Positions 1 to 32,000 of a stretch of DNA of 32,000 nucleotides are shown here, piece by piece (the first letter of the stretch is position 1; the number at the start of each line of letters is the position of its first letter). The DNA comes from Mycoplasma mycoides subsp. capri. Its GTDB lineage: Bacteria; Bacillota_I; Bacilli_A; Mycoplasmatales; Mycoplasmataceae. The stretch covers positions 630,001-662,000 of the forward strand of contig NZ_CP065581.1 of the NCBI RefSeq assembly GCF_018389705.1. The letters are read 5' to 3'. The position numbers and the translations under genes are program-made. The notes beneath the pieces are model-generated. The model was not told the origin of the DNA and ran no database searches. It was given only the letters and a program-made list of their open reading frames with translations.

Positions 1-90
1 TTTTATAATATTCTAATAATAGCTTTTTTTTAGAAATGATTCCTTTTTCTAACATTTTTAAAATCATAAAATTCCTTTTAAGTGCTAATA

Positions 91-115
91 AAAAGGTTGT
101 CAAGCAACCTTTTTT
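91..115 (-). terminator. Rho-independent terminator downstream of hup
   Basis: Inverted repeat AAAAGGTTG-tcaag-CAACCTTTT flanked by A/T runs, a few nt past the hup stop (TAA at 122-124). Confidence 0.6.
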
Positions 116-121
116 AAATTA

Positions 122-394
122 TTACATTAATGATTCTTTAAGTTGTTTTGCTGGTTTAAATCTTGCTGATCTAGAAGCTGGAATAACTATTTTTTCACCA
201 GTTGATGGGTTAACTCCTTCTCTAGATGCTCTTTCAGAAATAACAAATTTTCCAAATCCGGCAACTGATACTTCTTTTCCATCAATTAAATGTTTTGAAA
301 TTGTTTGAAAGATTCTATTAACAACTTTTTCTGCATCAACTTTAGAAATATTTTCATTAATAATGATTTCTTCGATTAATTCTTTTTTAGTCAT
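122..394 (-). CDS. hup: HU-family DNA-binding protein
   Basis: 90-aa ORF MTKKELIEEI...GFGKF...R.ARFKPAKQLKE, a typical HU/IHF fold sequence. Real TAA stop. Confidence 0.9.
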   Translation of the reverse strand: MTKKELIEEIIINENISKVDAEKVVNRIFQTISKHLIDGKEVSVAGFGKFVISERASREGVNPSTGEKIVIPASRSARFKPAKQLKESLM

Positions 395-425
395 ATTAAA
401 TTATTTCTCTTTTCTACTTTTCAAC

Positions 426-1415
426 TTAAACCAGTCAAACACCTTTAAATGAATGGTTTAAAAGCGCTATTGGTCTAATGTTATTATATAAAATTTTATA
501 TAGTGTGTTAATAAATTCATTGCTAATTTCATATTTAATACATAGTAAATAAGCAATTTTTACTACTTTAATTTTATTAATTGTTAGATTATTTTTAACT
601 AGTGCTTTATTAACATCATTAAGTTTTACAATATCAACACCTAACTTAAAATAAACTGAATCATTAGATAAAATATTTTCTATTAAATTAGCTAAAGTGG
701 CAAAATTTAAAAATGATTCTAATTTAGCATTATAATTTTTAGCAATTTGATAAATGAAATTAATTATGATTGTAATTAAACTAGCTTTAGCATTATTTCC
801 AGCATTAAGCTCATTTAAAATACCTAATGAAATATTAATTAAATCTTTAAAATAAACTACTAATTCACATGTAATTAGATCTAATGAAGGATAACTAAAA
901 AAATATTCATTTGAAAAAATATCTACTAATTGATTGGCTAAGTTTAAATTAGGTGAAACTATCATAGCTGTTGATGGTTTTTTTAAAATAATTTCACTGG
1001 CATTACTAGGTCCATACAAGCTGACATATTCTTTTAATAAATCAGTATTTATAAATTGCTTAATAATAAAATTTGATAATAAGTCTAAATTATTTTCATC
1101 AAATCCATTAACAGTATTTATTAAAATCACAGGTTTTTTTAAATACTTTTTAATTTGATTAATAATTGATTCAACTTGATCATTTAAACAAGCTAAAATT
1201 AAAATTTCAGCATTTTCTAAACTAGCAATTAAATCAGTTGTAGCAATGATTTTATTATTAATTTTTAATTGATTAAAAGTATGATTTAAATTAATATTAT
1301 TAACTATTAATTCATTTTCTGAATAAATGATTATATTATGATGATTATCAGCTAAAACATTACTTAATAAAACACCATAAAAACTAGACCCAATAATAGT
1401 GATATTTTTTTTCAT
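426..1415 (-). CDS. gpsA: NAD(P)H-dependent glycerol-3-phosphate dehydrogenase (probable)
   Basis: N-terminal Rossmann-like KNITIIGSSFYG, about 329 aa, located just downstream of der (conserved der-gpsA synteny in Firmicutes/Mollicutes). The track stop at 435 is TGA (Trp); the true TAA is at 426-428. Confidence 0.65.
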
Positions 1416-1416
1416 A

Positions 1417-2724
1417 TTATTTTTTCTCTCTAAAAATTAAATTAATTGGAATACTATCAAGAGCAAAACTAAATCTAATTTGATTTTCTAAAAATCTTTT
1501 ATATGAAAAGTGTAAATAATTTGGATTATTACAAAATAAAACAAATGTTGGAATATAAGCTTCAACTTGACTAGCATAATAAATTTTTAATCTATTTCCA
1601 TTAAATTCAGGAGCTGGATTAATTAATTGAGCTTTATTTAATACTTCATTTAAAACATAAGTTTTAATTTTAATATCTAAATTTTGTTTAATTTCATCAA
1701 CTAGATCTAAAATTTTAGTAATTCTAGTTTTATCAAGTGCTGAAATAAAAATAATTTTTGCATAAGAAATATATTTAAAATATGCTCTAATTTTTTCTTC
1801 TTTTTTTAAAATTTCAGTTTCTTTATTTTTAATTAAATCTCATTTATTTACAACAATAATTACAGGTTTTTTTTCATCATAAATTAATCCACCAATATTA
1901 GTATCTTGATCTGTTATTGGTTTTGTTGCATCAATCATTAATAAAACAATATCAGCATTACTAATAGCTGATAATGATCTTAAATAACTATATTTTTCAA
2001 TAGTCTGACCTAGTTTTGATTTTTTTCTAATTCCTGCAGTATCAATTACTGTATACTTTTTTTTATTATAAGAAAATGAAATATCAACAGCATCTAAAGT
2101 AGTTCCTTCAATTTCACTAACTATCATTCTATTTTCATTAACTAAAGAATTTACTAAACTAGACTTTCCAACATTTGGTCTTCCAATAATTGCTATTTTT
2201 GTTGAATCATCTTTTATAATTTCTTCATTTTTTGAAATATAAGAAATTACTTTATCTAATAAATCTCCAACTCCAATTCCATGAGTTGAAGAAATAAAAT
2301 ACAAATCACTAAATCCTAAACTCATAAATTGATAATTATGATCATCAATAGTTTTTTTATCATATTTATTAACTGCTAAAATTACTGGTTTTTTTGATTT
2401 GTGTAAAATTTTTGCAATCATTTTGTCATCATTATCTAAATTGTTTAAAAAATCAACAACAAAAATAATAACATCAGCTTGTTCAATAGCAATTTGAGTT
2501 TGTAGTTTAATTTCATTTGAAAATAATTGATCAGATAAACTAATTCCTCCAGTATCAATTAAAATAAATTCTCTAGTTAATCATTCTGCACTACTATAAA
2601 TACGATCACGAGTAACACCAGGTTTATCATCAACTATTGATTTTTTTTCTTTAATAATTCTGTTAAATAAACTAGATTTTCCAACATTTGGTTTACCAAC
2701 AATTGCTACAACTTGTTTTTTCAT
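1417..2724 (-). CDS. der: Ribosome-associated GTPase Der/EngA (two GTPase domains)
   Basis: Two P-loops ([12 protein letters not shown] near the N-terminus, [12 protein letters not shown] in the track ORF 1840-2421) and NKYD/NKWD-type G4 motifs. The ATG at 2724 and the TAA at 1417-1419 are in the same frame as the track fragment; 435 aa when TGA is read as Trp. Confidence 0.9.
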
Positions 2725-2730
2725 TATTTT

Positions 2731-3393
2731 TTAACTTTCTAAACTTTTTATTTTATTTACAATCATTTCAACAGCTTGATTGATTGTTAAATAAGAATTA
2801 TCTATATATCAAGCATCATCTACTAATACTAAAGGTCCAATTAGTCTTGATTTATCTGTTTTATCTCTATTATATAAATCATTATAAATTTGTTTATATG
2901 ATTTGTCTAAAATATGGTTTTTAATATTTTGTTCAAAACGTCTTTTTGTTCTAATTTCAAGATCACAATCTAAAAAAATCTTTAAATCAGCATTAGGTAA
3001 AACTACACTTGTTATATCTCTTCCAACAACAATATAACCTTTATTTTTTACTAGTTGTTGTTGAGCTTTAACCATATAATCTCTAACTTGTTTAATAACT
3101 GTGATTTGATTAATTACATTTAAAATATCACTACTTATTAATTTATTAGTAACATTAATATCATTTACAAAAATCTGATCATCTTTGATTTGATAATTAA
3201 AACTATCTAATAAACTAATAATTTGATTTTGCTTTTTTAAATCAATATTTTTAAATAAACAATATCAAGTAAAAGCGCGATACATCAATCCAGTATCTAC
3301 AAATTGATAATTTAAAATTTCAGCAACTTTTTTACAAATCACTGATTTTCCACTACTACTTGTTCCATCTACAGCAACAATTAACTTTGACAT
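2731..3393 (-). CDS. cmk: Cytidylate kinase
   Basis: [18 protein letters not shown]-loop, YRAFTW..., [18 protein letters not shown]. The ATG at 3393 follows a GGAG (tataGGAGaaagtATG). Fragments 3265-3474 and 2809-3075 are in frame and joined across TGA; TAA at 2731-2733. Confidence 0.88.
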
Positions 3394-3464
3394 ACTTTCT
3401 CCTATAAAACAATAAATAACAATAATGAAAAAATCATAATAGCTATAAAAATAGAGATTCAAAT

Positions 3465-4097
3465 TAAAAATCAATTCTTTTTAATTTGATACATTTGTTT
3501 TTTTCTTTCTAATTCAAAAATCTTTTTTAAATTTTCACTTTTAGTTTTTTTAATTAAATCAGTTATTAAAACTTGTTTTAAATCATTATTATTTTGAACT
3601 TGTTTTAAATCATTTTGTTCAAAATCAACTTTTGTTAGATTAGTAAAATCATTATTAATAATTTTTGATGATTCAAAACTCTGACTAGTTGTTTTTTTAT
3701 GAAATTCTATATCTTTAGTCATATTTAATAAGTTAACAAAATGAAATTTTTGTTCATCTAAAACTATAAAATCAGAATAGTTTTTTAAATCAACTAAATC
3801 ATTAGTAGAAATATTTTTTAATAAATTAATTTGTTTATCAATATTGTTTAAAAGCTCTTGGTTAATAGTTTGACTAATTTTAGTTTTTGCTAAATAAAAA
3901 CTTCCTTTTTCAAATTCATCATAAAGATTAGTAAAACTATTAGTAAAATATTTTTCATCTAATTTAGTTAAAACATTTAAACTGTTATTAATAAATTTAG
4001 TATAGTTACCTAAACTTTTAGCACTTTTTATTTGCTGATTTACTAAATCAATTTCTTTATTAAATAATTGATTTCTAGAAGTATATTCTTTATTCAT
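3465..4097 (-). CDS. Hypothetical Asn/Lys-rich coiled-coil protein
   Basis: 208-aa track ORF extended by 2 codons past a TGA to the TAA at 3465. No recognisable domain. Confidence 0.6.
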
Positions 4098-4142
4098 AAA
4101 ACACCTATTACTAAGTTATATTTTATAATAAACAAACATAAT

Positions 4143-4165
4143 AAAAAATGCCAACGGCATTTTTA
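4143..4165 (-). terminator. Rho-independent terminator (bidirectional shape)
   Basis: AAAAATGCC-aac-GGCATTTTT overlapping the stop codon of the 4163-5053 gene. Confidence 0.65.
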
Positions 4166-5053
4166 TTTGTATCTATGATTAATTGGTCTCATTTTTCATT
4201 CAACTAAAATAAATAATAATAAAGCAATAGCATATCTTAAAACATTTCAACCAAACACAGCAATAACAATAAACATATTAACTTTATTAAAAGTTAACAT
4301 ATTATCATCATGAACATGACCATGATCATGACCAGCATGGAAAAATAATTGCGAATTATTTGAAACTATGCTTGTATTATTTGTTTTTGAATCTATATAT
4401 AAAGCTAAAATAAATCCTAAAGTTGAAACAATAGCAACTAATACACTCATAATTGGCAGTGGCGTTCATCTTTTAAATCTAGCTACATTTTTATTAGTAT
4501 CGTGATGAATTGGTGAATTACTAAACATTACATTAAATATTAAGAACACAATTCAAACAATAAAAACATTAATAACAGCTTCAATTGGTGGTTGTATTCA
4601 ACCATGTTCCATTCCATGAATAAAGTTATGTAAAATTGGAGCTAAAAATCCTAATAAACTAGCAAAAATTGGTCCTAAAGTAGCTATTGAAATGCACACA
4701 ACTGAAATATCTAAAAATCTAGATTGAATTCATACTTGATCACTTACAGGAATTTTAATTGACTCTAATAATATATCAAGTGCACTAACTGAAGCAGTTA
4801 AAGCTAAAAAAATACCAGTTAATGCAATTTTAAATATTAATTTTCTTTTGTTAAATTGAAAAACAGTTTTTAGTTCAAATTTTTGATTCTGAATATCATC
4901 ATGATTTCCAAATTGGTCAAAATGATGTATTCCGTGATAGTGATCTTTGTTTTTATGATTTTCATCTTCATGTTCAATATGTGTTTCTAGATCTTTATCA
5001 ACATTGCAAACTACATCATTTAATTGTTCTTTTAATGACTTACTTTCTTTCAT
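4163..5053 (-). CDS. Histidine-rich polytopic membrane protein (possible metal-ion transporter)
   Basis: Track fragments 4730-5053 and 4247-4450 lie in one frame joined across several TGA codons; hand translation runs ...FIHGMEHGWIQPPIEAV.... His/Asp-rich N-terminus (HIEHEDENHKNKDHYHGIHHFDQFGNHDD) and loop (HAGHDHGHVHDD), with several hydrophobic spans. Confidence 0.6.
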
Positions 5054-5191
5054 AATAGCCTTTCATTTATATAATAAATATTATACCAATAATATCTTAT
5101 TTATAAAATTTATAAATAATTAAATATCAGTTTATTTGAAAATATTTATTATAAAATAAATAATAAGTAATTAAAAAAGCGAGGTTTTATA

Positions 5192-5752
5192 ATGAAAAAT
5201 AATGTAATTAGTATGGTAGTTGAAATCCCAAAAGGTTCATCTAACAAATATGAAGTTGATGAAAAAACAAAAAGAATCAAACTAGATCGTGTTTTATATG
5301 GAGCTAATTTTTATCCAGGAGAATATGGAATGATTGAAAACACTCTAGATTGAGATGGAGATCCATTAGATGTAATTTCATTATGTACTTATCCAACACT
5401 ACCAGGAGTTGAAGTTAATGTTAGAATTTTAGGTTCAATTAAAATGGTTGATGCTGGAGAAGTTGATACTAAATTATTTGGTGTATTTAATGATGATCCA
5501 AGATTTAAAGAATACAAAACATTAAATGACGTACCAAAACACTACAGAGATGAAATTGAAAACTTTTTCTTACAATATAAAGCTTTACAAAACAAAGTTG
5601 TAAAAATTAATGGTTGAGGAACTTTAGAAGAAGCTTTAGAAGAACTTGAAGAATGTAAAGCTAGATTTGAAGAATACAAAGATCGTTTAGCTAAAGGACA
5701 AAAAGATGAAATTTTAGCTGAATGAAAAGAAAAAGGTTTAGGTCAAGCCTAA
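5192..5752 (+). CDS. ppa: Inorganic pyrophosphatase, family I
   Basis: Hand translation MKNNVISMVVEIPKGSSNKYEVDEKT...YPGEYGMIENTLDWDGDPLDV.... Three in-frame TGA codons read as Trp; 186 aa; TAA at 5750. Absent from the ORF track because of the TGAs. Confidence 0.9.
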
Positions 5753-5780
5753 ATAATTTAATAAACTTGAAAAAATAATA

Positions 5781-5809
5781 ATGGATTACTTATAGTAATC
5801 CATTTTTTT
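5781..5809 (+). terminator. Rho-independent terminator of ppa
   Basis: Perfect 10-bp stem ATGGATTACT-tat-AGTAATCCAT followed by T6. Confidence 0.8.
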
Positions 5810-5812
5810 AAC

Positions 5813-5839
5813 TAAAAAAATACTCCTAAAAAGGAGTAT
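5813..5839 (-). terminator. Rho-independent terminator of the 5858-6553 gene
   Basis: ATACTCC-taaaaa-GGAGTAT, with an A-run on + (a U-run on the minus transcript). Confidence 0.65.
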
Positions 5840-5857
5840 TATAGAAGTTATATTAAA

Positions 5858-6553
5858 TTATTTTTTAATTTGATCATCAATACTATCAATTTGTTTATCA
5901 ATCATAATATTAATGTTAGCTAATTCACTAATTTTATTATTTAAACTAATTATTTGGTTATTTTTATCAATTAATGCATCTTTAATATGATTAATTTTTT
6001 GTTCAAGTGATTGAGAATTTCAATCAACAAATTTTAAATCATTTCTTGCTAAAAGATTAACAAATTCTTCATTATTAATTTTTAAAAGTTCTTGTTCATA
6101 GTAATTAAGTGCTAAAGTTTTTTCTAAATTATCTTTTAAATAAGATTCAACTCCATTATAAATAGCATTTAAAATTTCACTAATTTTTTCAATTACAAAT
6201 TTAGCTTTTAACCCAGATTGTAAGTTAATCACGTTTTTATATTCATCTAAATACTCAATATTTGGAGTATCAATTGGTTGAATTTCTCCGTTTTGATCTT
6301 CACTAAGTTCATTTGTATTTAAACTAGCTTCTTTAAATCTTTTTGATTTTTTATCATAAAAAGCTAAATAATAAGTAGTTGATTTAGCTTCTTGAAAAGA
6401 ATTAGTTGAGCTTTCTACATGATATTTAGTTAATTTTTTTAATTGATTATTAAAAATATTTTGTAGTTCATTAACATTATCTTGAGCATCAGAAATAACT
6501 GTTTTTACTTTTTTTAAAGTTTCATTAACTTTTCTTTCTAATAAAGGATTCAT
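5858..6553 (-). CDS. Hypothetical coiled-coil protein
   Basis: Track ORF 6020-6553 extended across a TGA to the TAA at 5858 (C-terminus ...IDSIDDQIKK); 231 aa. Confidence 0.6.
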
Positions 6554-6632
6554 AATTAACCTCCTTTAGATCATTTTTATTTGTAAAATATTTTATTTTT
6601 GATTTTTATTATTTATTTGTAGTTGGTTGTGT

Positions 6633-8846
6633 TTAATCGCTTGTATTTGAATTGTTCTCTGAATTATCTGATGCATTGTTATTTTGTTGATCATTATTAG
6701 TTGGAGTATTATCATCTACTCGACCTATTAATGTAACAGTTTGTAAACTATTATAAGTAAAGTCTTTAGCTTTAAATCTAAAGTTTAATAAATCTGTTAA
6801 AAGACCAAAATCTAAATCGGCATTACGTGTTGAAACAATTGAAATACCTTTAGAAAAATCAACTACTTTATCAAATCCTTCGTTATATGTAGTTTGAAAA
6901 TCTTTGTTTTTATAGAATAATGATTGATAATGATTACCTAAATTTTGATAAATACTAAACTTTTTAACTCCTAACATATTAGAAGTTAAATACTGGTCTT
7001 TTAACCTTTTAGCATCAGCACTAAAATCTAAACTATAAAAACTAGTTGGATCTGTTATTTCGTTACTATTATTTAGGTATTTTTCTCATTCAGATCAAAT
7101 GTTAAAATCTTTATCTTCAAAATCTTCTAAATTACTTGGTTTTCCTGTCATATTGAATAGGTTTTTTCTTTGTGAATAATGAATTTCAGTTTTAACATCT
7201 TTATCTGTTGTGTATGGGAAATTAGGATTTGCTTTTCTAATTCCATAAAATTTATGAAATTCTTCTAACATAATTTCAATACCTTTATAATATGCATCAA
7301 ACATATTAGATTTTTTATAACCTTCATATTTTAGTTTTTCTTTGTTGTCAAAATCTATATTTCTATCATTTTGATCAATTTGTACTACATAATTAAAATT
7401 AATGTTTCCTAGATCATGAATATATCCACTTTTTAGTTTTAATTGTAAACCTTTTAATTCAAAACTTTCAATTGCAGTTGCTGATTTAAATAGATTTTTT
7501 AAAAGATCGTCTCTATCAAATTTTTTACTAAATTCAGATATATCTTTTTCATCTAAAAATTCAAATTTTGAATAAATATCAGTTAGTTTTTGTTTAATTA
7601 CTTCTTTAAAACTAGTTAATTTATTTACTCAAGGTTCAATTAGATCTTGAACTAAATTCATATCTCCCTGTTTTGTAGTAATTAAATCTAGTTTTTGATT
7701 TTTATTAACTTCACCAAAATATAGATGCAATAATTTGTATGCCTCTTCTTTTAAAGAGCCACCATCTTGATTATTATAATTTCTTTCTAAAGGACCAATT
7801 TTTAATTCTGTTTTAATTCTATCAACATCAGTTTTTTGCTCTGGATCTTTATATGAAATTTCTAAATTCTTAACTACTTGATTTTTATTGTTTTTTATTA
7901 ATTTTTCTGAAATTTCATCTTTGATTTTATCGGCTAATTTTTGACTATAAAGATATGTTGCATTTTTATAATTATAGCTAGTTGCTGTTAGTAAATCTTG
8001 AGCAGTTAAAGATTCGTGTTCATTTAATAATTTTTTTAATTCTTTAAAATCAACTGTTAAAAGATCTTTATTATTAAATAGTGAATTAGATCAAAATTTC
8101 TGAATATTATGAACTAATTCAATAACAGCATTTTCACTAGAAATATTAATTATAAAATCATTTGAAATAATTTCTCTTTTAGTTTGTCCATGACCATCTT
8201 TATATTGATAATTAAAGTCTAATCCAATTTTAATAGTTGAATTAAATGAACCATTATCTTCTTCTAAAAATTTCATTTTAGAATTATCTAATCTAAACTT
8301 AAATCCTACAACTAAATTGTTATTAAAATTATCTAATAGAATTCTATATTTATCAATTCCTGTTTTTTTTACTTGTTCTAAAAACAACCTTTTAGCACTA
8401 TGAATACCTAAAACAGTTTCTAAAGTTTTTTGAAATTCTTCTTTTCTTCTATTTGTAAGATTAGAATAAAAACTATGATATCCATCTTTATCTTCATTTG
8501 GATCTCTTTCGCTTACAAGTTGCCTAATACTTTCTTTTGAAAAAAAGCTTTGATTCTCATCTAGATCTTTTGATAAAATAGCTGTTCTTGAAACAATATA
8601 AGGTCTTACAGCCTCATTATAAGCATCTCTCATTTGACTATTAAAACTCTTAATTAAGTCAAGTATTGATTTATTTCTATCACTACTATCAGGTTTAGTA
8701 GTTGGATCAGGTTTAGTGTTTGAATCAGGTTTAGTATTTGAATCGGGTTTTTTGTCTTCTGATTTATCTCTAATACATGCAACAACTGGACTTGCAGCTA
8801 GTGTTATAAAACTAGAAAGTGTTAATAATTTTAGTAGTTTATTCAT
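6633..8846 (-). CDS. Large surface lipoprotein (about 737 aa)
   Basis: Signal peptide with lipobox MNKLLKLLTLSSFITLAASPVVAC. Track fragments 8091-8846, 7095-7304 and 6633-6977 share one frame. The junctions I checked are TGA; real TAA at 6633. Interior continuity was only spot-checked. Confidence 0.7.
8689..8760 (-). repeat. In-frame 18-nt tandem repeat encoding KPD(S/P)(N/T)T units
   Basis: tcaggtttagtNNttgRa repeated at 8689, 8707 and 8725, with a degenerate copy at 8743. It encodes KPDSNTKPDSNTKPDPTTKPDSS just after the lipobox. Confidence 0.7.
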
Positions 8847-8970
8847 TTTTTATCCTTTCTTTTTTAGATTTTTTTATTGTTGAAAATCTAATTATTCTAA
8901 GGTTTTAATTCTTTTTTAAAATGTGATTGACTGCTATTTTTAAATGTACTAAAAGTTTTTATTATAGTTA

Positions 8971-10371
8971 TTATCATTGATTAGTTAAATTATTGATCAT
9001 TAGTAATTTTGTTTGCTTTTGTTCTTCTATGTTTTTAAGAATTTGATGAATATTTTTTATATCTTGTTCAAATTTATTTAATGAATTATTAAATTTATCT
9101 AATTCAACTTTAAAAATACTTCCATTATTTATCGCATCATTAAAATCATCAAACGCTTCTTGTACTGATTCAAAGCTTTTTTTAGTCTCAATTGTTTGTT
9201 TTTTTAATAATGATATTTTTTGATATGAATTATTAAAAAAGGTTTTTAATGCATTTATTTTTACTGTATTAATTTTTTTAATATCAAATTGATCGAGATC
9301 TAATTTGAAATTTTCAAATTCTTTTTTTAGGTCTTCTATTTTTTGTTTTAAATTATCTAGTTCACTAATTTTAGTATCAATAACTATATTTACATCTTTA
9401 ATATCTTTAAGTATTACTTTAATTTCTTTTAATTGATTTTGACTATCTAATAAGCTGTTATTTATTGTTAGTAACTTTTCTTTAGCACTACTAGAAAAGC
9501 TTTTTATAACATTTAATTGATCTATATTAAAATTTGTAGAATCTAGGTTTTGGATTCTATCATAAAGTTGTTTTAAGTCTAATTCAAACTTAACTAAATT
9601 ATCATTAGCTGGTGTTATTTTTGTTTGAGCGTTTTTAACAATTTGTTTTAAATTATCTAGTTCTTTTTTAATAACGTTTGTATATTCTATTTTTTGAATT
9701 ATGTTTTTAAGTTCATTTAGTTGTTTTTCTAAATTAGTTAATCCTACTTTAGCTCTTTGGATTTGTTCTTTTGTAAAAATTGTTTCTTTTATATCATTAA
9801 TAGTTTTTAAAAGATGTTTTAATTCATTTAAAACATTTTCTATATTTAAAGTTATAAGTAACACATTATTCTTTATTATTTTAATTTCTTTTTTTAATTC
9901 TTCTAACTCTTTTTTATTAAGTTGTTCATTATTTGATTGATCTAGTGTTTGTTTAACTAGTTGATAATCTTTTGTACTTTTATTTATAGTTTGTAAAAAA
10001 GAGTTTGTTTTTGTTTTTATTGTTTGTAAGTTTTCATTTAATTTAGCTAATTGATCTTTTTTAATATCACTATTAGTTAATCTATTAAGTTCATTTTCAA
10101 TATTATAAATATCAATTTGAATTTCTTTTAAGTTCTTAGTTGAGGTTTTTATATTATTATCTATTGTTATTAATTCATTTTTTAGTTTTAAAAGTATTTC
10201 TTTATTTTCATTAAAAACATTATTAGGATGTAATTGTTCATTATTTGATGAACTGTTATTAGAGTTAGTGTTATTATTAGGACTTTGATTTGTGTTATTA
10301 CAAGATAAAACTAAAAAAGAAATAACTGGTGTAAAACTAATAATAGATAATAATTTTAATAAACTTTTCAT
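8971..10371 (-). CDS. Coiled-coil surface lipoprotein
   Basis: MKSLLKLLSIISFTPVISFLVLSC lipobox followed by about 440 aa of heptad-like N/K/E/L/I-rich sequence. One extra Trp codon precedes the TAA at 8971. Confidence 0.75.
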
Positions 10372-10399
10372 TGTATTCCTTTCTTTAGTTAAATAGGTT

Positions 10400-12190
10400 T
10401 TAAAAATCTCTTTTTTTGAATTTTAAAAAAGCTATTAAAAAACTAAAAATATTTATTATAAGTAAAATAATTAAATACAATTCAGGTTTAGTATAGTTGT
10501 TAATTGTGTTGGGGTTAATAATATTATTGTTTAAAAGTTCGAGATCATATTCTAAATAACCTAAAAATAAGTTTTTTTGATTTTCTAAGTTTATATATGA
10601 ATCTGAAGCTGGACTAAATCAAATCTCATTATAATAAAACCCTAAATTACTAGTATAAAAAGTCCATAACCCATTATATAAGTTCAAATATGAAAAATAT
10701 CTCATTTTTTTTCTAGTATTAAAATAAGCTGATCAATCTGATTGATCTTTTAAAACAGAACTAGTAGATAACATAATATAACTACTAGAATATCTAATAA
10801 AATAATTTTCAAGTATTCTTGCTATATACATTAGATTAAAGTTTAGTTTATTTATTAGATTTTTAGAATTAAAGAACTTAAAACCATCACTATTAAAACC
10901 TAGTAATTCATATTCATAAATACTTTTTATATCATCTTTAGTAAGGTTGTATTTTTCTGAATTTAAATCATTAGTTTTGATTAAATAATTACTATTTTTT
11001 AAATTATCTAAAAACAAGAAATCATAAAGTAAATCATATTTACTAGTTTGTAGATCAGTTTTAAAAAAACTATTTATTTCATTAGAAAAATTTTTAAAAT
11101 CAATTAGAATTCTTTTTTTATTAATATCAGTTGTTTGATCAATTAATAAGTTTAATTGTTGATTAGAAATAAAAGTATTATTTAATACTAGTTGTAAGTT
11201 AAATAAATCGTTTTTATTTCATTTATTTAAAATCTTGTTATTTTCTTGTGGTTTTGAAAATAACTTTAAATTGTTTTCTTTAATAATTACTTTTTGATCA
11301 TTAACAAGACCAAGATCTTTTCATATTTTAATTCTTAAATCAATATTATTTGGATTAGAAAATTGATCTTTTAAAAATTTATTATTTATAAAATATGAAT
11401 AAATATATTTAGATAAGTAAGGATATTTAATTTGAGAATTTAAAATGTTTTCATTTAGTGTAAATGTATCATAAATATCAGTTAGTTTAAAAATTTCAAC
11501 TTTGTTATTTTTATCTAAAAACTGAATGTTATAACTTTTTTCATTAGCTTTAACAAATGACAATGGTATATTTGCTACAAAACATAAACTAACTAGTAGA
11601 GTACAAATTATAGTTGTAGTTTGTAAAGAAAAAAGAAACATTAACATACTTATAAAATTAATTAGACAAAATGAGGCAAACAAATTGTATAAAAAATATA
11701 CTAATGTCATTTTTAAAATAAAACTATCGTATTTAAAACTATTAAAAATACTATAGACTAAATTGATAAAAACAAAACTTAAAAATATATTTATTAAAAT
11801 AATTAAATTAATTAAAAAGTATTGTGAGAAAAAAAACTTAGTTCTACTGACTTGGTTTGTTAAAACAATATAAGTAGTTTTATCTTCTAAATTTTTATTA
11901 TAAAAAAATTGAATCATTTTTAAAATAAGGACAAATAATAAACAGCAAGTAAAAAATAAGATGTAAAAATTAAAGATAATCACTTGTTTTTCTCCACTTT
12001 TTAAAAAACCAAGTAAGATTCCAATTAGAATTGAAGCTAAAATATTTAAAATGTTTAAAATAGAAAATAAACGTTCTTTAATAAGATTTTTTAAACAAAA
12101 TTTAATCAGTTTTCTAAAAGGAATTTTTTTATATTTAATTAAGTTTAAAGAATCATCAAGTTTTTTAGAATTTTTGACTTTTTTAGGCAT
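10400..12190 (-). CDS. Putative ABC transporter permease / large membrane protein
   Basis: About 6 hydrophobic spans in the N-terminal half (track ORF 11321-12190). The in-frame continuation passes through 10733-11017 to a C-terminal TM helix and a TAA at 10400. It starts 16 nt after the ABC ATPase stop. Confidence 0.6.
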
Positions 12191-12205
12191 TTTTAAAAGA
12201 TTAGA

Positions 12206-14035
12206 TTATTTAACTAGTTTTTCTAAGAACAATAATTCACGTAGTTTATTTTGTTCTTCTTTAATTTCTTGTTTAAGTCTGTTTAATTCTAAAACACTTT
12301 CTTTTTCTTTTAATTTGTTATCAAAACTTTCTAGTTTTTGATCAAGCATTTTTTCAAAGTGCAATTCTTTTTTAAATTGTTCTAAATCTTGATGATAAGC
12401 TGAAATTTCAGATTTTAATTGATTTAATTCATAGTTATTTACTAAATCAGATTGATTAGAATAATTATGATTAATTTGAGTTTTTAAAATGTTAATTTGA
12501 TTTTTTAAATCTAAATATTGATCAGTTAAATCAGAATCACTTAAATGAGTTTTTGATTTATTATTACAAGGATCATTCATATTTTTTGATTGTATAAAAA
12601 GTGTTTGTTCGATTTTATTAACTTGATTTTTAATAAAATCCTTTAATTCTAAAATTTCTTTTAAGTTTTTTTCAGAGTTATTAAATGTGTTATTTTGTTG
12701 ATTTAATAGATCAACTTTTTTTAAAAAATCTGTTTTGATTTGTAAAATATCATTAATTTGAGCTTTTAAATCATCTAAAAGTATTTGATAAGTATCTAAA
12801 TCATTTTGATTAACTTGTTGTTTTAAGTTTTTGATTTCATCAAATATATGTAAAAATGTTTTTTCTAAATTATTATTAAGTAGATTATTATTATTATTAT
12901 TATTATTATTATTTAATATCTCAACTTCATAATTAGTTGAAGCTGAATCACGCAAGTTAGTTATATTAGAAATATTATTTATAGTTTTATTTAAACTTAA
13001 TGTATTGTTATAATCTAAATTCTCATTTAAAGAATCTAGTGAGTTTTTTTGATATTTAACATTTATAGTGTTTTTATCTTCTAAAGCTTTTTTTATCATA
13101 TCAATATCAATTGATAGACTTTCAATACTTTTTATAAAAAAGTCATGTTTTTTTAAAAGATCTAAAACATCACTAAAAGTTTGAAATTCTTTTAAACCAA
13201 CTACTAAAGAATTCTGATCATAATTGATATTAAAAGTTAAAATATCGTTTTTGTTTAAAATTTGTTCTACATGTTGTAGTGAAATATTATTTTTAAATGT
13301 AATCTTTGTTTTTTTATACAAATTTAATTCTTGTTTAGTACCACAAAATAGTAATTTACCTTTTTCTAAAATTATAAAATTATCAATAATGTCATAAACT
13401 TCATCAATATTATGAACTGTTAGAATAATAGTATTAAAGTTTTTCTTAAATTCATTTAAGATCGTATAAATTTCTTTTCTTCAATAAGAATCTAAATTTG
13501 CTCCAGGTTCATCACATACTAAAATTTTAGGTTCTTTTATAAAACATAAAATTAAATTAATGCGATTTTTCATTCCCCAAGAAAAACTTTTTAAAGGTTT
13601 ATCTTTTGATTCTCATAAATCAAATCTTTTTAGTCAATATTCTAGTTTGTCTTTAACTAGCTTATCTTCTAAACCCATAACATAGCACATATTGTATAAA
13701 AAATCATAAGCTGAGATTGAGTACAAAGAAAAGTCCATTTGTGAATAAAACCCAATATCAGAATTGTTTTGAATTGAGTTATTCTTTTTTCTTTCGTTTT
13801 TATTAATAAAAATGTTTCCTTGATAATTAATACTAGTTCCTAATAAAGAATTGATAAACACACTTTTTCCTGAACCACTAGTTCCTAGTAAAGCAGTGAT
13901 TTTTCCTTTTTCAACATTAAAAGAAAAAGGCCCAATTTCTATATCTTTAAACTTTTTATAAAAATTATCAACTACAATTGAGTATTTCTCATTTAATACA
14001 TCAGAATGTAGATTCTTAGAAACATTTTTCATCAT
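12206..14035 (-). CDS. ABC transporter ATP-binding protein fused to a long coiled-coil C-terminal extension
   Basis: Walker A GTSGSGKS, signature-like SWGMKNRINL and Walker B ILVCDEP from hand translation across TGAs. Track pieces 13634-14035 and 12206-13321 share a frame; real TAA at 12206. Confidence 0.75.
12884..12913 (-). repeat. (ATT)n / (AAT)n trinucleotide repeat encoding a poly-Asn run
   Basis: About ten consecutive ATT units on +, in frame inside the ABC ATPase extension (ILNNNN...LL). Confidence 0.85.
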
Positions 14036-14138
14036 AAATTCCTTTGTACTATATATGCAGATTTGAAACTCAACTAAACTACTTTTTTAGTTTTTTTAAT
14101 ATAGTTTTGGTTGATCCAAATCTTACTTTTATTTTTAC

Positions 14139-14189
14139 AAAAAAAAAAAAAAAAAAACAAGCCTAAAAAATATACTTTAAAGGCGTTGT
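14139..14189 (-). terminator. Hairpin followed by a 19-nt U tract (minus strand)
   Basis: Minus strand reads ACAACGCCT-(16 nt)-AGGCTTGT then T19 (A19 at 14139-14157 on +); 8 bp with one bulge. Confidence 0.5.
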
Positions 14190-14398
14190 AATGTTGATAA
14201 GTATAATAAAAAGCCTAGAACATAGGCTTTTTTGCAATTAGCTTTAAATTGAAAATTTTTATTTTTTTTTATAAAAAAAATTAAAATAATCATATTTTTA
14301 AGAAATTCTTTTAAATAAATCAAAAAAGTTAATTGATAAAAGATAATAATTTTTTAACTTTATTTTAAGTTAGTTACAAAACATATAGTTTTCTTATT

Positions 14399-14423
14399 AA
14401 AAAAGGCATACTTAAGTATGCCT
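14399..14423 (-). terminator. Rho-independent terminator of the 14433-15149 lipoprotein gene
   Basis: Perfect 20-nt palindrome AGGCATACTTAAGTATGCCT about 10 nt after the stop, followed by U6 on the minus strand. Confidence 0.75.
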
Positions 14424-14432
14424 AAAATTACA

Positions 14433-15149
14433 TTACATTTGTTTCTTTTTCTTTTTTACACTTCTATAAATTATAAATCCAGAAGAAGCTAATAAAGCAA
14501 CTGACAGTAGAGAAAGACCAACATAAACTCCTACTTTAGATTCAATTTGAAGTTCAGCTTCATCTGTGTAAGTTTGATTATTTGTTTTAGCCTTTACAAG
14601 AACTTTTTTATCTATTCTTTCAATTTTTAATTCCTTAACATCTAAATTTGATTTAGGATTAGCTTTAGCAACTGCTGCTAAAATTGTGTCATCTTTATTA
14701 TCTGGTAAACTCTTTAATTTAGTTACTTTAACTAGTGTTTTTAAGTTATTATTTACATCAAATATTACAGTAACTGTTTTAGTTCCGTTTCCATTAGTTT
14801 TATTTTTTATTTCAATAACAGCACTATCACTAGAATTGCCATTACTTGTTGTAGTACTTGATCCAGAAGAAGTAGTGCCTCCATTAGATTTAACAGTAAC
14901 TTCTATTTTATCTTTTATTTTAGGATCACCTAGTCCATTTTGTTTAATAAAAGCATTCTTAATTATTTCTTTGTCATTTTTGCTAACAAATCCTAGATCT
15001 CTTACCTTAACTAATTTGTTTAAGTCAATCTTTTCTTCTTGAGTAGTTGTAGCATCATTCATTTTAGTTTTATCACCACATGCAATAACAAAAGCTCCAC
15101 TTGTAGCTACTAAACCAACTGAACCTAATATTGTTAATAACTTCTTCAT
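14433..15149 (-). CDS. Surface lipoprotein with an additional C-terminal transmembrane anchor
   Basis: MKKLLTILGSVGLVATSGAFVIAC lipobox, a Ser/Thr/Gly/Asn-rich middle, and a C-terminal VGVYVGLSLLSVALLASSGFIIY followed by RSVKKKKKQM. Confidence 0.8.
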   Translation of the reverse strand: MKKLLTILGSVGLVATSGAFVIACGDKTKMNDATTTQEEKIDLNKLVKVRDLGFVSKNDKEIIKNAFIKQNGLGDPKIKDKIEVTVKSNGGTTSSGSSTTTSNGNSSDSAVIEIKNKTNGNGTKTVTVIFDVNNNLKTLVKVTKLKSLPDNKDDTILAAVAKANPKSNLDVKELKIERIDKKVLVKAKTNNQTYTDEAELQIESKVGVYVGLSLLSVALLASSGFIIYRSVKKKKKQM

Positions 15150-15319
15150 TTATATCCTTTCATAGGCTAATAGAATATTAATATCATCAAAATTTATTAT
15201 ATACCATCTACTAAAAACAACTATAAAATATAATTAAATTCAATAGGTTTTCATAAAATAAAATCAGTATTTTTAAATAGAATAATTTTAGATAAAAAAC
15301 ATTTTTTATAATATGAATT

Positions 15320-17128
15320 TTAGTTTAAAAATTCTATAATTTTTTGCTTTGCTTCGTTTTGATCTAAAAGGTTTTCTAAAACAATTTTTTGTTTAAAATC
15401 AATACTATTTTGCAAATCTATTCCACAAACTACAGCTAGAATAGATTCATCATTTGGATCAAAAGAATTTAAATTAGTATGTGTTATTTGAATTGGTAGA
15501 TCTAATTGTTTAACTACATTTTTTAAATTCATTTCAATTAATAATGATGATCCTAAACCCTGACCACAAACAGCAACTATTTTGTATTGCTTTTTAAGAT
15601 CATATTTATTAGTTATTATCTTATTATCATTTATAATTTCAACTTGTTCTTTAGTAGTTTTAATATTTTTAAATATAGTTTTTTTAGTTAAAAAACTATA
15701 TATTGGTAGAATAGTTCAACTAATAATACTAATTAGTAGTAAAACTCAAATACCAGCTTTACTTCCAATTAATTTTAATAAAATTCCAATTGGTAATCCT
15801 AATAAAAAGTCGCCATCACCTCAAGCTATGTGTTGTTTAGAACTAGCTATGCTTGGTATCATTTCTAAACCAATAAATAAAAATGGTACAAATGAAATAA
15901 TTAACCCATTAATAAATGAACCAATAATAGCTCCTTTAATACCACCTGTTGAATTTCCAAACACTCCACAAGTAGCTCCAACAAAAAAGTGTGGAACTAT
16001 ACTTGGAATAATAATTATTCAAAGATTAACATTAATGTTTTTTAAACTAACAATTAAAATAGTAATACTCATAGCTATAATTCCACCAATAAATGATGAA
16101 ATAAACCCAATTAAAACTGCATTTGGTGCATAAGGAAATACAATGGGACAATCTAGTGCTGGTTTTGCATTAGGAACTATTTTTTGTGATATTCCTTGAA
16201 ATGATGGAACAATTTCAGCAATAAACATTCTTACTCCAATTAAAACAATTTCAACTCCTGCTGCAAATGTTAAAGCTTGTAATAAACCTTGTACAAAAAC
16301 ATCTTTTTGATTTTCAATAATTTTATGTACTACCATTTGCTCATATCCATGAACTATAAAAGTAGTAAAATAAATTATTAAATAAAGTAATAACATAGTT
16401 AACCCAATAGCTACATTAGTATTTCTTAAAAATGCTAATCCTTTAGGAAAATTAACATCTTCAGTATAACGTATTTTCTTTTTACTAATTTTTGCTATTA
16501 ATGATCCAATAAGTGCTGATAAAAAATAACCTAATGATCCAGTATGGCCTAGTGCTAAATTATTATTATTTGTAATTTTAACAACATGTTTATTTAATAG
16601 TGCTGGAGTTAAAACCATATAAATTGAAACTAATAAAGCTCCAGAAATTACTACAGTTGTTAGGTTTTTAACTTCATCTAAATTTAAACCAGCAACATGC
16701 ATAACACTTGCAAACATTGTTGAAAAATAAAATAAAACATGACCTGTTAAATAAATATATTTAAATTTACTAATTCTAGCTAAAACTATATTTAAAACCA
16801 TAGCACAAATCATAATTAATGATCCAGCTAAAACTATTTTTGAAATACTTAAAAATAAACCTGGTAAAACATCATTACTAGCAATAGCTCCAGATCTTTG
16901 AAATAACAAGTTAAAAGCAAAACCAAGTTTTTGAATAGATCCAGCAATAATACCAGCTCCAGCTCCAATAATTAAAAAACCAATAGCTGTTTTAATTGTT
17001 GAAGTTAAACATTCACTAAACTTCTTTTTTTGTAATAAACTACCTATAAAAGCAAATAAAGCTACTAATATAGCTGGTGTTGAAATAAATTCTGTAAAGA
17101 AATTTAAAACATATTTTCCAAACTCCAT
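15320..17128 (-). CDS. PTS ascorbate-family (UlaA/SgaT-type) EIIC fused to EIIB
   Basis: Track ORF 16019-17128 is a polytopic UlaA-like permease. The same frame continues across TGAs to [15 protein letters not shown] (IIB active-site Cys motif) and track ORF 15320-15532; TAA at 15320. Confidence 0.8.
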
Positions 17129-17139
17129 ATTAAGCCTTT

Positions 17140-17589
17140 CTATTTATCATATTTTTGTAAAACTAGTAGTATATCTTGTGTGTTTTTAACCTTTTCTAAT
17201 TCATTTAAAAATTCTTTATTGCTAAATAAATTTGCAAATTTTTCCAATAAATCAATATGAGAATAATTATCTTTTGCAAATAATGACAAGCAGTATTTAA
17301 CATGATATTTTGTATCATCTTTAAAAACTACAGGTTCTTTAAAAACAGATAAACTAATAGCATTATTTTTATTTTTTCATTCATCTTTTGGTGTTAAATG
17401 AAGTAAAGCTATTTGTGGAGCAATAATATAGTATGGTCCTAGTTTATTTGTTAATTCTATTAATTCTTTTGAAAAATCATCATCAATATAATGATTATTT
17501 ATTAATAATTGATTAGCTATTTGTATAGCTTGTTGTCAAGAAGTAATCTTTGTATCTATATAAGTTACAAGTTTTTCTTTAAATAGCAT
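17140..17589 (-). CDS. PTS EIIA component (ascorbate/mannitol-type)
   Basis: Hand translation MLFKEKLVTYIDTKITSWQQAIQIANQLLINNHYIDDDF...IAPQIALLHLTP...; 149 aa; directly upstream of the IICB gene; TAG at 17140. Confidence 0.7.
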
Positions 17590-17724
17590 AATACCTTTCT
17601 ATTTTAATAACACACTTAAATTTTATAATTTGTATTAGTGAATAAAAAACTAAAAAATGAAAGGGTAATATAATATTAATTAAAATATAAAGCTTGGATT
17701 TTTTATATAGATGTCATTGAATAA

Positions 17725-17754
17725 ATAAAAAAGAAGAATTTTATAATTCTTCTT
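17725..17754 (-). terminator. Rho-independent terminator of lipoprotein L1
   Basis: AAGAAGAATT-ttat-AATTCTTCTT, a perfect 10-bp stem with a U-run on the minus strand. Confidence 0.75.
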
Positions 17755-17762
17755 TAGTTGAT

Positions 17763-18218
17763 TTATTGTACTGTGTTGTATTCTTCCATATCTAAATCAT
17801 CGATATTTCATGAAGAAGTATTAGATGAAACAGAGCTGTTTGTTTCTCTACTTCTTGAACTTGTTGTATTTCCTTGAGTTGAACTATCAGATTCTGAGTG
17901 CTCAGTAACAGTTTCTGATTCTTTTGGCATTTCAGAATTACCTTCATTTGGTTCACGTTGTTCAGTTACTTTTGAATCTCCTAAACCATTATTCAGATCA
18001 TTTGATCCTTCAGTTTTTTCTTCTTTTAATTTTTCATTTTTTATTTCTGTTCCCTTAGAACCGTCATTCATATCATCATTTTCATTAGAATTATCTGAAT
18101 GAGAATTGTTATTTGAAGTAGCAGTTGGCACCTTATCAGTACATGCAATTGCAACTGATGCTGTTGAAGCTACTATACTAATTGAACCTAATAAAGTTAA
18201 TAACTTTATCACTAACAT
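17763..18218 (-). CDS. Small acidic Ser/Asn/Glu-rich surface lipoprotein (L1)
   Basis: Strong RBS (ttAGGAGGtaATG), signal peptide MLVIKLLTLLGSISIVASTASVAIAC. Extended past a TGA at 17808 to the TAA at 17763; 151 aa. Confidence 0.8.
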
Positions 18219-18272
18219 TACCTCCTAAATAACTAATTTAATTAGCAATATCTGATTTATAAACATAACAAC

Positions 18273-18308
18273 ATTATATATGTATATATAAAATATATCT
18301 AAGGTCAA
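18273..18308 (-). promoter_or_regulatory. L1 promoter-like region: TTGACC, 24-nt TA-rich spacer, TATAAT
   Basis: Minus strand reads TTGACC (18303-18308) ttagatatattttatatatacata TATAAT (18273-18278). The spacer is 6 nt longer than in the paralog. Confidence 0.4.
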
Positions 18309-18605
18309 TATTATTTTTTAATAATTTAAATATGTTAAAGATATATGAATAATTTTTAGTTTATTTTTATCACTAAGACTTAGGTTTTAAAAATTTTTTT
18401 TTCTAAAACTATATAAATAAAAAAACTTATTAATTATATAGACTGATAATTATCTACATAACTAACAAGATTTTACGAATTAAAAATTAAAAATATTCTT
18501 CAAAAATAGATTTTAGTCTAAATTTATTATACTAGAACTTCATCTTAATAATTTATTAGATTTTTACTAGCTAGTAATTCTATATTTTTAAAGAATTTAT
18601 ATATT

Positions 18606-19184
18606 TTAGTTTCAAATATAACTAGAAGCTAAGCCAATTGAAGCACCCGATGGGTCTCCTGCTCCTGGAATTCTATCTTTTTTTGGTGTTTTTTGTTCTT
18701 TTGGAGCAGGAACTTTTTCTCCTTTAGTTGGGTTTAGTTCTTTTCATTTTTTTTCAATTTCTGTAAATTTTTTATTTACTAATGTAAGTGCTTGTTCTGC
18801 TTTATCAATTTTGTTTGCTATTGTTGAGGGAAGATTGCCTTTATTTTCATATGGTTTTCCTTCTTTTAGAGCATCTTGATATTTTTGGTTAGCATCTCTT
18901 AATTCTTTTTTGGCGTCCTTATAAGCTTTTTCAACTTCTTCTAATTCTTTTTTCATTTCTTCTTCTGAATTTTTACCTACACTAGGTGAACCTGCAGATT
19001 TTTCAGTAGATGAATCTTGTCTAGCTTCATCAGATTGTTCTGATTTTTGAGATAAAGTTCCACTATCAGCAGTTTTTTTTACAACTACACCCAAAGTTTT
19101 TCCCTCACAAGCAATAGCAACTGCTGCAGTTGAACCAATAACAGCTACTGATCCTAATAATGTTAATAATTTTTTTATTAATAT
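18606..19184 (-). CDS. Lys/Glu-rich surface lipoprotein (L2), paralog of L1, apparent non-ATG (ATA) start
   Basis: In-frame ILIKKLLTLLGSVAVIGSTAAVAIAC aligns with the L1 signal peptide. ATA sits where L1 has ATG, there is no ATG upstream before a TAA at 19200, and no GGAGG. Extended downstream across TGAs to the TAA at 18606. Confidence 0.6.
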
Positions 19185-19248
19185 GTATTTTGATAATAAT
19201 TAAATTTGCTAGACATCTGATTTAAAAGATATTACATAGCAATATAGT

Positions 19249-19278
19249 ATTATATATATTAGATATATATTATGTCAA
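19249..19278 (-). promoter_or_regulatory. Near-consensus sigma-70-type promoter of L2 with a TA-rich spacer
   Basis: Minus strand reads TTGACA (19273-19278), an 18-nt spacer taatatatatctaatata, then TATAAT (19249-19254). Confidence 0.55.
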
Positions 19279-19399
19279 TATCTTATTTTAAAAATAAAAT
19301 GTGATATAATACGGATTTTTAAGAGTTATAGTTTTGGTCTGTTTTTTTTTTTTTTTAATTTTTAGTGGGATTGTTTCTTATTTGTGAGGATGAGCAAAT

Positions 19400-19424
19400 A
19401 AAAAAAATAGATCCTAAGGATCTA
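19400..19424 (-). terminator. Terminator-like palindrome
   Basis: A8-TAGATCCT-a-AGGATCTA-A6 (a U-run follows on the minus strand). Confidence 0.5.
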
Positions 19425-19628
19425 AAAAATTTAATAATTATTAAATTTATGACATTTTTAATTAACCTTAACTCTATTATTTACACTAACTTCACTATTT
19501 TTACTTTAATCTATAAATTTATCTAATGAATTACTTTAAAGTTATTAATTCTAATGATATTAATAAATTTTTATAAATAAAAAATCTTATTATTTACATA
19601 CAAATACTTTATGTATAAATAATAAGAT

Positions 19629-20456
19629 TTAAACTATTGTAAAAGGACCAGTTCATTTATAATGATTAGTTCAAAAGTTATTTATTTTAAAAACTGGTAT
19701 ATAAGTTCATTTAATATTTAATGCATAAATTCTAGCTGCTTTAAAATCATATTCATACATTTCTAAACTTGAAGACACTAACTTACTAACTTCATCATTA
19801 TAATATAGTTCAATTTTATTTTTAATAATAATAGAAATATAGTAATTAATAAATAAACAAATAATTAATGAAAAACTTAAATAATTAAATATCATATACT
19901 TTCATAATTTGTATAAAAAATTAATATTCATATTATTTTGATTATTAGTTAAATTACTAATTTGAAAATTATCTGTAATCACATTATAAACAAATAAAAA
20001 CAAATTAATTAACATAGATAAACTTAATAAAATAATTAGTAAAGTAGGAATAGTTAAAAGAGTTAGTCTATAAGCTTTTAATAAACTGTCTTTTTTTATT
20101 TGCTTTGCTGAAATTCATAACCTTGAAATTAAATAATCTAATTCATAACCAACTGATTCAAATATACGTTTACTAATTATAATTTGTTTTTTATTTTTAT
20201 TAATATTTTTAAAAACTTTAATCATATTATCAGTATCAGTATAAATAATTTGATAATCAGTTAAATTAAACATGATTTGAAATTGTCTAATTGCTTTATT
20301 AATATCTGTTGAATTAATTACTAAATTACTAGAATTAATAAAAGGTACTTGGTGATTTAAATAACTTCTAGTAGTTATTAAATAAATTAATAATATTAAA
20401 AATATCATTAATAAATTCACTATTAATAAAACAAAATTAACTAAACTAAAGTTCAT
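19629..20456 (-). CDS. Hypothetical membrane protein
   Basis: Track ORFs 20115-20456 and 19707-19895 are in frame and joined across TGAs; at least 3 hydrophobic spans; TAA at 19629. A long hairpin (19582-19630) overlaps the stop. Confidence 0.6.
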
Positions 20457-20555
20457 ACAATCACCTAACTTAATTTAAATATTTTTAAACTTATTAATAT
20501 TTTATTAGTATTATTAAATAATTAGCTAATATTTGTAAATAAAAAAGTTGTATTT

Positions 20556-21269
20556 CTACAACTCGGCATTGTGATAAACGTTTTGTACGTCTTCTAGTTC
20601 ATCTAATTTATCTAATAAAGTTTGTAATTGTAATTTAGCTTGCTCATCTTTAATTTCTATTCTTTTATCAATTGGAATAGCTCTAATTTCTGAAATTAAA
20701 TATTCATCAATATTTAATTTATCTAATGAGTGTTTTACACTATTATAAGCTTTAAAAGGAGCATAAATAATAATAGTGTCATCTTCACAAATTAAATCAT
20801 TAATTTCAACTTCATCACTCATTAAAGCTTCTAAAACTTCATCTTCTTTTTTATTTTTAAAAGCAAACATTGCTACATCTTCAAATAAAAAGCTTACTTT
20901 TCCATCAGGATTACCTTTATTTTTATTAAAAACTTCTCTAATCATAGCAGCTGCTCTATTAACATTACTTGTTAAAGTATCAACTAAAATTGCTACATTA
21001 GATGGACCTATTCCTTCATATCTATTTGAAACATAATTTTCAGCATCACCACCAGCAGCTCTTTTAATTGCTCTTTCAATTACATCTCTTGGGATTTGAT
21101 TAGCTTTAGCTTTATCAATTACAGATCTTAAAGCTAAATTTGAATTTGGATCAATTCCACCTTGTTTTGCAGCCATATAAATTTCTTTTGCTGCTCTTCC
21201 GTTTGCTGCAGATTTTTTAGCAGCAGTCTTAGCCATTGAAGCGGCTCTTACTTCATGTGCTCTTCCCAT
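20556..21269 (-). CDS. YebC/PmpR-family transcriptional regulator
   Basis: 237 aa; ...AAKQGG.DP..N..LR..IDKAKA.N.P.D.IERAIKRA... is typical of the family. TAG stop lies inside a terminator hairpin GTTGTA-tttc-TACAAC. Confidence 0.85.
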   Translation of the reverse strand: MGRAHEVRAASMAKTAAKKSAANGRAAKEIYMAAKQGGIDPNSNLALRSVIDKAKANQIPRDVIERAIKRAAGGDAENYVSNRYEGIGPSNVAILVDTLTSNVNRAAAMIREVFNKNKGNPDGKVSFLFEDVAMFAFKNKKEDEVLEALMSDEVEINDLICEDDTIIIYAPFKAYNSVKHSLDKLNIDEYLISEIRAIPIDKRIEIKDEQAKLQLQTLLDKLDELEDVQNVYHNAEL

Positions 21270-21280
21270 ATTAATTACCT

Positions 21281-21898
21281 CTAATTTGGATTTTTCATTG
21301 AGTTTAACTTATTCATAATTAATTCTATTTGAGTTTTGACATCTAATTCAGCATCAACTACAAAAAAAGGAAAATCATAAACATTTTGTTTGTAAAACTC
21401 TTCATAGTTTTTATTTAAAGTCTCTCAGTATTCTTCACCAATTAGTAATTCTTCACTTCTTCCTCTTTTTTTAATTCTACTAATTGCAGTTTTAGTTGAA
21501 ACTCTTAAATAAATAACAATATCAAAACTTAGTTTGTTTTCAGGAATTTTTAAGTTTTCTAAAACAACATTATTATAAAAATCAATATATGTATTATAGT
21601 CAGTTTGATCAACATTATTTAAATCATAATTAACTTTCATAAAAATAGGATCTTCTAATAAAGTTCTATCAAAAATAATGTTTTCTAAATTTTTTGCTTG
21701 TTTTAATTGTTTAGATCTAGCTGTTAACATGTAAATTTGCATTTTAAAAACAGTCTTTTTTAAATCTTTATAGTATTGTTCAAAATAAGGATTTTCTTCA
21801 ACTGGTTCTTTAAAAATCTCATATCCTAATTTTTTACTAATTTCAGCTGAAATTGTTGATTTACCAGCTCCAACAGTACCAAAAATTGCAATTTTCAT
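21281..21898 (-). CDS. Deoxynucleoside (deoxyadenosine/deoxyguanosine-type) kinase
   Basis: P-loop IFGTVGAGKST, FDRTLLED, and lid RIKKRGRSEE. Extended across the TGA at 21425 to the TAG at 21281; 205 aa. Confidence 0.8.
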
Positions 21899-21907
21899 TT
21901 TTCTCCT

Positions 21908-22666
21908 TTATTTATTATTGTTTTGTTTTAAAGAATGATAAATTCCATAAAGTCTTTTAACTTCATGAGTTTTTAATTCACGATATTGACCTGGTTTTAA
22001 ATCAGCAATTTCTAAAAATTCAATTTTAGTTCTTTTTAGCTTTAAAAGTTGAGCTTGAATAGATTCAAACATTTTTTTAACATGATGTTTTTTGCCTTCA
22101 TTAATAGTTAGTTCTACAATTGAAGTATTTTTTAATTTGTCATATTTAACTAATTTAGCACTATAAGCTTTTGTTAAATAATCATTATCAATATATACAC
22201 CTTTAATTAATTGGTTTATTTGTTGTTTATTAACTTGGCCTTGACAAAGACCTTGATATGTTTTTAAAAACTCATATTTTGGATGCATTATAAAATTAGA
22301 TAACACCCCATCATTTGTCATTAATAATAAACCACTAACATCATAATCTAATCTTCCAACTGGATAAACTCTATGATTTAAATCTTTAAAAAAATCATTA
22401 ACAGTTTTTCTTTTTTTAGGATCATACATAGTAGTTAAAACTAGTCTTGGTTTATAAAATAAATAATAATATTTTTGATTATTTGAATCAGATAAAACTA
22501 ATTTATTATCTATTTTAATTTCAGCTTTAGGATCAATTTTTACTCCTAAAGTATTAATGATTTGATCATTAACTTTAACTCTATTTTCTAAAATTAATTT
22601 TTCAGCAGCTCTTCTTGAACAATACCCACGAGAACTAATTACTTTTTGTAGCCTTTCTAAACTCAT
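21908..22666 (-). CDS. Pseudouridine synthase, RsuA/RluB family
   Basis: N-terminal S4 domain (RLQKVISSRGYCSRRAAEKLI) and catalytic GRLDYDVSGLLLMTNDG motif. Confidence 0.85.
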   Translation of the reverse strand: MSLERLQKVISSRGYCSRRAAEKLILENRVKVNDQIINTLGVKIDPKAEIKIDNKLVLSDSNNQKYYYLFYKPRLVLTTMYDPKKRKTVNDFFKDLNHRVYPVGRLDYDVSGLLLMTNDGVLSNFIMHPKYEFLKTYQGLCQGQVNKQQINQLIKGVYIDNDYLTKAYSAKLVKYDKLKNTSIVELTINEGKKHHVKKMFESIQAQLLKLKRTKIEFLEIADLKPGQYRELKTHEVKRLYGIYHSLKQNNNK

Positions 22667-22733
22667 TTTTTCTCCTTAACTAATAATAAGGTTATTAGAT
22701 GCTTTGTTTATAATATCAAATAAATAAACAAAG

Positions 22734-23369
22734 CTATTGATTTTGACTATCTAAATTAAAATCATCAATATTACCATACAAATCAAGATTTTGTTGTTCT
22801 TGCTTTATTTCATTATTATTTTCTATAGCTTGTTTAATATCATCATCACTAATTGTTGGTAGTTCTTCAATCCCACCTTTTATATTAAACACTTTAAAAA
22901 AGTTATCTGTTATTCCATACAAATTACTTCTATTATTTTCAAGATCTTTTCCAACTACTTTAATTAGTTTTTTTTCTCTTAGTTTATATAGTTGATAAGT
23001 TGAATCAACATTTCTAATTTCATCAATTTGTTGTTTTGTAATTGGTTGTTTGTATGCAATAATTGATAAAACTTCTATAGTTGAATGAGATAACTTTTTA
23101 TTTTCATTATATTGTTCTAATTTAGCAAAATATTCATGTAATTCAGGTTTTGTTTGTAATCTGTAATTATTTTTTTTATAAGTTTGAATACAAAAAGCAG
23201 AAGATGGATCTGCTAAATATTTTTTATTTAATTGGATAATGATTTCTTTAATTTCAGTTGGTTTTAAATTATCTAAAACAGTTTGAATATCTAATAAAGA
23301 AACACCATCATCACCATAAATAAACAATAACCCTTCAATAATAGCACTATATTGTTGATTCATTTGCAA
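22734..23369 (-). CDS. scpB: Segregation and condensation protein B
   Basis: IIEGLLFIYGDDGVSL, ...LSHSTIEVLSIIAYKQPITKQQIDEIR..., located downstream of scpA. Confidence 0.85.
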   Translation of the reverse strand: MQMNQQYSAIIEGLLFIYGDDGVSLLDIQTVLDNLKPTEIKEIIIQLNKKYLADPSSAFCIQTYKKNNYRLQTKPELHEYFAKLEQYNENKKLSHSTIEVLSIIAYKQPITKQQIDEIRNVDSTYQLYKLREKKLIKVVGKDLENNRSNLYGITDNFFKVFNIKGGIEELPTISDDDIKQAIENNNEIKQEQQNLDLYGNIDDFNLDSQNQ

Positions 23370-24183
23370 TCACCTCTAGTTGTTGAGCAATTAAGTTTTC
23401 ATTTTCAATTACTTCTTTTCTTAAAGATATATAGATTTGATCATCTATACTATCAATTACTAAAATTTGATATCTCACTAAATCTAAAACTGCTAAAAAT
23501 ATCACAACAAAGTTTTTTAAATTTAGTTCTAAGATTTCTAGTAATTCTTCTAGTTTTCATTCTTTAAGTTTTTGAGAAGTTATTTTATTAACTACATCTA
23601 AAATCACTTCATGAACTGTTAGACTTGGAGTAGTTAAAGTTTGATAAATTTCAGTTTCTAAATCAAAATCAGCTTGGTATTTAAAAGCATTTGAATTAGT
23701 AATTACACTATAAAAAATTTCAGTTAATTTGTCTAAATCTAAATCATTTAAATCAATTAAAGGATCTGGATTTTCAAAAACTAAATCTTTTTTAAAGTTT
23801 TGTTTTGATCTTTTTTTTGAAAAAGTTTGTAAATAAGCTTCTTGAGCATTAAAAAGTCTGTCAGAAATTTCTTTAATTTGGTTATATTGACTAATTTGAT
23901 AAACTAAATCATCATAATCAACTACTTGTTCTTGATCTACTTGTTGATCTTTAAATAATAAATGTCGAGATTTTAATTCAATTAGTTGTGATGCAATAAT
24001 TAAATATTCACTAGCAATTTCAATATCTAGTTGTTGATTTTGTTTAATATATGCTAGATATTGATCAACAATTTCTATTAAACTTAGTTCAATAATATCT
24101 AGTTTTTTTTCTTTAATCATTAATCACAATAATTCAATTGGACCTGAAAATTGGTCAATTGTTAATTCTTGTCAGTGTTTCAT
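23347..24183 (-). CDS. scpA: Segregation and condensation protein A
   Basis: Hand translation MKHWQELTIDQFSGPIELLWLMIKEKKLDI.... Extended across TGAs on both sides of track ORF 23557-24120. TAG at 23347; overlaps the scpB start by 23 nt. Confidence 0.8.
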
Positions 24184-24192
24184 ATTAGCTTT

Positions 24193-24954
24193 CTATAAGT
24201 TAGTTGAATTGATTTCAAGTAATTTATTAATCTCATAATTTGTTTTAAAATCTAAAGTAATTTGAATAAAAATCCTACAAATAATTATAAATAAACACTC
24301 TAATTCAAATACTAAATTTACTAAATAATCTGAATTATCTAAATTAGTTTTTATTTCTAATAAGTGGTTAAAAATTCAAGAGTGTTTTACAAGTTTAAAA
24401 AACTGTTCACTTCTATATTGAGTCCCTCTTGTTTTAAAAAAAGCATAACTTAAATTAGTAAAATCATTTATAAAACTAGAGCGCTTAAACTCATTTAAAT
24501 TTGGTTTTAAATTATATTTTAAATTTAAGTAATTAATTTTTTTAATTAGTTTATTAAATATAGAAAATACATATAAATACATACTAGTTAAACTATGTAA
24601 CTCACTATTTTCTAATAAATAATTCTTTTTAGGATCATCATAAAATTGATGATCTAAACTTTGTTTTATATAAAATAATAAAACTGGATTTAATTTATTA
24701 AAAATATCAAAATTAAAAAAAGCATTTCTTGTAAATAAAATTGCTAGTAAAGTTTTTAATAAATATAACAAATAATAAAACTGATCATTTTGATTGATTA
24801 AATCATCTTTTAAATTCTTTTTTAATAACACATCATCAATCACGTTTGTTAAATAAATACAAATATCAAATAACTGGTCTTGAGAAAGTTCTTTTTTTCT
24901 ACTCATTTTAATTAGTTCATTTAATTTAGTAGTAATTAATTCATATTCAGTCAT
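24193..24954 (-). CDS. Hypothetical protein
   Basis: Track ORF 24376-24954 extended across a TGA to the TAG at 24193; 253 aa; no recognised motif. Confidence 0.55.
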
Positions 24955-24971
24955 ATTAAACTCTTTTCTTT

Positions 24972-26471
24972 TTATTCTCTAATTAATCTAGTAATCATTT
25001 TTGATTGAATATCTGATTTAGCTAAACTTGTCATTTTTAATTTAATTTGTTTTAAATCCATATATTCAGCAATAATATAGTTTGCAGTTCATATAAATGT
25101 TGTTAGATAAATTCCTAATAAACAAAAAATTAATATACAGCAAATATAATAAACTTCAGTAATTTTTTTAATAAATAAATAGTTTTTATCTAAATCAGTA
25201 TTATTAATTACTTCAAATACTGATTTAAATATACTAAATAAACCAATATTATTAACTTTACAAATACTAATTACTAAATATCAAACTGATAAAGTTAAAA
25301 ATGTAACTGTTAAAAAAGTAGATAAAACAGAAACTTTAGTACTTCTATAATCTCACATTAAAGCAATGCCAAATCATAAATAAAACATTACAAAGAAAAA
25401 TAAACCAAACACTCACATCATTATTGTTAGTAAATAAATATTATGAATAAAAGTAATTAGAATTACTCCAAACATCGTTAGACTAGTTAGAATAGAAATT
25501 GATTTAACAATTCCAATCACTTTAATAACTAGTTTATAAAATAAATAACCTAATAATAATTGTCCTAAAACAAAACTTAATCTAAATGATTGTAAGTAAT
25601 TTCAGACATTTAAATTAGTATATGATTGTTGTTTTAATTTACTTACTAAAAATAGTTCAAAAATATCTGATTTAATAATTACATTAACACTTGTAATTAA
25701 AAAACTCATCACAATTAAACCAATTAAAACTTTATAATCATATCTTTGTAATTGTTCAACTATATCTTCTTTATATTTAATAACTTTGATTTTTCTTTCT
25801 TTTACAAATATAGAAACTACTAAACAAATAATTAAACAAACTAAACTTAAACTAAAAATTATTCAATTTGTATAACTATTATGATTAGAAATTAGATTTA
25901 AGTTTAATAAACTATAAACTTCATAACTAATAAAAGTTGCAAAACTTATAACAAATCCAGCTTTTATACTACTAAAAACTGGAAATAATCTTTCATTAAA
26001 CTGTTCATTAAAAAATAAAAAGTAAATAATTTGAGCTGAAATGCCTACTGCTAAAAATAAACTAATAAAAATAATACTTGTTATATTTACATTACTTAAA
26101 AAAGCAATCATTACACTTAAAAAACAGCTAAATAAACTAATTCAAATTCAAATTCTTCTACTTTGTAATTTTAAAGTTAGTCATAATGCAAATGGATTCA
26201 GAATCGTTGCGTATAAAAAATAACTACTTAAAAAAAGTAAAATAGTTAAAGTAGAACTTGAAAATGTTTTTAAAATTGGTGAATCAATATAATTTGTAAT
26301 TATTTGAATTAAAAAATTAATTACAATTCAAAAACTACTAATTTCTAAATAAAATAATCCTTTTTGTTTAGAAATGCTATTTTTATAAAATAAATAACTA
26401 GCAACAATTAATCAAATCACTATTAATAAAGGATTTATTATATATAAATCTCAACTAAACAACTTATTCAC
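24972..26471 (-). CDS. Polytopic membrane protein (about 10+ TM spans), probable GTG start
   Basis: Hand translation shows one continuous frame, open from the TAG at 26487 down to the TAA at 24972, with many TGA = Trp codons inside hydrophobic spans. No ATG lies near the 5' end; candidate starts are GTG at 26471 or 26474. The 5' boundary is uncertain. Confidence 0.55.
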
Positions 26472-26754
26472 CACTTCTCTAATTAACTATTTATATTATA
26501 AATAAAAGCATATAAATAAAAGTTAAAATTAGTTATAAAACTCAGTTTATAGTCATAAAATTTAGCTATTTGCTTTTAATTAATAATTATAGTTTAAAGT
26601 TTAGAAATTAAAATTCTAATTTAGATTTAATAACTATACAAAATGTAAAAAAGTTTTATTTAGAAGATTATTAAAAATGAAAATGAGTAAATAATAAATA
26701 ACCATTCTTAGTCAGATTACTTGAAATATTAAAATCAGTATGGTATGTTAATAA

Positions 26755-26775
26755 TATAAATATTTTATATTTATA
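26755..26775 (+). promoter_or_regulatory. Conserved 21-bp palindrome (promoter/operator), copy A
   Basis: TATAAATAT-TTT-ATATTTATA, with perfect 9-bp arms; contains TATAAA/TATATT -10-like hexamers. Confidence 0.6.
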
Positions 26776-26873
26776 CGTTGATTGCGAAGAAGGTTCACTG
26801 AACGAAGGCTTCCGGCGGTGAAGCCAGAAATAAATAGAACCAAAAATAGAACTCCTTTTAGGGTTCTTTTTTT
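26776..26873 (+). ncRNA. Candidate small RNA or leader, class 1, copy A (upstream of P1)
   Basis: G+C-rich body. Helix GGTTC (26792-26796) / GAACC (26837-26841) encloses hairpin GGCTTC-cggcggt-GAAGCC (26807-26825). Terminator AGAACTCC-tttt-AGGGTTCT plus T7 ends at 26873. The 5' end is inferred. Confidence 0.6.
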
Positions 26874-26926
26874 ATATATAATTAGTATCTAATTAGAAAG
26901 ATAAACTAAGATTTATTAGTAGTTTA

Positions 26927-27655
26927 ATGTTTGGTACAGTATTTAGATTTAGAAATTTAGATAATACATTACCAATAACAAGAGATAGATATTTTGAACC
27001 TATAGATACCAGTGGTAAAAAACTTCACCGTCCTTATGTTGTTTTTTATTCTGATGATAAGGTTTATTATTTATCTGTTAAAACATTAAAAAAAAAAGAA
27101 AATGAAGCTTCTGTTTATAGAAACCAAGATACTAATGTAATCTTATTAAATAAAACTGTTTATTATGAACCAGTTAAAGGTGAAGCTCTTGGTAATGTAA
27201 TAGATTGTTCATCTGTAAATATAATGGATAGAAAATTATTTGAACAATTATTTGAAAAAGACAGTTTTAAAAATAATTACCAACTAGCTCCTTGAATTTA
27301 TGATCAAGTAATGAACAAACTTTATGAAAATAAAAATAATTTAGTCTTCCATGAAGTAACTGGTTTTAATGACAACAAGGTTGAATGAATGATTGATAAA
27401 ACAAAAACTGAGCAGGGTCGTTTAGAGTATGAAAAATGACGAACAAGAGTTGAAAAAGTAATCACAACTGTAATAGAAATTTATCATTCAATTTCAAGAG
27501 ATGATATAGAAAAAAGATTAAACAATCAAGAAGAATACGTTAAATTTATTAGTCCAATCTATTATGATGAATTAGAATACGTTTATAAATCTTTTGAAAT
27601 AGATGATAAATGAGAAGAATATCAAAAAAGTAATTCTAATAAGCATAAGATGTAA
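26927..27655 (+). CDS. P1: PemK/MazF/ToxN-like N-terminal domain protein with a helical C-terminal domain (candidate toxin)
   Basis: Track ORF 26927-27295 extended across 4 TGA codons (every codon hand-translated) to the TAA at 27653; 242 aa. Motifs GTVFRF, HRPYVVFYSDDKVYYLSVKT and GNVIDCSSVNIMDRKLF. Confidence 0.8.
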
Positions 27656-27796
27656 TTAAGATTATAGGGGTTCTTTTTTTTATACTTATTGGGTATCGCT
27701 TCCTAATATATACTAAGTAAATGTAAAATATAAATATATAAAATAGTTTGCTTGCTATTAATTACAACATCAAAAATTATTATGATATAGTTAAAG

Positions 27797-27817
27797 TATA
27801 AATATTTTATATTTATA
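27797..27817 (+). promoter_or_regulatory. Conserved 21-bp palindrome, copy B
   Basis: Identical TATAAATATTTTATATTTATA. Confidence 0.6.
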
Positions 27818-27916
27818 AGATTGGTGGTTGTAGTTCTTCCGGCCCTGTCTACCATTTGAGATGACGAAATTGAGAATAGAACTAAGTTAGAACTCTCTTA
27901 AAGGAGTTCTTTTTTT
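27818..27916 (+). ncRNA. Candidate small RNA or leader, class 2, copy B (upstream of P2)
   Basis: TGGTGG / CTACCA helix. AGTTCT (27832-27837) is complementary to two AGAACT copies (27878-27883 and 27889-27894). Terminator AGAACTC-tcttaaag-GAGTTCT plus T7 ends at 27916. Confidence 0.6.
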
Positions 27917-27958
27917 ATATAATTTAGTTATATATCTTAAAAAAATAGTAGGTATCAA

Positions 27959-28897
27959 ATGGGTATAGAAGCAGGTAAAATCTATAAAAATCGAAACCAA
28001 GAATATAATTTTTTTATAGCAAAAGATAAAGATGATGAAGTAATTAAAGGTCATGGTATAAATAGACCATTTATTATATTTTATAGTGATGATAAAGTTT
28101 ATTACTTATCTGCTAAAAGTATTAGTAAAAAGAATAGAAAAAAAACTTTAGCTGATAAGTTTAATGTTGTTTTTAAAACAGATCTATATGGAGAAGATAA
28201 AGAAGTAGCTATAAATTGTTCAGTTATAAATATAATGGATAGAAAATTATTTGAAAGTTTATATGTTAAAGATGATGATATGAACAATTTTCAAACTACT
28301 CCATGACACTATGATAAGATAATGGGAACTTTATATAGATATTTTGATGAAATAACATATGCTGAAGCTTCACATATTGATAATGATACGCAACAATTAG
28401 TGTGAAAATCTACTTTAGAATCTAAATTAAATAAATTAGATTGTTTAAAAGTAATCAAAGGGTATAACTATCTTTTATTTGAAAGTGATATATCAAGAAA
28501 AGAGTTGCTAGATAATCCTGATAAATTTTTTAGTTTAGTTACAAGCTTTTATGAAAGAGTTAAATTTGAAACTCAAGAAGATTTTGATGAATATGTTATT
28601 ACACACCAAGAAATGGAATCTATCAAATATGAAGTGCACATTAAAAATGCAATTAAAGAACTAAAACAAAATCTAGAAAAAGAAAAAGAACAACATAAAC
28701 TATTAGAACAAGAGATAGATGTTGTTAAAAAACTAAATTATAAAAATAGTAAAATACAAGAGATGAACCAAGAGCTTAAAGATTGAGAAGAATTAGTTGA
28801 AATATCATCACATAAAACAAATAAAACTAATTCTGATAAAAAAACTGATGAACCAGATAAACCTAAGCAAAATCAATCTAGCAAGCTTAAAATGTAA
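27959..28897 (+). CDS. P2: divergent paralog of P1/P3 (candidate toxin) with a longer Glu/Lys-rich C-terminus
   Basis: Track ORFs 27959-28306 and 28505-28786 are in frame; the junction was hand-translated across TGAs. 312 aa; TAA at 28895. Motifs GKIYK, NRPFIIFYSDDKVYYLSAKS and AINCSVINIMDRKLF. Confidence 0.8.
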
Positions 28898-28952
28898 TTA
28901 AAACTATAATATCTTACTATATATTAAGTAAGTAATAAAGATATAATAAAGA

Positions 28953-28973
28953 TATAAATATTTTATATTTATA
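28953..28973 (+). promoter_or_regulatory. Conserved 21-bp palindrome, copy C
   Basis: Identical TATAAATATTTTATATTTATA. Confidence 0.6.
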
Positions 28974-29070
28974 GGTTGAGCGGTAGCAAGTTCATCTAAA
29001 CCGTGACTTCCGGCGGTGAAGTCTAAATAATTTGAACTAAAAATAGAACTCCTTTTAGGGGTTATTTTTT
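28974..29070 (+). ncRNA. Candidate small RNA, class 1, copy C (orphan, in tandem with D)
   Basis: AGTTCA (28989-28994) / TGAACT (29033-29038). Hairpin GACTTC-cggcggt-GAAGTC (29005-29023). The terminator 3' arm is weakened (GGGGTTA) and followed by T6. Confidence 0.55.
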
Positions 29071-29188
29071 ATACTTAATATATACTAAGTAAGTATAAAA
29101 TATATTATAAAATATGAACTTTATGCATATTAAATAATTTATTTTGATGTTATTTTCAAATACAAAAATTAATATGATATAGTTAAAG

Positions 29189-29209
29189 TATAAATATTTT
29201 ATATTTATA
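29189..29209 (+). promoter_or_regulatory. Conserved 21-bp palindrome, copy D
   Basis: Identical TATAAATATTTTATATTTATA. Confidence 0.6.
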
Positions 29210-29307
29210 CATTGAGCGGCAGTGGGTTCATCTGGTCATGGCGTCCGGAAGTGATGCCGAAAATAATTGAACTAAAAATAGAACTCCTTTTAGGGGGTTC
29301 TTTTTTT
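29210..29307 (+). ncRNA. Candidate small RNA or leader, class 1, copy D (upstream of P3)
   Basis: GGTTCA (29225-29230) / TGAACT (29268-29273). Hairpin GGCGTC-cggaagt-GATGCC (29240-29258). Terminator AGAACTCC-tttta-GGGGGTTCT plus T7. Confidence 0.6.
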
Positions 29308-29345
29308 GTATAATCAATATGTAATAGAAAGATAAACTAAGATTT

Positions 29346-30092
29346 ATGAATAGTGGAATGTACGGTAAAGTGTTTAGATTTAGAAATTTAGATAATACAT
29401 TACCAATAGCAAGAGATAGTCTTTTTAAAAATATACCAACTGATAATAGTAAACTTCACCGTCCTTATGTTGTTTTTTATTCTGATGATAAAGTTTATTT
29501 TTTAAATGTTAAAACACTAAAAGAAAAAAATAAAAATAATGTTGATAAGTACATAGATACTAATGTAATCTTATTAAATAAAACTATTTATAATCAACCA
29601 ATTAAAGGTGAAGCTCTGGGTAATGTAATAGATTGTTCAGTCGTAAATATAATGAATAGAAAATTATTTGAACAACTTTACCAAGAAGATGAGTATTATA
29701 ATAACTATCAATTAGCTCCTTGAATTTATGATCAAGTAATGAATAAACTTTATGAGAATAAAGATAATTTGATAGTTCATCAACTCAAAGCTTTTGATTT
29801 TGAAAATAATAAAACTCTTTGATATGAAACTACAAAATCTAATGACAAGCAAAATTCAACTGATAACAATAAGTGATTAGCTAGAGCTAAAAAAGTAATC
29901 ACAACTGTAATAGAAACTTATCATTCAATTTCAAGAGATGAAATAGAAAAAAGATTAAATAATCAAGAAGAATACATTAAATACATTAGTCCAATCTATT
30001 ATAACGAATTAGAATACGTTTATAATTCTTTTGAAATAGATGATAAATGAGAAGAATATCAAAAAAGTAATTCTAATAAACATAAGATGTAA
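29346..30092 (+). CDS. P3: close paralog of P1 (candidate toxin)
   Basis: Track ORF 29346-29723 extended across TGAs to the TAA at 30090; 248 aa. The C-terminal 70 aa are nearly identical to P1 (KVITTVIE.YHSISRD.IEKRLNNQEEY...DDKWEEYQKSNSNKHKM). An alternative start is the ATG at 29358. Confidence 0.8.
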
Positions 30093-30094
30093 TT

Positions 30095-30119
30095 AAGACT
30101 ATAATATAGTCTTTTTTTT
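30095..30119 (+). terminator. Rho-independent terminator of P3
   Basis: AAGACTATA-a-TATAGTCTT followed by a T-run. Confidence 0.7.
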
Positions 30120-30234
30120 ATACTTAATATATACTAAGTAAGTATAAAATATTATAAACATATAAACTTTATGCATATTAAATAATTATTTTGATATTAA
30201 TTGCAATACCAAAATTATTATGATATATTTAAAG

Positions 30235-30255
30235 TATAAATATTTTATATTTATA
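30235..30255 (+). promoter_or_regulatory. Conserved 21-bp palindrome, copy E
   Basis: Identical TATAAATATTTTATATTTATA. Confidence 0.6.
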
Positions 30256-30353
30256 CGTTGAGTGGCAGTGAGTTCATCTGGTCATGGCGGACGATTGGTG
30301 AAGCCGAAAATAATTGAACTAAAAATAGAACTCCTTTTAGGGGTTCTTTTTTT
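30256..30353 (+). ncRNA. Candidate small RNA, class 1, copy E (orphan, inner hairpin disrupted)
   Basis: Same outer GTTCA/TGAAC and terminator as copy D. The inner hairpin 5' arm reads GGCGGAC against the 3' arm GAAGCC, so only GGC/GCC can pair. Confidence 0.5.
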
Positions 30354-30468
30354 ATACTTAATATATACTAAGTAAATATAAAATATAAGAATAATATAAA
30401 CTTTATACATATTAAATAGTTTTCTTGCTATTAGTTGCAATACCAAAATTATTATGATATAGTTAAAC

Positions 30469-30489
30469 TATAAATATTTTATATTTATG
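30469..30489 (+). promoter_or_regulatory. Conserved palindrome, copy F (last base differs)
   Basis: TATAAATATTTTATATTTATg. Confidence 0.55.
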
Positions 30490-30588
30490 ATATCGGTGGT
30501 TATAGTTCTTCCGGCCATGTCTACCATTTGAGATGACGAAATTGAGAATAGAACTAAGTTAGAACTCTCTTAGAAGAGTTCTTTTTTT
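30490..30588 (+). ncRNA. Candidate small RNA, class 2, copy F (orphan)
   Basis: Near-identical to copy B (GGTGG/CTACC, AGTTCT, two AGAACT). Terminator AGAACTCT-cttaga-AGAGTTCT plus T7. Confidence 0.55.
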
Positions 30589-30701
30589 ATACTTAATATA
30601 TACTAAGTAAATATAAAATATATTAGAACGTATAAACTTTGTATATGTATTAAGTATTTTTTTATTTTTGCAAGTCCAGAATTAATATGATATAGTTAAA
30701 G

Positions 30702-30722
30702 TATAAATATTTTATATTTATA
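30702..30722 (+). promoter_or_regulatory. Conserved 21-bp palindrome, copy G
   Basis: Identical TATAAATATTTTATATTTATA. Confidence 0.6.
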
Positions 30723-30820
30723 AGTTGAGCGGTAGCAAGTTCATCTAAACCGTGACTTCCGGCGGTGAAGTCTAAATAATTTGAACTAAAAATAGAACTC
30801 CTTTTGAGAGTTCTTTTTTT
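30723..30820 (+). ncRNA. Candidate small RNA, class 1, copy G (orphan; 114 nt upstream of the DUF285 gene)
   Basis: Body identical to copy C. Terminator 3' arm changed to GAGAGTTCT (AGAACTC/GAGTTCT pairing), followed by T7. Confidence 0.55.
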
Positions 30821-30934
30821 ATACTTAATACGTACTAACTAACTTTAAAATATATTAGAAAAATTAAATTTTATCTATATTAAATAGTTTGCTTGTTATT
30901 TATTTAAAATAATATTAAAAATAAATTAAAGATT

Positions 30935-31462
30935 ATGATGAATAAAATTATAAAACAACCAGTTTATAATACTAATCAAACTGAATGCTTAGAAATTGGA
31001 TATGAATGATATGATAATCAAATATCAATTATTCCATTTCCTCATACTATTAAAAAAGTTCCAAGAGTTTTACCAACTCAAATTACTAGTTTAGAAAATG
31101 CCTTTATTTATAATCAAAATGAATTTATTGATGGAATAGAGTACTGAGATACATCAAATATAACTAATATGTATTCTATGTTTTATGAAGCTAATAATTT
31201 TAATCAAAATATTAGCATGTGAGATGTAAGTAATGTTGTTGATATGAGTTATATGTTTTGTTGAGCTTATAAATTTAATCAAGACATTTCAAATTGAAAT
31301 GTAAGTAATGTTAAATATATGAATGATATGTTTTATTGTGCTAATAATTTTAATCAAAATATTTCTAAATGAAATGTAAGTAATGTAAAAAAGGATTATC
31401 AAAATATTGGTAGTGGTGGGTTTAATTGAAAAGATGAGTTTAAACCTAAGTTTAATAAATAG
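30935..31462 (+). CDS. DUF285-type (BspA-like leucine-rich repeat) protein
   Basis: Fully hand-translated: 175 aa with 7 TGA = Trp codons. Repeats of the form MF..A..FNQ.IS.W[DN]VSNV are characteristic of the Mollicutes DUF285 family. TAG at 31460. Confidence 0.8.
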
Positions 31463-31481
31463 AATTAATAACAAGATATAA

Positions 31482-31505
31482 AAGCAGTCTTAGACTGCTT
31501 TTTTT
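31482..31505 (+). terminator. Rho-independent terminator of the DUF285 gene
   Basis: AAGCAGTC-tta-GACTGCTT followed by a T-run. Confidence 0.75.
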
Positions 31506-31630
31506 GTTAAATGTTTTTTTAAAAAAATAATCATTTTTAAATAATAAAATAAGTGTTTATGAATAAAAACAAACTTATTAAAAAAGTAAAATTATAGTAA
31601 TAAAAGGTATTTAAAATATAGAAAGACATT

Positions 31631-32000
31631 ATGAAAAAACTATTATTTATACTTCCAATAACTTTAATACCACTATTAACTATTACTAGTTGTTCAACTA
31701 ATTTTCAATTACCAGAATCTAATAAAAAATATGATAAAAATAATATTAAAAAAGAAATAAAGAATTTTACTTATAATGGTATTACATATAACTTAATTAA
31801 AGAAGATAATATTGATCCAGAAAATGTTTATTATGCTAATGAAGTATTAGAAAATGACGCAAAACAATTTAAATCATATATTCCTGATTATAAAAAATAC
31901 TTTTATAACCAAGTAGATAATAAACTAAAACTTGCCACTCCTGATTTAGGCGCATCTTGATTTGATTTTCCAACTATTGCTAAACTTAGTCAATTTGTCA
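31631..32000 (+). CDS. Lipoprotein (3' end outside the window)
   Basis: MKKLLFILPITLIPLLTITSC lipobox. The track stop at 31958 is TGA, so the frame runs off the window. Confidence 0.7.

Follow-up and report, generated by a model that had tools for sequence, protein, structure and literature searches.

The 26755-30820 area of the window, the 32,000-nucleotide stretch of the Mycoplasma mycoides subsp. capri genome analysed here (NZ_CP065581.1, positions 630,001 to 662,000), raises the question of what its seven repeated RNA modules, A to G, are, and how three of them are related to the paralogous protein genes P1, P2 and P3 that follow them. An earlier note on this DNA described seven same-strand modules and proposed a type III-like toxin-antitoxin locus. 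The sequence itself, the Rfam search, and the terminator and promoter scans bear out the seven modules, each of which consists of a promoter, a structured RNA of about 120 nt and an intrinsic terminator on the plus strand. In a palindrome scan, the 21-bp palindrome TATAAATATTTTATATTTATA is found exactly on this strand at 26755, 27797, 28953, 29189, 30235 and 30702, and with one mismatch (last base G) at 30469; the description "perfectly conserved" holds for six of the seven copies and fails at 30469. None of 100 shuffles gives as high a palindrome count; with up to three mismatches allowed, 0.5 matches are expected from them. A stem-loop containing G+C, followed by a T-run, closes every one of the seven copies, and the scan of 26400-31600 detects 11 terminator-like sites, against 0.5 expected. 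As claimed, the RNA bodies are richer in G+C than their surroundings (37-45% in the 75-nt bodies, 21% around them), and a recount confirms 29 G+C in the 47-nt core of copy D. Repetition of whole modules at about 235 nt is likewise borne out by the spacings (236 nt from C to D, 234 nt from E to F and 233 nt from F to G) and by Tandem Repeats Finder, which detects an array with a 234-nt period across 30113-30890. This program finds no internal 34-36-nt tandem repeats in the RNA copies of the window, again in agreement with the note.

Judging from their sequence matches, each of the seven repeats encodes MCS4, an sRNA already known from mycoplasmas (Rfam RF02713). All seven copies match RF02713 full-length (positions 1-123 of 123) with 35-66 bits; copies B, E and F score above the gathering score (56), and copies A, C, D and G under it. 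This result shows that the RNA had wrongly been assigned to no described family. The match is not one to a riboswitch or leader: MCS4 belongs to the sRNA gene class, and the Rfam results for the seven copies include no cis-regulatory family. The palindrome had also been taken for the promoter, wrongly, because the Rfam model places it inside the transcript as the 5' hairpin (positions 1-23 of the RNA). A promoter is found 5' of the palindrome (TTGCAA, 17 nt, TG-n-TATAGT) and ends 5-6 nt before it; each RNA gene has, as read from these motifs, its own extended -10 promoter. The 5' hairpin is followed by a core of two nested stems with covariation support and by the intrinsic terminator. In the model-fitted alignment, 93.9% of the cells are paired and compensatory changes are seen in 23 of 24 pairs; no shuffle out of 500 is as good, and slid controls give 35-45%. 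The four helices are present in the minimum-free-energy folds of copies A and D (-36.7 kcal/mol for copy D). The window copies share the covariation-supported helices of the RF02713 model, whereas related RNAs upstream of divergent homologues of P1-P3 (P genes) are wholly missed by Rfam. MCS4 was reportedly first found in M. capricolum, in which it is said to be an abundant, stable RNA. No paper tying MCS4 to a protein partner, an integrative conjugative element (ICE) or a function is found in the literature searched.

Copy A (26755..26874; Rfam 35.2 bits, E 0.027), which is paired with P1, is on the plus strand, like all features below, and consists of a 5' AU hairpin, an outer stem, a G+C-rich inner stem and the terminator. 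Its promoter (26721..26749; TTGAAA, 17 nt, TATGTT, TG upstream; promoter scan) is separated from the 5' hairpin by 5 nt. A perfect TATAAT directly after the T-run (26877..26882) is a candidate promoter of P1 (26927..27655; 242 aa in genetic code 4; NF045891, E 2e-35). A second terminator 3' arm with a T-run, AGGGGTTCTTTTTTT, is located at 27666..27680 and forms with 26860-26873 a direct repeat flanking the P1 cassette; it is followed by TATACTT, as are the orphan RNAs, which have no P gene downstream. Copy B (27797..27917; Rfam 66.1 bits, and 62.8 bits with covariance model R1) is paired with P2 and is of a subtype that resembles the ICE copies of M. bovis and M. agalactiae. Its promoter (27762..27791; TTACAA, 18 nt, TG-n-TATAGT) is read from the sequence, and TATAAT after its terminator (27918..27923) is a candidate promoter of P2 (27959..28897; 312 aa in genetic code 4; NF045891, E 3e-32). 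Copy C (28953..29072; Rfam 37.2 bits, full-length) has a -10 box TATAAT at 28942-28947 and no P ORF downstream. Copy D (29189..29308; Rfam 52 bits, E 1.6e-5), with a promoter at 29155..29183 (TTCAAA, 17 nt, TG-n-TATAGT; promoter scan), is paired with P3 (29346..30092; 248 aa in genetic code 4; Mbov_0400 family), and the TATAAT box after its terminator (TGTATAAT, 29309..29314) is a candidate promoter of P3. The RNAs end 52 nt (A-P1), 42 nt (B-P2) and 38 nt (D-P3) before the ATG, that is, shortly before the protein starts, as described previously. A hairpin with a T-run, absent from the terminator-scan table, can be read from the sequence 3' of the P3 stop codon (30095..30120). The remaining copies, all with promoters in the promoter scan, are the orphans E (30235..30354; promoter 30201..30229; Rfam 58.6 bits; D-like subtype), F (30469..30589; promoter 30435..30463; Rfam 58.3 bits; B-like subtype) and G (30702..30821; promoter 30668..30696; Rfam 42.7 bits, E 1e-3; C-like subtype).

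By profile match, P1-P3 are members of the small "Mbov_0400 family ICE element protein" family, NCBIfam NF045891 (112-122 bits, E 1e-32 to 1e-35; curated cutoff 55). P1 is 72% identical to P3 and P2 is 34% identical to P1; an M. mycoides protein matches P1 at 100% identity, and the N-terminal 150 aa of P2 are 98% identical to the ICE copy of M. mycoides subsp. capri 95010. This family is small: 1.8 billion proteins yield only 36 representative clusters, the source-named matches all come from mycoplasmas, and the dN/dS values of P genes (0.22-0.53) indicate purifying selection. P1 consists of an N-terminal domain of about 150 aa, predicted to be CptN/ToxN/MazF-like, and a helical C-terminal extension; the C-terminal part of P2 is long, coiled-coil and Lys-rich. 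The helical extension past the conserved domain of about 150 aa amounts to about 60-160 aa and varies in length and sequence within the family, and the C-terminal tail is conserved. The extra C-terminal domain noticed earlier is real, its length being corrected from 125-195 aa to about 90-160 aa. Some members of about 140-150 aa, which may be truncated, have no extension. No sequence similarity of P to known toxins is detected: 29 family members have no Pfam match at E up to 10, PADLOC reports nothing for the P1-P3 locus, the profile search of PDB sequences gives no relevant match for the family, and the probability of the P profile against ToxN/AbiQ is 0.13 (hhalign), CptN being outside the profile comparison.

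The AlphaFold2 model of the P N-terminal domain (pLDDT 91.5, pTM 0.87) was searched with Foldseek against the PDB library alone (350,542 chains). CptN (4rmo_A) is at rank 1 (E 4e-4, probability 1.00, TM 0.51), MazF-mt1 at rank 2 (E 9e-3, probability 1.00, TM 0.48/0.59), E. coli ToxN at rank 6 (the ToxN entries 7d8o/2xd0 are at ranks 6 and 17) and AbiQ (4glk) at rank 8. The predicted fold of this domain is, in the model, of the CptN/ToxN/MazF type, with moderate agreement (TM about 0.5, rmsd 7.4 Å).

When P genes from M. mycoides, M. feriruminatoris, M. bovis, M. agalactiae, M. auris and Mycoplasma sp. HU2014 are searched with a covariance model, an MCS4-type RNA gene ends 14-52 nt upstream of 19 out of 19, in support of the co-occurrence of the RNA with P homologues. 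Wherever the protein family is found, the RNA gene, its terminator and the protein gene follow one another on the same strand, and the linkage persists in distant Mollicutes, even where the RNA is too divergent for Rfam to detect. In two more distant members, from M. anseris and a metagenome contig, an unscored module of hairpin plus terminator occupies the matching place. No P gene without an RNA gene is found among those checked; 13 of the 31 tabulated RNA copies, and four of the seven in the window, have no P. The RNA may function independently of P, because no M. capricolum homologue of P is found among the protein-search matches. RNA identity increases with protein identity (Spearman 0.65, none of 2000 permutations as high), and no protein-antitoxin ORF is present between or beside the RNA-P pairs. 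A perfect TATAAT is found just after the terminator in all 17 tabulated P-linked RNA copies, and is absent from unlinked copies except for two upstream of P remnants. This result suggests that P has its own promoter downstream of the RNA terminator, and casts doubt on an RNA:toxin ratio set by the terminator alone, as had been supposed. The modules are carried on ICEs, adjoining a DDE recombinase; in those of M. bovis and M. agalactiae, the DDE recombinase gene is cds22 and has a P homologue immediately upstream. The Mbov_0400 family probably corresponds to cds36 of ICEA, to judge by position and by a gene size of 0.65 kb. An RNA gene or toxin at the P position is not mentioned in the ICE papers (PMC6030558, PMC12892342); a transposon inserted in the neighbouring non-coding DNA that separates cds36 from cds22 in ICEA leaves conjugation unaffected (PMC6030558).

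On balance, we lean towards the reading that seven MCS4 genes form an array here and that three of them are paired with Mbov_0400 paralogues as type III-like toxin-antitoxin systems. A new toxin-antitoxin family, with MCS4 as its RNA antidote, is probable, because in all genomes examined an MCS4-type gene lies directly before a P gene and the predicted fold of P matches type III toxins. The fold, the RNA-P linkage and the co-divergence give independent support to the type III-like idea, which keeps its layout and predicted toxin fold and loses the novelty of the RNA and the palindrome as promoter, the terminator-set ratio being doubtful. P would be a metal-independent endoribonuclease toxin, and the abundant, hairpin-protected MCS4 RNA would bind and neutralise it, like type III antitoxins, and the pair would serve mycoplasma ICEs as a module for addiction or defence. 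The orphan genes C, E, F and G may keep the antidote in excess. Alternatively, they may be left over from deletion of a P cassette between flanking direct repeats, such that recombination of 26860-26873 with 27666-27680 would leave an orphan RNA gene.

CptIN of Eubacterium rectale (4rmo) resembles this locus in the best predicted-fold match, in a toxin-sized domain of about 150 aa, and in a same-strand non-coding RNA gene upstream, separated from the protein gene by a terminator. In CptIN the antitoxin, CptI, is a short tandem-repeat RNA processed by the toxin, whereas MCS4 has no internal repeats, its copies are individually promoted, and P has its own -10 box and a C-terminal extension. ToxIN/AbiQ-antiQ (Pfam ToxN_toxin) shares the gene layout, the carriage on mobile elements and, by eye, short motif resemblances (RPY-hydrophobic strand, L-S/T-x-K, N-x-M), but P has no Pfam match and an hhalign probability as low as that given above, and MCS4 lacks repeats of about 36 nt. 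Known type III antitoxins are defined by tandem 34-45-nt repeats; MCS4 differs from those of ToxIN, CptIN and TenpIN in having no tandem repeats and one promoter per RNA copy. MazEF/PemIK (type II) is similar in that MazF-mt1 is second in the fold search, but P has no PemK/MazF Pfam match and no adjoining small protein-antitoxin gene, the space upstream of P being filled by the RNA gene.

Conserved linkage and co-divergence are also compatible with a non-toxic ribonucleoprotein or regulatory pair, in which P binds or processes RNA and makes use of MCS4, matures it or is titrated by it, for instance controlling ICE gene expression or transfer like FinO with FinP. The helical extension and conserved tail of P, foreign to type III toxins, and the fixed ICE place of the modules beside the recombinase gene fit such a pair, as would the reported abundance and stability of MCS4, which are unusual for an antitoxin. 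However, the top structural matches (CptN, MazF, ToxN and AbiQ) are toxins, not RNA chaperones, orphan RNAs exist without orphan P, as toxin-antitoxin logic predicts, and conjugation is unaffected by the insertion between cds36 and cds22 (PMC6030558). We consider this pair unlikely. It is quite improbable that P is a self-contained fused toxin-antitoxin of the CapRel type, in which the variable C-terminal domain auto-inhibits the N-terminal RNase domain and the upstream RNA modulates P only in cis, by promoter occlusion or terminator read-through. The extension does vary in length and sequence, and because the -10 box of P directly adjoins the RNA terminator, transcription of the RNA gene could interfere with that of P; but the orphan and tandem extra RNA genes retain promoters and the RNA covaries, which fits a trans-acting product, and the members of about 140-150 aa, though maybe truncated, lack the extension. 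A purely cis-acting leader or attenuator of P, the alternative of the earlier note, is very improbable: a structured RNA on the P strand with a terminator just before P would suit it, but the copies without a downstream P have promoters, Rfam lists MCS4 as an sRNA gene with no cis-regulatory match, and the TATAAT box of P is downstream of the terminator. That MCS4 is a housekeeping sRNA beside which P inserts or hitch-hikes is hardly credible, because, although MCS4 was reportedly first found in M. capricolum and no P match comes from this species, the linkage holds for all 19 P genes tested, across distant Mollicutes and even beyond Rfam detection, and RNA and protein co-diverge.

The operon logic of the RNA-neutralised toxin that we favour differs from that of known type III systems, because the RNA copies, and apparently P too, have their own promoters. 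If this reading is true, these pairs would add a new, fourth kind to the type III systems: its antitoxin would be one structured RNA, multiplied as whole genes and not as short internal repeats.

The 21-bp palindrome that opens each RNA copy occurs seven times on the plus strand of the window, at 26755, 27797, 28953, 29189, 30235, 30469 and 30702 (copies A to G), and shuffles give 0.5 expected matches when up to three mismatches are allowed. The positions given in the earlier note are thus correct, and the perfect conservation claimed there is limited to six copies, because the palindrome at 30469 carries one mismatch. The bodies of the copies contain 37-45% G+C against a background of 21% (21.8% for the whole window), and the count of 29 G+C in 47 nt of copy D is exact on recount. 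A stem-loop followed by a T-run closes all seven copies in the terminator scan, which detects 11 terminator-like sites in the region of the array against 0.5 expected. When genetic code 4, which applies here and in which TGA encodes Trp, is used, three paralogous genes of the Mbov_0400 family are read on the plus strand: P1 (26927-27655, 242 aa), P2 (27959-28897, 312 aa) and P3 (29346-30092, 248 aa). They start 52, 42 and 38 nt past copies A, B and D, respectively; the second and third of these gaps are those counted before, and the first is shorter by one nucleotide than the 53 nt then given. No tRNA or tmRNA gene is found by a scan of the window.

All seven copies match the Rfam family RF02713 (MCS4, a mycoplasma sRNA) over model positions 1-123 of 123, so that the view that they belong to no described RNA family has to be abandoned. 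Copies B, E and F score 66.1, 58.6 and 58.3 bits, respectively, and exceed the gathering threshold of 56 bits. Copies D, G, C and A score 52, 42.7, 37.2 and 35.2 bits (E 1.6e-5 to 0.027), below the threshold but over the full length of the model. The palindrome is not a promoter, as had been assumed, because it corresponds to model positions 1-23, which form a hairpin at the 5' end of the transcribed RNA. The promoter of the RNA, recognised like the terminators at the level of consensus sequences, lies upstream of this hairpin (TTGCAA, 17 nt, TG-n-TATAGT) and ends 5-6 nt short of it, and the positions of promoter and terminator predict a transcript of 115-121 nt. Ushida and Muto reportedly described MCS4 from M. 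capricolum in the 1990s and found it to be stable and abundant, ~125 nt long and similar to U6 snRNA; no function was assigned.

Copies A, C, D and G, folded individually, share four helices: a hairpin at the 5' end, the outer and the inner of two nested core stems (GUUCA/UGAAC and a G+C-rich stem, respectively), and the terminator. When 28 matches from six species are aligned to a covariance model trained on the copies from ICEs (integrative conjugative elements) of the Hominis group, standard pairs are present in 93.9% of cells and both sides change at 23 of 24 pairs, counts that favour the structure because the alignment is fitted to the model. These values of pairing and covariation are reached by none of 500 shuffles, and the paired cells drop to 35-45% in a control in which the 3' partner is slid by 1-3 columns. 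One pair of the inner stem alternates between CG, UA, GC and AU already in a plain MAFFT alignment, and the terminator helix (helix 4) covaries between species. RNAalifold recovers no more than a 3-bp stem from the plain MAFFT alignment, because the hairpins are mis-registered in it; this is solved by the covariance-model alignment. A candidate pseudoknot stem of 5 bp, in which GGCAG pairs with CUG-n-CC, spans the outer stem. It is paired in 93.8% of cells against 11-67% when slid, with both-side changes in only 9 cells and covariation confined to A-U/G-C at one position, and a pseudoknot in MCS4, the fold of type III antitoxin RNAs, is proposed tentatively. The sequence GAAAU directly 3' of the inner stem, within the internal loop, is kept in nearly all copies. 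Known type III toxins are reported to cut within A-rich motifs, and GAAAU might, as a speculation, be a putative recognition site.

Tandem Repeats Finder detects no short tandem repeats inside any RNA copy, in agreement with the earlier note, which had found no internal repeats of 34-36 nt. Repetition is that of whole genes, with a period of 234 nt across 30113-30890 in the window and of 169 nt in M. agalactiae, and the individual spacings of 236, 234 and 233 nt counted before are correct. A peptide encoded by the RNA is rejected: ATGs are present in some copies (GAGATGGCG) and missing at this place from copies A, C and G, the reading frames differ, and the substitutions track base-pairing. 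No conserved ORF is found within the RNA.

Loci around P homologues were taken from contigs that encode these proteins and from a genome scan giving at least 10 loci, and RNA copies in them were located with Rfam and the covariance model. An MCS4-type RNA gene ends 14-52 nt upstream of the P gene, on the same strand, for 19 of 19 P genes. Co-occurrence of the RNA with P homologues, for which a covariance-model search had been proposed, is thus found for every P gene covered, and this linkage is the strongest result of the analysis. It is seen for the three P genes of the window, for one P gene in a first strain of M. bovis, for two tandem P genes, each with two RNA genes before it, in a second strain of M. 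bovis (L003 5701-7743), and in M. feriruminatoris. It is also seen at several loci of M. auris, at two loci of Mycoplasma sp. HU2014, in two RNA-P modules of the ICE of M. mycoides subsp. capri 95010, and in M. agalactiae 5632, in which three tandem RNA genes lie ahead of one P gene (L011 2463-2983). The number of RNA genes per P gene differs between elements, from 1 to 3. A cluster of four tRNA genes (L014 2415-2741) is located directly upstream of an RNA-P module in Mycoplasma sp. HU2014.

Four loci (L008, L012, L013 and L014) are silent in Rfam. Direct reading of these loci reveals a like design in other sequence, with promoter, 5' hairpin, structured body and terminator, and the covariance model gives 22-40 bits. 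In the most distant members, from M. anseris and a metagenome contig, a hairpin-plus-terminator module is likewise located upstream of P, as judged by eye and folding, since these modules are scored by no model. The divergent modules that precede divergent P genes are located at L008 2847-2960, L012 46-166, L013 2374-2474, L013 2869-2974, L016 2372-2478 and L018 871-940. They represent at least three further classes, which are missed by Rfam and detected weakly or not at all by the model, and the MCS4 family is probably much broader than the Rfam model. The linkage, universal from the side of P, is asymmetric. An intact P gene is absent after 13 RNA copies, 5 of which are additional copies in tandem ahead of a P-linked one and 8 of which are orphans; a truncated P start follows 2 of the 13, and one further copy is cut by a contig end. 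No small protein gene is found beside P. A called gene of 52 aa in M. bovis CP058470 (L001 6968-7126) sits where a related strain (L003) has an MCS4 copy (6967-7080), and probably reflects an RNA gene annotated in error as coding.

A perfect TATAAT is present 0-9 nt past the terminator T-run in 17 of 17 P-linked copies tabulated, and is absent after unlinked copies, except for two that are followed by P remnants. This arrangement suggests that P probably has its own promoter, the upstream half of which would overlap the RNA terminator. In species of the Hominis group, TATAAT lies only 7-10 nt ahead of the ATG of P, which suggests that the P mRNA may be leaderless. Terminator read-through and transcriptional interference at P are possible. 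Direct repeats of the 3' arm of the terminator, AGGG(G)TTCTTTTTTT, flank the P1 cassette at 26860-26873 and 27666-27680, and the second repeat runs on into TATACTT, as is the case after orphan RNAs. Recombination between these repeats would remove P, and the RNA gene would stay behind as an orphan. The predicted state after deletion matches copy E exactly, and copies C and G are slightly different in the terminator arm.

P1, P2 and P3 match NF045891 ('Mbov_0400 family ICE element protein') with 122.1, 111.9 and 112.5 bits, respectively, at a curated cutoff of 55, and P1 is 100% identical to a Mycoplasma mycoides protein. No Pfam hit is obtained at E up to 10 among 29 family members, and PADLOC defence models detect nothing significant in P1-P3. 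The family comprises 35-45 clusters at 90% identity among 5.8 billion proteins and 36 representatives among 1.8 billion 50%-identity clusters, and all hits with a named source are from mycoplasmas (M. mycoides, M. feriruminatoris, M. bovis, M. agalactiae, M. auris and M. anseris). The dN/dS values between P orthologues and paralogues are 0.22-0.53, indicating purifying selection on these genes. The C-terminal regions vary greatly in the alignment, yet most members end with a short alternating motif (NKHKM, SKLKM, RKLKL, NKFHM, DLELEL or RFTLKL), which is encoded at 27635-27655, 28877-28897 and 30072-30092 in the window. Possible roles of this motif are those of a tag for recognition or secretion, or of a β-strand docking on a partner. 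In metagenome contig ERZ28638484 (L018 3481-4213), the most divergent homologue, P0068, is located ~1.8 kb from an Abi_2 gene (PF07751, abortive infection), which is a single hint of a defence-island context. No P homologue is detected in the viral contigs of IMG/VR. One match to the MCS4 core pattern in IMG/VR is regarded as chance, because it is a short stretch of 21.7 bits in apparent coding sequence, with neither hairpin nor terminator.

In the ICEs of M. bovis, the P gene is located between the conjugation genes and the gene for the DDE recombinase. Judged by its size (0.65 kb) and position, P is probably cds36 of M. agalactiae ICEA, a gene in which no insertion of the transposon was obtained and to which no function was ascribed (PMC6030558). 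Transposon insertions in the non-coding regions D, E and F of the vestigial ICEA of M. agalactiae PG2 are associated with reduced growth on host cells (PMC3179502, Table 4), and these regions might carry MCS4-type RNA genes. In the window, a gene for a DUF285/PARCEL-repeat protein (30935-31462; Pfam PF03382, E 4e-36) lies directly downstream of the RNA array and is followed by a lipoprotein-like ORF (31631-32000). Downstream of the RNA-P modules of the M. mycoides subsp. capri 95010 ICE, too, there is a DUF285 gene (L019 10111-10530). This shared arrangement suggests that the island in the window is derived from an ICE end, and the window is best described as containing an ICE-derived island with three RNA-P pairs and four orphan RNA genes.

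The AlphaFold model of full-length P1, built from a shallow alignment, has a pLDDT of 76 with a weak N-terminal domain, and Foldseek gives no meaningful match with it. It is superseded by a model of a 151-aa domain of the M. bovis homologue P0011, built from a 29-sequence alignment (pLDDT 91.5, pTM 0.87). When this model is compared with 350,542 PDB chains, the first hit is CptN, the toxin of the CptIN type III system (4rmo_A; E 4.1e-4, probability 1.00), with a moderate TM-score of 0.51/0.50, and the second is MazF-mt1 (6kyt_K; E 9e-3, probability 1.00). E. coli ToxN (7d8o_A; E 0.33, probability 0.38), AbiQ (4glk; E 0.40, probability 0.25) and ToxN (2xd0_A; E 0.71, probability 0.21) are ranked 6, 8 and 17, respectively, and no other protein family recurs at comparable probability among the top hits. 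Thus, P is predicted to have the ToxN/CptN (Kid/MazF-like) endoribonuclease fold. Profile searches of PDB sequences with P give nothing relevant, and hhalign of P against four solved ToxN/AbiQ sequences gives a probability of 0.13. The relationship to toxins is invisible to sequence methods, and therefore stands at the fold level only. P lacks a match to the Pfam profile ToxN_toxin and, judged by sequence, is not a member of the ToxN/AbiQ family; it differs from MazF/PemK toxins of type II systems in having no Pfam match and no adjacent gene for a protein antitoxin. Of the conserved polar residues, R35-P36 opens and S50-x-K52 closes a β-hairpin, and N98 and E106 follow. These residues are consistent with a putative metal-independent RNase site.

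The type III toxin-antitoxin architecture proposed in the earlier note is present in part. As in type III systems, a non-coding RNA gene lies directly upstream of P on the same strand, an intrinsic terminator separates the two genes, and the protein has a predicted toxin fold. Unlike the antitoxins of these systems, MCS4 is not an array of ~34-45-nt tandem repeats cut by the toxin, and whereas a single promoter serves RNA and toxin in type III systems and the terminator sets their ratio, a TATAAT is here also present ahead of P. The locus is filed as a new variant that would work like type III, and not as a member of ToxIN, CptIN or TenpIN, because the repeat antitoxin is missing and the promoter organisation appears to differ. 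One survey mentions TenpN homologues in Mollicutes, which are of a family different from P.

The reading with most support is that mycoplasma ICEs carry a toxin-antitoxin pair of type III-like design, in which P would be a toxic RNase, binding of the RNA would neutralise it, and the pair would serve addiction or defence. A more specific proposal, a substantial possibility that falls somewhat short of being probable, is that MCS4 is the antitoxin of a fourth type III family, with a CptN-fold toxin that has a C-terminal extension. The antitoxin would then be a single structured RNA of ~115 nt, possibly with a pseudoknot, amplified as whole promoter-to-terminator genes; ICEs would spread the system among ruminant mycoplasmas; and chromosomal arrays of orphan RNAs would confer immunity against incoming or lost toxins. 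The toxin-antitoxin reading has to be weighed with the moderate TM-score, the missing sequence-level link to known toxins and the reported stability and abundance of MCS4. A further main caveat is the apparent presence of MCS4 without a P homologue in M. capricolum, for which protein searches find none. That RNA and P form a non-toxic ribonucleoprotein or a regulatory pair is rather unlikely, the best structural matches being toxins. It is doubtful that P is a fused, self-inhibited toxin on which the RNA acts only in cis; P has a C-terminal extension, and orphan RNA genes are present. A simple leader of the P genes, which the position of the RNA would allow, is less probable still, because 13 RNA copies have no intact P downstream and MCS4 is the only Rfam family that matches the modules; the match to a riboswitch or leader family that the earlier note had named as evidence against its proposal is not obtained, since no cis-regulatory family is hit. 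Coincidental neighbourhood of RNA and P is the least probable explanation, and a very improbable one: RNA and protein identity correlate across 18 modules (Spearman 0.65; 0 of 2000 permutations as high), RNA B and P2 being like the M. bovis pair and RNAs A and D going with the P1/P3 type.

Both the RNA and the protein belong to catalogued families, to neither of which a function is assigned. In the literature searched, no paper connects MCS4, Mbov_0400/cds36 or mycoplasma ICEs with a type III system, so that the link between RNA and P, the assignment of the fold and an antitoxin design without repeats appear to be new. If the toxin-antitoxin reading is true, MCS4, an sRNA family to which no function is assigned, would gain a testable one, as would a conserved, unannotated gene of the ICEs, through which ruminant pathogens exchange genes on a large scale. 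Type III systems would have to be defined more widely, and current searches, keyed to short tandem repeats before ToxN-, CptN- or TenpN-like genes, would miss this design. A stabilisation or defence module would also be added to near-minimal bacteria, in which few toxin-antitoxin or defence systems are known, and which include the M. mycoides lineage used for synthetic minimal cells.

Follow-up and report, generated by a model that had tools for sequence, protein, structure and literature searches.

The window analysed here is a 32,000-nt stretch of Mycoplasma mycoides subsp. capri (contig NZ_CP065581.1, positions 630,001 to 662,000), read with genetic code 4, in which TGA encodes tryptophan. 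It harbors three protein genes (P1, P2 and P3) and seven RNA units (A to G), all of the latter on the forward strand and each closed by a terminator-like hairpin and a T-run (Table 1). The Rfam model of the small RNA MCS4 (RF02713) matches 7 of the 7 units over its full length (positions 1–123) with E ≤ 0.02; its gathering score of 56 bits is reached by B, E and F, while D, G, C and A fall short of it. These matches identify the repeated RNAs as copies of MCS4, a small RNA already known from Mycoplasma; all seven share its 5' hairpin, its P2/P3 core and its terminator. The description of MCS4 in M. capricolum dates from the early 1990s, and Ushida and Muto are said to have found it abundant there in 1993. 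No function for MCS4 was found in the literature searched, nor was a link to a protein gene or an ICE in that literature or in the Rfam description line. The P1–P3 copies lie outside any intact ICE, at a chromosomal site that varies among strains and is bordered by the scpAB region and a DUF285 gene; a locus syntenic with this one (L012) carries one gene and two RNAs.

Table 1. RNA units, protein genes and associated signals in the window (window coordinates).
Feature	Position	Strand	Evidence or remark
Promoter-like site of RNA A, TTGAAA-17-TATGTT with TG	26721..26749	+	Ends 6 nt short of the 5' hairpin
sRNA copy A, MCS4 family, class 1 A-type (5' hairpin, P2/P3 core, intrinsic terminator)	26755..26874	+	RF02713 35.2 bits, E = 0.02, model 1–123; fold z = -2.9
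TATAAT, candidate own promoter of P1	26877..26882	+	3 nt past the terminator T-run
P1, 242 aa (code 4), Mbov_0400 family ICE element protein	26927..27655	+	NF045891 E = 2e-35; identical to M. mycoides P0002; AF2 pLDDT 92
sRNA copy B, MCS4 family, class 2	27797..27917	+	RF02713 66.1 bits, over the gathering score
TATAAT, candidate promoter of P2	27918..27923	+	Abuts the terminator
P2, 312 aa, Mbov_0400 family, divergent subtype with long helical C-terminal extension	27959..28897	+	NF045891 E = 3e-32; P0008 cluster
sRNA copy C, MCS4 family, class 1 C/G-type, without downstream protein gene	28953..29072	+	RF02713 37.2 bits, E = 0.009; body 100% identical to G
Promoter-like site of RNA D, TTCAAA-17-TATAGT with TG	29155..29183	+	
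sRNA copy D, MCS4 family, class 1 D/E-type	29189..29308	+	RF02713 52 bits; fold z = -4.5
TGTATAAT extended -10, candidate promoter of P3	29309..29314	+	Abuts the terminator
P3, 248 aa, Mbov_0400 family, 70% identical to P1	29346..30092	+	NF045891 E = 2e-32
sRNA copy E, MCS4 family, class 1 D/E-type, orphan	30235..30354	+	RF02713 58.6 bits
sRNA copy F, MCS4 family, class 2, orphan	30469..30589	+	RF02713 58.3 bits
sRNA copy G, MCS4 family, class 1 C/G-type, orphan	30702..30821	+	RF02713 42.7 bits
Tandem array, 234-nt unit x 3.3, whole sRNA genes (spacer, promoter and RNA), spanning E, F and G	30113..30890	+	TRF

The units satisfy the MCS4 consensus structure, which comprises a 5' hairpin, a long-range helix (P2) around an inner hairpin (P3) and a terminator; stem boundaries were set manually or from MFE folds. 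P2 pairs 2–6 are canonical throughout (80 of 80 cells), AU/GC/GU and UA/CG changes included, and all four Watson–Crick types are seen at pair 2 of P3 (GC 7, CG 5, AU 2, UA 2). In M. bovis, M. yeatsii/M. cottewii, M. putrefaciens and the L013 type the sequence of the 5' hairpin differs but the hairpin itself persists. A further helix or pseudoknot between J1 and J2, proposed by RNAalifold and by the MFE structure of M. bovis, showed one-sided changes only and was not adopted. The RNA promoters stop 5–7 nt upstream of the 5' hairpin. An earlier note on this DNA had named a promoter palindrome that stays identical across both RNA classes. This 21-nt palindrome is invariant in A, B, C, D, E and G, and one base differs in F; as for its role, it sits 3' of the extended -10 (in D the -10 ends at 29183 and the palindrome starts at 29189) and corresponds to stem 1 of the Rfam model, so that it belongs to the transcript and is not the promoter. 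At the other end, a scan found nine terminator-like sites (eight forward, one reverse) against 0.4 expected, and seven of the eight forward sites are the 3' ends of A to G.

The division into two RNA classes is real: B and F, which make up class 2, are 96% identical to each other and only 49–65% identical to the other five units. Class 1 (A, C, D, E and G) is not homogeneous and consists of three subtypes, A, C/G (100%) and D/E (86%), which are 68–73% identical between subtypes. The motif tccgg, formerly listed as an island common to both classes, is not homologous between them: in class 1 it falls within the stem and loop of P3, and in class 2 within the junction that follows the 5' strand of P2. 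The actual family is wider than the Rfam model, with divergent members in M. putrefaciens, M. yeatsii, M. cottewii, Mycoplasma sp. HU2014, M. bovis, M. agalactiae and M. arginini, and a third M. mycoides type of MCS4-like RNA adjoins rpsT.

By their match to the NCBIfam profile NF045891, P1, P2 and P3 are members of the Mbov_0400 family of ICE element proteins (122.1, 111.9 and 112.5 bits respectively, against a cutoff of 55; E of 1e-32 to 1e-35), a name that serves as a label only and has no function attached to it. The profile covers the N-terminal ~150 aa, and P2 is 27% identical to P1 or P3 overall and 35–39% across the N-terminal 135 aa. The family is confined to Mycoplasma (62 clusters): a profile search of 1.84 billion representative proteins returned just 44 Mollicutes-like matches and, exhaustive as it was, no bridge to any known family. 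Pfam, PADLOC and PHROGs scans of P1–P3 and 39 family members gave no match, the family profile found no PDB sequence below E = 0.19, and Foldseek found no PDB structure below E = 0.1 with the pLDDT-92 model. No recognizable RNA-binding or nuclease fold was found in the protein, which is not basic (pI ~6).

The association of the two genes was followed through the window and 28 fetched loci, which make 29 sequences with 36 family genes in total and represent ten Mycoplasma species. The loci were gathered by exact protein look-up; a genome scan with peptide patterns gave just one locus, the patterns being narrow and TGA coding for tryptophan. Most of them lie in an ICE context with the order TraG, a large protein, the cassette(s) and ParA/CDS22. 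A MCS4-like RNA is found upstream of 35 of the 36 genes, mostly in ICEs, with its 3' end 15–53 nt before the ATG; the 36th gene (L011) lies at a contig end, where the sequence is cut 71 nt upstream. For 32 of the 36 genes an nhmmer profile detected the RNA upstream at a distance of under 90 nt, the remainder being L011 and three M. agalactiae loci (L025–L027) whose structured RNA is divergent; in L025 it was identified by visual inspection. The M. arginini gene (L028) likewise has an upstream RNA, and the RNAs of M. agalactiae and M. arginini are barely alignable yet are structured sRNA genes (fold z = -2.6 and -4.3). The cassette of RNA gene and protein gene is therefore conserved over ten Mycoplasma species of two phylogenetic groups, the RNA gene staying with the protein gene down to ~30% protein identity. 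Since this conservation extends over distant species, a functional link between RNA and protein is plausible. RNA matches outnumber protein genes in the sequences examined (50 versus 36), often with two RNA genes per protein gene, and the sequence downstream of orphan RNAs is the same as that downstream of the P1 and P3 genes. As a separate observation, the orphan copies, together with the abundance claimed for MCS4 in M. capricolum, indicate that the RNA can exist without a neighbouring protein gene.

The earlier note had proposed that RNA class tracks protein subtype. The arrangement on which this rested is confirmed in the window: RNA A precedes P1 and RNA D precedes P3, both RNAs being of class 1 and both proteins closely related, and the class 2 RNA B precedes the divergent P2. 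By simple arithmetic, three such pairs have a chance probability of ~0.19, which is not significant by itself, so the pairing becomes convincing only with other genomes. A comparison across genomes bears it out, with a Mantel r of 0.88 over 19 RNA–protein pairs that none of 5000 permutations equalled, and random combinations of class and subtype did not appear, cross-class chimeras being absent among the related loci fetched. The reading of this co-divergence as a sign of specific RNA–protein partners does not follow, because genes only 15–53 nt apart (~40 nt) are duplicated and inherited as one block, and linkage alone predicts the correlation. The deep split between class 1 and class 2 is in effect one evolutionary event. 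Within class 1, RNA subtype is uncoupled from protein similarity: RNAs of the D/E type accompany P3 and the L005 protein, which are not mutual closest relatives, and the L006 protein is P3-like in its middle region yet has an A-type RNA.

Such observations lend themselves to a reading in which the pairing has no functional meaning, MCS4 being a stand-alone sRNA or a promoter/terminator insulator that spreads with ICE cargo while class tracking is hitch-hiking. Linkage accounts fully for the correlation, orphan RNAs do occur, the subtypes of class 1 are uncoupled as described, and the RNA core diverges near-neutrally inside M. mycoides, where the cores belonging to P1 and P3 are 69% identical at a dS of 0.35, about the synonymous rate. 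We nevertheless consider this reading unlikely because the RNA gene is kept at the same upstream position in all ten species, including M. agalactiae and M. arginini, and because its stems carry compensatory changes. At longer distances the RNA core distance lies well under dS (79% core identity at dS 0.81 between M. putrefaciens and M. yeatsii); the two M. bovis copies have cores 97% identical at dS 0.26. The dN/dS of the protein genes is 0.22–0.57. Judged from these substitution rates, purifying selection acts on both the RNA and the protein.

The reading that we prefer, with a probability of roughly 0.6, is that the locus is a chromosomal array of ICE-derived cassettes in which RNA type and protein type diverge as one inherited unit. 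Each cassette starts with an sRNA gene of ~120 nt, which would give its own transcript from an extended -10 and has a 5'-terminal hairpin, a core in which the long-range helix P2 (GUUC/GAAC) encloses hairpin P3, and a strong intrinsic terminator. An optional Mbov_0400 gene follows 15–53 nt downstream with its own TATAAT set against the terminator T-run. RNA core, terminator, spacer and gene would be duplicated, transferred and inherited as a single block, and it is because they travel together that RNA class would track protein subtype, while promoter and 5' hairpin would be homogenised between copies of one lineage. The orphan RNA copies would be cassettes after loss of the protein gene. The co-inheritance of RNA type and protein type suggests that the two work jointly, without proving it. 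Since the RNA gene remains attached to the protein gene even between highly diverged proteins, the most likely role of the abundant RNA is to act on its neighbour as a bound partner or inhibitor of the protein or as a regulator of its expression. The variable core (J1, J2 and P3) would be the specificity-bearing part and the 5' hairpin a generic stabiliser.

MCS4 could be a terminated 5' leader, or attenuator, at which the protein or another factor modulates read-through in an autoregulatory manner, and the position of the terminator 15–53 nt from the ATG in all lineages fits such an arrangement. A possible antiterminator can also be drawn, since in M. mycoides, M. putrefaciens and M. yeatsii the P2 5' strand AGUUC has two possible partners, namely the P2 3' strand GAACU and an identical GAACU where the terminator stem begins; however, the switch is not conserved, because the second GAAC is missing from the terminators of M. 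bovis, HU2014 and the L013 type. Additionally, the terminators of the MCS4 units are strong (stems of 7–9 bp followed by 7–8 U), and for 17 of 21 family genes a perfect TATAAT stands 1 nt past the T-run. The M. bovis box is only 8 nt from the ATG of the protein gene, implying a separate, near-leaderless transcript, and there are orphan RNA genes that keep a full promoter and terminator with no gene downstream of them. These sequence features weaken the case for an autoregulatory leader, which we regard as quite improbable, and the TATAAT past the terminator makes separate transcription of the protein gene likely.

In antisense control, as known from type I systems and classical sRNAs, the class-specific core would repress the cognate mRNA by pairing to its translation-initiation region; one case speaks for it. 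The class 2 core and the start of the P2 mRNA form a predicted duplex of -32.6 kcal/mol, a value reached by 0 of 500 shuffles and 0 of 269 genomic windows, with the loop CCAUUUGA paired with UCAAAUGG over the AUG. The other cognate pairs are at background (M. putrefaciens -17.5, M. yeatsii -12.7, M. bovis -13.1, P1 -12.0 and P3 -18.3 kcal/mol), the mean is -16.1 for cognate against -14.8 for non-cognate duplexes, and complementary 10-mers elsewhere in the loci form nothing consistent. A type I system also needs a small hydrophobic toxin, whereas the proteins here have 242–312 aa and are apparently soluble, with duplexes at background except for M. mycoides P2. Antisense control is thus very improbable.

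The earlier note had also compared the locus with type III toxin–antitoxin (TA) pairs. The systems of this type (ToxIN, AbiQ/antiQ, CptIN and TenpIN) resemble the cassette in the layout of RNA, terminator and protein gene, the association with mobile elements, the distinct RNAs of each paralogue and the excess of RNA. On such grounds Mbov_0400 might be the toxin of a type III-like addiction module, MCS4 the class-specific antitoxin that binds it, and the orphan RNAs immunity copies. A strongly promoted RNA followed by an intrinsic terminator and a protein gene fits this layout, as do the location on mobile elements beside ParA and the CDS22 recombinase, the several paralogous cassettes per genome with their class-specific RNAs, the surplus of RNA genes, the apparent origin of orphan RNAs by gene loss and the truncated protein genes that occur among the clusters. 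Membership in type III itself does not hold, however, because the RNA bodies are without short repeats and the protein, with no relationship to ToxN/AbiQ by profile or fold, does not qualify as a toxin of the ToxN/AbiQ/CptN/TenpN endoribonuclease families. The type III antitoxin is an array of 34–36-nt repeats cut by the toxin, whereas each MCS4 gene, with a promoter and a terminator of its own, encodes one structured RNA of ~120 nt; TRF found no short tandem repeats inside the RNA bodies, the sole repeat being the 234-nt array of whole genes. No ToxN/AbiQ match to the protein was found among the Pfam and PADLOC HMMs, hhalign against the ToxN profile gave a probability of 0.08%, and the Foldseek search covered the ToxN/AbiQ structures 2xd0, 4ato and 4glk with equally negative results. 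An apparent motif resemblance between RPYVVFYSDDKVYYLSVKT and RPYVGV...YFVPLTS was overturned by the negative hhalign result. A type III system also drives RNA and toxin gene from one upstream promoter; here, with an apparent -10 of their own, the protein genes need not depend on terminator read-through for the ratio of RNA to protein. The type III-like reading is therefore rather doubtful.

A bolder proposal, which we hold as a tentative possibility and not as a probable one, is that MCS4 and Mbov_0400 constitute a new ICE-borne two-gene system, in which a non-repetitive, structured sRNA of ~120 nt with a transcript of its own specifically binds and neutralises or regulates a protein of unseen fold, in the service of addiction, exclusion or defence, and in which the classes are non-cross-reactive. 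Structured RNAs tied to a protein partner are known from the bacterial Y RNA beside Rsr/Ro, the OLE RNA beside OapA and FinP/FinO of F plasmids. FinOP likewise belongs to a conjugative element; the likeness to these three systems is one of architecture only, and no sequence, Rfam or fold relationship to Y RNA/Rsr, OLE/OapA or FinP/FinO was found. If the two-gene system is real, the long-known orphan MCS4 would be an ICE-derived antitoxin-like or partner RNA, and if the RNA is a specific antagonist of the protein, RNA antitoxins would extend past the ToxN fold and repeat-array antitoxins.

No description of the module was found in the literature on MCS4, Mbov_0400, TA systems or sRNAs in Mycoplasma ICEs, so that the conserved MCS4/Mbov_0400 module appears to be undescribed. 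The constant presence of MCS4 upstream of the genes of a single ICE protein family provides a concrete and testable hypothesis for two orphans at once. Mycoplasma ICEs drive large-scale gene flow among ruminant pathogens, and a cassette that is duplicated, diversified and parked on the chromosome could bear on ICE maintenance, on exclusion and on the competition of co-resident ICEs. In the M. agalactiae ICEA, transposon insertions past CDS19 left transfer possible (PMC6030558); the family was not matched to any ICEA gene name, cdsE being one candidate. In the M. mycoides capri GM12/JCVI-syn1.0 lineage a cassette adjoins rpsT (P0045), which makes it relevant to the annotation of minimal cells.

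The window (21.8% G+C) follows genetic code 4, since its genes read through TGA. All seven small-RNA units, A to G, match Rfam RF02713 ("Mycoplasma sRNA MCS4") across model positions 1-123; B, E and F exceed the gathering score and D, G, C and A score from 52 to 35 bits (E <= 0.02), so that, with four of the seven copies below the gathering score, routine annotation would overlook more than half of the array, together with every divergent homologue in other species. MCS4 was reportedly found to be abundant and U6-like by Ushida and Muto in 1993. Every unit ends in an intrinsic-terminator-like hairpin and T-run, and a terminator scan returned nine sites against 0.4 expected: one lies on the - strand, and of the eight + strand sites seven are the 3' ends of A to G. 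A 21-nt palindrome, stem 1 of the RF02713 model, begins 5-7 nt after sigma-70-like promoters whose -10 is TG-extended; labelled a promoter palindrome in the earlier note, it is thus a hairpin at the 5' end of the transcript rather than part of the promoter. That note also recognised two RNA classes sharing short islands. The split itself is supported by body identities (B vs F 96%; B/F vs all other units 49-65%), but class 1 really comprises three subtypes, A, C/G and D/E (C vs G 100%; D vs E 86%; A vs other class-1 units 68-73%), and tccgg is lost from the shared islands, as it lies at non-homologous positions in the two classes. A DUF285 gene adjoins the array on its 3' side and lipoprotein-like genes with repetitive KPDSNTKPD-type segments lie upstream; together with L012, a locus syntenic with the window but with just two RNAs and a single family gene, they mark a strain-variable region.

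Features of the RNA array and its surroundings (positions within the window)
Feature	Positions	Strand	Remark
RNA unit A	26755-26874	+	class 1; below gathering score
RNA unit B	27797-27917	+	class 2
RNA unit C	28953-29072	+	class 1; orphan; below gathering score
RNA unit D	29189-29308	+	class 1; below gathering score
RNA unit E	30235-30354	+	class 1; orphan
RNA unit F	30469-30589	+	class 2; orphan
RNA unit G	30702-30821	+	class 1; orphan; below gathering score
Promoter-like site of D	29155-29183	+	promoter scan
Promoter-like site of E	30201-30229	+	promoter scan
Promoter-like site of F	30435-30463	+	promoter scan
Promoter-like site of G	30668-30696	+	promoter scan
TATAAT / -10 site	26877-26882		after sRNA terminator
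TATAAT / -10 site	27918-27923		after sRNA terminator
TATAAT / -10 site	29309-29314		after sRNA terminator
P1 gene	26927-27655	+	242 aa, intact under code 4
P2 gene	27959-28897	+	312 aa, intact under code 4
P3 gene	29346-30092	+	248 aa, intact under code 4
Stretches after P1/P3	27656-27720, 30093-30150		match stretches after orphans
Stretches after orphans	29073-29110, 30355-30395, 30590-30630, 30822-30860		match stretches after P1/P3
DUF285 gene	30935-31462		3' side of array
Lipoprotein-like genes	6633-10371		upstream of array

The proteins P1 and P3 are 70% identical, and P2 shares 27% identity with either of them overall and 35-39% over the first 135 aa; P1 is identical to the M. mycoides protein P0002. 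NCBIfam NF045891 ("Mbov_0400 family ICE element protein", ICE standing for integrative conjugative element) matches all three at 112-122 bits (cutoff 55) over about the first 150 residues, and Pfam, PADLOC and PHROGs scans of family proteins gave zero matches. Only mycoplasmas have the family, which forms 62 clusters at 90% identity. When 1.84 billion proteins were searched exhaustively by profile, just 44 representatives emerged; eleven of these, among them the full-length matches that are most distant, were inspected and all were Mollicutes-like. Two family proteins (P0013 and P0051) are annotated as Vibrio harveyi, probably through Mycoplasma contamination of that assembly, because the family distribution is Mollicutes-only. 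Among copies of the cassette (RNA gene plus family gene) dN/dS is 0.22-0.57, and the protein genes are therefore under purifying selection. An AlphaFold2 model of P1 built with 39 homologues is confident (pLDDT 92, pTM 0.88) and predicts an N-terminal domain rich in beta structure, with long helices after it; Foldseek searches of this model against solved and viral structures returned nothing below E = 0.1. In the family alignment the C-termini (window 27641-27652, 28883-28894 and 30078-30089) close with a short alternating motif (...KHKM, ...KLKM, ...FTLKL, ...GLIL/GLVL, ...DLELEL, ...KFRM) preceded by highly variable regions; the motif may act as a signal for targeting, transfer or oligomerisation.

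Genomic surroundings were fetched for twelve family members (loci L001-L028). The family gene lies near one ICE end in M. mycoides capri, M. putrefaciens, M. yeatsii, M. cottewii, M. bovis, M. agalactiae and M. arginini, in the order TraG, a very large protein, the family gene, then ParA and/or a CDS22-type recombinase, and is chromosomal in M. feriruminatoris, at a second M. mycoides locus beside rpsT and in the window. In the fetched sequences and the window, nhmmer gave 50 RNA matches against 36 family genes and an upstream sRNA for 32 of these; there was no match at three M. agalactiae loci (L025-L027), and the contig of the remaining gene breaks off 71 nt before it. Inspection by eye of the sequence before the L025 gene revealed an RNA that is more divergent yet clearly structured, complete with promoter, 5' hairpin and terminator, and M. 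arginini L028 also has an upstream structured RNA (fold z-scores -2.6 and -4.3 for the M. agalactiae and M. arginini RNAs, respectively). Wherever the upstream sequence is long enough, 15-53 nt separate the end of the sRNA gene from the ATG. Tandem sRNA genes are frequent, M. bovis and the rpsT locus having two for each protein gene. A functional partnership is likely, because the RNA gene stays beside the protein gene across deep divergence. The rpsT-adjacent cassette of M. mycoides capri (L013-L018, 6651-6967; P0045) is a third type, in which two divergent MCS4-like RNAs in tandem accompany a family protein of 211 aa (ACU78310.1, ACU79140.1 and ADH21854.1, which we take from the accession prefixes to be strain GM12 and JCVI-syn1.0). 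In the ICEA of M. agalactiae, transfer withstands insertions in ncr19/E and cdsE, the latter having a homologue in the chromosome (PMC6030558); cdsE may or may not be a gene of the Mbov_0400 family.

The earlier proposal that RNA class follows protein subtype started from A-P1, B-P2 and D-P3, with class 1, class 2 and class 1 RNAs, an adjacency that is correct in the window; by our own estimate this pattern would arise at random with a probability of ~0.19, and three pairs alone are not significant. Across genomes the predicted co-variation was recovered: for 19 RNA-protein pairs, RNA-core and N-domain identities were strongly correlated (Spearman rho 0.76; Mantel r 0.88, reached by 0/5000 permutations, a statistic that overstates independence because the deep class split is one event), and the pairs of the fetched loci showed neither random class/subtype combinations nor cross-class chimeras. 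Class-2-like RNAs are always upstream of P2-like ~310-aa proteins or their M. bovis relatives, class-1 RNAs are always upstream of ~245-aa proteins, and a separate RNA type accompanies each of the rpsT-type, M. cottewii, M. agalactiae and M. arginini proteins. ICEs of both the hominis type and the spiroplasma type occur in M. bovis (PMC12892342), which could explain why the RNA of this species is close to mycoides class 2. The tracking is real and generalises beyond the window. RNA and protein genes are ~40 nt apart and the spacer is likewise class-specific, so that block inheritance predicts exactly this pattern. Within class 1 the association of RNA subtype and protein breaks down: P3 and L005:7001, both with D/E-type RNAs, are 74% identical, vs 77-81% to proteins with A-type RNAs, and L006:7001 combines an A-type RNA with a P3-like middle region. 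RNA-core divergence is well under dS over long distances (M. putrefaciens vs M. yeatsii, 79% core identity at dS 0.81; two M. bovis copies, 97% at 0.26) and close to the synonymous rate within M. mycoides (P1 vs P3, 69% at 0.35). The best-supported reading is cassette-wise inheritance of a conserved MCS4-sRNA/Mbov_0400-protein module of Mycoplasma ICEs; a specific "cognate" RNA-protein recognition can be hypothesised.

Sixteen distinct RNAs were segmented by hand. In the long-range helix P2 (GUUC/GAAC; not the protein P2), pairs 2-6 are canonical in 80/80 cells, pair 2 alternating between AU, GC and GU with a UA-to-CG change in M. cottewii, and four of four Watson-Crick combinations occur at pair 2 of the inner RNA hairpin P3. 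A 5' hairpin is found in all RNAs with a lineage-specific sequence: UAUAAAUAU/AUAUUUAUA in both classes of M. mycoides and M. feriruminatoris, GUUCU/AGAAC in M. bovis, GUAAAUAUUU/AAAUAUUUAC in M. yeatsii and M. cottewii and AAGUUG/CAACUU in the rpsT-type RNA. The 5' end is thus homogenised within a lineage and the core cassette-specific, which explains why the palindrome is, as first noted, identical across classes; as the simplest reading, the hairpin would be a stabiliser. In class-2-like RNAs, junction J1 (GGYRG) can pair with CUGYC (e.g. window 27823-27827 with 27847-27851; L020 6893-6919), competing with hairpin P3 and potentially forming a pseudoknot with helix P2; this helix is unproven, the changes seen being one-sided.

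MCS4 might instead be a cis-acting, autoregulatory leader of the protein mRNA, as the duplicated GAACU offers a possible antiterminator in the mycoides, putrefaciens and yeatsii RNAs, but this element is not conserved beyond them. Moreover, 17 of 21 family genes (L001-L028) have a perfect TATAAT 1 nt past the terminator T-run, 8 nt from the ATG in M. bovis, which argues for a separate promoter, suggests a near-leaderless mRNA in that species and disfavours a simple leader; orphan RNAs (those without a protein gene) carry TATACT where genes have TATAAT. An antisense action, with the class-specific core pairing to the start region of the cognate mRNA, agrees with the class-2 core (27820-27889) and the P2 start region (27917-27994), which reach -32.6 kcal/mol by RNAduplex, a value attained by 0/500 shuffles and 0/269 genomic windows, loop CCAUUUGA pairing with UCAAAUGG across the P2 AUG. 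However, the cognate pairs of other species, as well as P1 and P3, are at background level, and the class-2 complementarity is lineage-specific and unexplained.

In layout the cassette is similar to ToxIN: a terminator stands between a strong RNA gene and a protein gene, on a mobile element. Two defining features of type III toxin-antitoxin systems, with which the earlier note compared the locus, are absent: its RNA bodies contain no short tandem repeats, and the Mbov_0400-family protein is unrelated to ToxN/AbiQ by profile (hhalign probability 0.08% against a ToxN profile, the ToxN sequence used being identical to PDB 2xd0) or by predicted fold (no Foldseek match of the P1 model in PDB, including 2xd0, 4ato and 4glk). 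Membership in the known type III families is thereby ruled out; by analogy of layout, its mode of action may be that of an RNA-antitoxin system, and a toxin-antitoxin mechanism for the cassette is hypothetical. A study of toxin-antitoxin systems in M. mycoides capri makes no mention of an MCS4/Mbov_0400 module (PMC8562856), and no paper in the literature library searched connects MCS4 with the Mbov_0400 family or assigns a function to either.

The orphans C, E, F and G could alternatively be empty cassettes into which genes were inserted later. Most simply, they would be cassettes that lost spacer and gene by recombination between direct repeats, because the sequence downstream of them (ATACTTAATATATACTAAGTAA...) is that downstream of the P1 and P3 genes, and the 3' half of the MCS4 terminator (AGGGGTTCTTTTTTTT) recurs at the 3' end of P1 itself.

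Follow-up and report, generated by a model that had tools for sequence, protein, structure and literature searches.

The question raised by this locus is what a family of short structured RNAs, present in seven copies, is doing among three related protein genes. The locus lies in a 32,000-nucleotide stretch of Mycoplasma mycoides subsp. capri DNA (GCF_018389705.1, NZ_CP065581.1:630001-662000), which we refer to as the window. The first-pass annotation of the window had recognised a conserved fold in some of these RNAs, termed class 1, and had argued from paired base changes that selection acts on RNA structure rather than on a coding or protein-binding DNA sequence. We find that the region from 26.7 to 30.8 kb holds seven sRNA genes of about 120 nt belonging to the MCS4 family, each with its own promoter-like site and terminator. 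The features are as follows, with positions counted from the first letter of the window; bit scores are those of the Rfam MCS4 model and of a rebuilt covariance model (R1).

26721..26749, + strand, promoter-like site of RNA A by consensus match (TTGAAA-17-TATGTT with an upstream TG)
29155-29183, 30201-30229, 30435-30463 and 30668-30696, + strand, equivalent promoter-like sites of RNAs D, E, F and G respectively
26755..26874, + strand, sRNA copy A, class 1a, gene-linked (Rfam 35.2 bits, E = 0.02; R1 64.9 bits); 5' hairpin 26755-26775, inner hairpin 26807-26825, terminator 26848-26867
26877..26882, + strand, TATAAT read in the sequence directly after the U-run of the RNA A terminator
27918-27923 and 29309-29314, + strand, TATAAT boxes at the equivalent place after B and D
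26927..27655, + strand, Mbov_0400-family gene 1, 242 aa in genetic code 4 (NF045891, E = 2e-35)
27797..27917, + strand, sRNA copy B, class 2 (canonical type), gene-linked (Rfam 66.1, R1 116.2 bits); terminator 27889-27910, + strand
27959..28897, + strand, Mbov_0400-family gene 2, 312 aa (NF045891, E = 3e-32)
28953..29072, + strand, sRNA copy C, class 1b, orphan (Rfam 37.2, R1 86.9 bits); inner hairpin 29005-29023, terminator 29047-29063
29189..29308, + strand, sRNA copy D, class 1b, gene-linked (Rfam 52.0, R1 92.9 bits); inner hairpin 29240-29258, terminator 29280-29301
29346..30092, + strand, Mbov_0400-family gene 3, 248 aa (NF045891, E = 2e-32)
30113..30890, + strand, tandem array of 234-nt units holding E, F and G (Tandem Repeats Finder)
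30235..30354, + strand, sRNA copy E, class 1b, orphan (Rfam 58.6 bits)
30469..30589, + strand, sRNA copy F, class 2, orphan (Rfam 58.3, R1 110.6 bits)
30702..30821, + strand, sRNA copy G, class 1b, orphan (Rfam 42.7, R1 89.5 bits)

Three of the seven units have a paralogous Mbov_0400 gene within 40-53 nt downstream. Gene 1 starts 53 nt downstream of RNA A, gene 2 lies 44 nt downstream of RNA B and gene 3 lies 40 nt downstream of RNA D; their products score 122.1, 111.9 and 112.5 bits respectively against NF045891 (NCBI name: Mbov_0400 family ICE element protein), passing its curated cut-off of 55. M. mycoides entries match the window proteins at full or 96% identity, gene 1 protein being identical to P0037 and gene 2 protein 96% identical to P0001. 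The array at the right-hand end has a period of 234, 3.3 copies and a score of 755, with direct-repeat families there too, and each of its units comprises a spacer, promoter, RNA and terminator. Downstream of copy G is an unrelated DUF285 open reading frame (30935-31462; Pfam).

All seven RNAs (26755-30821, + strand) give full-length alignments, positions 1-123, to the Rfam MCS4 model (RF02713), with E-values of 2e-8 to 0.02 in a search of 4.4 kb, and on these sequence matches we assign them to this already catalogued family. Copies B, E and F reach the curated gathering score of 56 bits, which copies D, G, C and A do not, while R1, built from 24 homologs, gives all seven copies 65-116 bits. 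The base composition (21.8% G+C) and the reading of TGA as tryptophan match the occurrence of RF02713 in Mollicutes. The window copies share with the RF02713 consensus structure a 5' hairpin, the outer helix GGUUC/GAACC, an inner helix and a terminator hairpin, and both helices described earlier are the central helices of that consensus. Canonical copies have an inner stem of 4 bp and a conserved loop of 12-13 nt, whereas the class 1 copies A, C, D and G have a 6-bp inner helix and a 7-nt loop in place of the conserved loop UACCAUUUGAGAU; class 1 is a divergent MCS4 variant. MCS4 was historically likened to U6 snRNA and has been described as an abundant stable RNA in M. capricolum, whose mcs4a and mcs4b are the genes from which the family was first known. 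No other Rfam family, U6 included, matches at E ≤ 1 in 26600-31000, no tRNA or tmRNA identity was found, and the conserved MCS4 core has no match in JGI metagenome contigs. In the searchable literature we found neither a function for MCS4 nor a mention of its linkage to Mbov_0400 genes.

The nested stems reported by the first-pass annotation are present at every position that it gave, and copies A, C, D and G fold as it described. In copy A the inner hairpin pairs GGCUUC (26807-26812) with GAAGCC (26820-26825) around the loop CGGCGGU, and the outer helix pairs GGUUC (26792-26796) with GAACC (26837-26841). Copy C has the same loop within GACUUC (29005-29010) and GAAGUC (29018-29023), enclosed by AGUUCA (28989-28994) and UGAACU (29033-29038), and copy G has the same inner hairpin core as copy C at 30754-30772. 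In copy D the inner strands are GGCGUC (29240-29245) and GAUGCC (29253-29258) with the loop CGGAAGU, and the outer strands are GGUUCA (29225-29230) and UGAACU (29268-29273) with a terminal G-U pair. The inner-stem changes that had been proposed, from G-C to A-U at pair 2 and from U-A to G-U at pair 4, are real, and the loop is indeed 7 nt long at the same position in A, C and D while the stems differ. Minimum free energy folds of A, C, D and G contain exactly the two nested helices, the 5' hairpin and the terminator, with z scores against shuffled sequences of -2.9, -1.9, -4.5 and -3.1 respectively. The class 2 core is thermodynamically unstable on its own (z = -0.4 and -0.9). In copy E, which belongs to class 1, the inner stem is broken and only GGC/GCC pairs remain; this variant recurs in another strain (L024:6865-6982). 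The 5' hairpin and terminator are found in nearly all MCS4-type copies, with stems that are specific to each lineage.

Covariation over added homologs supports the proposal that selection acts on the RNA fold, and does so strongly when 42 distinct sequences from at least nine species are considered. Double-sided changes are seen in 9 of the 11 pairs of the two helices (mean of 4.4 in shuffled alignments, with 9 reached in 0 of 500), the covariation score for both helices is 0.364 as against 0.171 for shuffled and 0.014-0.108 for slid controls, and an unsupervised ranking by mutual information has pairs from these two helices in first, second and fourth place. RNAalifold on plain alignments recovered three pairs of the inner helix and no further pairs, because both MAFFT and the model shift the outer helix of class 1 by one column. 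In the model-based alignment it is the 5' strand of this helix that is out of register, so the pairing percentage for the class 1 outer helix is an underestimate.

For class 1 by itself (14 copies, 4 genomes), pairing in the 6-bp hairpin is 90.4% as against 86.4% in shuffles. Its covariation score of 0.154 compares with 0.079 for shuffles, of which 3 in 500 reach 0.154, and with slid controls at or below 0.06. Only two pairs covary here, through few events; the covariation evidence from class 1 is thin, and it is the wider family that supplies its strength. At pair 1 of the outer helix 4 copies have G-C, 9 have A-U and 1 has G-U, and pair 2 of the inner stem alternates between G-C and A-U. At the position that is U-A in copy A and G-U in copy D, one class 1 copy shows a G.A mismatch, plausibly an intermediate between the two. 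There is also a candidate pseudoknot, in which GGCAGU would pair with ACUG(A)CC around the outer helix's 5' strand. One of its pairs is kept in 42 of 42 sequences (AU 19, GC 12, GU 11); the helix's score of 0.290 is almost equalled by the control slid by +1 (0.248), and we therefore keep it as tentative.

The transcriptional signals around each RNA are consistent with independent units. The promoter-like sites, which are consensus matches, each end 6 nt ahead of an RNA start, and this constant offset makes them credible. Intrinsic terminators are called for all seven RNAs, with 9 found as against 0.5 expected. Following the terminator, gene-linked copies in the window have TATAAT where orphan copies have TATACT, and TATAAT is present in 20 of the 20 gene-linked + strand copies examined in other species. 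In M. agalactiae it is found only after the gene-proximal RNA unit, and after orphan or distal units it is degenerate. From its sequence and position this box is possibly the -10 element of the protein gene itself; its conservation between terminator and ATG suggests a separate promoter, although read-through could still occur.

The linkage between MCS4 and the Mbov_0400 family extends well beyond the window. Of the 34 usable family genes, 28 have an MCS4 match on the same strand that ends 13-53 nt upstream; they are found in M. mycoides, M. feriruminatoris, M. putrefaciens, M. yeatsii, M. cottewii and M. sp. HU2014 and also in Mycoplasmopsis agalactiae and bovis and Metamycoplasma auris and alkalescens. 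Among the six exceptions, the four whose upstream region was inspected have a different cassette consisting of a -10 box, a structured RNA and a terminator, as does the most remote relative, and no intact protein gene with a readable upstream region was found to be without an RNA cassette. Conversely, about 20 RNA units have no downstream gene. That all intact genes readable upstream come with an RNA, whereas RNAs often come without a gene, is the asymmetry expected of a toxin-antitoxin pair. In the orphan units the RNA terminator is joined to the same spacer that follows the gene terminators, and M. bovis and M. agalactiae stack two or three RNA units in tandem ahead of one gene, all with promoters of their own, at a period of 169 nt as against 234 nt in the window. 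Distances between RNA cores correlate closely with those between proteins (Mantel r = 0.91, 0 of 2000 permutations), although such co-variation is also expected from plain co-inheritance of neighbours.

The genomic surroundings of the module vary. The window array of three genes and seven RNAs occupies a chromosomal site without ICE genes, and a second M. mycoides strain has an array of two genes with ten RNAs, likewise at a chromosomal site without ICE genes. In the ICE copies the module is situated with conjugation-channel genes on one side and ParA-like and DDE-recombinase genes on the other. Copy number turns over fast and truncated copies of the gene occur often, as would fit modules of a selfish or defensive kind. 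Conjugation of the M. agalactiae ICE is unaffected by transposon insertions in the non-coding regions adjoining this part of the element (PMC6030558), a result that is neutral rather than supportive with respect to a toxin-antitoxin reading. The family gene of that element, ICEA, is probably cds36 rather than cdsE, as a size of 0.64 kb and a place directly upstream of the 410-aa CDS22 suit cds36 better.

AlphaFold models of two different family members (pLDDT 82.6 for the gene 1 protein and 86.0 for the other) provide further insight into the protein. Foldseek returns CptN (4rmo_A) as the top match of both, with E = 1.9e-3 and 2.5e-4 and prob 1.00, and for the second model MazF-mt1 is at rank 2 (6kyt_K; prob 0.99, TM-score 0.59 normalised to target, rmsd 4.8 Å), AbiQ at rank 4 and ToxN at ranks 5 and 19. 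The matches are modest, with TM-scores of 0.35-0.55, rmsd of about 7 Å and 8-15% identity, and the N-terminal domain is predicted from these models to adopt an endoribonuclease-toxin fold of the ToxN/CptN/MazF type. The models also have a long helical C-terminal extension of 60-150 residues. At the level of sequence no similarity to ToxN/AbiQ is detected (hhalign probability 0.07%), and a ToxN profile fails to detect CptN as well. The protein has no match in Pfam (PemK/MazF included), PADLOC or PHROG and only NF045891 in NCBIfam; a profile search of PDB sequences returned nothing, and an exhaustive profile search for a bridge to a named toxin family returned NF045891 members only. Invariant residues of the family include R37, S44, K47, Y50 and K54 in the numbering of the M. 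bovis member P0011. The family is small, with only 37 cluster representatives among 1.84 billion proteins, and no relatives were found in IMG/VR viral contigs, JGI metagenome contigs, GenBank phages or PLSDB plasmids.

The explanation that we favour, and judge to have somewhat better than an even chance of being correct, is that MCS4 and the Mbov_0400 protein constitute a type III-like RNA-antitoxin/RNase-toxin, or abortive-infection, module. In this model MCS4, as an abundant, stable and structured RNA, would bind and neutralise its cognate RNase-like protein, the extra RNA-only units would keep the antitoxin RNA in excess, and the module would stabilise or defend the mycoplasma ICEs and chromosomal islands that carry it. 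A more specific proposal, to which we would give slightly less than even odds, is that this is a previously unrecognised type III-like family in which one sRNA of about 120 nt, perhaps containing a pseudoknot and equipped with its own promoter and terminator, serves as the antitoxin in place of a processed repeat array, the dosage being set by RNA-only copies and the module having spread on ICEs between distant ruminant mycoplasmas.

Other explanations account for parts of these data. The RNA could be a cis-acting 5' leader or attenuator whose terminator is read through on a signal, the 120-nt species being the terminated leader. In at least nine species it is encoded on the same strand immediately upstream of the gene, with 13-53 nt separating terminator and start codon, which would suit such a role. 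An alternative pairing is also conceivable in mycoides-type copies, where AGAACU in the 3' strand of the outer helix is similar to AGAACUC in the 5' half of the terminator. However, this resemblance is absent from the M. agalactiae, M. bovis and M. auris copies, and since it is confined to mycoides-type copies there is no conserved antiterminator; a conserved terminator/antiterminator switch was rejected on this ground. A leader is also difficult to reconcile with the units that have no gene, 4 of 7 in the window and about 20 overall, yet keep promoter, fold and terminator, with the stacking of full promoter-RNA-terminator units before one gene, and with a post-terminator TATAAT that in Hominis-group loci is a mere 7-8 nt from the ATG, implying that the gene has a separate mRNA almost devoid of a leader. 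We consider a leader unlikely, and would say the same of a non-toxic regulatory or RNA-handling pair serving the ICE in excision, partition or transfer, in which the toxin-like fold would be an RNA-binding scaffold. The neighbouring conjugation-channel, ParA-like and DDE-recombinase genes, the NCBI family name and the helical C-terminal extension missing from CptN and ToxN are all compatible with a pair of this kind, but the arrays at sites without ICE genes in the window and in the second M. mycoides strain, the quick turnover of copies with frequent gene truncation, and the absence of this region's small ICE genes from those recovered as needed for transfer (PMC6030558) argue against it.

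That MCS4 is a free-standing trans-acting housekeeping or regulatory sRNA, with the Mbov_0400 gene as an incidental hitch-hiker, would agree with its possession of a promoter and terminator and with its description as an abundant stable RNA, but we regard this as improbable given that 28 of 34 genes, from two distant mycoplasma groups, show the linkage, that RNA and protein diverge in step, that copy number varies and copies reside on mobile elements, and that neither the U6 search nor the JGI metagenome search of the core gave a match. Least probable, to the point of being very doubtful, is that the RNA acts as an antisense (type I-like) regulator of the neighbouring mRNA or encodes a small peptide antitoxin. 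Copy B does show complementarity to the 5' region of its gene above chance (z = -3.7), but 9 of the 10 modules do not (z from -1.5 to +0.4), and antisense pairing was rejected as the signal is inconsistent among the ten. Many copies can be read as short open reading frames beginning with TTG or GTG, but the core keeps no common frame (the longest open reading frame lies in frames 0, 2 and 1 in 17, 15 and 10 copies respectively), near-identical copies differ by frame-shifting 1-nt indels, and 8 copies have no core open reading frame; peptide coding was rejected because the frame is not conserved. The compensatory nature of the stem substitutions speaks against both roles.

The fold on its own amounts to the rediscovery of a catalogued RNA family, and the genomic context matters more. 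If the type III-like reading is true, it would give a function to MCS4, a family without one in the searchable literature, extend the type III concept to non-repetitive and independently transcribed antitoxin RNAs, and mean that near-minimal genomes, too, can carry a toxin-antitoxin or abortive-infection system based on RNA. It would also help to explain how conjugative elements persist in very small genomes, and would make the locus relevant to the engineering of the M. mycoides and M. capricolum chassis strains of synthetic genomics.

The module resembles the CptIN, ToxIN (AbiQ) and TenpIN systems in having a small structured RNA encoded on the same strand immediately before the gene, an intrinsic terminator separating the two, and in a predicted protein fold that best matches CptN and also matches AbiQ and ToxN. 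Type III loci characteristically have a Rho-independent terminator ahead of the toxin gene (Blower et al. 2012, as quoted in PMC12283969), and here the terminator ends 13-53 nt before the start codon at 28 loci. Carriage on mobile elements, an excess of RNAs over protein genes and the paired diversification of RNA and protein are further likenesses. The differences are nonetheless considerable. Short tandem repeats were a defining criterion of the original type III searches, as PMC12283969 recounts them, and type III antitoxins have tandem repeats of 34-45 nt in one transcript; in MCS4 it is whole genes of about 120 nt that repeat, Tandem Repeats Finder detecting no tandem repeats within any RNA unit. 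ToxIN has a single operonic promoter, whereas the Mbov_0400 gene probably has its own -10 box; CptN and ToxN lack the helical C-terminal extension; and the Mbov_0400 protein shows no sequence homology to the three type III toxin families (by Pfam and PADLOC, and by hhalign for ToxN/AbiQ). MazF/Kid/PemK systems are brought to mind by MazF-mt1 as the second-best structural match, but no MazE-like antitoxin gene is consistently adjacent to Mbov_0400 genes, the only constant neighbour being the RNA. The account given by PMC12283969 also counts as type III those systems whose RNA antitoxin, like AvcI, has no repeats, and although the AvcD toxin is a cytidine deaminase rather than an RNase fold and the RNAs are unrelated, AvcID, as cited there, is a precedent in which one sRNA without repeats neutralises a protein toxin at the post-translational level.

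The seven RNA copies (A to G) all lie on the + strand and each opens with the identical 20-mer TATAAATATTTTATATTTAT; copies E, F and G form a tandem array with a 234-nt period. Every copy aligns over its full length with Rfam RF02713 (Mycoplasma sRNA MCS4), with B, E and F above its gathering score of 56 bits and D, G, C and A at 52 to 35 bits, and in the region of the array nothing else in Rfam, not even U6, matches at E <= 1. The RNA family is therefore one already known, and class 1 (A, C, D, E and G) is a new, divergent variant of it, whose inner hairpin has a 6-bp stem and a 7-nt loop where the canonical type (B and F) has a 4-bp stem and the conserved loop UACCAUUUGAGAU. MCS4 reportedly dates from work on M. 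capricolum in the 1990s, in which it appeared as an abundant species of about 125 nt and was likened to U6 snRNA; the searchable literature yielded nothing on its function or on an RNA partner of the Mbov_0400 family. An intrinsic terminator is present in 7/7 copies (9 in the region versus 0.5 expected), and five copies carry a promoter-like site, with an extended TG -10, whose end is exactly 6 nt upstream of the first RNA position. The copy G terminator (30794-30814) also scores on the minus strand and may work bidirectionally.

Features of the RNA array (RNA starts from the shared 20-mer, the rest from direct reading)
26755, + strand, start of copy A
27797, + strand, start of copy B
28953, + strand, start of copy C
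29189, + strand, start of copy D
30235, + strand, start of copy E
30469, + strand, start of copy F
30702, + strand, start of copy G
26792-26796 with 26837-26841, + strand, enclosing helix of copy A, GGUUC/GAACC
26807-26825, + strand, inner hairpin of copy A, GGCUUC/GAAGCC, 7-nt loop
29005-29023, + strand, inner hairpin of copy C, GACUUC/GAAGUC, 7-nt loop; same in copy G
29240-29258, + strand, inner hairpin of copy D, GGCGUC/GAUGCC, 7-nt loop
ending at 29273, + strand, enclosing helix of copy D, GGUUCA/UGAACU; in copy C, AGUUCA/UGAACU
26877-26882, 27918-27923 and 29309-29314, + strand, TATAAT right after the terminator U-run of gene-linked units
29070-29075, 30354-30359, 30588-30593 and 30821-30826 (approximate), + strand, TATACT in the same place in RNA-only units

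The first-pass annotation had named these nested stems, and all of them are present in the sequence at the coordinates it gave. When A, C, D and G are folded singly, exactly the same nested helices appear together with a 5' hairpin and the terminator, with stability above shuffles (z = -2.9, -1.9, -4.5 and -3.1 respectively), and the outer and inner helices are already part of the RF02713 consensus. Copy E folds differently, with only three pairs left in its inner stem. This three-pair variant (GGCGGA...GAAGCC; copy E, 30235-30354) is also kept in a second M. mycoides strain (L024:6865-6982), both being RNA-only, and could represent a decaying copy or an alternative fold. The 6-bp stem is intact in 5/5 gene-linked class-1 copies, and every disrupted stem belongs to an RNA-only copy.

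Compensatory change had been proposed for class 1 itself, and there (14 copies from 4 genomes) the support for it is real but thin. At outer helix pair 1, 9 copies have A-U, 4 have G-C and 1 has G-U; at inner stem pair 2, 11 have G-C and 3 have A-U; and at inner stem pair 4, 9 have U-A and 1 has G-U, and a copy in another strain has a G.A mismatch that looks like a one-step intermediate between the two. To extend the comparison, loci were fetched around relatives of the neighbouring protein, and a covariance model built from 24 RNAs found 46 copies, 42 of them distinct, from 24 sources. Over the 42 distinct sequences, pairing in the outer (7 bp) and inner (4 bp) helices is 87.1% versus 76.0% when shuffled, with both-sided changes at 9/11 pairs (shuffled mean 4.4) and a covariation score of 0.364 (shuffled 0.171); 0/500 shuffles match the observed value on any of the three, and sliding the 3' partner by 1-3 columns reduces the score to 0.014-0.108. 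The clearest covarying pair is CG in 16, UA in 12, GC in 11 and AU in 3. RNAalifold, run on a plain MAFFT alignment, also detects this covariation, and an unsupervised mutual-information ranking places outer and inner helix pairs at ranks 1, 2 and 4. One M. alkalescens copy has the outer helix GGUUC/GAACC wholly swapped for CUCUUU/AAAGAG, in M. cottewii it is GUCU/AGGAC, and the 5' hairpin and terminator are retained across lineages despite unrelated stem sequences. Because of this covariation across homologs, together with the lack of any reading frame through the RNA core conserved among copies, the earlier proposal that selection acts on the RNA fold rather than on a coding or DNA-binding sequence is supported.

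A candidate extra helix pairs columns 36-43 with 54-61 of RNA alignment A6 (copy B, about 27822-27828 with 27837-27844), as GGUGGU with (U)CCG(G)CC or, in M. bovis, GGCAGU with ACUG(A)CC, and would form a pseudoknot by enclosing the outer helix's 5' strand. One of its pairs is AU in 19, GC in 12, GU in 11 and unpaired in 0, but a control slid by +1 scores nearly equally; class 1 shows no evident counterpart of the helix.

Paralogous ORFs of 242, 312 and 248 aa begin 53, 44 and 40 nt after copies A, B and D. With a G+C of 21.8% in the window and reading frames that pass through TGA, translation is by genetic code 4. The three ORFs fall in NCBIfam NF045891 ('Mbov_0400 family ICE element protein') and have no Pfam or PADLOC matches; M. 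mycoides entries are identical or 96% identical to the window proteins. The family is very small, with 37 members, all within NF045891, in an exhaustive profile search of 1.84 billion representatives, and searches of viral contigs, JGI metagenome contigs and phage records found none. A family gene lies inside a conjugative element in M. putrefaciens, M. mycoides subsp. capri and M. cottewii, in the order giant CDS19-like ORF, family gene, then a ParA-like gene and a 410-aa recombinase; in M. bovis and M. agalactiae it is immediately upstream of the 410-aa recombinase, and by position and size the M. agalactiae gene fits cds36 of its element (PMC6030558). Truncated or interrupted family genes (71-167 aa) occur at L007:5180-5683, L008:3042-3464, L009:3803-4018 and L017:6438-6878, with the upstream MCS4 RNA retained at the L008 and L017 loci. 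Such decay is often seen for toxin genes.

The array itself is chromosomal, between scpA/scpB-side genes and a DUF285 gene and outside any conjugative element. After the last RNA unit comes the DUF285 ORF (30935-31462), with three copies of a 75-nt tandem repeat (31167-31390), and in the second M. mycoides strain the array likewise precedes a DUF285 gene (L024:8776-9309). Elsewhere in the window, a minus-strand predicted lipoprotein gene (6633-8846) has an 18-nt tandem repeat (8688-8750) that encodes a repeated KPDSNT-like motif near its N-terminus.

Profiling all code-4 ORFs of the fetched loci gave 34 usable family ORFs, and in 28 of them a same-strand MCS4-type RNA ends 13-53 nt upstream, across ten named or provisional species of two distant mycoplasma groups. 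Two of the six exceptions are gene fragments; the upstream regions of the other four, read by eye, have a different cassette of -10 box, structured region and terminator at the same place, and the family's most remote member, from a metagenome, has such a cassette too. Small promoter-RNA-terminator cassettes ahead of the more divergent family genes (L007:6790-6920, L009:5840-5970, L010:30-170, L011:5815-5960, L025:850-950) give no significant MCS4 match (E = 0.5 to 3 where the RNA would be expected) and may be further RNA classes of the same module type. The reverse linkage fails, with about 20 RNA units lacking a gene, among them C, E, F and G. Since the terminators of these four join directly to the spacer found after the gene 1 and gene 3 terminators, the orphans look like units minus the gene segment. 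Complete promoter-RNA-terminator units are stacked before one gene in M. bovis (two) and M. agalactiae (three), and where this array has seven RNAs and three genes, a different M. mycoides strain has ten and two at the same chromosomal site. RNA-core and protein N-domain distances are correlated (r = 0.91, reached by 0/2000 permutations); paralogous modules within one genome remain distinct, and the copy B module and that of the capri ICE are 96% and 97% identical.

The post-terminator TATAAT is conserved and intact only beside genes, with the same contrast (TATAAT versus TATACC or TATACA) in the M. agalactiae triple array (L004:5620-5980), and in Hominis-group loci it lies 7-8 nt before the ATG, which suggests that the family gene is transcribed from a promoter of its own into a nearly leaderless mRNA.

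The AlphaFold model of P0037, identical to the ORF at 26927-27655 (pLDDT 82.6, pTM 0.82), has a beta-rich N-terminal domain and long C-terminal helices. Foldseek against the PDB finds one clear match, CptN (4rmo_A, E = 1.9e-3, prob 1.00; next E = 0.12), which belongs to the CptIN type III toxin-antitoxin system. CptN is again first for the M. bovis member P0011 (pLDDT 86.0; E = 2.5e-4, prob 1.00, target-normalised TM-score 0.55), followed by MazF-mt1 (prob 0.99); AbiQ stands at rank 4, and ToxN appears at rank 5 (the E. coli protein) and rank 19 (that of P. atrosepticum). Profile-profile comparison of the family with ToxN/AbiQ was negative; the ToxN/AbiQ profile likewise misses CptN, which leaves fold as the only link among these toxin families.

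The loci share a conserved module, a structured and apparently independently transcribed sRNA gene followed just past its terminator by a gene for a predicted endoribonuclease-toxin fold, carried by conjugative elements and chromosomal islands with RNA genes in surplus. By analogy, we lean slightly towards a type III-like toxin-antitoxin module, in which the RNA would act as type III antitoxins do, binding the protein and neutralising it, and RNA-only units would keep RNA in excess. An RNA ending so close to the gene might instead be its cis-acting leader, but the orphan and stacked units, the -10 box sitting after the terminator and the lack of any conserved antiterminator argue against this. 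Antisense control of the neighbouring gene is likewise disfavoured, there being no complementarity in nine of ten modules; copy B (27797-27915) and the start region of its own gene (27929-28003) have a strong predicted duplex (-27.9 kcal/mol, z = -3.7), with none like it in the nine others. Peptide coding by the RNA is disfavoured in the same way by the want of a conserved frame, while a non-toxic regulatory pair of RNA and protein serving the conjugative element is possible.

Published work on the toxin-antitoxin systems of M. mycoides subsp. capri (PMC8562856) mentions neither 'sRNA' nor 'antisense', and its sole mention of 'small RNA' is general background on RNA antitoxins. Of the type III criteria quoted in PMC12283969, a terminator ahead of the toxin gene and short tandem repeats upstream of that terminator, the MCS4 module has the terminator and lacks the repeats; non-repeat RNA antitoxins such as AvcI also count as type III there. 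ToxIN is a single operon, whereas the MCS4/Mbov_0400 module differs from it through the separate promoter suggested for the gene.

Follow-up and report, generated by a model that had tools for sequence, protein, structure and literature searches.

Three paralogous genes of Mycoplasma mycoides subsp. capri, P1, P2 and P3, lie in a row on one strand, and their products carry short motifs that recall the PemK, MazF and ToxN toxins. This locus raises the question of whether these proteins are toxins and, if so, what keeps them in check. The window (the whole 32,000-nucleotide stretch analysed) has a GC content of about 22%, and its open reading frames close only when TGA is read as tryptophan (code 4). 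P1, P2 and P3 are clear paralogs by sequence comparison. The N-terminal domains of P1 and P3 share 68% identity and those of P1 and P2 38%, and P2 is 35–38% identical to P1 and P3. All three belong to the NCBIfam family NF045891, "Mbov_0400 family ICE element protein", a tiny family found in Mollicutes only, with scores of 122.1, 111.9 and 112.5 bits (curated cutoff 55; E-values 2e-35 to 3e-32). The C-terminal tails are helical; that of P1 is variable and that of P2 is long and rich in Lys and Glu. The C-terminal third of P3 is nearly identical to that of P1 (direct repeats D4, D5 and D7). P1 shows 100% identity with protein P0001 of Mycoplasma mycoides, and P3 is identical to P0006. The genes and the RNA units around them are listed in the table.

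Table. Positions of the P genes and small RNA (sRNA) units in the window, with their transcription signals and the basis of each assignment.
Feature	Position	Strand	Signals or domains	Basis
MCS4-like sRNA, type B, directly upstream of P1	26755–26874	+	extended -10 promoter 26721–26749; terminator 26848–26867	Rfam RF02713, 35.2 bits, E=0.022, below gathering score; signals by scan
P1	26927–27655	+	NF045891 domain, about aa 5–156 (26939–27394)	242 aa, code 4
MCS4 sRNA, type A (M. bovis-like), directly upstream of P2	27797–27917	+	terminator 27889–27910	Rfam 66.1 bits; own model R1 76 bits; signal by scan
P2	27959–28897	+	conserved domain aa 7–153	312 aa, code 4
Orphan MCS4-like sRNA, type B, first of two units upstream of P3	28953–29072	+	terminator 29047–29063	Rfam 37.2 bits; signal by scan
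MCS4-like sRNA, type B, directly upstream of P3	29189–29308	+	promoter 29155–29183; terminator 29280–29301	Rfam 52 bits; signals by scan
P3	29346–30092	+	conserved domain aa 8–163	248 aa, code 4
Tandem array of promoter-sRNA-terminator units, no protein gene	30113–30890	+		TRF, period 234 nt, 3.3 copies
Array sRNA, type B	30235–30354	+	promoter 30201–30229; terminator 30327–30347	Rfam 58.6 bits
Array sRNA, type A	30469–30589	+	promoter 30435–30463; terminator 30561–30582	Rfam 58.3 bits
Array sRNA, type B	30702–30821	+	promoter 30668–30696; terminator 30794–30814	Rfam 42.7 bits

The motifs on which the initial annotation was built are conserved blocks family-wide, and the alignments do not leave them to chance. 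Regular-expression checks find G[TK][VI][FY] and PW.YD.[VI]M..LY in all three paralogs, as had been claimed. Two further patterns need correction. [HN]RP[YF][VI][VI]FYSDDKVYYLS[VA]K is exact in P1 and P2, but P3 reads KVYFLNVK at its end. [VI][IN]CS.[VI]NIM[DN]RKLF[EQ][QS]L fits P2 as written, but P1 and P3 carry IDCS, so the second class should be [DN]. In the family alignments G3, R9, P36, K52, N59, N70, Y79, N98, L108 and N116 are near-invariant, and I17, V46, L49, M100 and F105 are invariant. R35 and [ST]53 are kept in at least 90% of the family and K52 is conserved as well, while K55 and S50 are not conserved; S50 aligns near the Thr/Ser site of ToxN. The N-terminal domain had been drawn at about 115 aa, followed by a separate unassigned domain after PW.YD. 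The first boundary is artificial, produced by an in-frame TGA; conservation extends to about residue 155 (NF045891 match, residues 5–156), and the PW.YD helix belongs inside it.

Sequence searches assign the family to no known toxin. Neither PemK_toxin (PF02452) nor ToxN_toxin (PF13958) matches P1–P3 or any of 22 diverse family members (hmmscan, E<=10). PADLOC gives no match for the proteins, and profile searches give none to PDB sequences. Against a 117-sequence ToxN/AbiQ profile hhalign is not significant (Prob 0.7%, P=0.083), and a 5-sequence ToxN profile gives Prob 0.3%. The result with a small 5-sequence MazF profile, one of whose sequences, EndoA, was verified, is not significant either (P=0.23, Prob 0.3%; best alignment 60 columns). 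Because Pfam, PADLOC, PDB and hhalign are all negative, the sequence evidence does not place the proteins in the MazF/PemK or ToxN Pfam families. The order and spacing of motifs had been said to match MazF and EndoA, and the ToxN/AbiQ family to have a comparable RP strand. Both hhalign alignments do fall in the proposed register, anchored on the RP strand, but both are non-significant. The EndoA and ToxN strings quoted for that comparison were verified and are correct, and the ToxN family consensus reads RPYVGIVLEINGxKYLAPLTSPK. In the non-significant ToxN alignment R35, K52, T53 and K55 pair with K33, T52, S53 and K55 of ToxN, while Tyr29 has no match. The residues so paired are four of the five in the ToxN active site (Tyr29, Lys33, Thr52, Ser53 and Lys55; PMC5086642). 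In the equally non-significant MazF alignment R35 falls on the catalytic Arg25 and T53 one residue before Thr48; catalysis in MazF uses the Arg of the RP motif (Arg25) and a Thr/Ser (PMC7354611).

Predicted structures point weakly to the type III toxins. The AlphaFold model of P1 residues 1–190 has a pLDDT of 91.7 and a pTM of 0.89. Two independent AlphaFold models were compared with 350,542 PDB chains by Foldseek. With one model CptN (4rmo_A) ranks 1 (E 0.29, TM 0.46) and AbiQ (4glk) ranks 15; with the other ToxN_Bt (4ato_A) ranks 2 (E 0.13) and ToxN_Ec (7d8o_A) ranks 4 (E 0.23, TM 0.41). Each PDB match is below significance (E 0.13–1.0, TM 0.22–0.46, rmsd 7–11 Å). Given the prior hypothesis, such ranks for type III toxins among 350,542 chains are very unlikely to reflect chance, although each E-value lies above threshold. 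For the model with pLDDT 91.7, one match in BFVD is significant, a predicted phage structure labelled 'PemK-like protein' (E=5.1e-4, prob 1.00). The toxin-fold assignment is thus weakly supported by the models. The claim of PemK/MazF/ToxN-like domains survives as a weak fold resemblance in the proposed register; at the level of Pfam, PADLOC and hhalign it finds no significant match.

These data also bear on the idea that P1–P3 are bona fide type II toxins of the MazF/PemK family whose protein antitoxin has been lost or is hidden. The motif order, the 60-column alignment with R35 on Arg25 and the 'PemK-like' label of the BFVD match speak for it. We consider it very improbable, since PF02452 is absent in all 22 members and hhalign gives P=0.23, and since the best 50 PDB matches of either model include type III toxins but not one MazF, Kid or CcdB chain. 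At about 155 aa the modelled domain is longer than that of MazF (about 110 aa), and it has additional helices and a beta-hairpin. No protein antitoxin ORF of at least 40 aa adjoins the P genes, and spacer ORFs of that size lie only antisense to the RNA modules. The initial annotation had likewise seen no MazE-like gene upstream, and no MazE- or PemI-like ORF is present.

What stands upstream is RNA, and this gene context is stronger evidence than the fold comparison. The + strand of the window holds seven matches to Rfam MCS4, one of which ends 37–52 nt before the start codon of each P gene. Against a gathering score of 56 bits, three of the seven (27797, 30235 and 30469) pass and four fall short at 35–52 bits, the latter still being full-length matches of the same architecture. 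Nine intrinsic terminators were found against 0.5 expected, each unit having one at its 3' end, and five of the seven units have a TG-extended -10 promoter immediately before them. A rho-independent terminator immediately upstream of the gene, between RNA and toxin, is the operational definition used for type III loci (PMC5086642); one is present before each P gene and in other species too. TRF finds no 30–45-nt repeats inside the RNA units, so the short-repeat feature of type III antitoxins is lacking here.

The MCS4-type RNA is real and structured. Pairing is seen in 95% of cells, with compensatory changes in 9 of 12 pairs. None of 500 shuffles matches this pairing, and slid controls pair at 28–47%. 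The MFE z-scores are unremarkable, and the RNA holds large conserved single-stranded loops. An RNA unit is found directly before all 23 gene copies with a visible 5' end, in about ten Mollicutes species. Beyond the window these copies come from two further chromosomal sites in M. mycoides, the ICEs of M. bovis and M. agalactiae, Metamycoplasma auris, M. yeatsii, Mycoplasma sp. HU2014, M. spumans, M. anseris and a metagenomic ICE. Rfam or our own covariance model detects 16 of the 23 units; the other seven are diverged and were recognised by eye, the scan confirming the terminator in six of them. Other species contain at least three more RNA classes, undetected by the Rfam MCS4 model. The earlier proposal that the upstream partner is an RNA module holds, with far more force than originally claimed, for every family member examined, with either an MCS4 or a diverged RNA. 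At every locus RNA copies equal or outnumber gene copies; orphan RNAs are common and genes without RNA were not seen.

A promoter, then a structured RNA with an intrinsic terminator, then an ORF, all on the same strand and spaced by 20–55 nt, is also the classic layout of a cis-acting leader or attenuator. The RNA would then be the 5' leader of the P mRNA with a regulated terminator, perhaps autoregulated by the protein; the abundant 'sRNA' would be only the terminated leader, and the function of the protein would be unrelated to RNA neutralisation. This seems improbable to us. Four of the seven window units, complete with promoter and terminator, have no downstream gene, and RNA-only tandem arrays occur in M. 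agalactiae, M. bovis and M. mycoides. In several species a TATAAT box directly follows the terminator T-run, 6–10 nt before the ATG, suggesting separate transcription of the P gene. No alternative antiterminator pairing was identified, though the search for one was not systematic.

Alternatively, the sRNA could act as in type I systems, base-pairing with the P mRNA to block translation or trigger decay. The sequence UCAAAUGG, in which the P2 start codon lies, is complementary to the loop UACCAUUUGA of the P2 RNA, and the duplexes of the cognate pairs have z-scores of -4.9 (P2) and -2.6 (P3). Over 13 cognate pairs, however, the z-scores run from +1.4 to -4.9, ten of them between -1.2 and +1.4, and the two outliers of the window reflect AU-rich stretches, which are lost on mononucleotide shuffling. 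No such complementarity exists in the M. bovis pair, and the P proteins are unlike the small hydrophobic peptides of type I toxins. There is little room for this mechanism.

RNA type often tracks protein type, as judged from the sequences. In its N-terminal domain P2 shares 59% identity with the M. bovis ICE protein and 71% with an M. putrefaciens protein, and the P2 RNA shares 82% identity with that of M. bovis compared with 45–59% with the type-B RNAs of the window. Both protein and RNA of P2 are nearer to their M. bovis counterparts than to their neighbours P1 and P3. The co-variation is not strict, because locus L009, which holds a truncated protein gene, combines an M. bovis-type protein with a quite different RNA.

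On the M. bovis and M. agalactiae ICEs the gene is flanked by the conjugation genes on one side and, directly downstream, by the DDE recombinase gene cds22. Judged by its position (ncr36/22) and size (<=0.65 kb; PMC6030558), it probably corresponds to cds36 of the M. agalactiae ICEA. P1–P3 themselves are not within an ICE. Modules are also stand-alone, multi-copy and variable in copy number far from ICE genes (in the window and at loci L004 and L019).

The ICE setting permits a non-toxic reading, in which the protein serves the sRNA as RNA-binding partner, chaperone or processing factor and the pair controls ICE or host functions without killing, possibly the expression of cds22. FinO/FinP of F-like plasmids is a comparable case. 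Linkage and co-variation suit any obligate RNA-protein pair equally, the protein has no significant homology to any toxin, and the large conserved single-stranded loops, like the weak MFE stability, would be in keeping with an sRNA that is bound by protein or pairs with a target. The module in ICEs is immediately upstream of cds22, whose expression is reported to be sporadic (PMC6030558). Against this, modules far from ICE genes vary in copy number; orphan RNA arrays, truncated protein genes and co-resident specificity classes are typical of toxin-antitoxin or defence modules; the protein's nearest neighbours by fold are toxins; and no conserved complementarity to neighbouring mRNA was found. 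We regard a non-toxic regulator as unlikely, but as a reading to be taken seriously.

Our preferred reading is that each P gene and the sRNA before it form a type III-like toxin-antitoxin module, in which a separately transcribed sRNA takes the place of the short-repeat array as antitoxin. We give it a probability of roughly 0.45. It draws on the gene-RNA linkage, the RNA structure, the partial co-variation of RNA and protein and the weak fold resemblance observed here. The protein would be a ToxN/CptN/MazF-fold endoribonuclease, with putative RNase activity and toxicity, in a two-part RNA-protein module with an addiction or abortive-infection role. R35 of the 'RP' strand, with K52 and T/S53 ending the next strand, is the candidate active site; these are the most conserved polar residues of the family. 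The MCS4-type sRNA of about 120 nt, made from its own promoter and ended by its intrinsic terminator, would bind the protein and hold it inactive. The P gene would be expressed at a lower level, through terminator read-through or from the -10 box right after the terminator T-run. RNA-only units, seen here as arrays, may provide an excess of antitoxin and might shield the cell from the same toxin when an ICE brings it in. Mycoplasma ICEs carry the module, which also sits in chromosomes; the consequence may be stabilisation of the ICE.

A published survey of M. mycoides subsp. capri for toxin-antitoxin systems does not contain this family (PMC8562856), and we found no description in the literature of a link between MCS4 and a downstream protein gene or ICEs. 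Somewhat more tentatively, MCS4-type sRNAs and Mbov_0400/cds36 proteins may constitute an unrecognised Mollicutes class of RNA-protein toxin-antitoxin systems, with a free-standing sRNA antitoxin, orthogonal specificity classes and chromosomal RNA-only 'anti-addiction' arrays directed against ICE-borne toxins. If this is correct, no RNA-antitoxin (type III-like) system would have been described in Mollicutes before, and the type III definition would have to take in more than short-repeat antitoxins. Two orphans would gain a function, the abundant 'U6-like' MCS4, unexplained since 1993, and a conserved ICE gene, and mycoplasma ICEs would gain a stabilisation or defence module. This bears on the stability and spread of ICEs in ruminant pathogens and on minimal-cell engineering, and orthogonal RNA/protein pairs could be used as kill-switch parts. 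An M. capricolum expression system has already been applied to other mycoplasma toxin-antitoxin systems (PMC8562856).

Among known families, NF045891 includes P1–P3, although its M. bovis and M. agalactiae genes lie in ICEs and those of the window do not. The window units share with MCS4 the 5' hairpin, outer stem, inner hairpin and terminator, but fall into two sub-types. The full-length MCS4 RNA of Ushida and Muto (1993) is reportedly about 125 nt. RF02713 describes it as a small stable RNA of Mycoplasma capricolum, noted for its resemblance to U6 snRNA (Rfam). With MazF/PemK/Kid (PF02452), which belong to the same fold superfamily as the type III toxins (PMC5086642), the P proteins have in common a similar order of motifs, with a G-x-[IV]-[YFW] strand, the RP strand, a following [ST], a strand ending in D-[KR]-x-[LF] and then a helix; R35 falls on Arg25 in a non-significant alignment. 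They differ in having no HMM match, no MazE/PemI gene and a domain about 45 residues longer. The type III systems ToxIN, AbiQ/antiQ, CptIN and TenpIN differ in that their antitoxins are tandem 34–45-nt repeats processed by the toxin, whereas here the antitoxin would be a discrete sRNA and the arrays consist of whole 169–236-nt transcription units. The P family also has an extra beta-hairpin and a long variable helical tail (212–312 aa compared with 155–190 aa), and no significant ToxN match (P=0.083) or NCBIfam, Pfam or PADLOC toxin family (E<=10). The likenesses to type III are nevertheless several: RNA gene, intrinsic terminator and protein gene in succession on a single strand, and no antitoxin of protein nature; RNA type co-varying with protein type; carriage on mobile elements and chromosomes; CptN, ToxN and AbiQ as the nearest solved folds (ranks 1, 2, 4 and 15, all sub-threshold); an RP(Y) strand followed by a Y-x-L-[ST]-x-K strand, similar to RPYVG...YLAPLTSPK of ToxN; and a conserved A-rich tract (GAAAU) in the MCS4-type RNA.

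In-frame TGA codons end the open reading frames of 26927-30092 under the standard bacterial code. With TGA read as Trp (code 4, Mollicutes), the region holds three complete genes on the + strand, P1, P2 and P3; G+C of the window is ~22%. A Mycoplasma mycoides protein is 100% identical to P1, and all three proteins match NCBIfam NF045891, 'Mbov_0400 family ICE element protein' (112-122 bits, cutoff 55), a name that carries no function. The motifs from which the initial annotation had proposed a PemK/MazF/ToxN-like N-terminal domain are present and form conserved blocks in alignments of the whole family, although two of the patterns contained small errors: P3 has KVYFLNVK, and where the pattern gives I[IN]CS, P1 and P3 have IDCS. 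The ~115-aa extent given to that domain is not a real boundary, its end being the first TGA. The NCBIfam match spans residues 5-156, and the conserved unit of ~155 aa takes in the PW.YD..M..LY helix, which therefore falls inside it and does not open a separate domain. All three proteins end in ...K[HL]KM. The DNA of the P1 and P3 C-terminal thirds is 92% identical (27434-27666 vs 29871-30103), far above the ~68% protein identity of their N-terminal domains, suggesting that the paralogs have undergone gene conversion or exchanged domains by shuffling.

Genes and orphan RNA units in the window
Feature	Position	Strand	Description
P1	26927-27655	+	242 aa, code 4
P2	27959-28897	+	312 aa, code 4
P3	29346-30092	+	248 aa, code 4
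Orphan sRNA unit	28953-29072	+	complete promoter-sRNA-terminator, no protein gene after
Orphan sRNA unit	30235-30354	+	complete promoter-sRNA-terminator, no protein gene after; in array 30113-30890
Orphan sRNA unit	30469-30589	+	complete promoter-sRNA-terminator, no protein gene after; in array 30113-30890
Orphan sRNA unit	30702-30821	+	complete promoter-sRNA-terminator, no protein gene after; in array 30113-30890

The case rests most strongly on the RNA partner. Rfam places seven + strand copies of MCS4 (RF02713) within 26755-30821. One copy ends 37-52 nt 5' of each P start codon, and four copies have no gene after them. A scan finds nine intrinsic terminators against 0.5 expected, one closing every unit, and five of the seven units have a TG-extended -10 promoter immediately before them. 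Units five to seven make up a tandem array with a period of 234 nt, in which the two RNA sub-types of the window, type A and type B, are mixed. The sequence TATACTTAATATATACTAAGTAAGTATAAAATAT after each orphan terminator matches the sequence 3' of the P-gene stop codons, which suggests that the RNA-only units are leftovers of gene deletion by recombination. Upstream of the locus, 40 nt at 26242-26281 (repeat family D12) resemble the type A RNA unit over its promoter and 5' end (75% identity) and may be the remnant of a further degraded unit.

Covariation supports the core fold of the RNA. In an alignment that had been fitted to the model and so favours the structure somewhat, 95% of cells pair and 9/12 pairs show compensatory changes; slid controls pair at 28-47%, and 0/500 shuffles reach the real value. 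A hand-specified structure and covariance model were used in place of RNAalifold, which recovers only 3 pairs from the MAFFT alignment because of register shifts. MFE z-scores of the RNAs are uninformative. GGCAG/CUGCC as an alternative pairing was rejected, as it is not kept in the type B or M. auris copies. Type III toxins cut in A-rich sites. Directly 3' of the inner hairpin, every MCS4-type copy keeps an A-rich tract (GAAAU/GAAAA; e.g. 27868-27873 and 29259-29264), and a conserved A-stretch is described in tenpI RNA (PMC12283969). The tract could be a pseudo-substrate site, or perhaps meaningless in DNA so rich in AT.

Wherever the protein is found, so is this RNA-gene arrangement. M. bovis ICEs carry one or two RNA units per gene, M. 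agalactiae three in tandem and the second M. mycoides locus two, and the gene of M. auris, M. yeatsii and Mycoplasma sp. HU2014 likewise has an RNA unit upstream. Upstream regions negative in Rfam still show a TATAAT box, a stretch of ~60-110 nt with relatively high GC, and a terminator; among the loci carrying family genes, the terminator scan confirms the terminator in L007, L009, L011, L015 and L016 and is ambiguous in L022. R1, our covariance model of MCS4-type RNAs, recovers the RNA of L013 and misses the RNA classes of L007, L011, L015, L016 and L022. In total, an RNA unit lies upstream in 23/23 gene copies, a copy truncated to 55 aa included, and at every locus RNA units are at least as many as genes. 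We hold this association with high confidence.

The type of RNA often goes with the type of protein. P2 shares 59% identity with the M. bovis protein vs 35-38% with P1/P3, and its RNA shares 82% identity with that of M. bovis vs 45-59% with the adjacent type B RNAs. At least one exception is known, the third module of the Metamycoplasma auris locus L009. This locus (1733-4581) has three tandem modules with three RNA classes (L011-like, MCS4 type A and a third, unclassified), and its first protein gene is cut to 55 aa directly after the YVYYL motif. It looks like a set of co-resident orthogonal modules, one of them decaying.

For the protein, membership in the PemK or ToxN families is not demonstrable at the sequence level. 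PemK_toxin and ToxN_toxin give no Pfam match at E<=10 for P1-P3 and 22 diverse members, a PADLOC scan gives no match, no toxin families are found in the Pfam, PADLOC and NCBIfam HMM libraries, and PDB sequence profile searches return chance-level matches only. An exhaustive profile HMM search of 1.84 billion representative proteins yields only 35 relatives, so no sequences bridging the family to known toxins were found among these representatives. Named members are M. mycoides, M. feriruminatoris, M. putrefaciens, M. yeatsii and Mycoplasma sp. HU2014 in the Spiroplasma group, and M. bovis, M. agalactiae, M. primatum, Metamycoplasma alkalescens, M. auris, M. spumans and M. anseris in the Hominis group. 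Comparisons by hhalign are not significant with a 117-sequence ToxN/AbiQ profile (Prob 0.7%, P=0.083), a 5-sequence ToxN profile or a small MazF profile (P=0.23). The motif register proposed in the initial annotation, anchored on the RP strand, is the one chosen by both the ToxN and the MazF alignment, but both are insignificant. The former places R35/K52/T53/K55 of the family domain on K33/T52/S53/K55 of ToxN, four of its five active-site residues (PMC5086642). The latter places R35 on Arg25 of MazF, which is catalytic (PMC7354611), and T53 one residue off Thr48. R35, K52 and [ST]53 rank among the polar residues that the family conserves best.

Predicted structures point, weakly and consistently, toward type III toxins. 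A first model, from 12 sequences (pLDDT 74.5), finds CptN (4rmo) at rank 1 among 350,542 PDB chains (E 0.29, TM 0.46) and AbiQ at rank 15. A second, confident model of residues 1-190 from 22 diverse sequences (pLDDT 91.7, pTM 0.89) finds B. thuringiensis ToxN at rank 2 (E 0.13) and E. coli ToxN at rank 4 (E 0.23) in the PDB, with TM 0.31-0.41. Chains of MazF, Kid and CcdB are absent from the top 50 of both models. BFVD gives exactly one significant match, annotated 'PemK-like protein' (E=5.1e-4, prob 1.00, 147 columns). The domain is plausibly a ToxN/CptN-like version of the MazF/CcdB superfold, at somewhat better than even odds.

In M. bovis ICEs and a metagenomic ICE, the family gene lies between conjugation genes and a UPF0236 DDE recombinase. 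Judged by position and size, it is probably 'cds36' of M. agalactiae ICEA, which is among the small genes that yielded no transposon insertion (PMC6030558). No homologs were found in plasmid and phage collections. The P genes and those of the second M. mycoides locus, L019, lie outside ICEs amid housekeeping genes, and copy number differs among strains, three genes in the window vs one at the same site in L004. Just downstream are a DUF285-type gene (30935-31462), labelled after the Pfam assignment of the corresponding gene of strain L004 at the same site, and a gene that encodes a lipoprotein-like signal sequence (31631-32000). The P/RNA cluster therefore occupies a variable region, flanked on one side by the conserved scpA/scpB part and on the other by genes for surface proteins.

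As the initial annotation had recognized, there is no protein antitoxin and the upstream partner is RNA. The order is RNA gene, terminator, protein gene. A TATAAT box follows right after the sRNA terminator T-run (L001 7975-8003; L015 2965-2998; L016 2960-2995; window 26868-26926). In several Hominis-group loci the box is only 6-10 nt 5' of the ATG; the spacer is longer for P1 and P3 (37-52 nt). The position of the box in several species suggests that the protein gene may be transcribed from a promoter of its own as a leaderless mRNA, the alternative being read-through. That the RNA is a cis-attenuator of the gene behind it is a real rival. Antisense (type I-like) pairing is not supported and was rejected, as no consistent complementarity was found. 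The P2 RNA loop UACCAUUUGA (27832-27841) is complementary to UCAAAUGG (27952-27964), a stretch across the P2 start codon. Because nothing equivalent is seen in the M. bovis pair, the match is probably fortuitous.

Protein family and RNA family are each already catalogued, each without known function, and a non-toxic RNP or regulator made of protein and sRNA is likewise a real rival. Literature searches (MCS4, Mbov_0400, cds36, type III TA in Mycoplasma, sRNA + ICE), which did not cover the original MCS4 paper, gave no prior link between the two and no papers tying either to toxin-antitoxin biology; a survey of TA systems in M. mycoides capri does not include either family (PMC8562856). With at most moderate confidence, we propose that the module best fits a type III-like toxin-antitoxin, because of its gene layout, the lack of a protein antitoxin, RNA/protein co-variation, mobile-element carriage, orphan RNAs in multiple copies, a protein gene in decay and fold neighbours among the RNases that RNA neutralises. 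Of the features tested, one differs from the canonical type III definition: in place of short repeats in tandem, the RNA is a discrete sRNA that carries its own promoter and terminator, and where it is multiplied, whole transcription units are repeated.

Follow-up and report, generated by a model that had tools for sequence, protein, structure and literature searches.

The RNA units E, F, and G at the end of a cassette array in Mycoplasma mycoides subsp. capri are intact extra copies of the catalogued Mycoplasma small RNA MCS4 (Rfam RF02713), and comparison of loci across genomes supports MCS4 RNA and the P gene that follows it, a member of the Mbov_0400 family, as a real two-part module. The window is the whole 32,000-nt stretch that was analyzed (contig NZ_CP065581.1, positions 630,001 to 662,000). 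The RNA is not a new class: all 7 RNA copies in the window align to RF02713 across the entire model. MCS4 was reportedly first described in M. capricolum by Ushida and Muto in 1993 and is not known to have been assigned a function since then. What is new here, as read from sequence, is the systematic pairing of MCS4 with P genes, with matched RNA class and protein clade. The explanation that fits best as a whole is an array of MCS4 cassettes in which the RNA is the partner, and probably the antidote, of a putative P toxin, and we lean toward it, if only slightly.

Anatomy of the MCS4 units E, F, and G

The tail of the array contains the following features:

30201..30229, + strand: promoter of E (TTGCAA, 17 nt, TG-extended TATATT)
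30235..30354, + strand: RNA E, subclass 1b (RF02713, 58.6 bits, model 1-123; fold z = -2.6)
30355..30468, + strand: spacer S between E and F, opening with the junction palindrome CTTAATATATACTAAG (30357-30372) and closing with the F promoter
30435..30463, + strand: promoter of F (extended -10)
30469..30589, + strand: RNA F, class 2 (RF02713, 58.3 bits, model 1-123)
30590..30701, + strand: spacer S between F and G, with the junction palindrome at 30592-30607 and the G promoter inside
30668..30696, + strand: promoter of G (extended -10)
30702..30821, + strand: RNA G, subclass 1c (RF02713, 42.7 bits, E = 9e-4, model 1-123; nhmmer E = 6e-24; fold z = -3.1)
30822..30934, + strand: degenerate terminal spacer, leading into the start of a DUF285 gene

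Three units with a period of about 234 nt, each with a hairpin and a terminator, and with no P open reading frame (ORF) between them, had been described from the letters alone, in the class order 1, 2, 1. Their coordinates and anatomy hold, and identity comparison refines the class order to 1b, 2, 1c. The units are about 120 nt long, with start-to-start distances of 234 nt (E to F) and 233 nt (F to G), and the spacers between units measure 113-115 nt. Relative to the RF02713 gathering score of 56 bits, E and F lie above the threshold and G (42.7 bits) lies below it. The promoters of all three take the form TTGCAA-17 nt-TG-n-TATAGT/TATATT, and every TG-extended promoter match on the + strand between 26600 and 31000 is situated just 5' of an RNA copy. 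Each RNA begins with an invariant 5' hairpin, TATAAATAT-TTT-ATATTTATA, which is common to all copies, and ends in a G+C-rich hairpin followed by T7; between these, RNA E has a central domain with a GUUCA/UGAAC closing stem. A scan returned 9 terminator-like sites compared with 0.5 expected, and one such site ends each of the 7 RNAs. The loops are class-specific (GGACGAUUGGUGAA in E, UACCAUUUGAGAU in F, and UUCCGGCGGUGAA in G). The RNA copies are not short tandem repeats and carry no sign of processing, and the + strand of 30092-30935 contains no ORF of at least 70 aa (translation table 4).

The inner hairpin and the long-range stem of the MCS4 units are backed by covariation. At the middle position of the central hairpin, 14 copies have GC, 7 have TA, 7 have CG, and 3 have AT, with all 31 copies paired there; next to the GUUC/GAAC stem, the flanking pair is AT in 19 copies, GC in 7, and GU in 6. 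These counts were made with anchored patterns. RNAalifold on a MAFFT alignment recovered nothing beyond the inner hairpin, owing to a one-column shift between classes 1 and 2. Single-sequence folds recover the structural elements of RF02713 for the class 1 copies, and do not recover the central domain of the class 2 copies, B and F.

These features bear on two other readings of the units. Copies A (26782-26892), D (29212-29313), and E (30262-30375) are each crossed by a short ORF that starts at GTG or TTG, as would be expected if the units encoded small proteins acting as protein antitoxins rather than RNAs. However, start codon, frame, and length vary between subclasses (in G the frame stops after 17 codons), the ORFs traverse the terminator hairpins, and the sequences fit an RNA covariance model. 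Small ORFs were rejected as the content of the units, as the frames are not conserved and the stems are kept by compensatory base changes, which leaves protein antitoxins a very remote prospect. Alternatively, E, F, and G could have arisen recently, as by-products without a function, when unequal recombination took place in a region rich in repeats; the layout of the locus differs in every strain compared, and in CP068548 it is reduced to a single partial RNA. Against such an origin, each of the three units still has a complete promoter, aligns to the model over its full length, and retains paired stems and a terminator, their model scores match those of P-linked copies, and the same arrangement is found in two independent assemblies. 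We consider it improbable that they are by-products of this kind.

Pairing of MCS4 with P genes

Upstream of E, the window holds the remainder of the array, for a cassette order of A-P1-B-P2-C-D-P3-E-F-G:

26755..26874, + strand: RNA A (subclass 1a), MCS4 (RF02713), directly 5' of P1
26927..27655, + strand: P1, 242 aa, Mbov_0400 family (NF045891)
~27656-27690, + strand: chimeric P/RNA terminator at the P1 3' end, AAGATTAT joined to AGGGGTTCTTTTTTTT
27797..27917, + strand: RNA B (class 2), MCS4 (RF02713), directly 5' of P2
27959..28897, + strand: P2, 312 aa, "GHGINRP" clade of the Mbov_0400 family (NF045891)
28953..29072, + strand: RNA C (subclass 1c), MCS4 (RF02713), 55 nt 3' of P2
29189..29308, + strand: RNA D (subclass 1b), MCS4 (RF02713), directly 5' of P3, with a TGTATAAT box after the T-run
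29346..30092, + strand: P3, 248 aa (TGA=Trp), Mbov_0400 family (NF045891)
~30095-30119, + strand: hairpin terminator of P3 itself

All 7 copies resemble MCS4 in their length of about 120 nt, 5' hairpin, central domain, and terminator; the difference is that here MCS4 forms a family of seven genes and four subclasses within 4 kb that is tied to a protein family. E is 88% identical to D, and G is 94% identical to C. The sequence-only reading had counted E, F, and G as the orphans, and none of them has a P gene after it; however, RNA C, which has neither a long spacer nor a promoter, is likewise followed by no P gene, so that 4 of the 7 RNAs are orphans in that sense. For annotation, the array accounts for a 4-kb hypervariable region. 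An annotated 74-aa ORF in this region is spurious.

The arrangement of RNA and P gene recurs in other genomes. Across 11 loci, the P1/P3 and P2 clades together number 16 P genes, and each of the 16 has an MCS4 gene that ends no more than 40-50 nt upstream. These loci are chromosomal islands and integrative conjugative elements (ICEs) in M. mycoides, M. feriruminatoris, M. agalactiae, M. auris, and Mycoplasma sp. HU2014. The RNA class tracks the protein clade in every case, with class 1 RNA before the P1/P3 clade (7/7) and class 2 RNA before the GHGINRP clade (9/9), and this concordance spans the split between the mycoides cluster and the Hominis group. The genome scan for P/MCS4 loci returned Hominis-group loci only, and M. 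capricolum, the source of MCS4, lay outside the comparison. Other P clades have analogous promoter-hairpin-terminator units as variants. That RNA and P gene form a module, as had been proposed, is borne out in all loci examined, those on ICEs and in distant Hominis-group species among them, except for one in M. yeatsii, in which the P gene is truncated and without an upstream RNA, and an IS is inserted upstream.

Every P start codon has a hairpin with a T-run 7-50 nt before it, and for 19 of 20 P genes TATAAT comes 1-10 nt after the RNA terminator. P is apparently transcribed from a promoter of its own, without reliance on read-through. P-preceding RNAs continue with (A/G)TATAAT... and the leader TAGAAAGATAAACTAAGATTT, in agreement with the earlier observation that a leader, not the spacer, follows P-linked copies. 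The count of 7 RNAs to 3 P genes in the window also holds, and a surplus of RNA is usual elsewhere, with ratios of 8:2, 2:1, 2:1, 4:1, and 3:1 at other loci. Runs of 2-4 RNAs stand before a single P gene across M. agalactiae (3), M. auris, and strain CP065583 (4). In none of the loci seen does an RNA of subclass 1c, to which C and G belong, immediately precede a P gene.

In the literature open to search on MCS4, Mbov_0400, and mycoplasma type III systems, no link between the RNA and the protein was found. For instance, neither MCS4 nor Mbov_0400 is mentioned in a paper on toxin-antitoxin systems of M. mycoides (PMC8562856) or in one on the ICE of M. agalactiae (PMC6030558).

Junctions and the origin of the orphan copies

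The 3' continuation of E and F, ATACTTAATATATACTAAGTAA, is exactly that found behind the P3 terminator at 30120. The sequence-only reading had extended this to all three orphans, which is correct for E and F, but the junction 3' of G has diverged (ATACTTAATACGTACTAACTAA). Strain CP065583 has the same flank behind its last RNA as is found here behind G. Percent identities point to separate histories for spacers and RNA bodies: the spacers following E and F are 91% identical while the RNAs themselves are 59% identical, and RNAs B and F are about 94-95% identical while their spacers are 67% identical.

It had been proposed that E, F, and G are what is left of former RNA-P modules after recombination of the RNA terminator with the P terminator, at their T-runs, had precisely removed P, with the RNAs kept as anti-addiction or buffer antitoxins. 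Several observations are consistent with this. The RNA and P terminators have TTTTTTTATA in common, and the junctions of E and F are identical to that after the P3 terminator. Clear deletion scars, GTATAATTAA(C/T)GTGTA(A/G)TTG, in which the P promoter box and about 18 nt of leader are fused to the spacer, follow two orphan RNAs of the sister strain CP065583 (L016:8865 and L016:10314); a gene-loss origin of E, F, and G is possible because such scars exist. In addition, E is 94% identical to an MCS4 copy on the ICE of M. mycoides capri CP093215 (L001:5843-5963), and F is 95% identical to L016:9091 and 94% identical to L001:6889, both of which directly precede P2-type genes, as does B. The order of E and then F also matches that of the RNAs on the CP093215 ICE (1b-P, then 2-P).

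Other observations count against gene loss. The recombination mechanism finds precedent in the CP065583 scars and in the chimeric P1 terminator, but E, F, and G themselves are without a scar, and the documented event at the P1 3' end deleted an RNA gene, not a P gene. Comparison with related strains, in which intact P genes at the orphan positions had been anticipated, revealed none in four other arrangements of the locus. In M. agalactiae, M. auris, and CP065583, the runs of 2-4 RNAs that lead up to a single P gene imply that RNA units multiply without P genes, the spacers and RNA bodies differ in history, and the subclass of G has not been seen with a P gene. Since RNA surplus over P genes is the norm, gene loss is no better supported than duplication or exchange of a 234-bp unit. 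From the sequences compared, deletion of P genes and duplication or cassette exchange of 234-bp units are both possible origins of E, F, and G, and fit equally well; the full account, with precise loss at every orphan and retention as antitoxins, appears to us rather unlikely.

Orphan antitoxins can serve as anti-addiction modules, as chromosomal ccd homologues do against plasmid ccd. The suggestion that the orphans here play such a part gains from the resemblance that it would need: E and F are chromosomal, without an adjoining putative toxin gene, and 94% identical to the partner genes on an ICE of M. mycoides capri. The differences are that the antidote here would be an RNA and that matching P genes are still present in the array.

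A putative toxin and its RNA partner

P1, P2, and P3 score 122, 112, and 112.5 bits, respectively, against NCBIfam NF045891 (curated cut-off, 55 bits) over their N-terminal ~150 residues. NF045891 is the "Mbov_0400 family ICE element protein," a Mollicutes-restricted family that is found on ICEs and annotated without a function; its P genes are read with TGA=Trp. Sequence and profile searches of P against Pfam, PADLOC, PHROGs, and the PDB gave no relevant match, nor did tblastn with P2 against plasmid and phage collections. Two structure models of P, of moderate confidence (pLDDT 75-77), were compared with known folds. The best Foldseek matches of the P N-domain model in BFVD are an "Endoribonuclease" (E = 3e-3, probability 1.00, 140 columns), a PemK/MazF toxin (E = 7e-3, probability 1.00), and a PemK-like protein (E = 0.03, probability 0.97). 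Neither model matched anything in the PDB with E < 0.1; AbiQ (4glk) is the top-probability PDB match of the first model, at only 0.20, and is absent for the second. Comparison of P with 35 ToxN/AbiQ (PF13958) sequences by hhalign is non-significant (E = 0.08, probability 0.7%), with a best path that is collinear over four motifs; with ToxN alone E is 0.71, and global mode against ToxN/AbiQ gave nothing. These models suggest that the P N-domain probably has a MazF/ToxN-like endoribonuclease fold.

In the explanation that we favor, E, F, and G would be independently transcribed MCS4 genes, as predicted from their promoters and terminators, at the tail of a recombination-prone cassette array on the M. 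mycoides chromosome. The functional unit would consist of an MCS4 gene (promoter, 5' hairpin, class-specific central hairpin, and intrinsic terminator) followed by a P gene with its own TATAAT box adjoining the RNA terminator. MCS4 RNA would bind the matching P protein in trans and, the P N-domain being probably MazF/ToxN-like, would hold P inactive, as in a type III pair. The antidote would thus be a discrete structured small RNA gene, not an array of processed short repeats, and, with every RNA gene transcribed separately, copy number would set the dose. E (1b, matching the P3 type), F (class 2, matching the P2 type), and G (1c) would then be surplus partner RNAs, which would raise the ratio of RNA to protein and could also neutralize near-identical P proteins borne on ICEs. 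The copies would have arisen by recombination at the invariant borders, namely the 21-nt 5' hairpin with the promoter and the T-run with the ATACTTAATATATACTAAG junction. Counted against this explanation are the lack of a significant sequence or PDB-fold match of P to a known toxin, the moderate confidence of both structure models, the lack of short tandem repeats or signs of processing in the RNAs, the apparent promoter of P and its additional C-terminal domain, the M. yeatsii P gene without an RNA, and the lack of a partner P gene for subclass 1c (C and G) in the loci seen.

MCS4 might instead be a regulatory or structural partner of P and not its antidote, for example in a stable ribonucleoprotein serving the ICE, as a decoy, or as a leader controlling P synthesis, with the extra copies being spare or variant small RNA genes. 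Such a role would explain the pairing and the concordance of class and clade equally well, and it is in keeping with the absence of a significant link between P and any known toxin. Furthermore, the RNA terminator abuts the P -10 box, such that the P promoter could suffer interference when the RNA is transcribed, and MCS4 is said to be an abundant, stable RNA in M. capricolum. On the other hand, the best fold matches of P are endoribonuclease toxins, and hypervariable, duplicated, ICE-linked cassettes with an RNA surplus are typical of toxin-antitoxin or defense loci. Cis-acting leaders would also hardly be expected to occur as tandem RNA genes, each with a promoter and a terminator to itself; the reading of the units as leaders only was rejected. 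We judge a partner other than an antidote to be unlikely.

The putative antidote system can be compared with known toxin-antitoxin systems. Like the type III systems ToxIN, AbiQ/antiQ, CptIN, and TenpIN, the module has the order of noncoding RNA, intrinsic terminator, and protein gene; RNA units outnumber protein genes, each RNA type goes with its own protein type, the loci are on mobile elements, and P possibly has a MazF/ToxN-like endoribonuclease fold, as predicted. Unlike type III RNAs, which are repeats of 34-49 nt cut from one precursor, each unit here is a separate structured gene, about 120 nt long, that has a promoter and a terminator to itself, and the period is 169-234 nt. P also differs: it has a -10 box of its own and, at the C-terminus, an additional helical domain that is absent from known type III toxins, and it shows no significant homology to PF13958. 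Searches of Pfam and PADLOC did not assign it to a known type III toxin family (ToxN/AbiQ PF13958, CptN, or TenpN). The type II toxins PemK, MazF, and Kid provide the best predicted-fold matches of the P N-domain, but P shares no sequence similarity with them and has no adjacent protein antitoxin gene, its partner being an RNA.

Taken together, the pairing, the RNA surplus, and the predicted fold make a type III-like toxin-antitoxin reading plausible. A more specific proposal, which we put forward tentatively and at somewhat less than even confidence, is that MCS4 is the RNA antidote of an ICE-borne Mollicutes toxin family (NF045891) with a MazF/ToxN fold. This would be a new type III-like kind, with a discrete, separately transcribed small RNA gene, a dose set by copy number, and RNA and toxin co-diversifying as cassettes, and surplus arrays would give immunity against ICE addiction.

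The pairing would give MCS4 a role as the partner of P, probably as the antidote of a likely RNA-cutting toxin, as predicted. If true, both MCS4 and a family annotated merely as "ICE element protein" would gain a function, type III systems would be widened beyond processed repeat arrays, and near-minimal mycoplasmas, in which few toxin-antitoxin systems are known, would have their first RNA-antitoxin system. It also suggests how the ICEs of mycoplasmas, which are the principal carriers of gene flow among these pathogens, are stabilized, and how their hosts may escape.

The orphan units and the MCS4 family

In the array A-P1-B-P2-C-D-P3-E-F-G, three genes of the Mbov_0400 protein family (P1 to P3; P is any gene of that family) are interspersed with seven RNA copies (A to G), of which E, F and G, and likewise copy C, are orphans, having no P gene after them:

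26927-27655, P1, 242 aa (table 4)
27959-28897, P2, 312 aa (table 4)
29346-30092, P3, 248 aa (table 4)
30235-30354, E, RNA unit, class 1b
30469-30589, F, RNA unit, class 2
30702-30821, G, RNA unit, class 1c

The window has a G+C content of 21.8% and reads TGA as tryptophan; over the array region it matches GCA_000339035.1 at 100% identity. The sequence-only reading described the E-F-G array accurately: the units are spaced by 234 and 233 nt, each with its own hairpin and terminator, and no ORF lies between them. Each has a promoter (TTGCAA-17 nt-TG-extended -10), an invariant 21-nt 5' hairpin (TATAAATATTTTATATTTATA) and a G+C-rich 3' hairpin followed by a T7 run. All TG-extended promoter matches on the + strand lie upstream of an RNA copy, and a scan for terminators gave 9 sites where shuffles predict 0.5, each of the seven copies ending at one of them. 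The junctions agree with it: E and F are followed by ATACTTAATATATACTAAGTAA, as is the P3 terminator, whereas A, B and D are followed by a TATAAT box and then the P leader. An ORF of 74 aa on the - strand (30186-30410), antisense to RNA E, is annotated in public assemblies of this genome (L022:2954-3178, L025:860-1084); it overlaps the sRNA gene E and its promoter and is most likely a spurious gene call. That the units encode small proteins is a less well supported explanation.

The seven copies are members of MCS4 (Rfam RF02713, "Mycoplasma sRNA"): each aligns with model positions 1-123, at bit scores of 66.1 (B), 58.6 (E), 58.3 (F), 52.0 (D), 42.7 (G), 37.2 (C) and 35.2 (A) against a gathering score of 56 bits. 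Work of the 1990s reportedly described this RNA from M. capricolum, an abundant species of ~125 nt resembling U6 snRNA, with no function assigned. Minimum-free-energy folding, applied to seven copies, recovers the 5' hairpin and the terminator in each of them. A central domain (closed by GUUC/GAAC, with an inner hairpin) also emerges in most of the class 1 copies and in the M. agalactiae copy, but B and F, of class 2, do not show it. In 32 copies taken from 12 loci, the inner hairpin has its middle pair formed throughout (GC 14, TA 7, CG 7, AT 3), and the pair that flanks the long-range stem is AT in 19, GC in 7 and GU in 6, which supports the secondary structure; the inner-hairpin loop is class-specific. 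The 21-nt 5' hairpin is identical or changed by a single base in nearly all of ~25 mycoides-cluster copies (window, L001, L016, L017, L018, L023, L026), across classes that share only 55% identity elsewhere. Such constancy points to one of two things, strong constraint or concerted evolution at a recombination border.

Pairing of MCS4 with P genes

Each P gene examined in the P1/P3 and P2 clades has an MCS4 gene ending no more than 50 nt upstream. Class 1 RNAs precede the P1/P3 clade (7/7) and class 2 RNAs the "GHGINRP" clade that includes P2 (9/9), a pairing that holds across the deepest split in the genus. Pairs in the Hominis group are found in M. agalactiae 5632, M. auris (two loci) and Mycoplasma sp. 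HU2014; those of the M. mycoides cluster are listed in the Table. The exception is the P gene of M. yeatsii CP007520 (L027:3581-5576), the only one without an upstream RNA, which is shortened to 191 aa and has an IS (rve transposase) inserted directly upstream. The conserved RNA-protein module appears to be undescribed.

Table. MCS4-P pairs and RNA:P gene ratios
Locus; pairs; RNA:P
Window; 3; 7:3
CP065583, syntenic locus; 2; 8:2 (four RNAs before P1', two before P2', two after P2')
CP065574, syntenic locus; 1; 2:1
CP065586, syntenic locus; 1; 2:1
M. mycoides capri CP093215, ICE; 2; -
CP065577, ICE; 2; -
M. feriruminatoris; 1; -
M. agalactiae L007; -; 4:1
M. auris L003; -; 3:1

Other P clades have analogous upstream units (promoter, 5' hairpin, terminator) that do not score as MCS4. 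A related but distinct sRNA-like unit lies upstream of another Mbov_0400-family clade in M. agalactiae and M. auris (L004:9866-9975, L011:9862-9968, L012:9863-9968, L007:12905-13028, L014:358-487); it has a promoter, a 5' hairpin, a terminator and a covarying stem (GGUAG/CUACC vs GUGG/CCAC), and scores in Rfam neither as MCS4 nor as any other family.

In 19 of 20 P genes, taken from very distant species (window regions 26875-26926, 27918-27958 and 29309-29345; L001, L003, L004, L007-L011, L013, L015-L018, L023), a perfect TATAAT follows the RNA terminator, 1-10 nt past its T-run and 7-45 nt before the ATG; the orphan RNAs have TATACT at this site. From this placement, P is probably transcribed from a promoter of its own that is set against the RNA terminator, an arrangement that may couple the two transcription units. 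At Hominis-group loci the box lies just 7-9 nt before the ATG, so that P mRNAs would be nearly leaderless.

Orphan RNAs are not unusual, as RNA genes exceed P genes across the loci compared (Table). In M. agalactiae L007, for instance, three tandem copies with a 169-nt period, each with its own promoter and terminator, directly precede the P gene. The syntenic locus, flanked by genes for a 500-aa membrane protein and a DUF285 protein, is arranged differently strain by strain, and in CP068548 (1.21-Mb genome) it is down to one partial RNA. The DUF285 gene 3' of the array (30935-31462) contains three internal 75-nt (25-aa) repeats (31119-31386), and DUF285 genes also adjoin the P gene of M. yeatsii. 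In these loci, on mobile and hypervariable DNA, the sRNA genes are intact, are paired with protein genes that match them, and outnumber those genes; that E, F and G are functionless relics is less well supported.

Origin of the orphan copies

The sequence-only reading, partly supported overall and confirmed in its observation, took E, F and G for leftovers of precise P-gene loss, which is possible. RNA and P terminators have TTTTTTTATA in common, the order E-F is the RNA order in the CP093215 ICE (94% identity each), and two CP065583 orphan RNAs retain GTATAATTAA(C/T)GTGTA(A/G)TTG, which comprises the P promoter box and 18 nt of the P leader and is joined directly to the spacer, an unambiguous deletion scar. 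However, E, F and G carry no such scar, G belongs to subclass 1c, never met before a P gene, and the P genes that this reading sought at the E, F and G positions are present in no related genome. Moreover, the spacers of the E and F units are 91% identical and their RNAs 59%, while RNAs B and F are 95% identical and their spacers 67%; these separate histories of spacers and RNA bodies point to exchange at invariant borders. The only event visible in the window runs in the opposite direction. The 3' end of P1 (27656-27720) is chimeric, with a 5' arm from a P terminator (AAGATTAT) and a 3' arm from an RNA terminator (AGGGGTTCTTTTTTTT). CP065583 carries a class 1b RNA gene at the corresponding site, which means that the window has lost an RNA gene by deletion. 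We conclude that E, F and G were made by recombination at unit borders, via gene loss or unit gain.

An imperfect 16-bp palindrome (CTTANTATATANTAAG) occurs at every cassette junction, directly after the T-runs of RNA and P terminators (27702-27717, 28913-28928, 29074-29089, 30123-30138, 30357-30372, 30592-30607; 6 matches vs 0.08 expected in the window), and also at the mycoides-cluster loci L001, L016, L023 and L026. Its role could be that of an operator or a recombination site, or it may be a mere part of the repeated spacer. After the chimeric P1 terminator, a 15-nt insert (TTGGGTATCGCTTCC) lies inside the palindrome. P2 lacks its own terminator, and RNA C starts only 55 nt on (28898-28952) without the usual -35 and extended -10; a deletion between AAAGATATAAAT in the spacer and the 5' end of RNA C seems to have removed its promoter. 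RNA C may be co-transcribed with P2 or driven by a bare TATAAT (28937-28942).

The P proteins and a possible mode of action

The N-terminal ~150 residues of P1-P3 match NCBIfam NF045891 (E = 1e-32 to 1e-35), and P3 shares 100% identity with an entry named "Mbov_0400 family ICE element protein [Mycoplasma mycoides]". Family members are few and restricted to Mollicutes (a search of 1.8 billion proteins gave 33 representatives at 50% identity, and a second search 40 clusters). One 154-aa member carries the label Vibrio harveyi (58-kb contig) but shares 98% identity with a protein of Mycoplasma sp. HU2014 and probably reflects a contaminated assembly. No matches to P were found in Pfam, PADLOC, PHROGs or PDB sequences, and no homologues in plasmid and phage collections.

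AlphaFold models of P were of moderate confidence (pLDDT 75 and 77, pTM 0.77 and 0.76). Foldseek returned nothing significant against the PDB, where AbiQ had the top probability for the first model (0.20). Against BFVD, the three top-ranked matches of the N-domain model were annotated "Endoribonuclease" (178 aa; E = 3e-3 and prob 1.00 over 140 aligned columns), PemK/MazF toxin (E = 7e-3, prob 1.00) and PemK-like protein (E = 0.03, prob 0.97). When P was compared profile to profile with 35 ToxN/AbiQ sequences, the result was not significant (E = 0.08); the best path is collinear across four motifs (K-Y-K-R with KFYTV; RPyVvFySddKvYYLsvK[ST] with RPyVGIVl..kY.aPLTSpK; lG.vInCs.INiMd with lG.In.lnnMIP; iY..Vm.KL with Yk.LL.k). 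A MazF/ToxN-like endoribonuclease fold is likely for P, while sequence, profile and PDB-fold searches did not establish membership of a known toxin family.

In the most likely mode of action, MCS4 RNA would bind and restrain a ribonuclease-like P protein in the style of type III toxin-antitoxin systems, with RNA dose set by gene copy number, not repeat number. Surplus copies such as E, F and G would then act as a buffer for the resident proteins P2 and P3, and might also disarm near-identical P proteins of incoming ICEs. A non-toxic RNA-protein complex or a regulatory RNA is less well supported. The likeness to type III systems is one of predicted mode of working; MCS4-P shows neither of two defining features, a toxin from a known family and an array of processed repeats, and therefore should not be filed as a type III member. 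The searchable literature holds no link of MCS4 to the P family and no type III system in mycoplasmas. Taken alone, E, F and G are unremarkable examples of an RNA family already known; their interest is the MCS4-P module that they reveal, which is directly testable.
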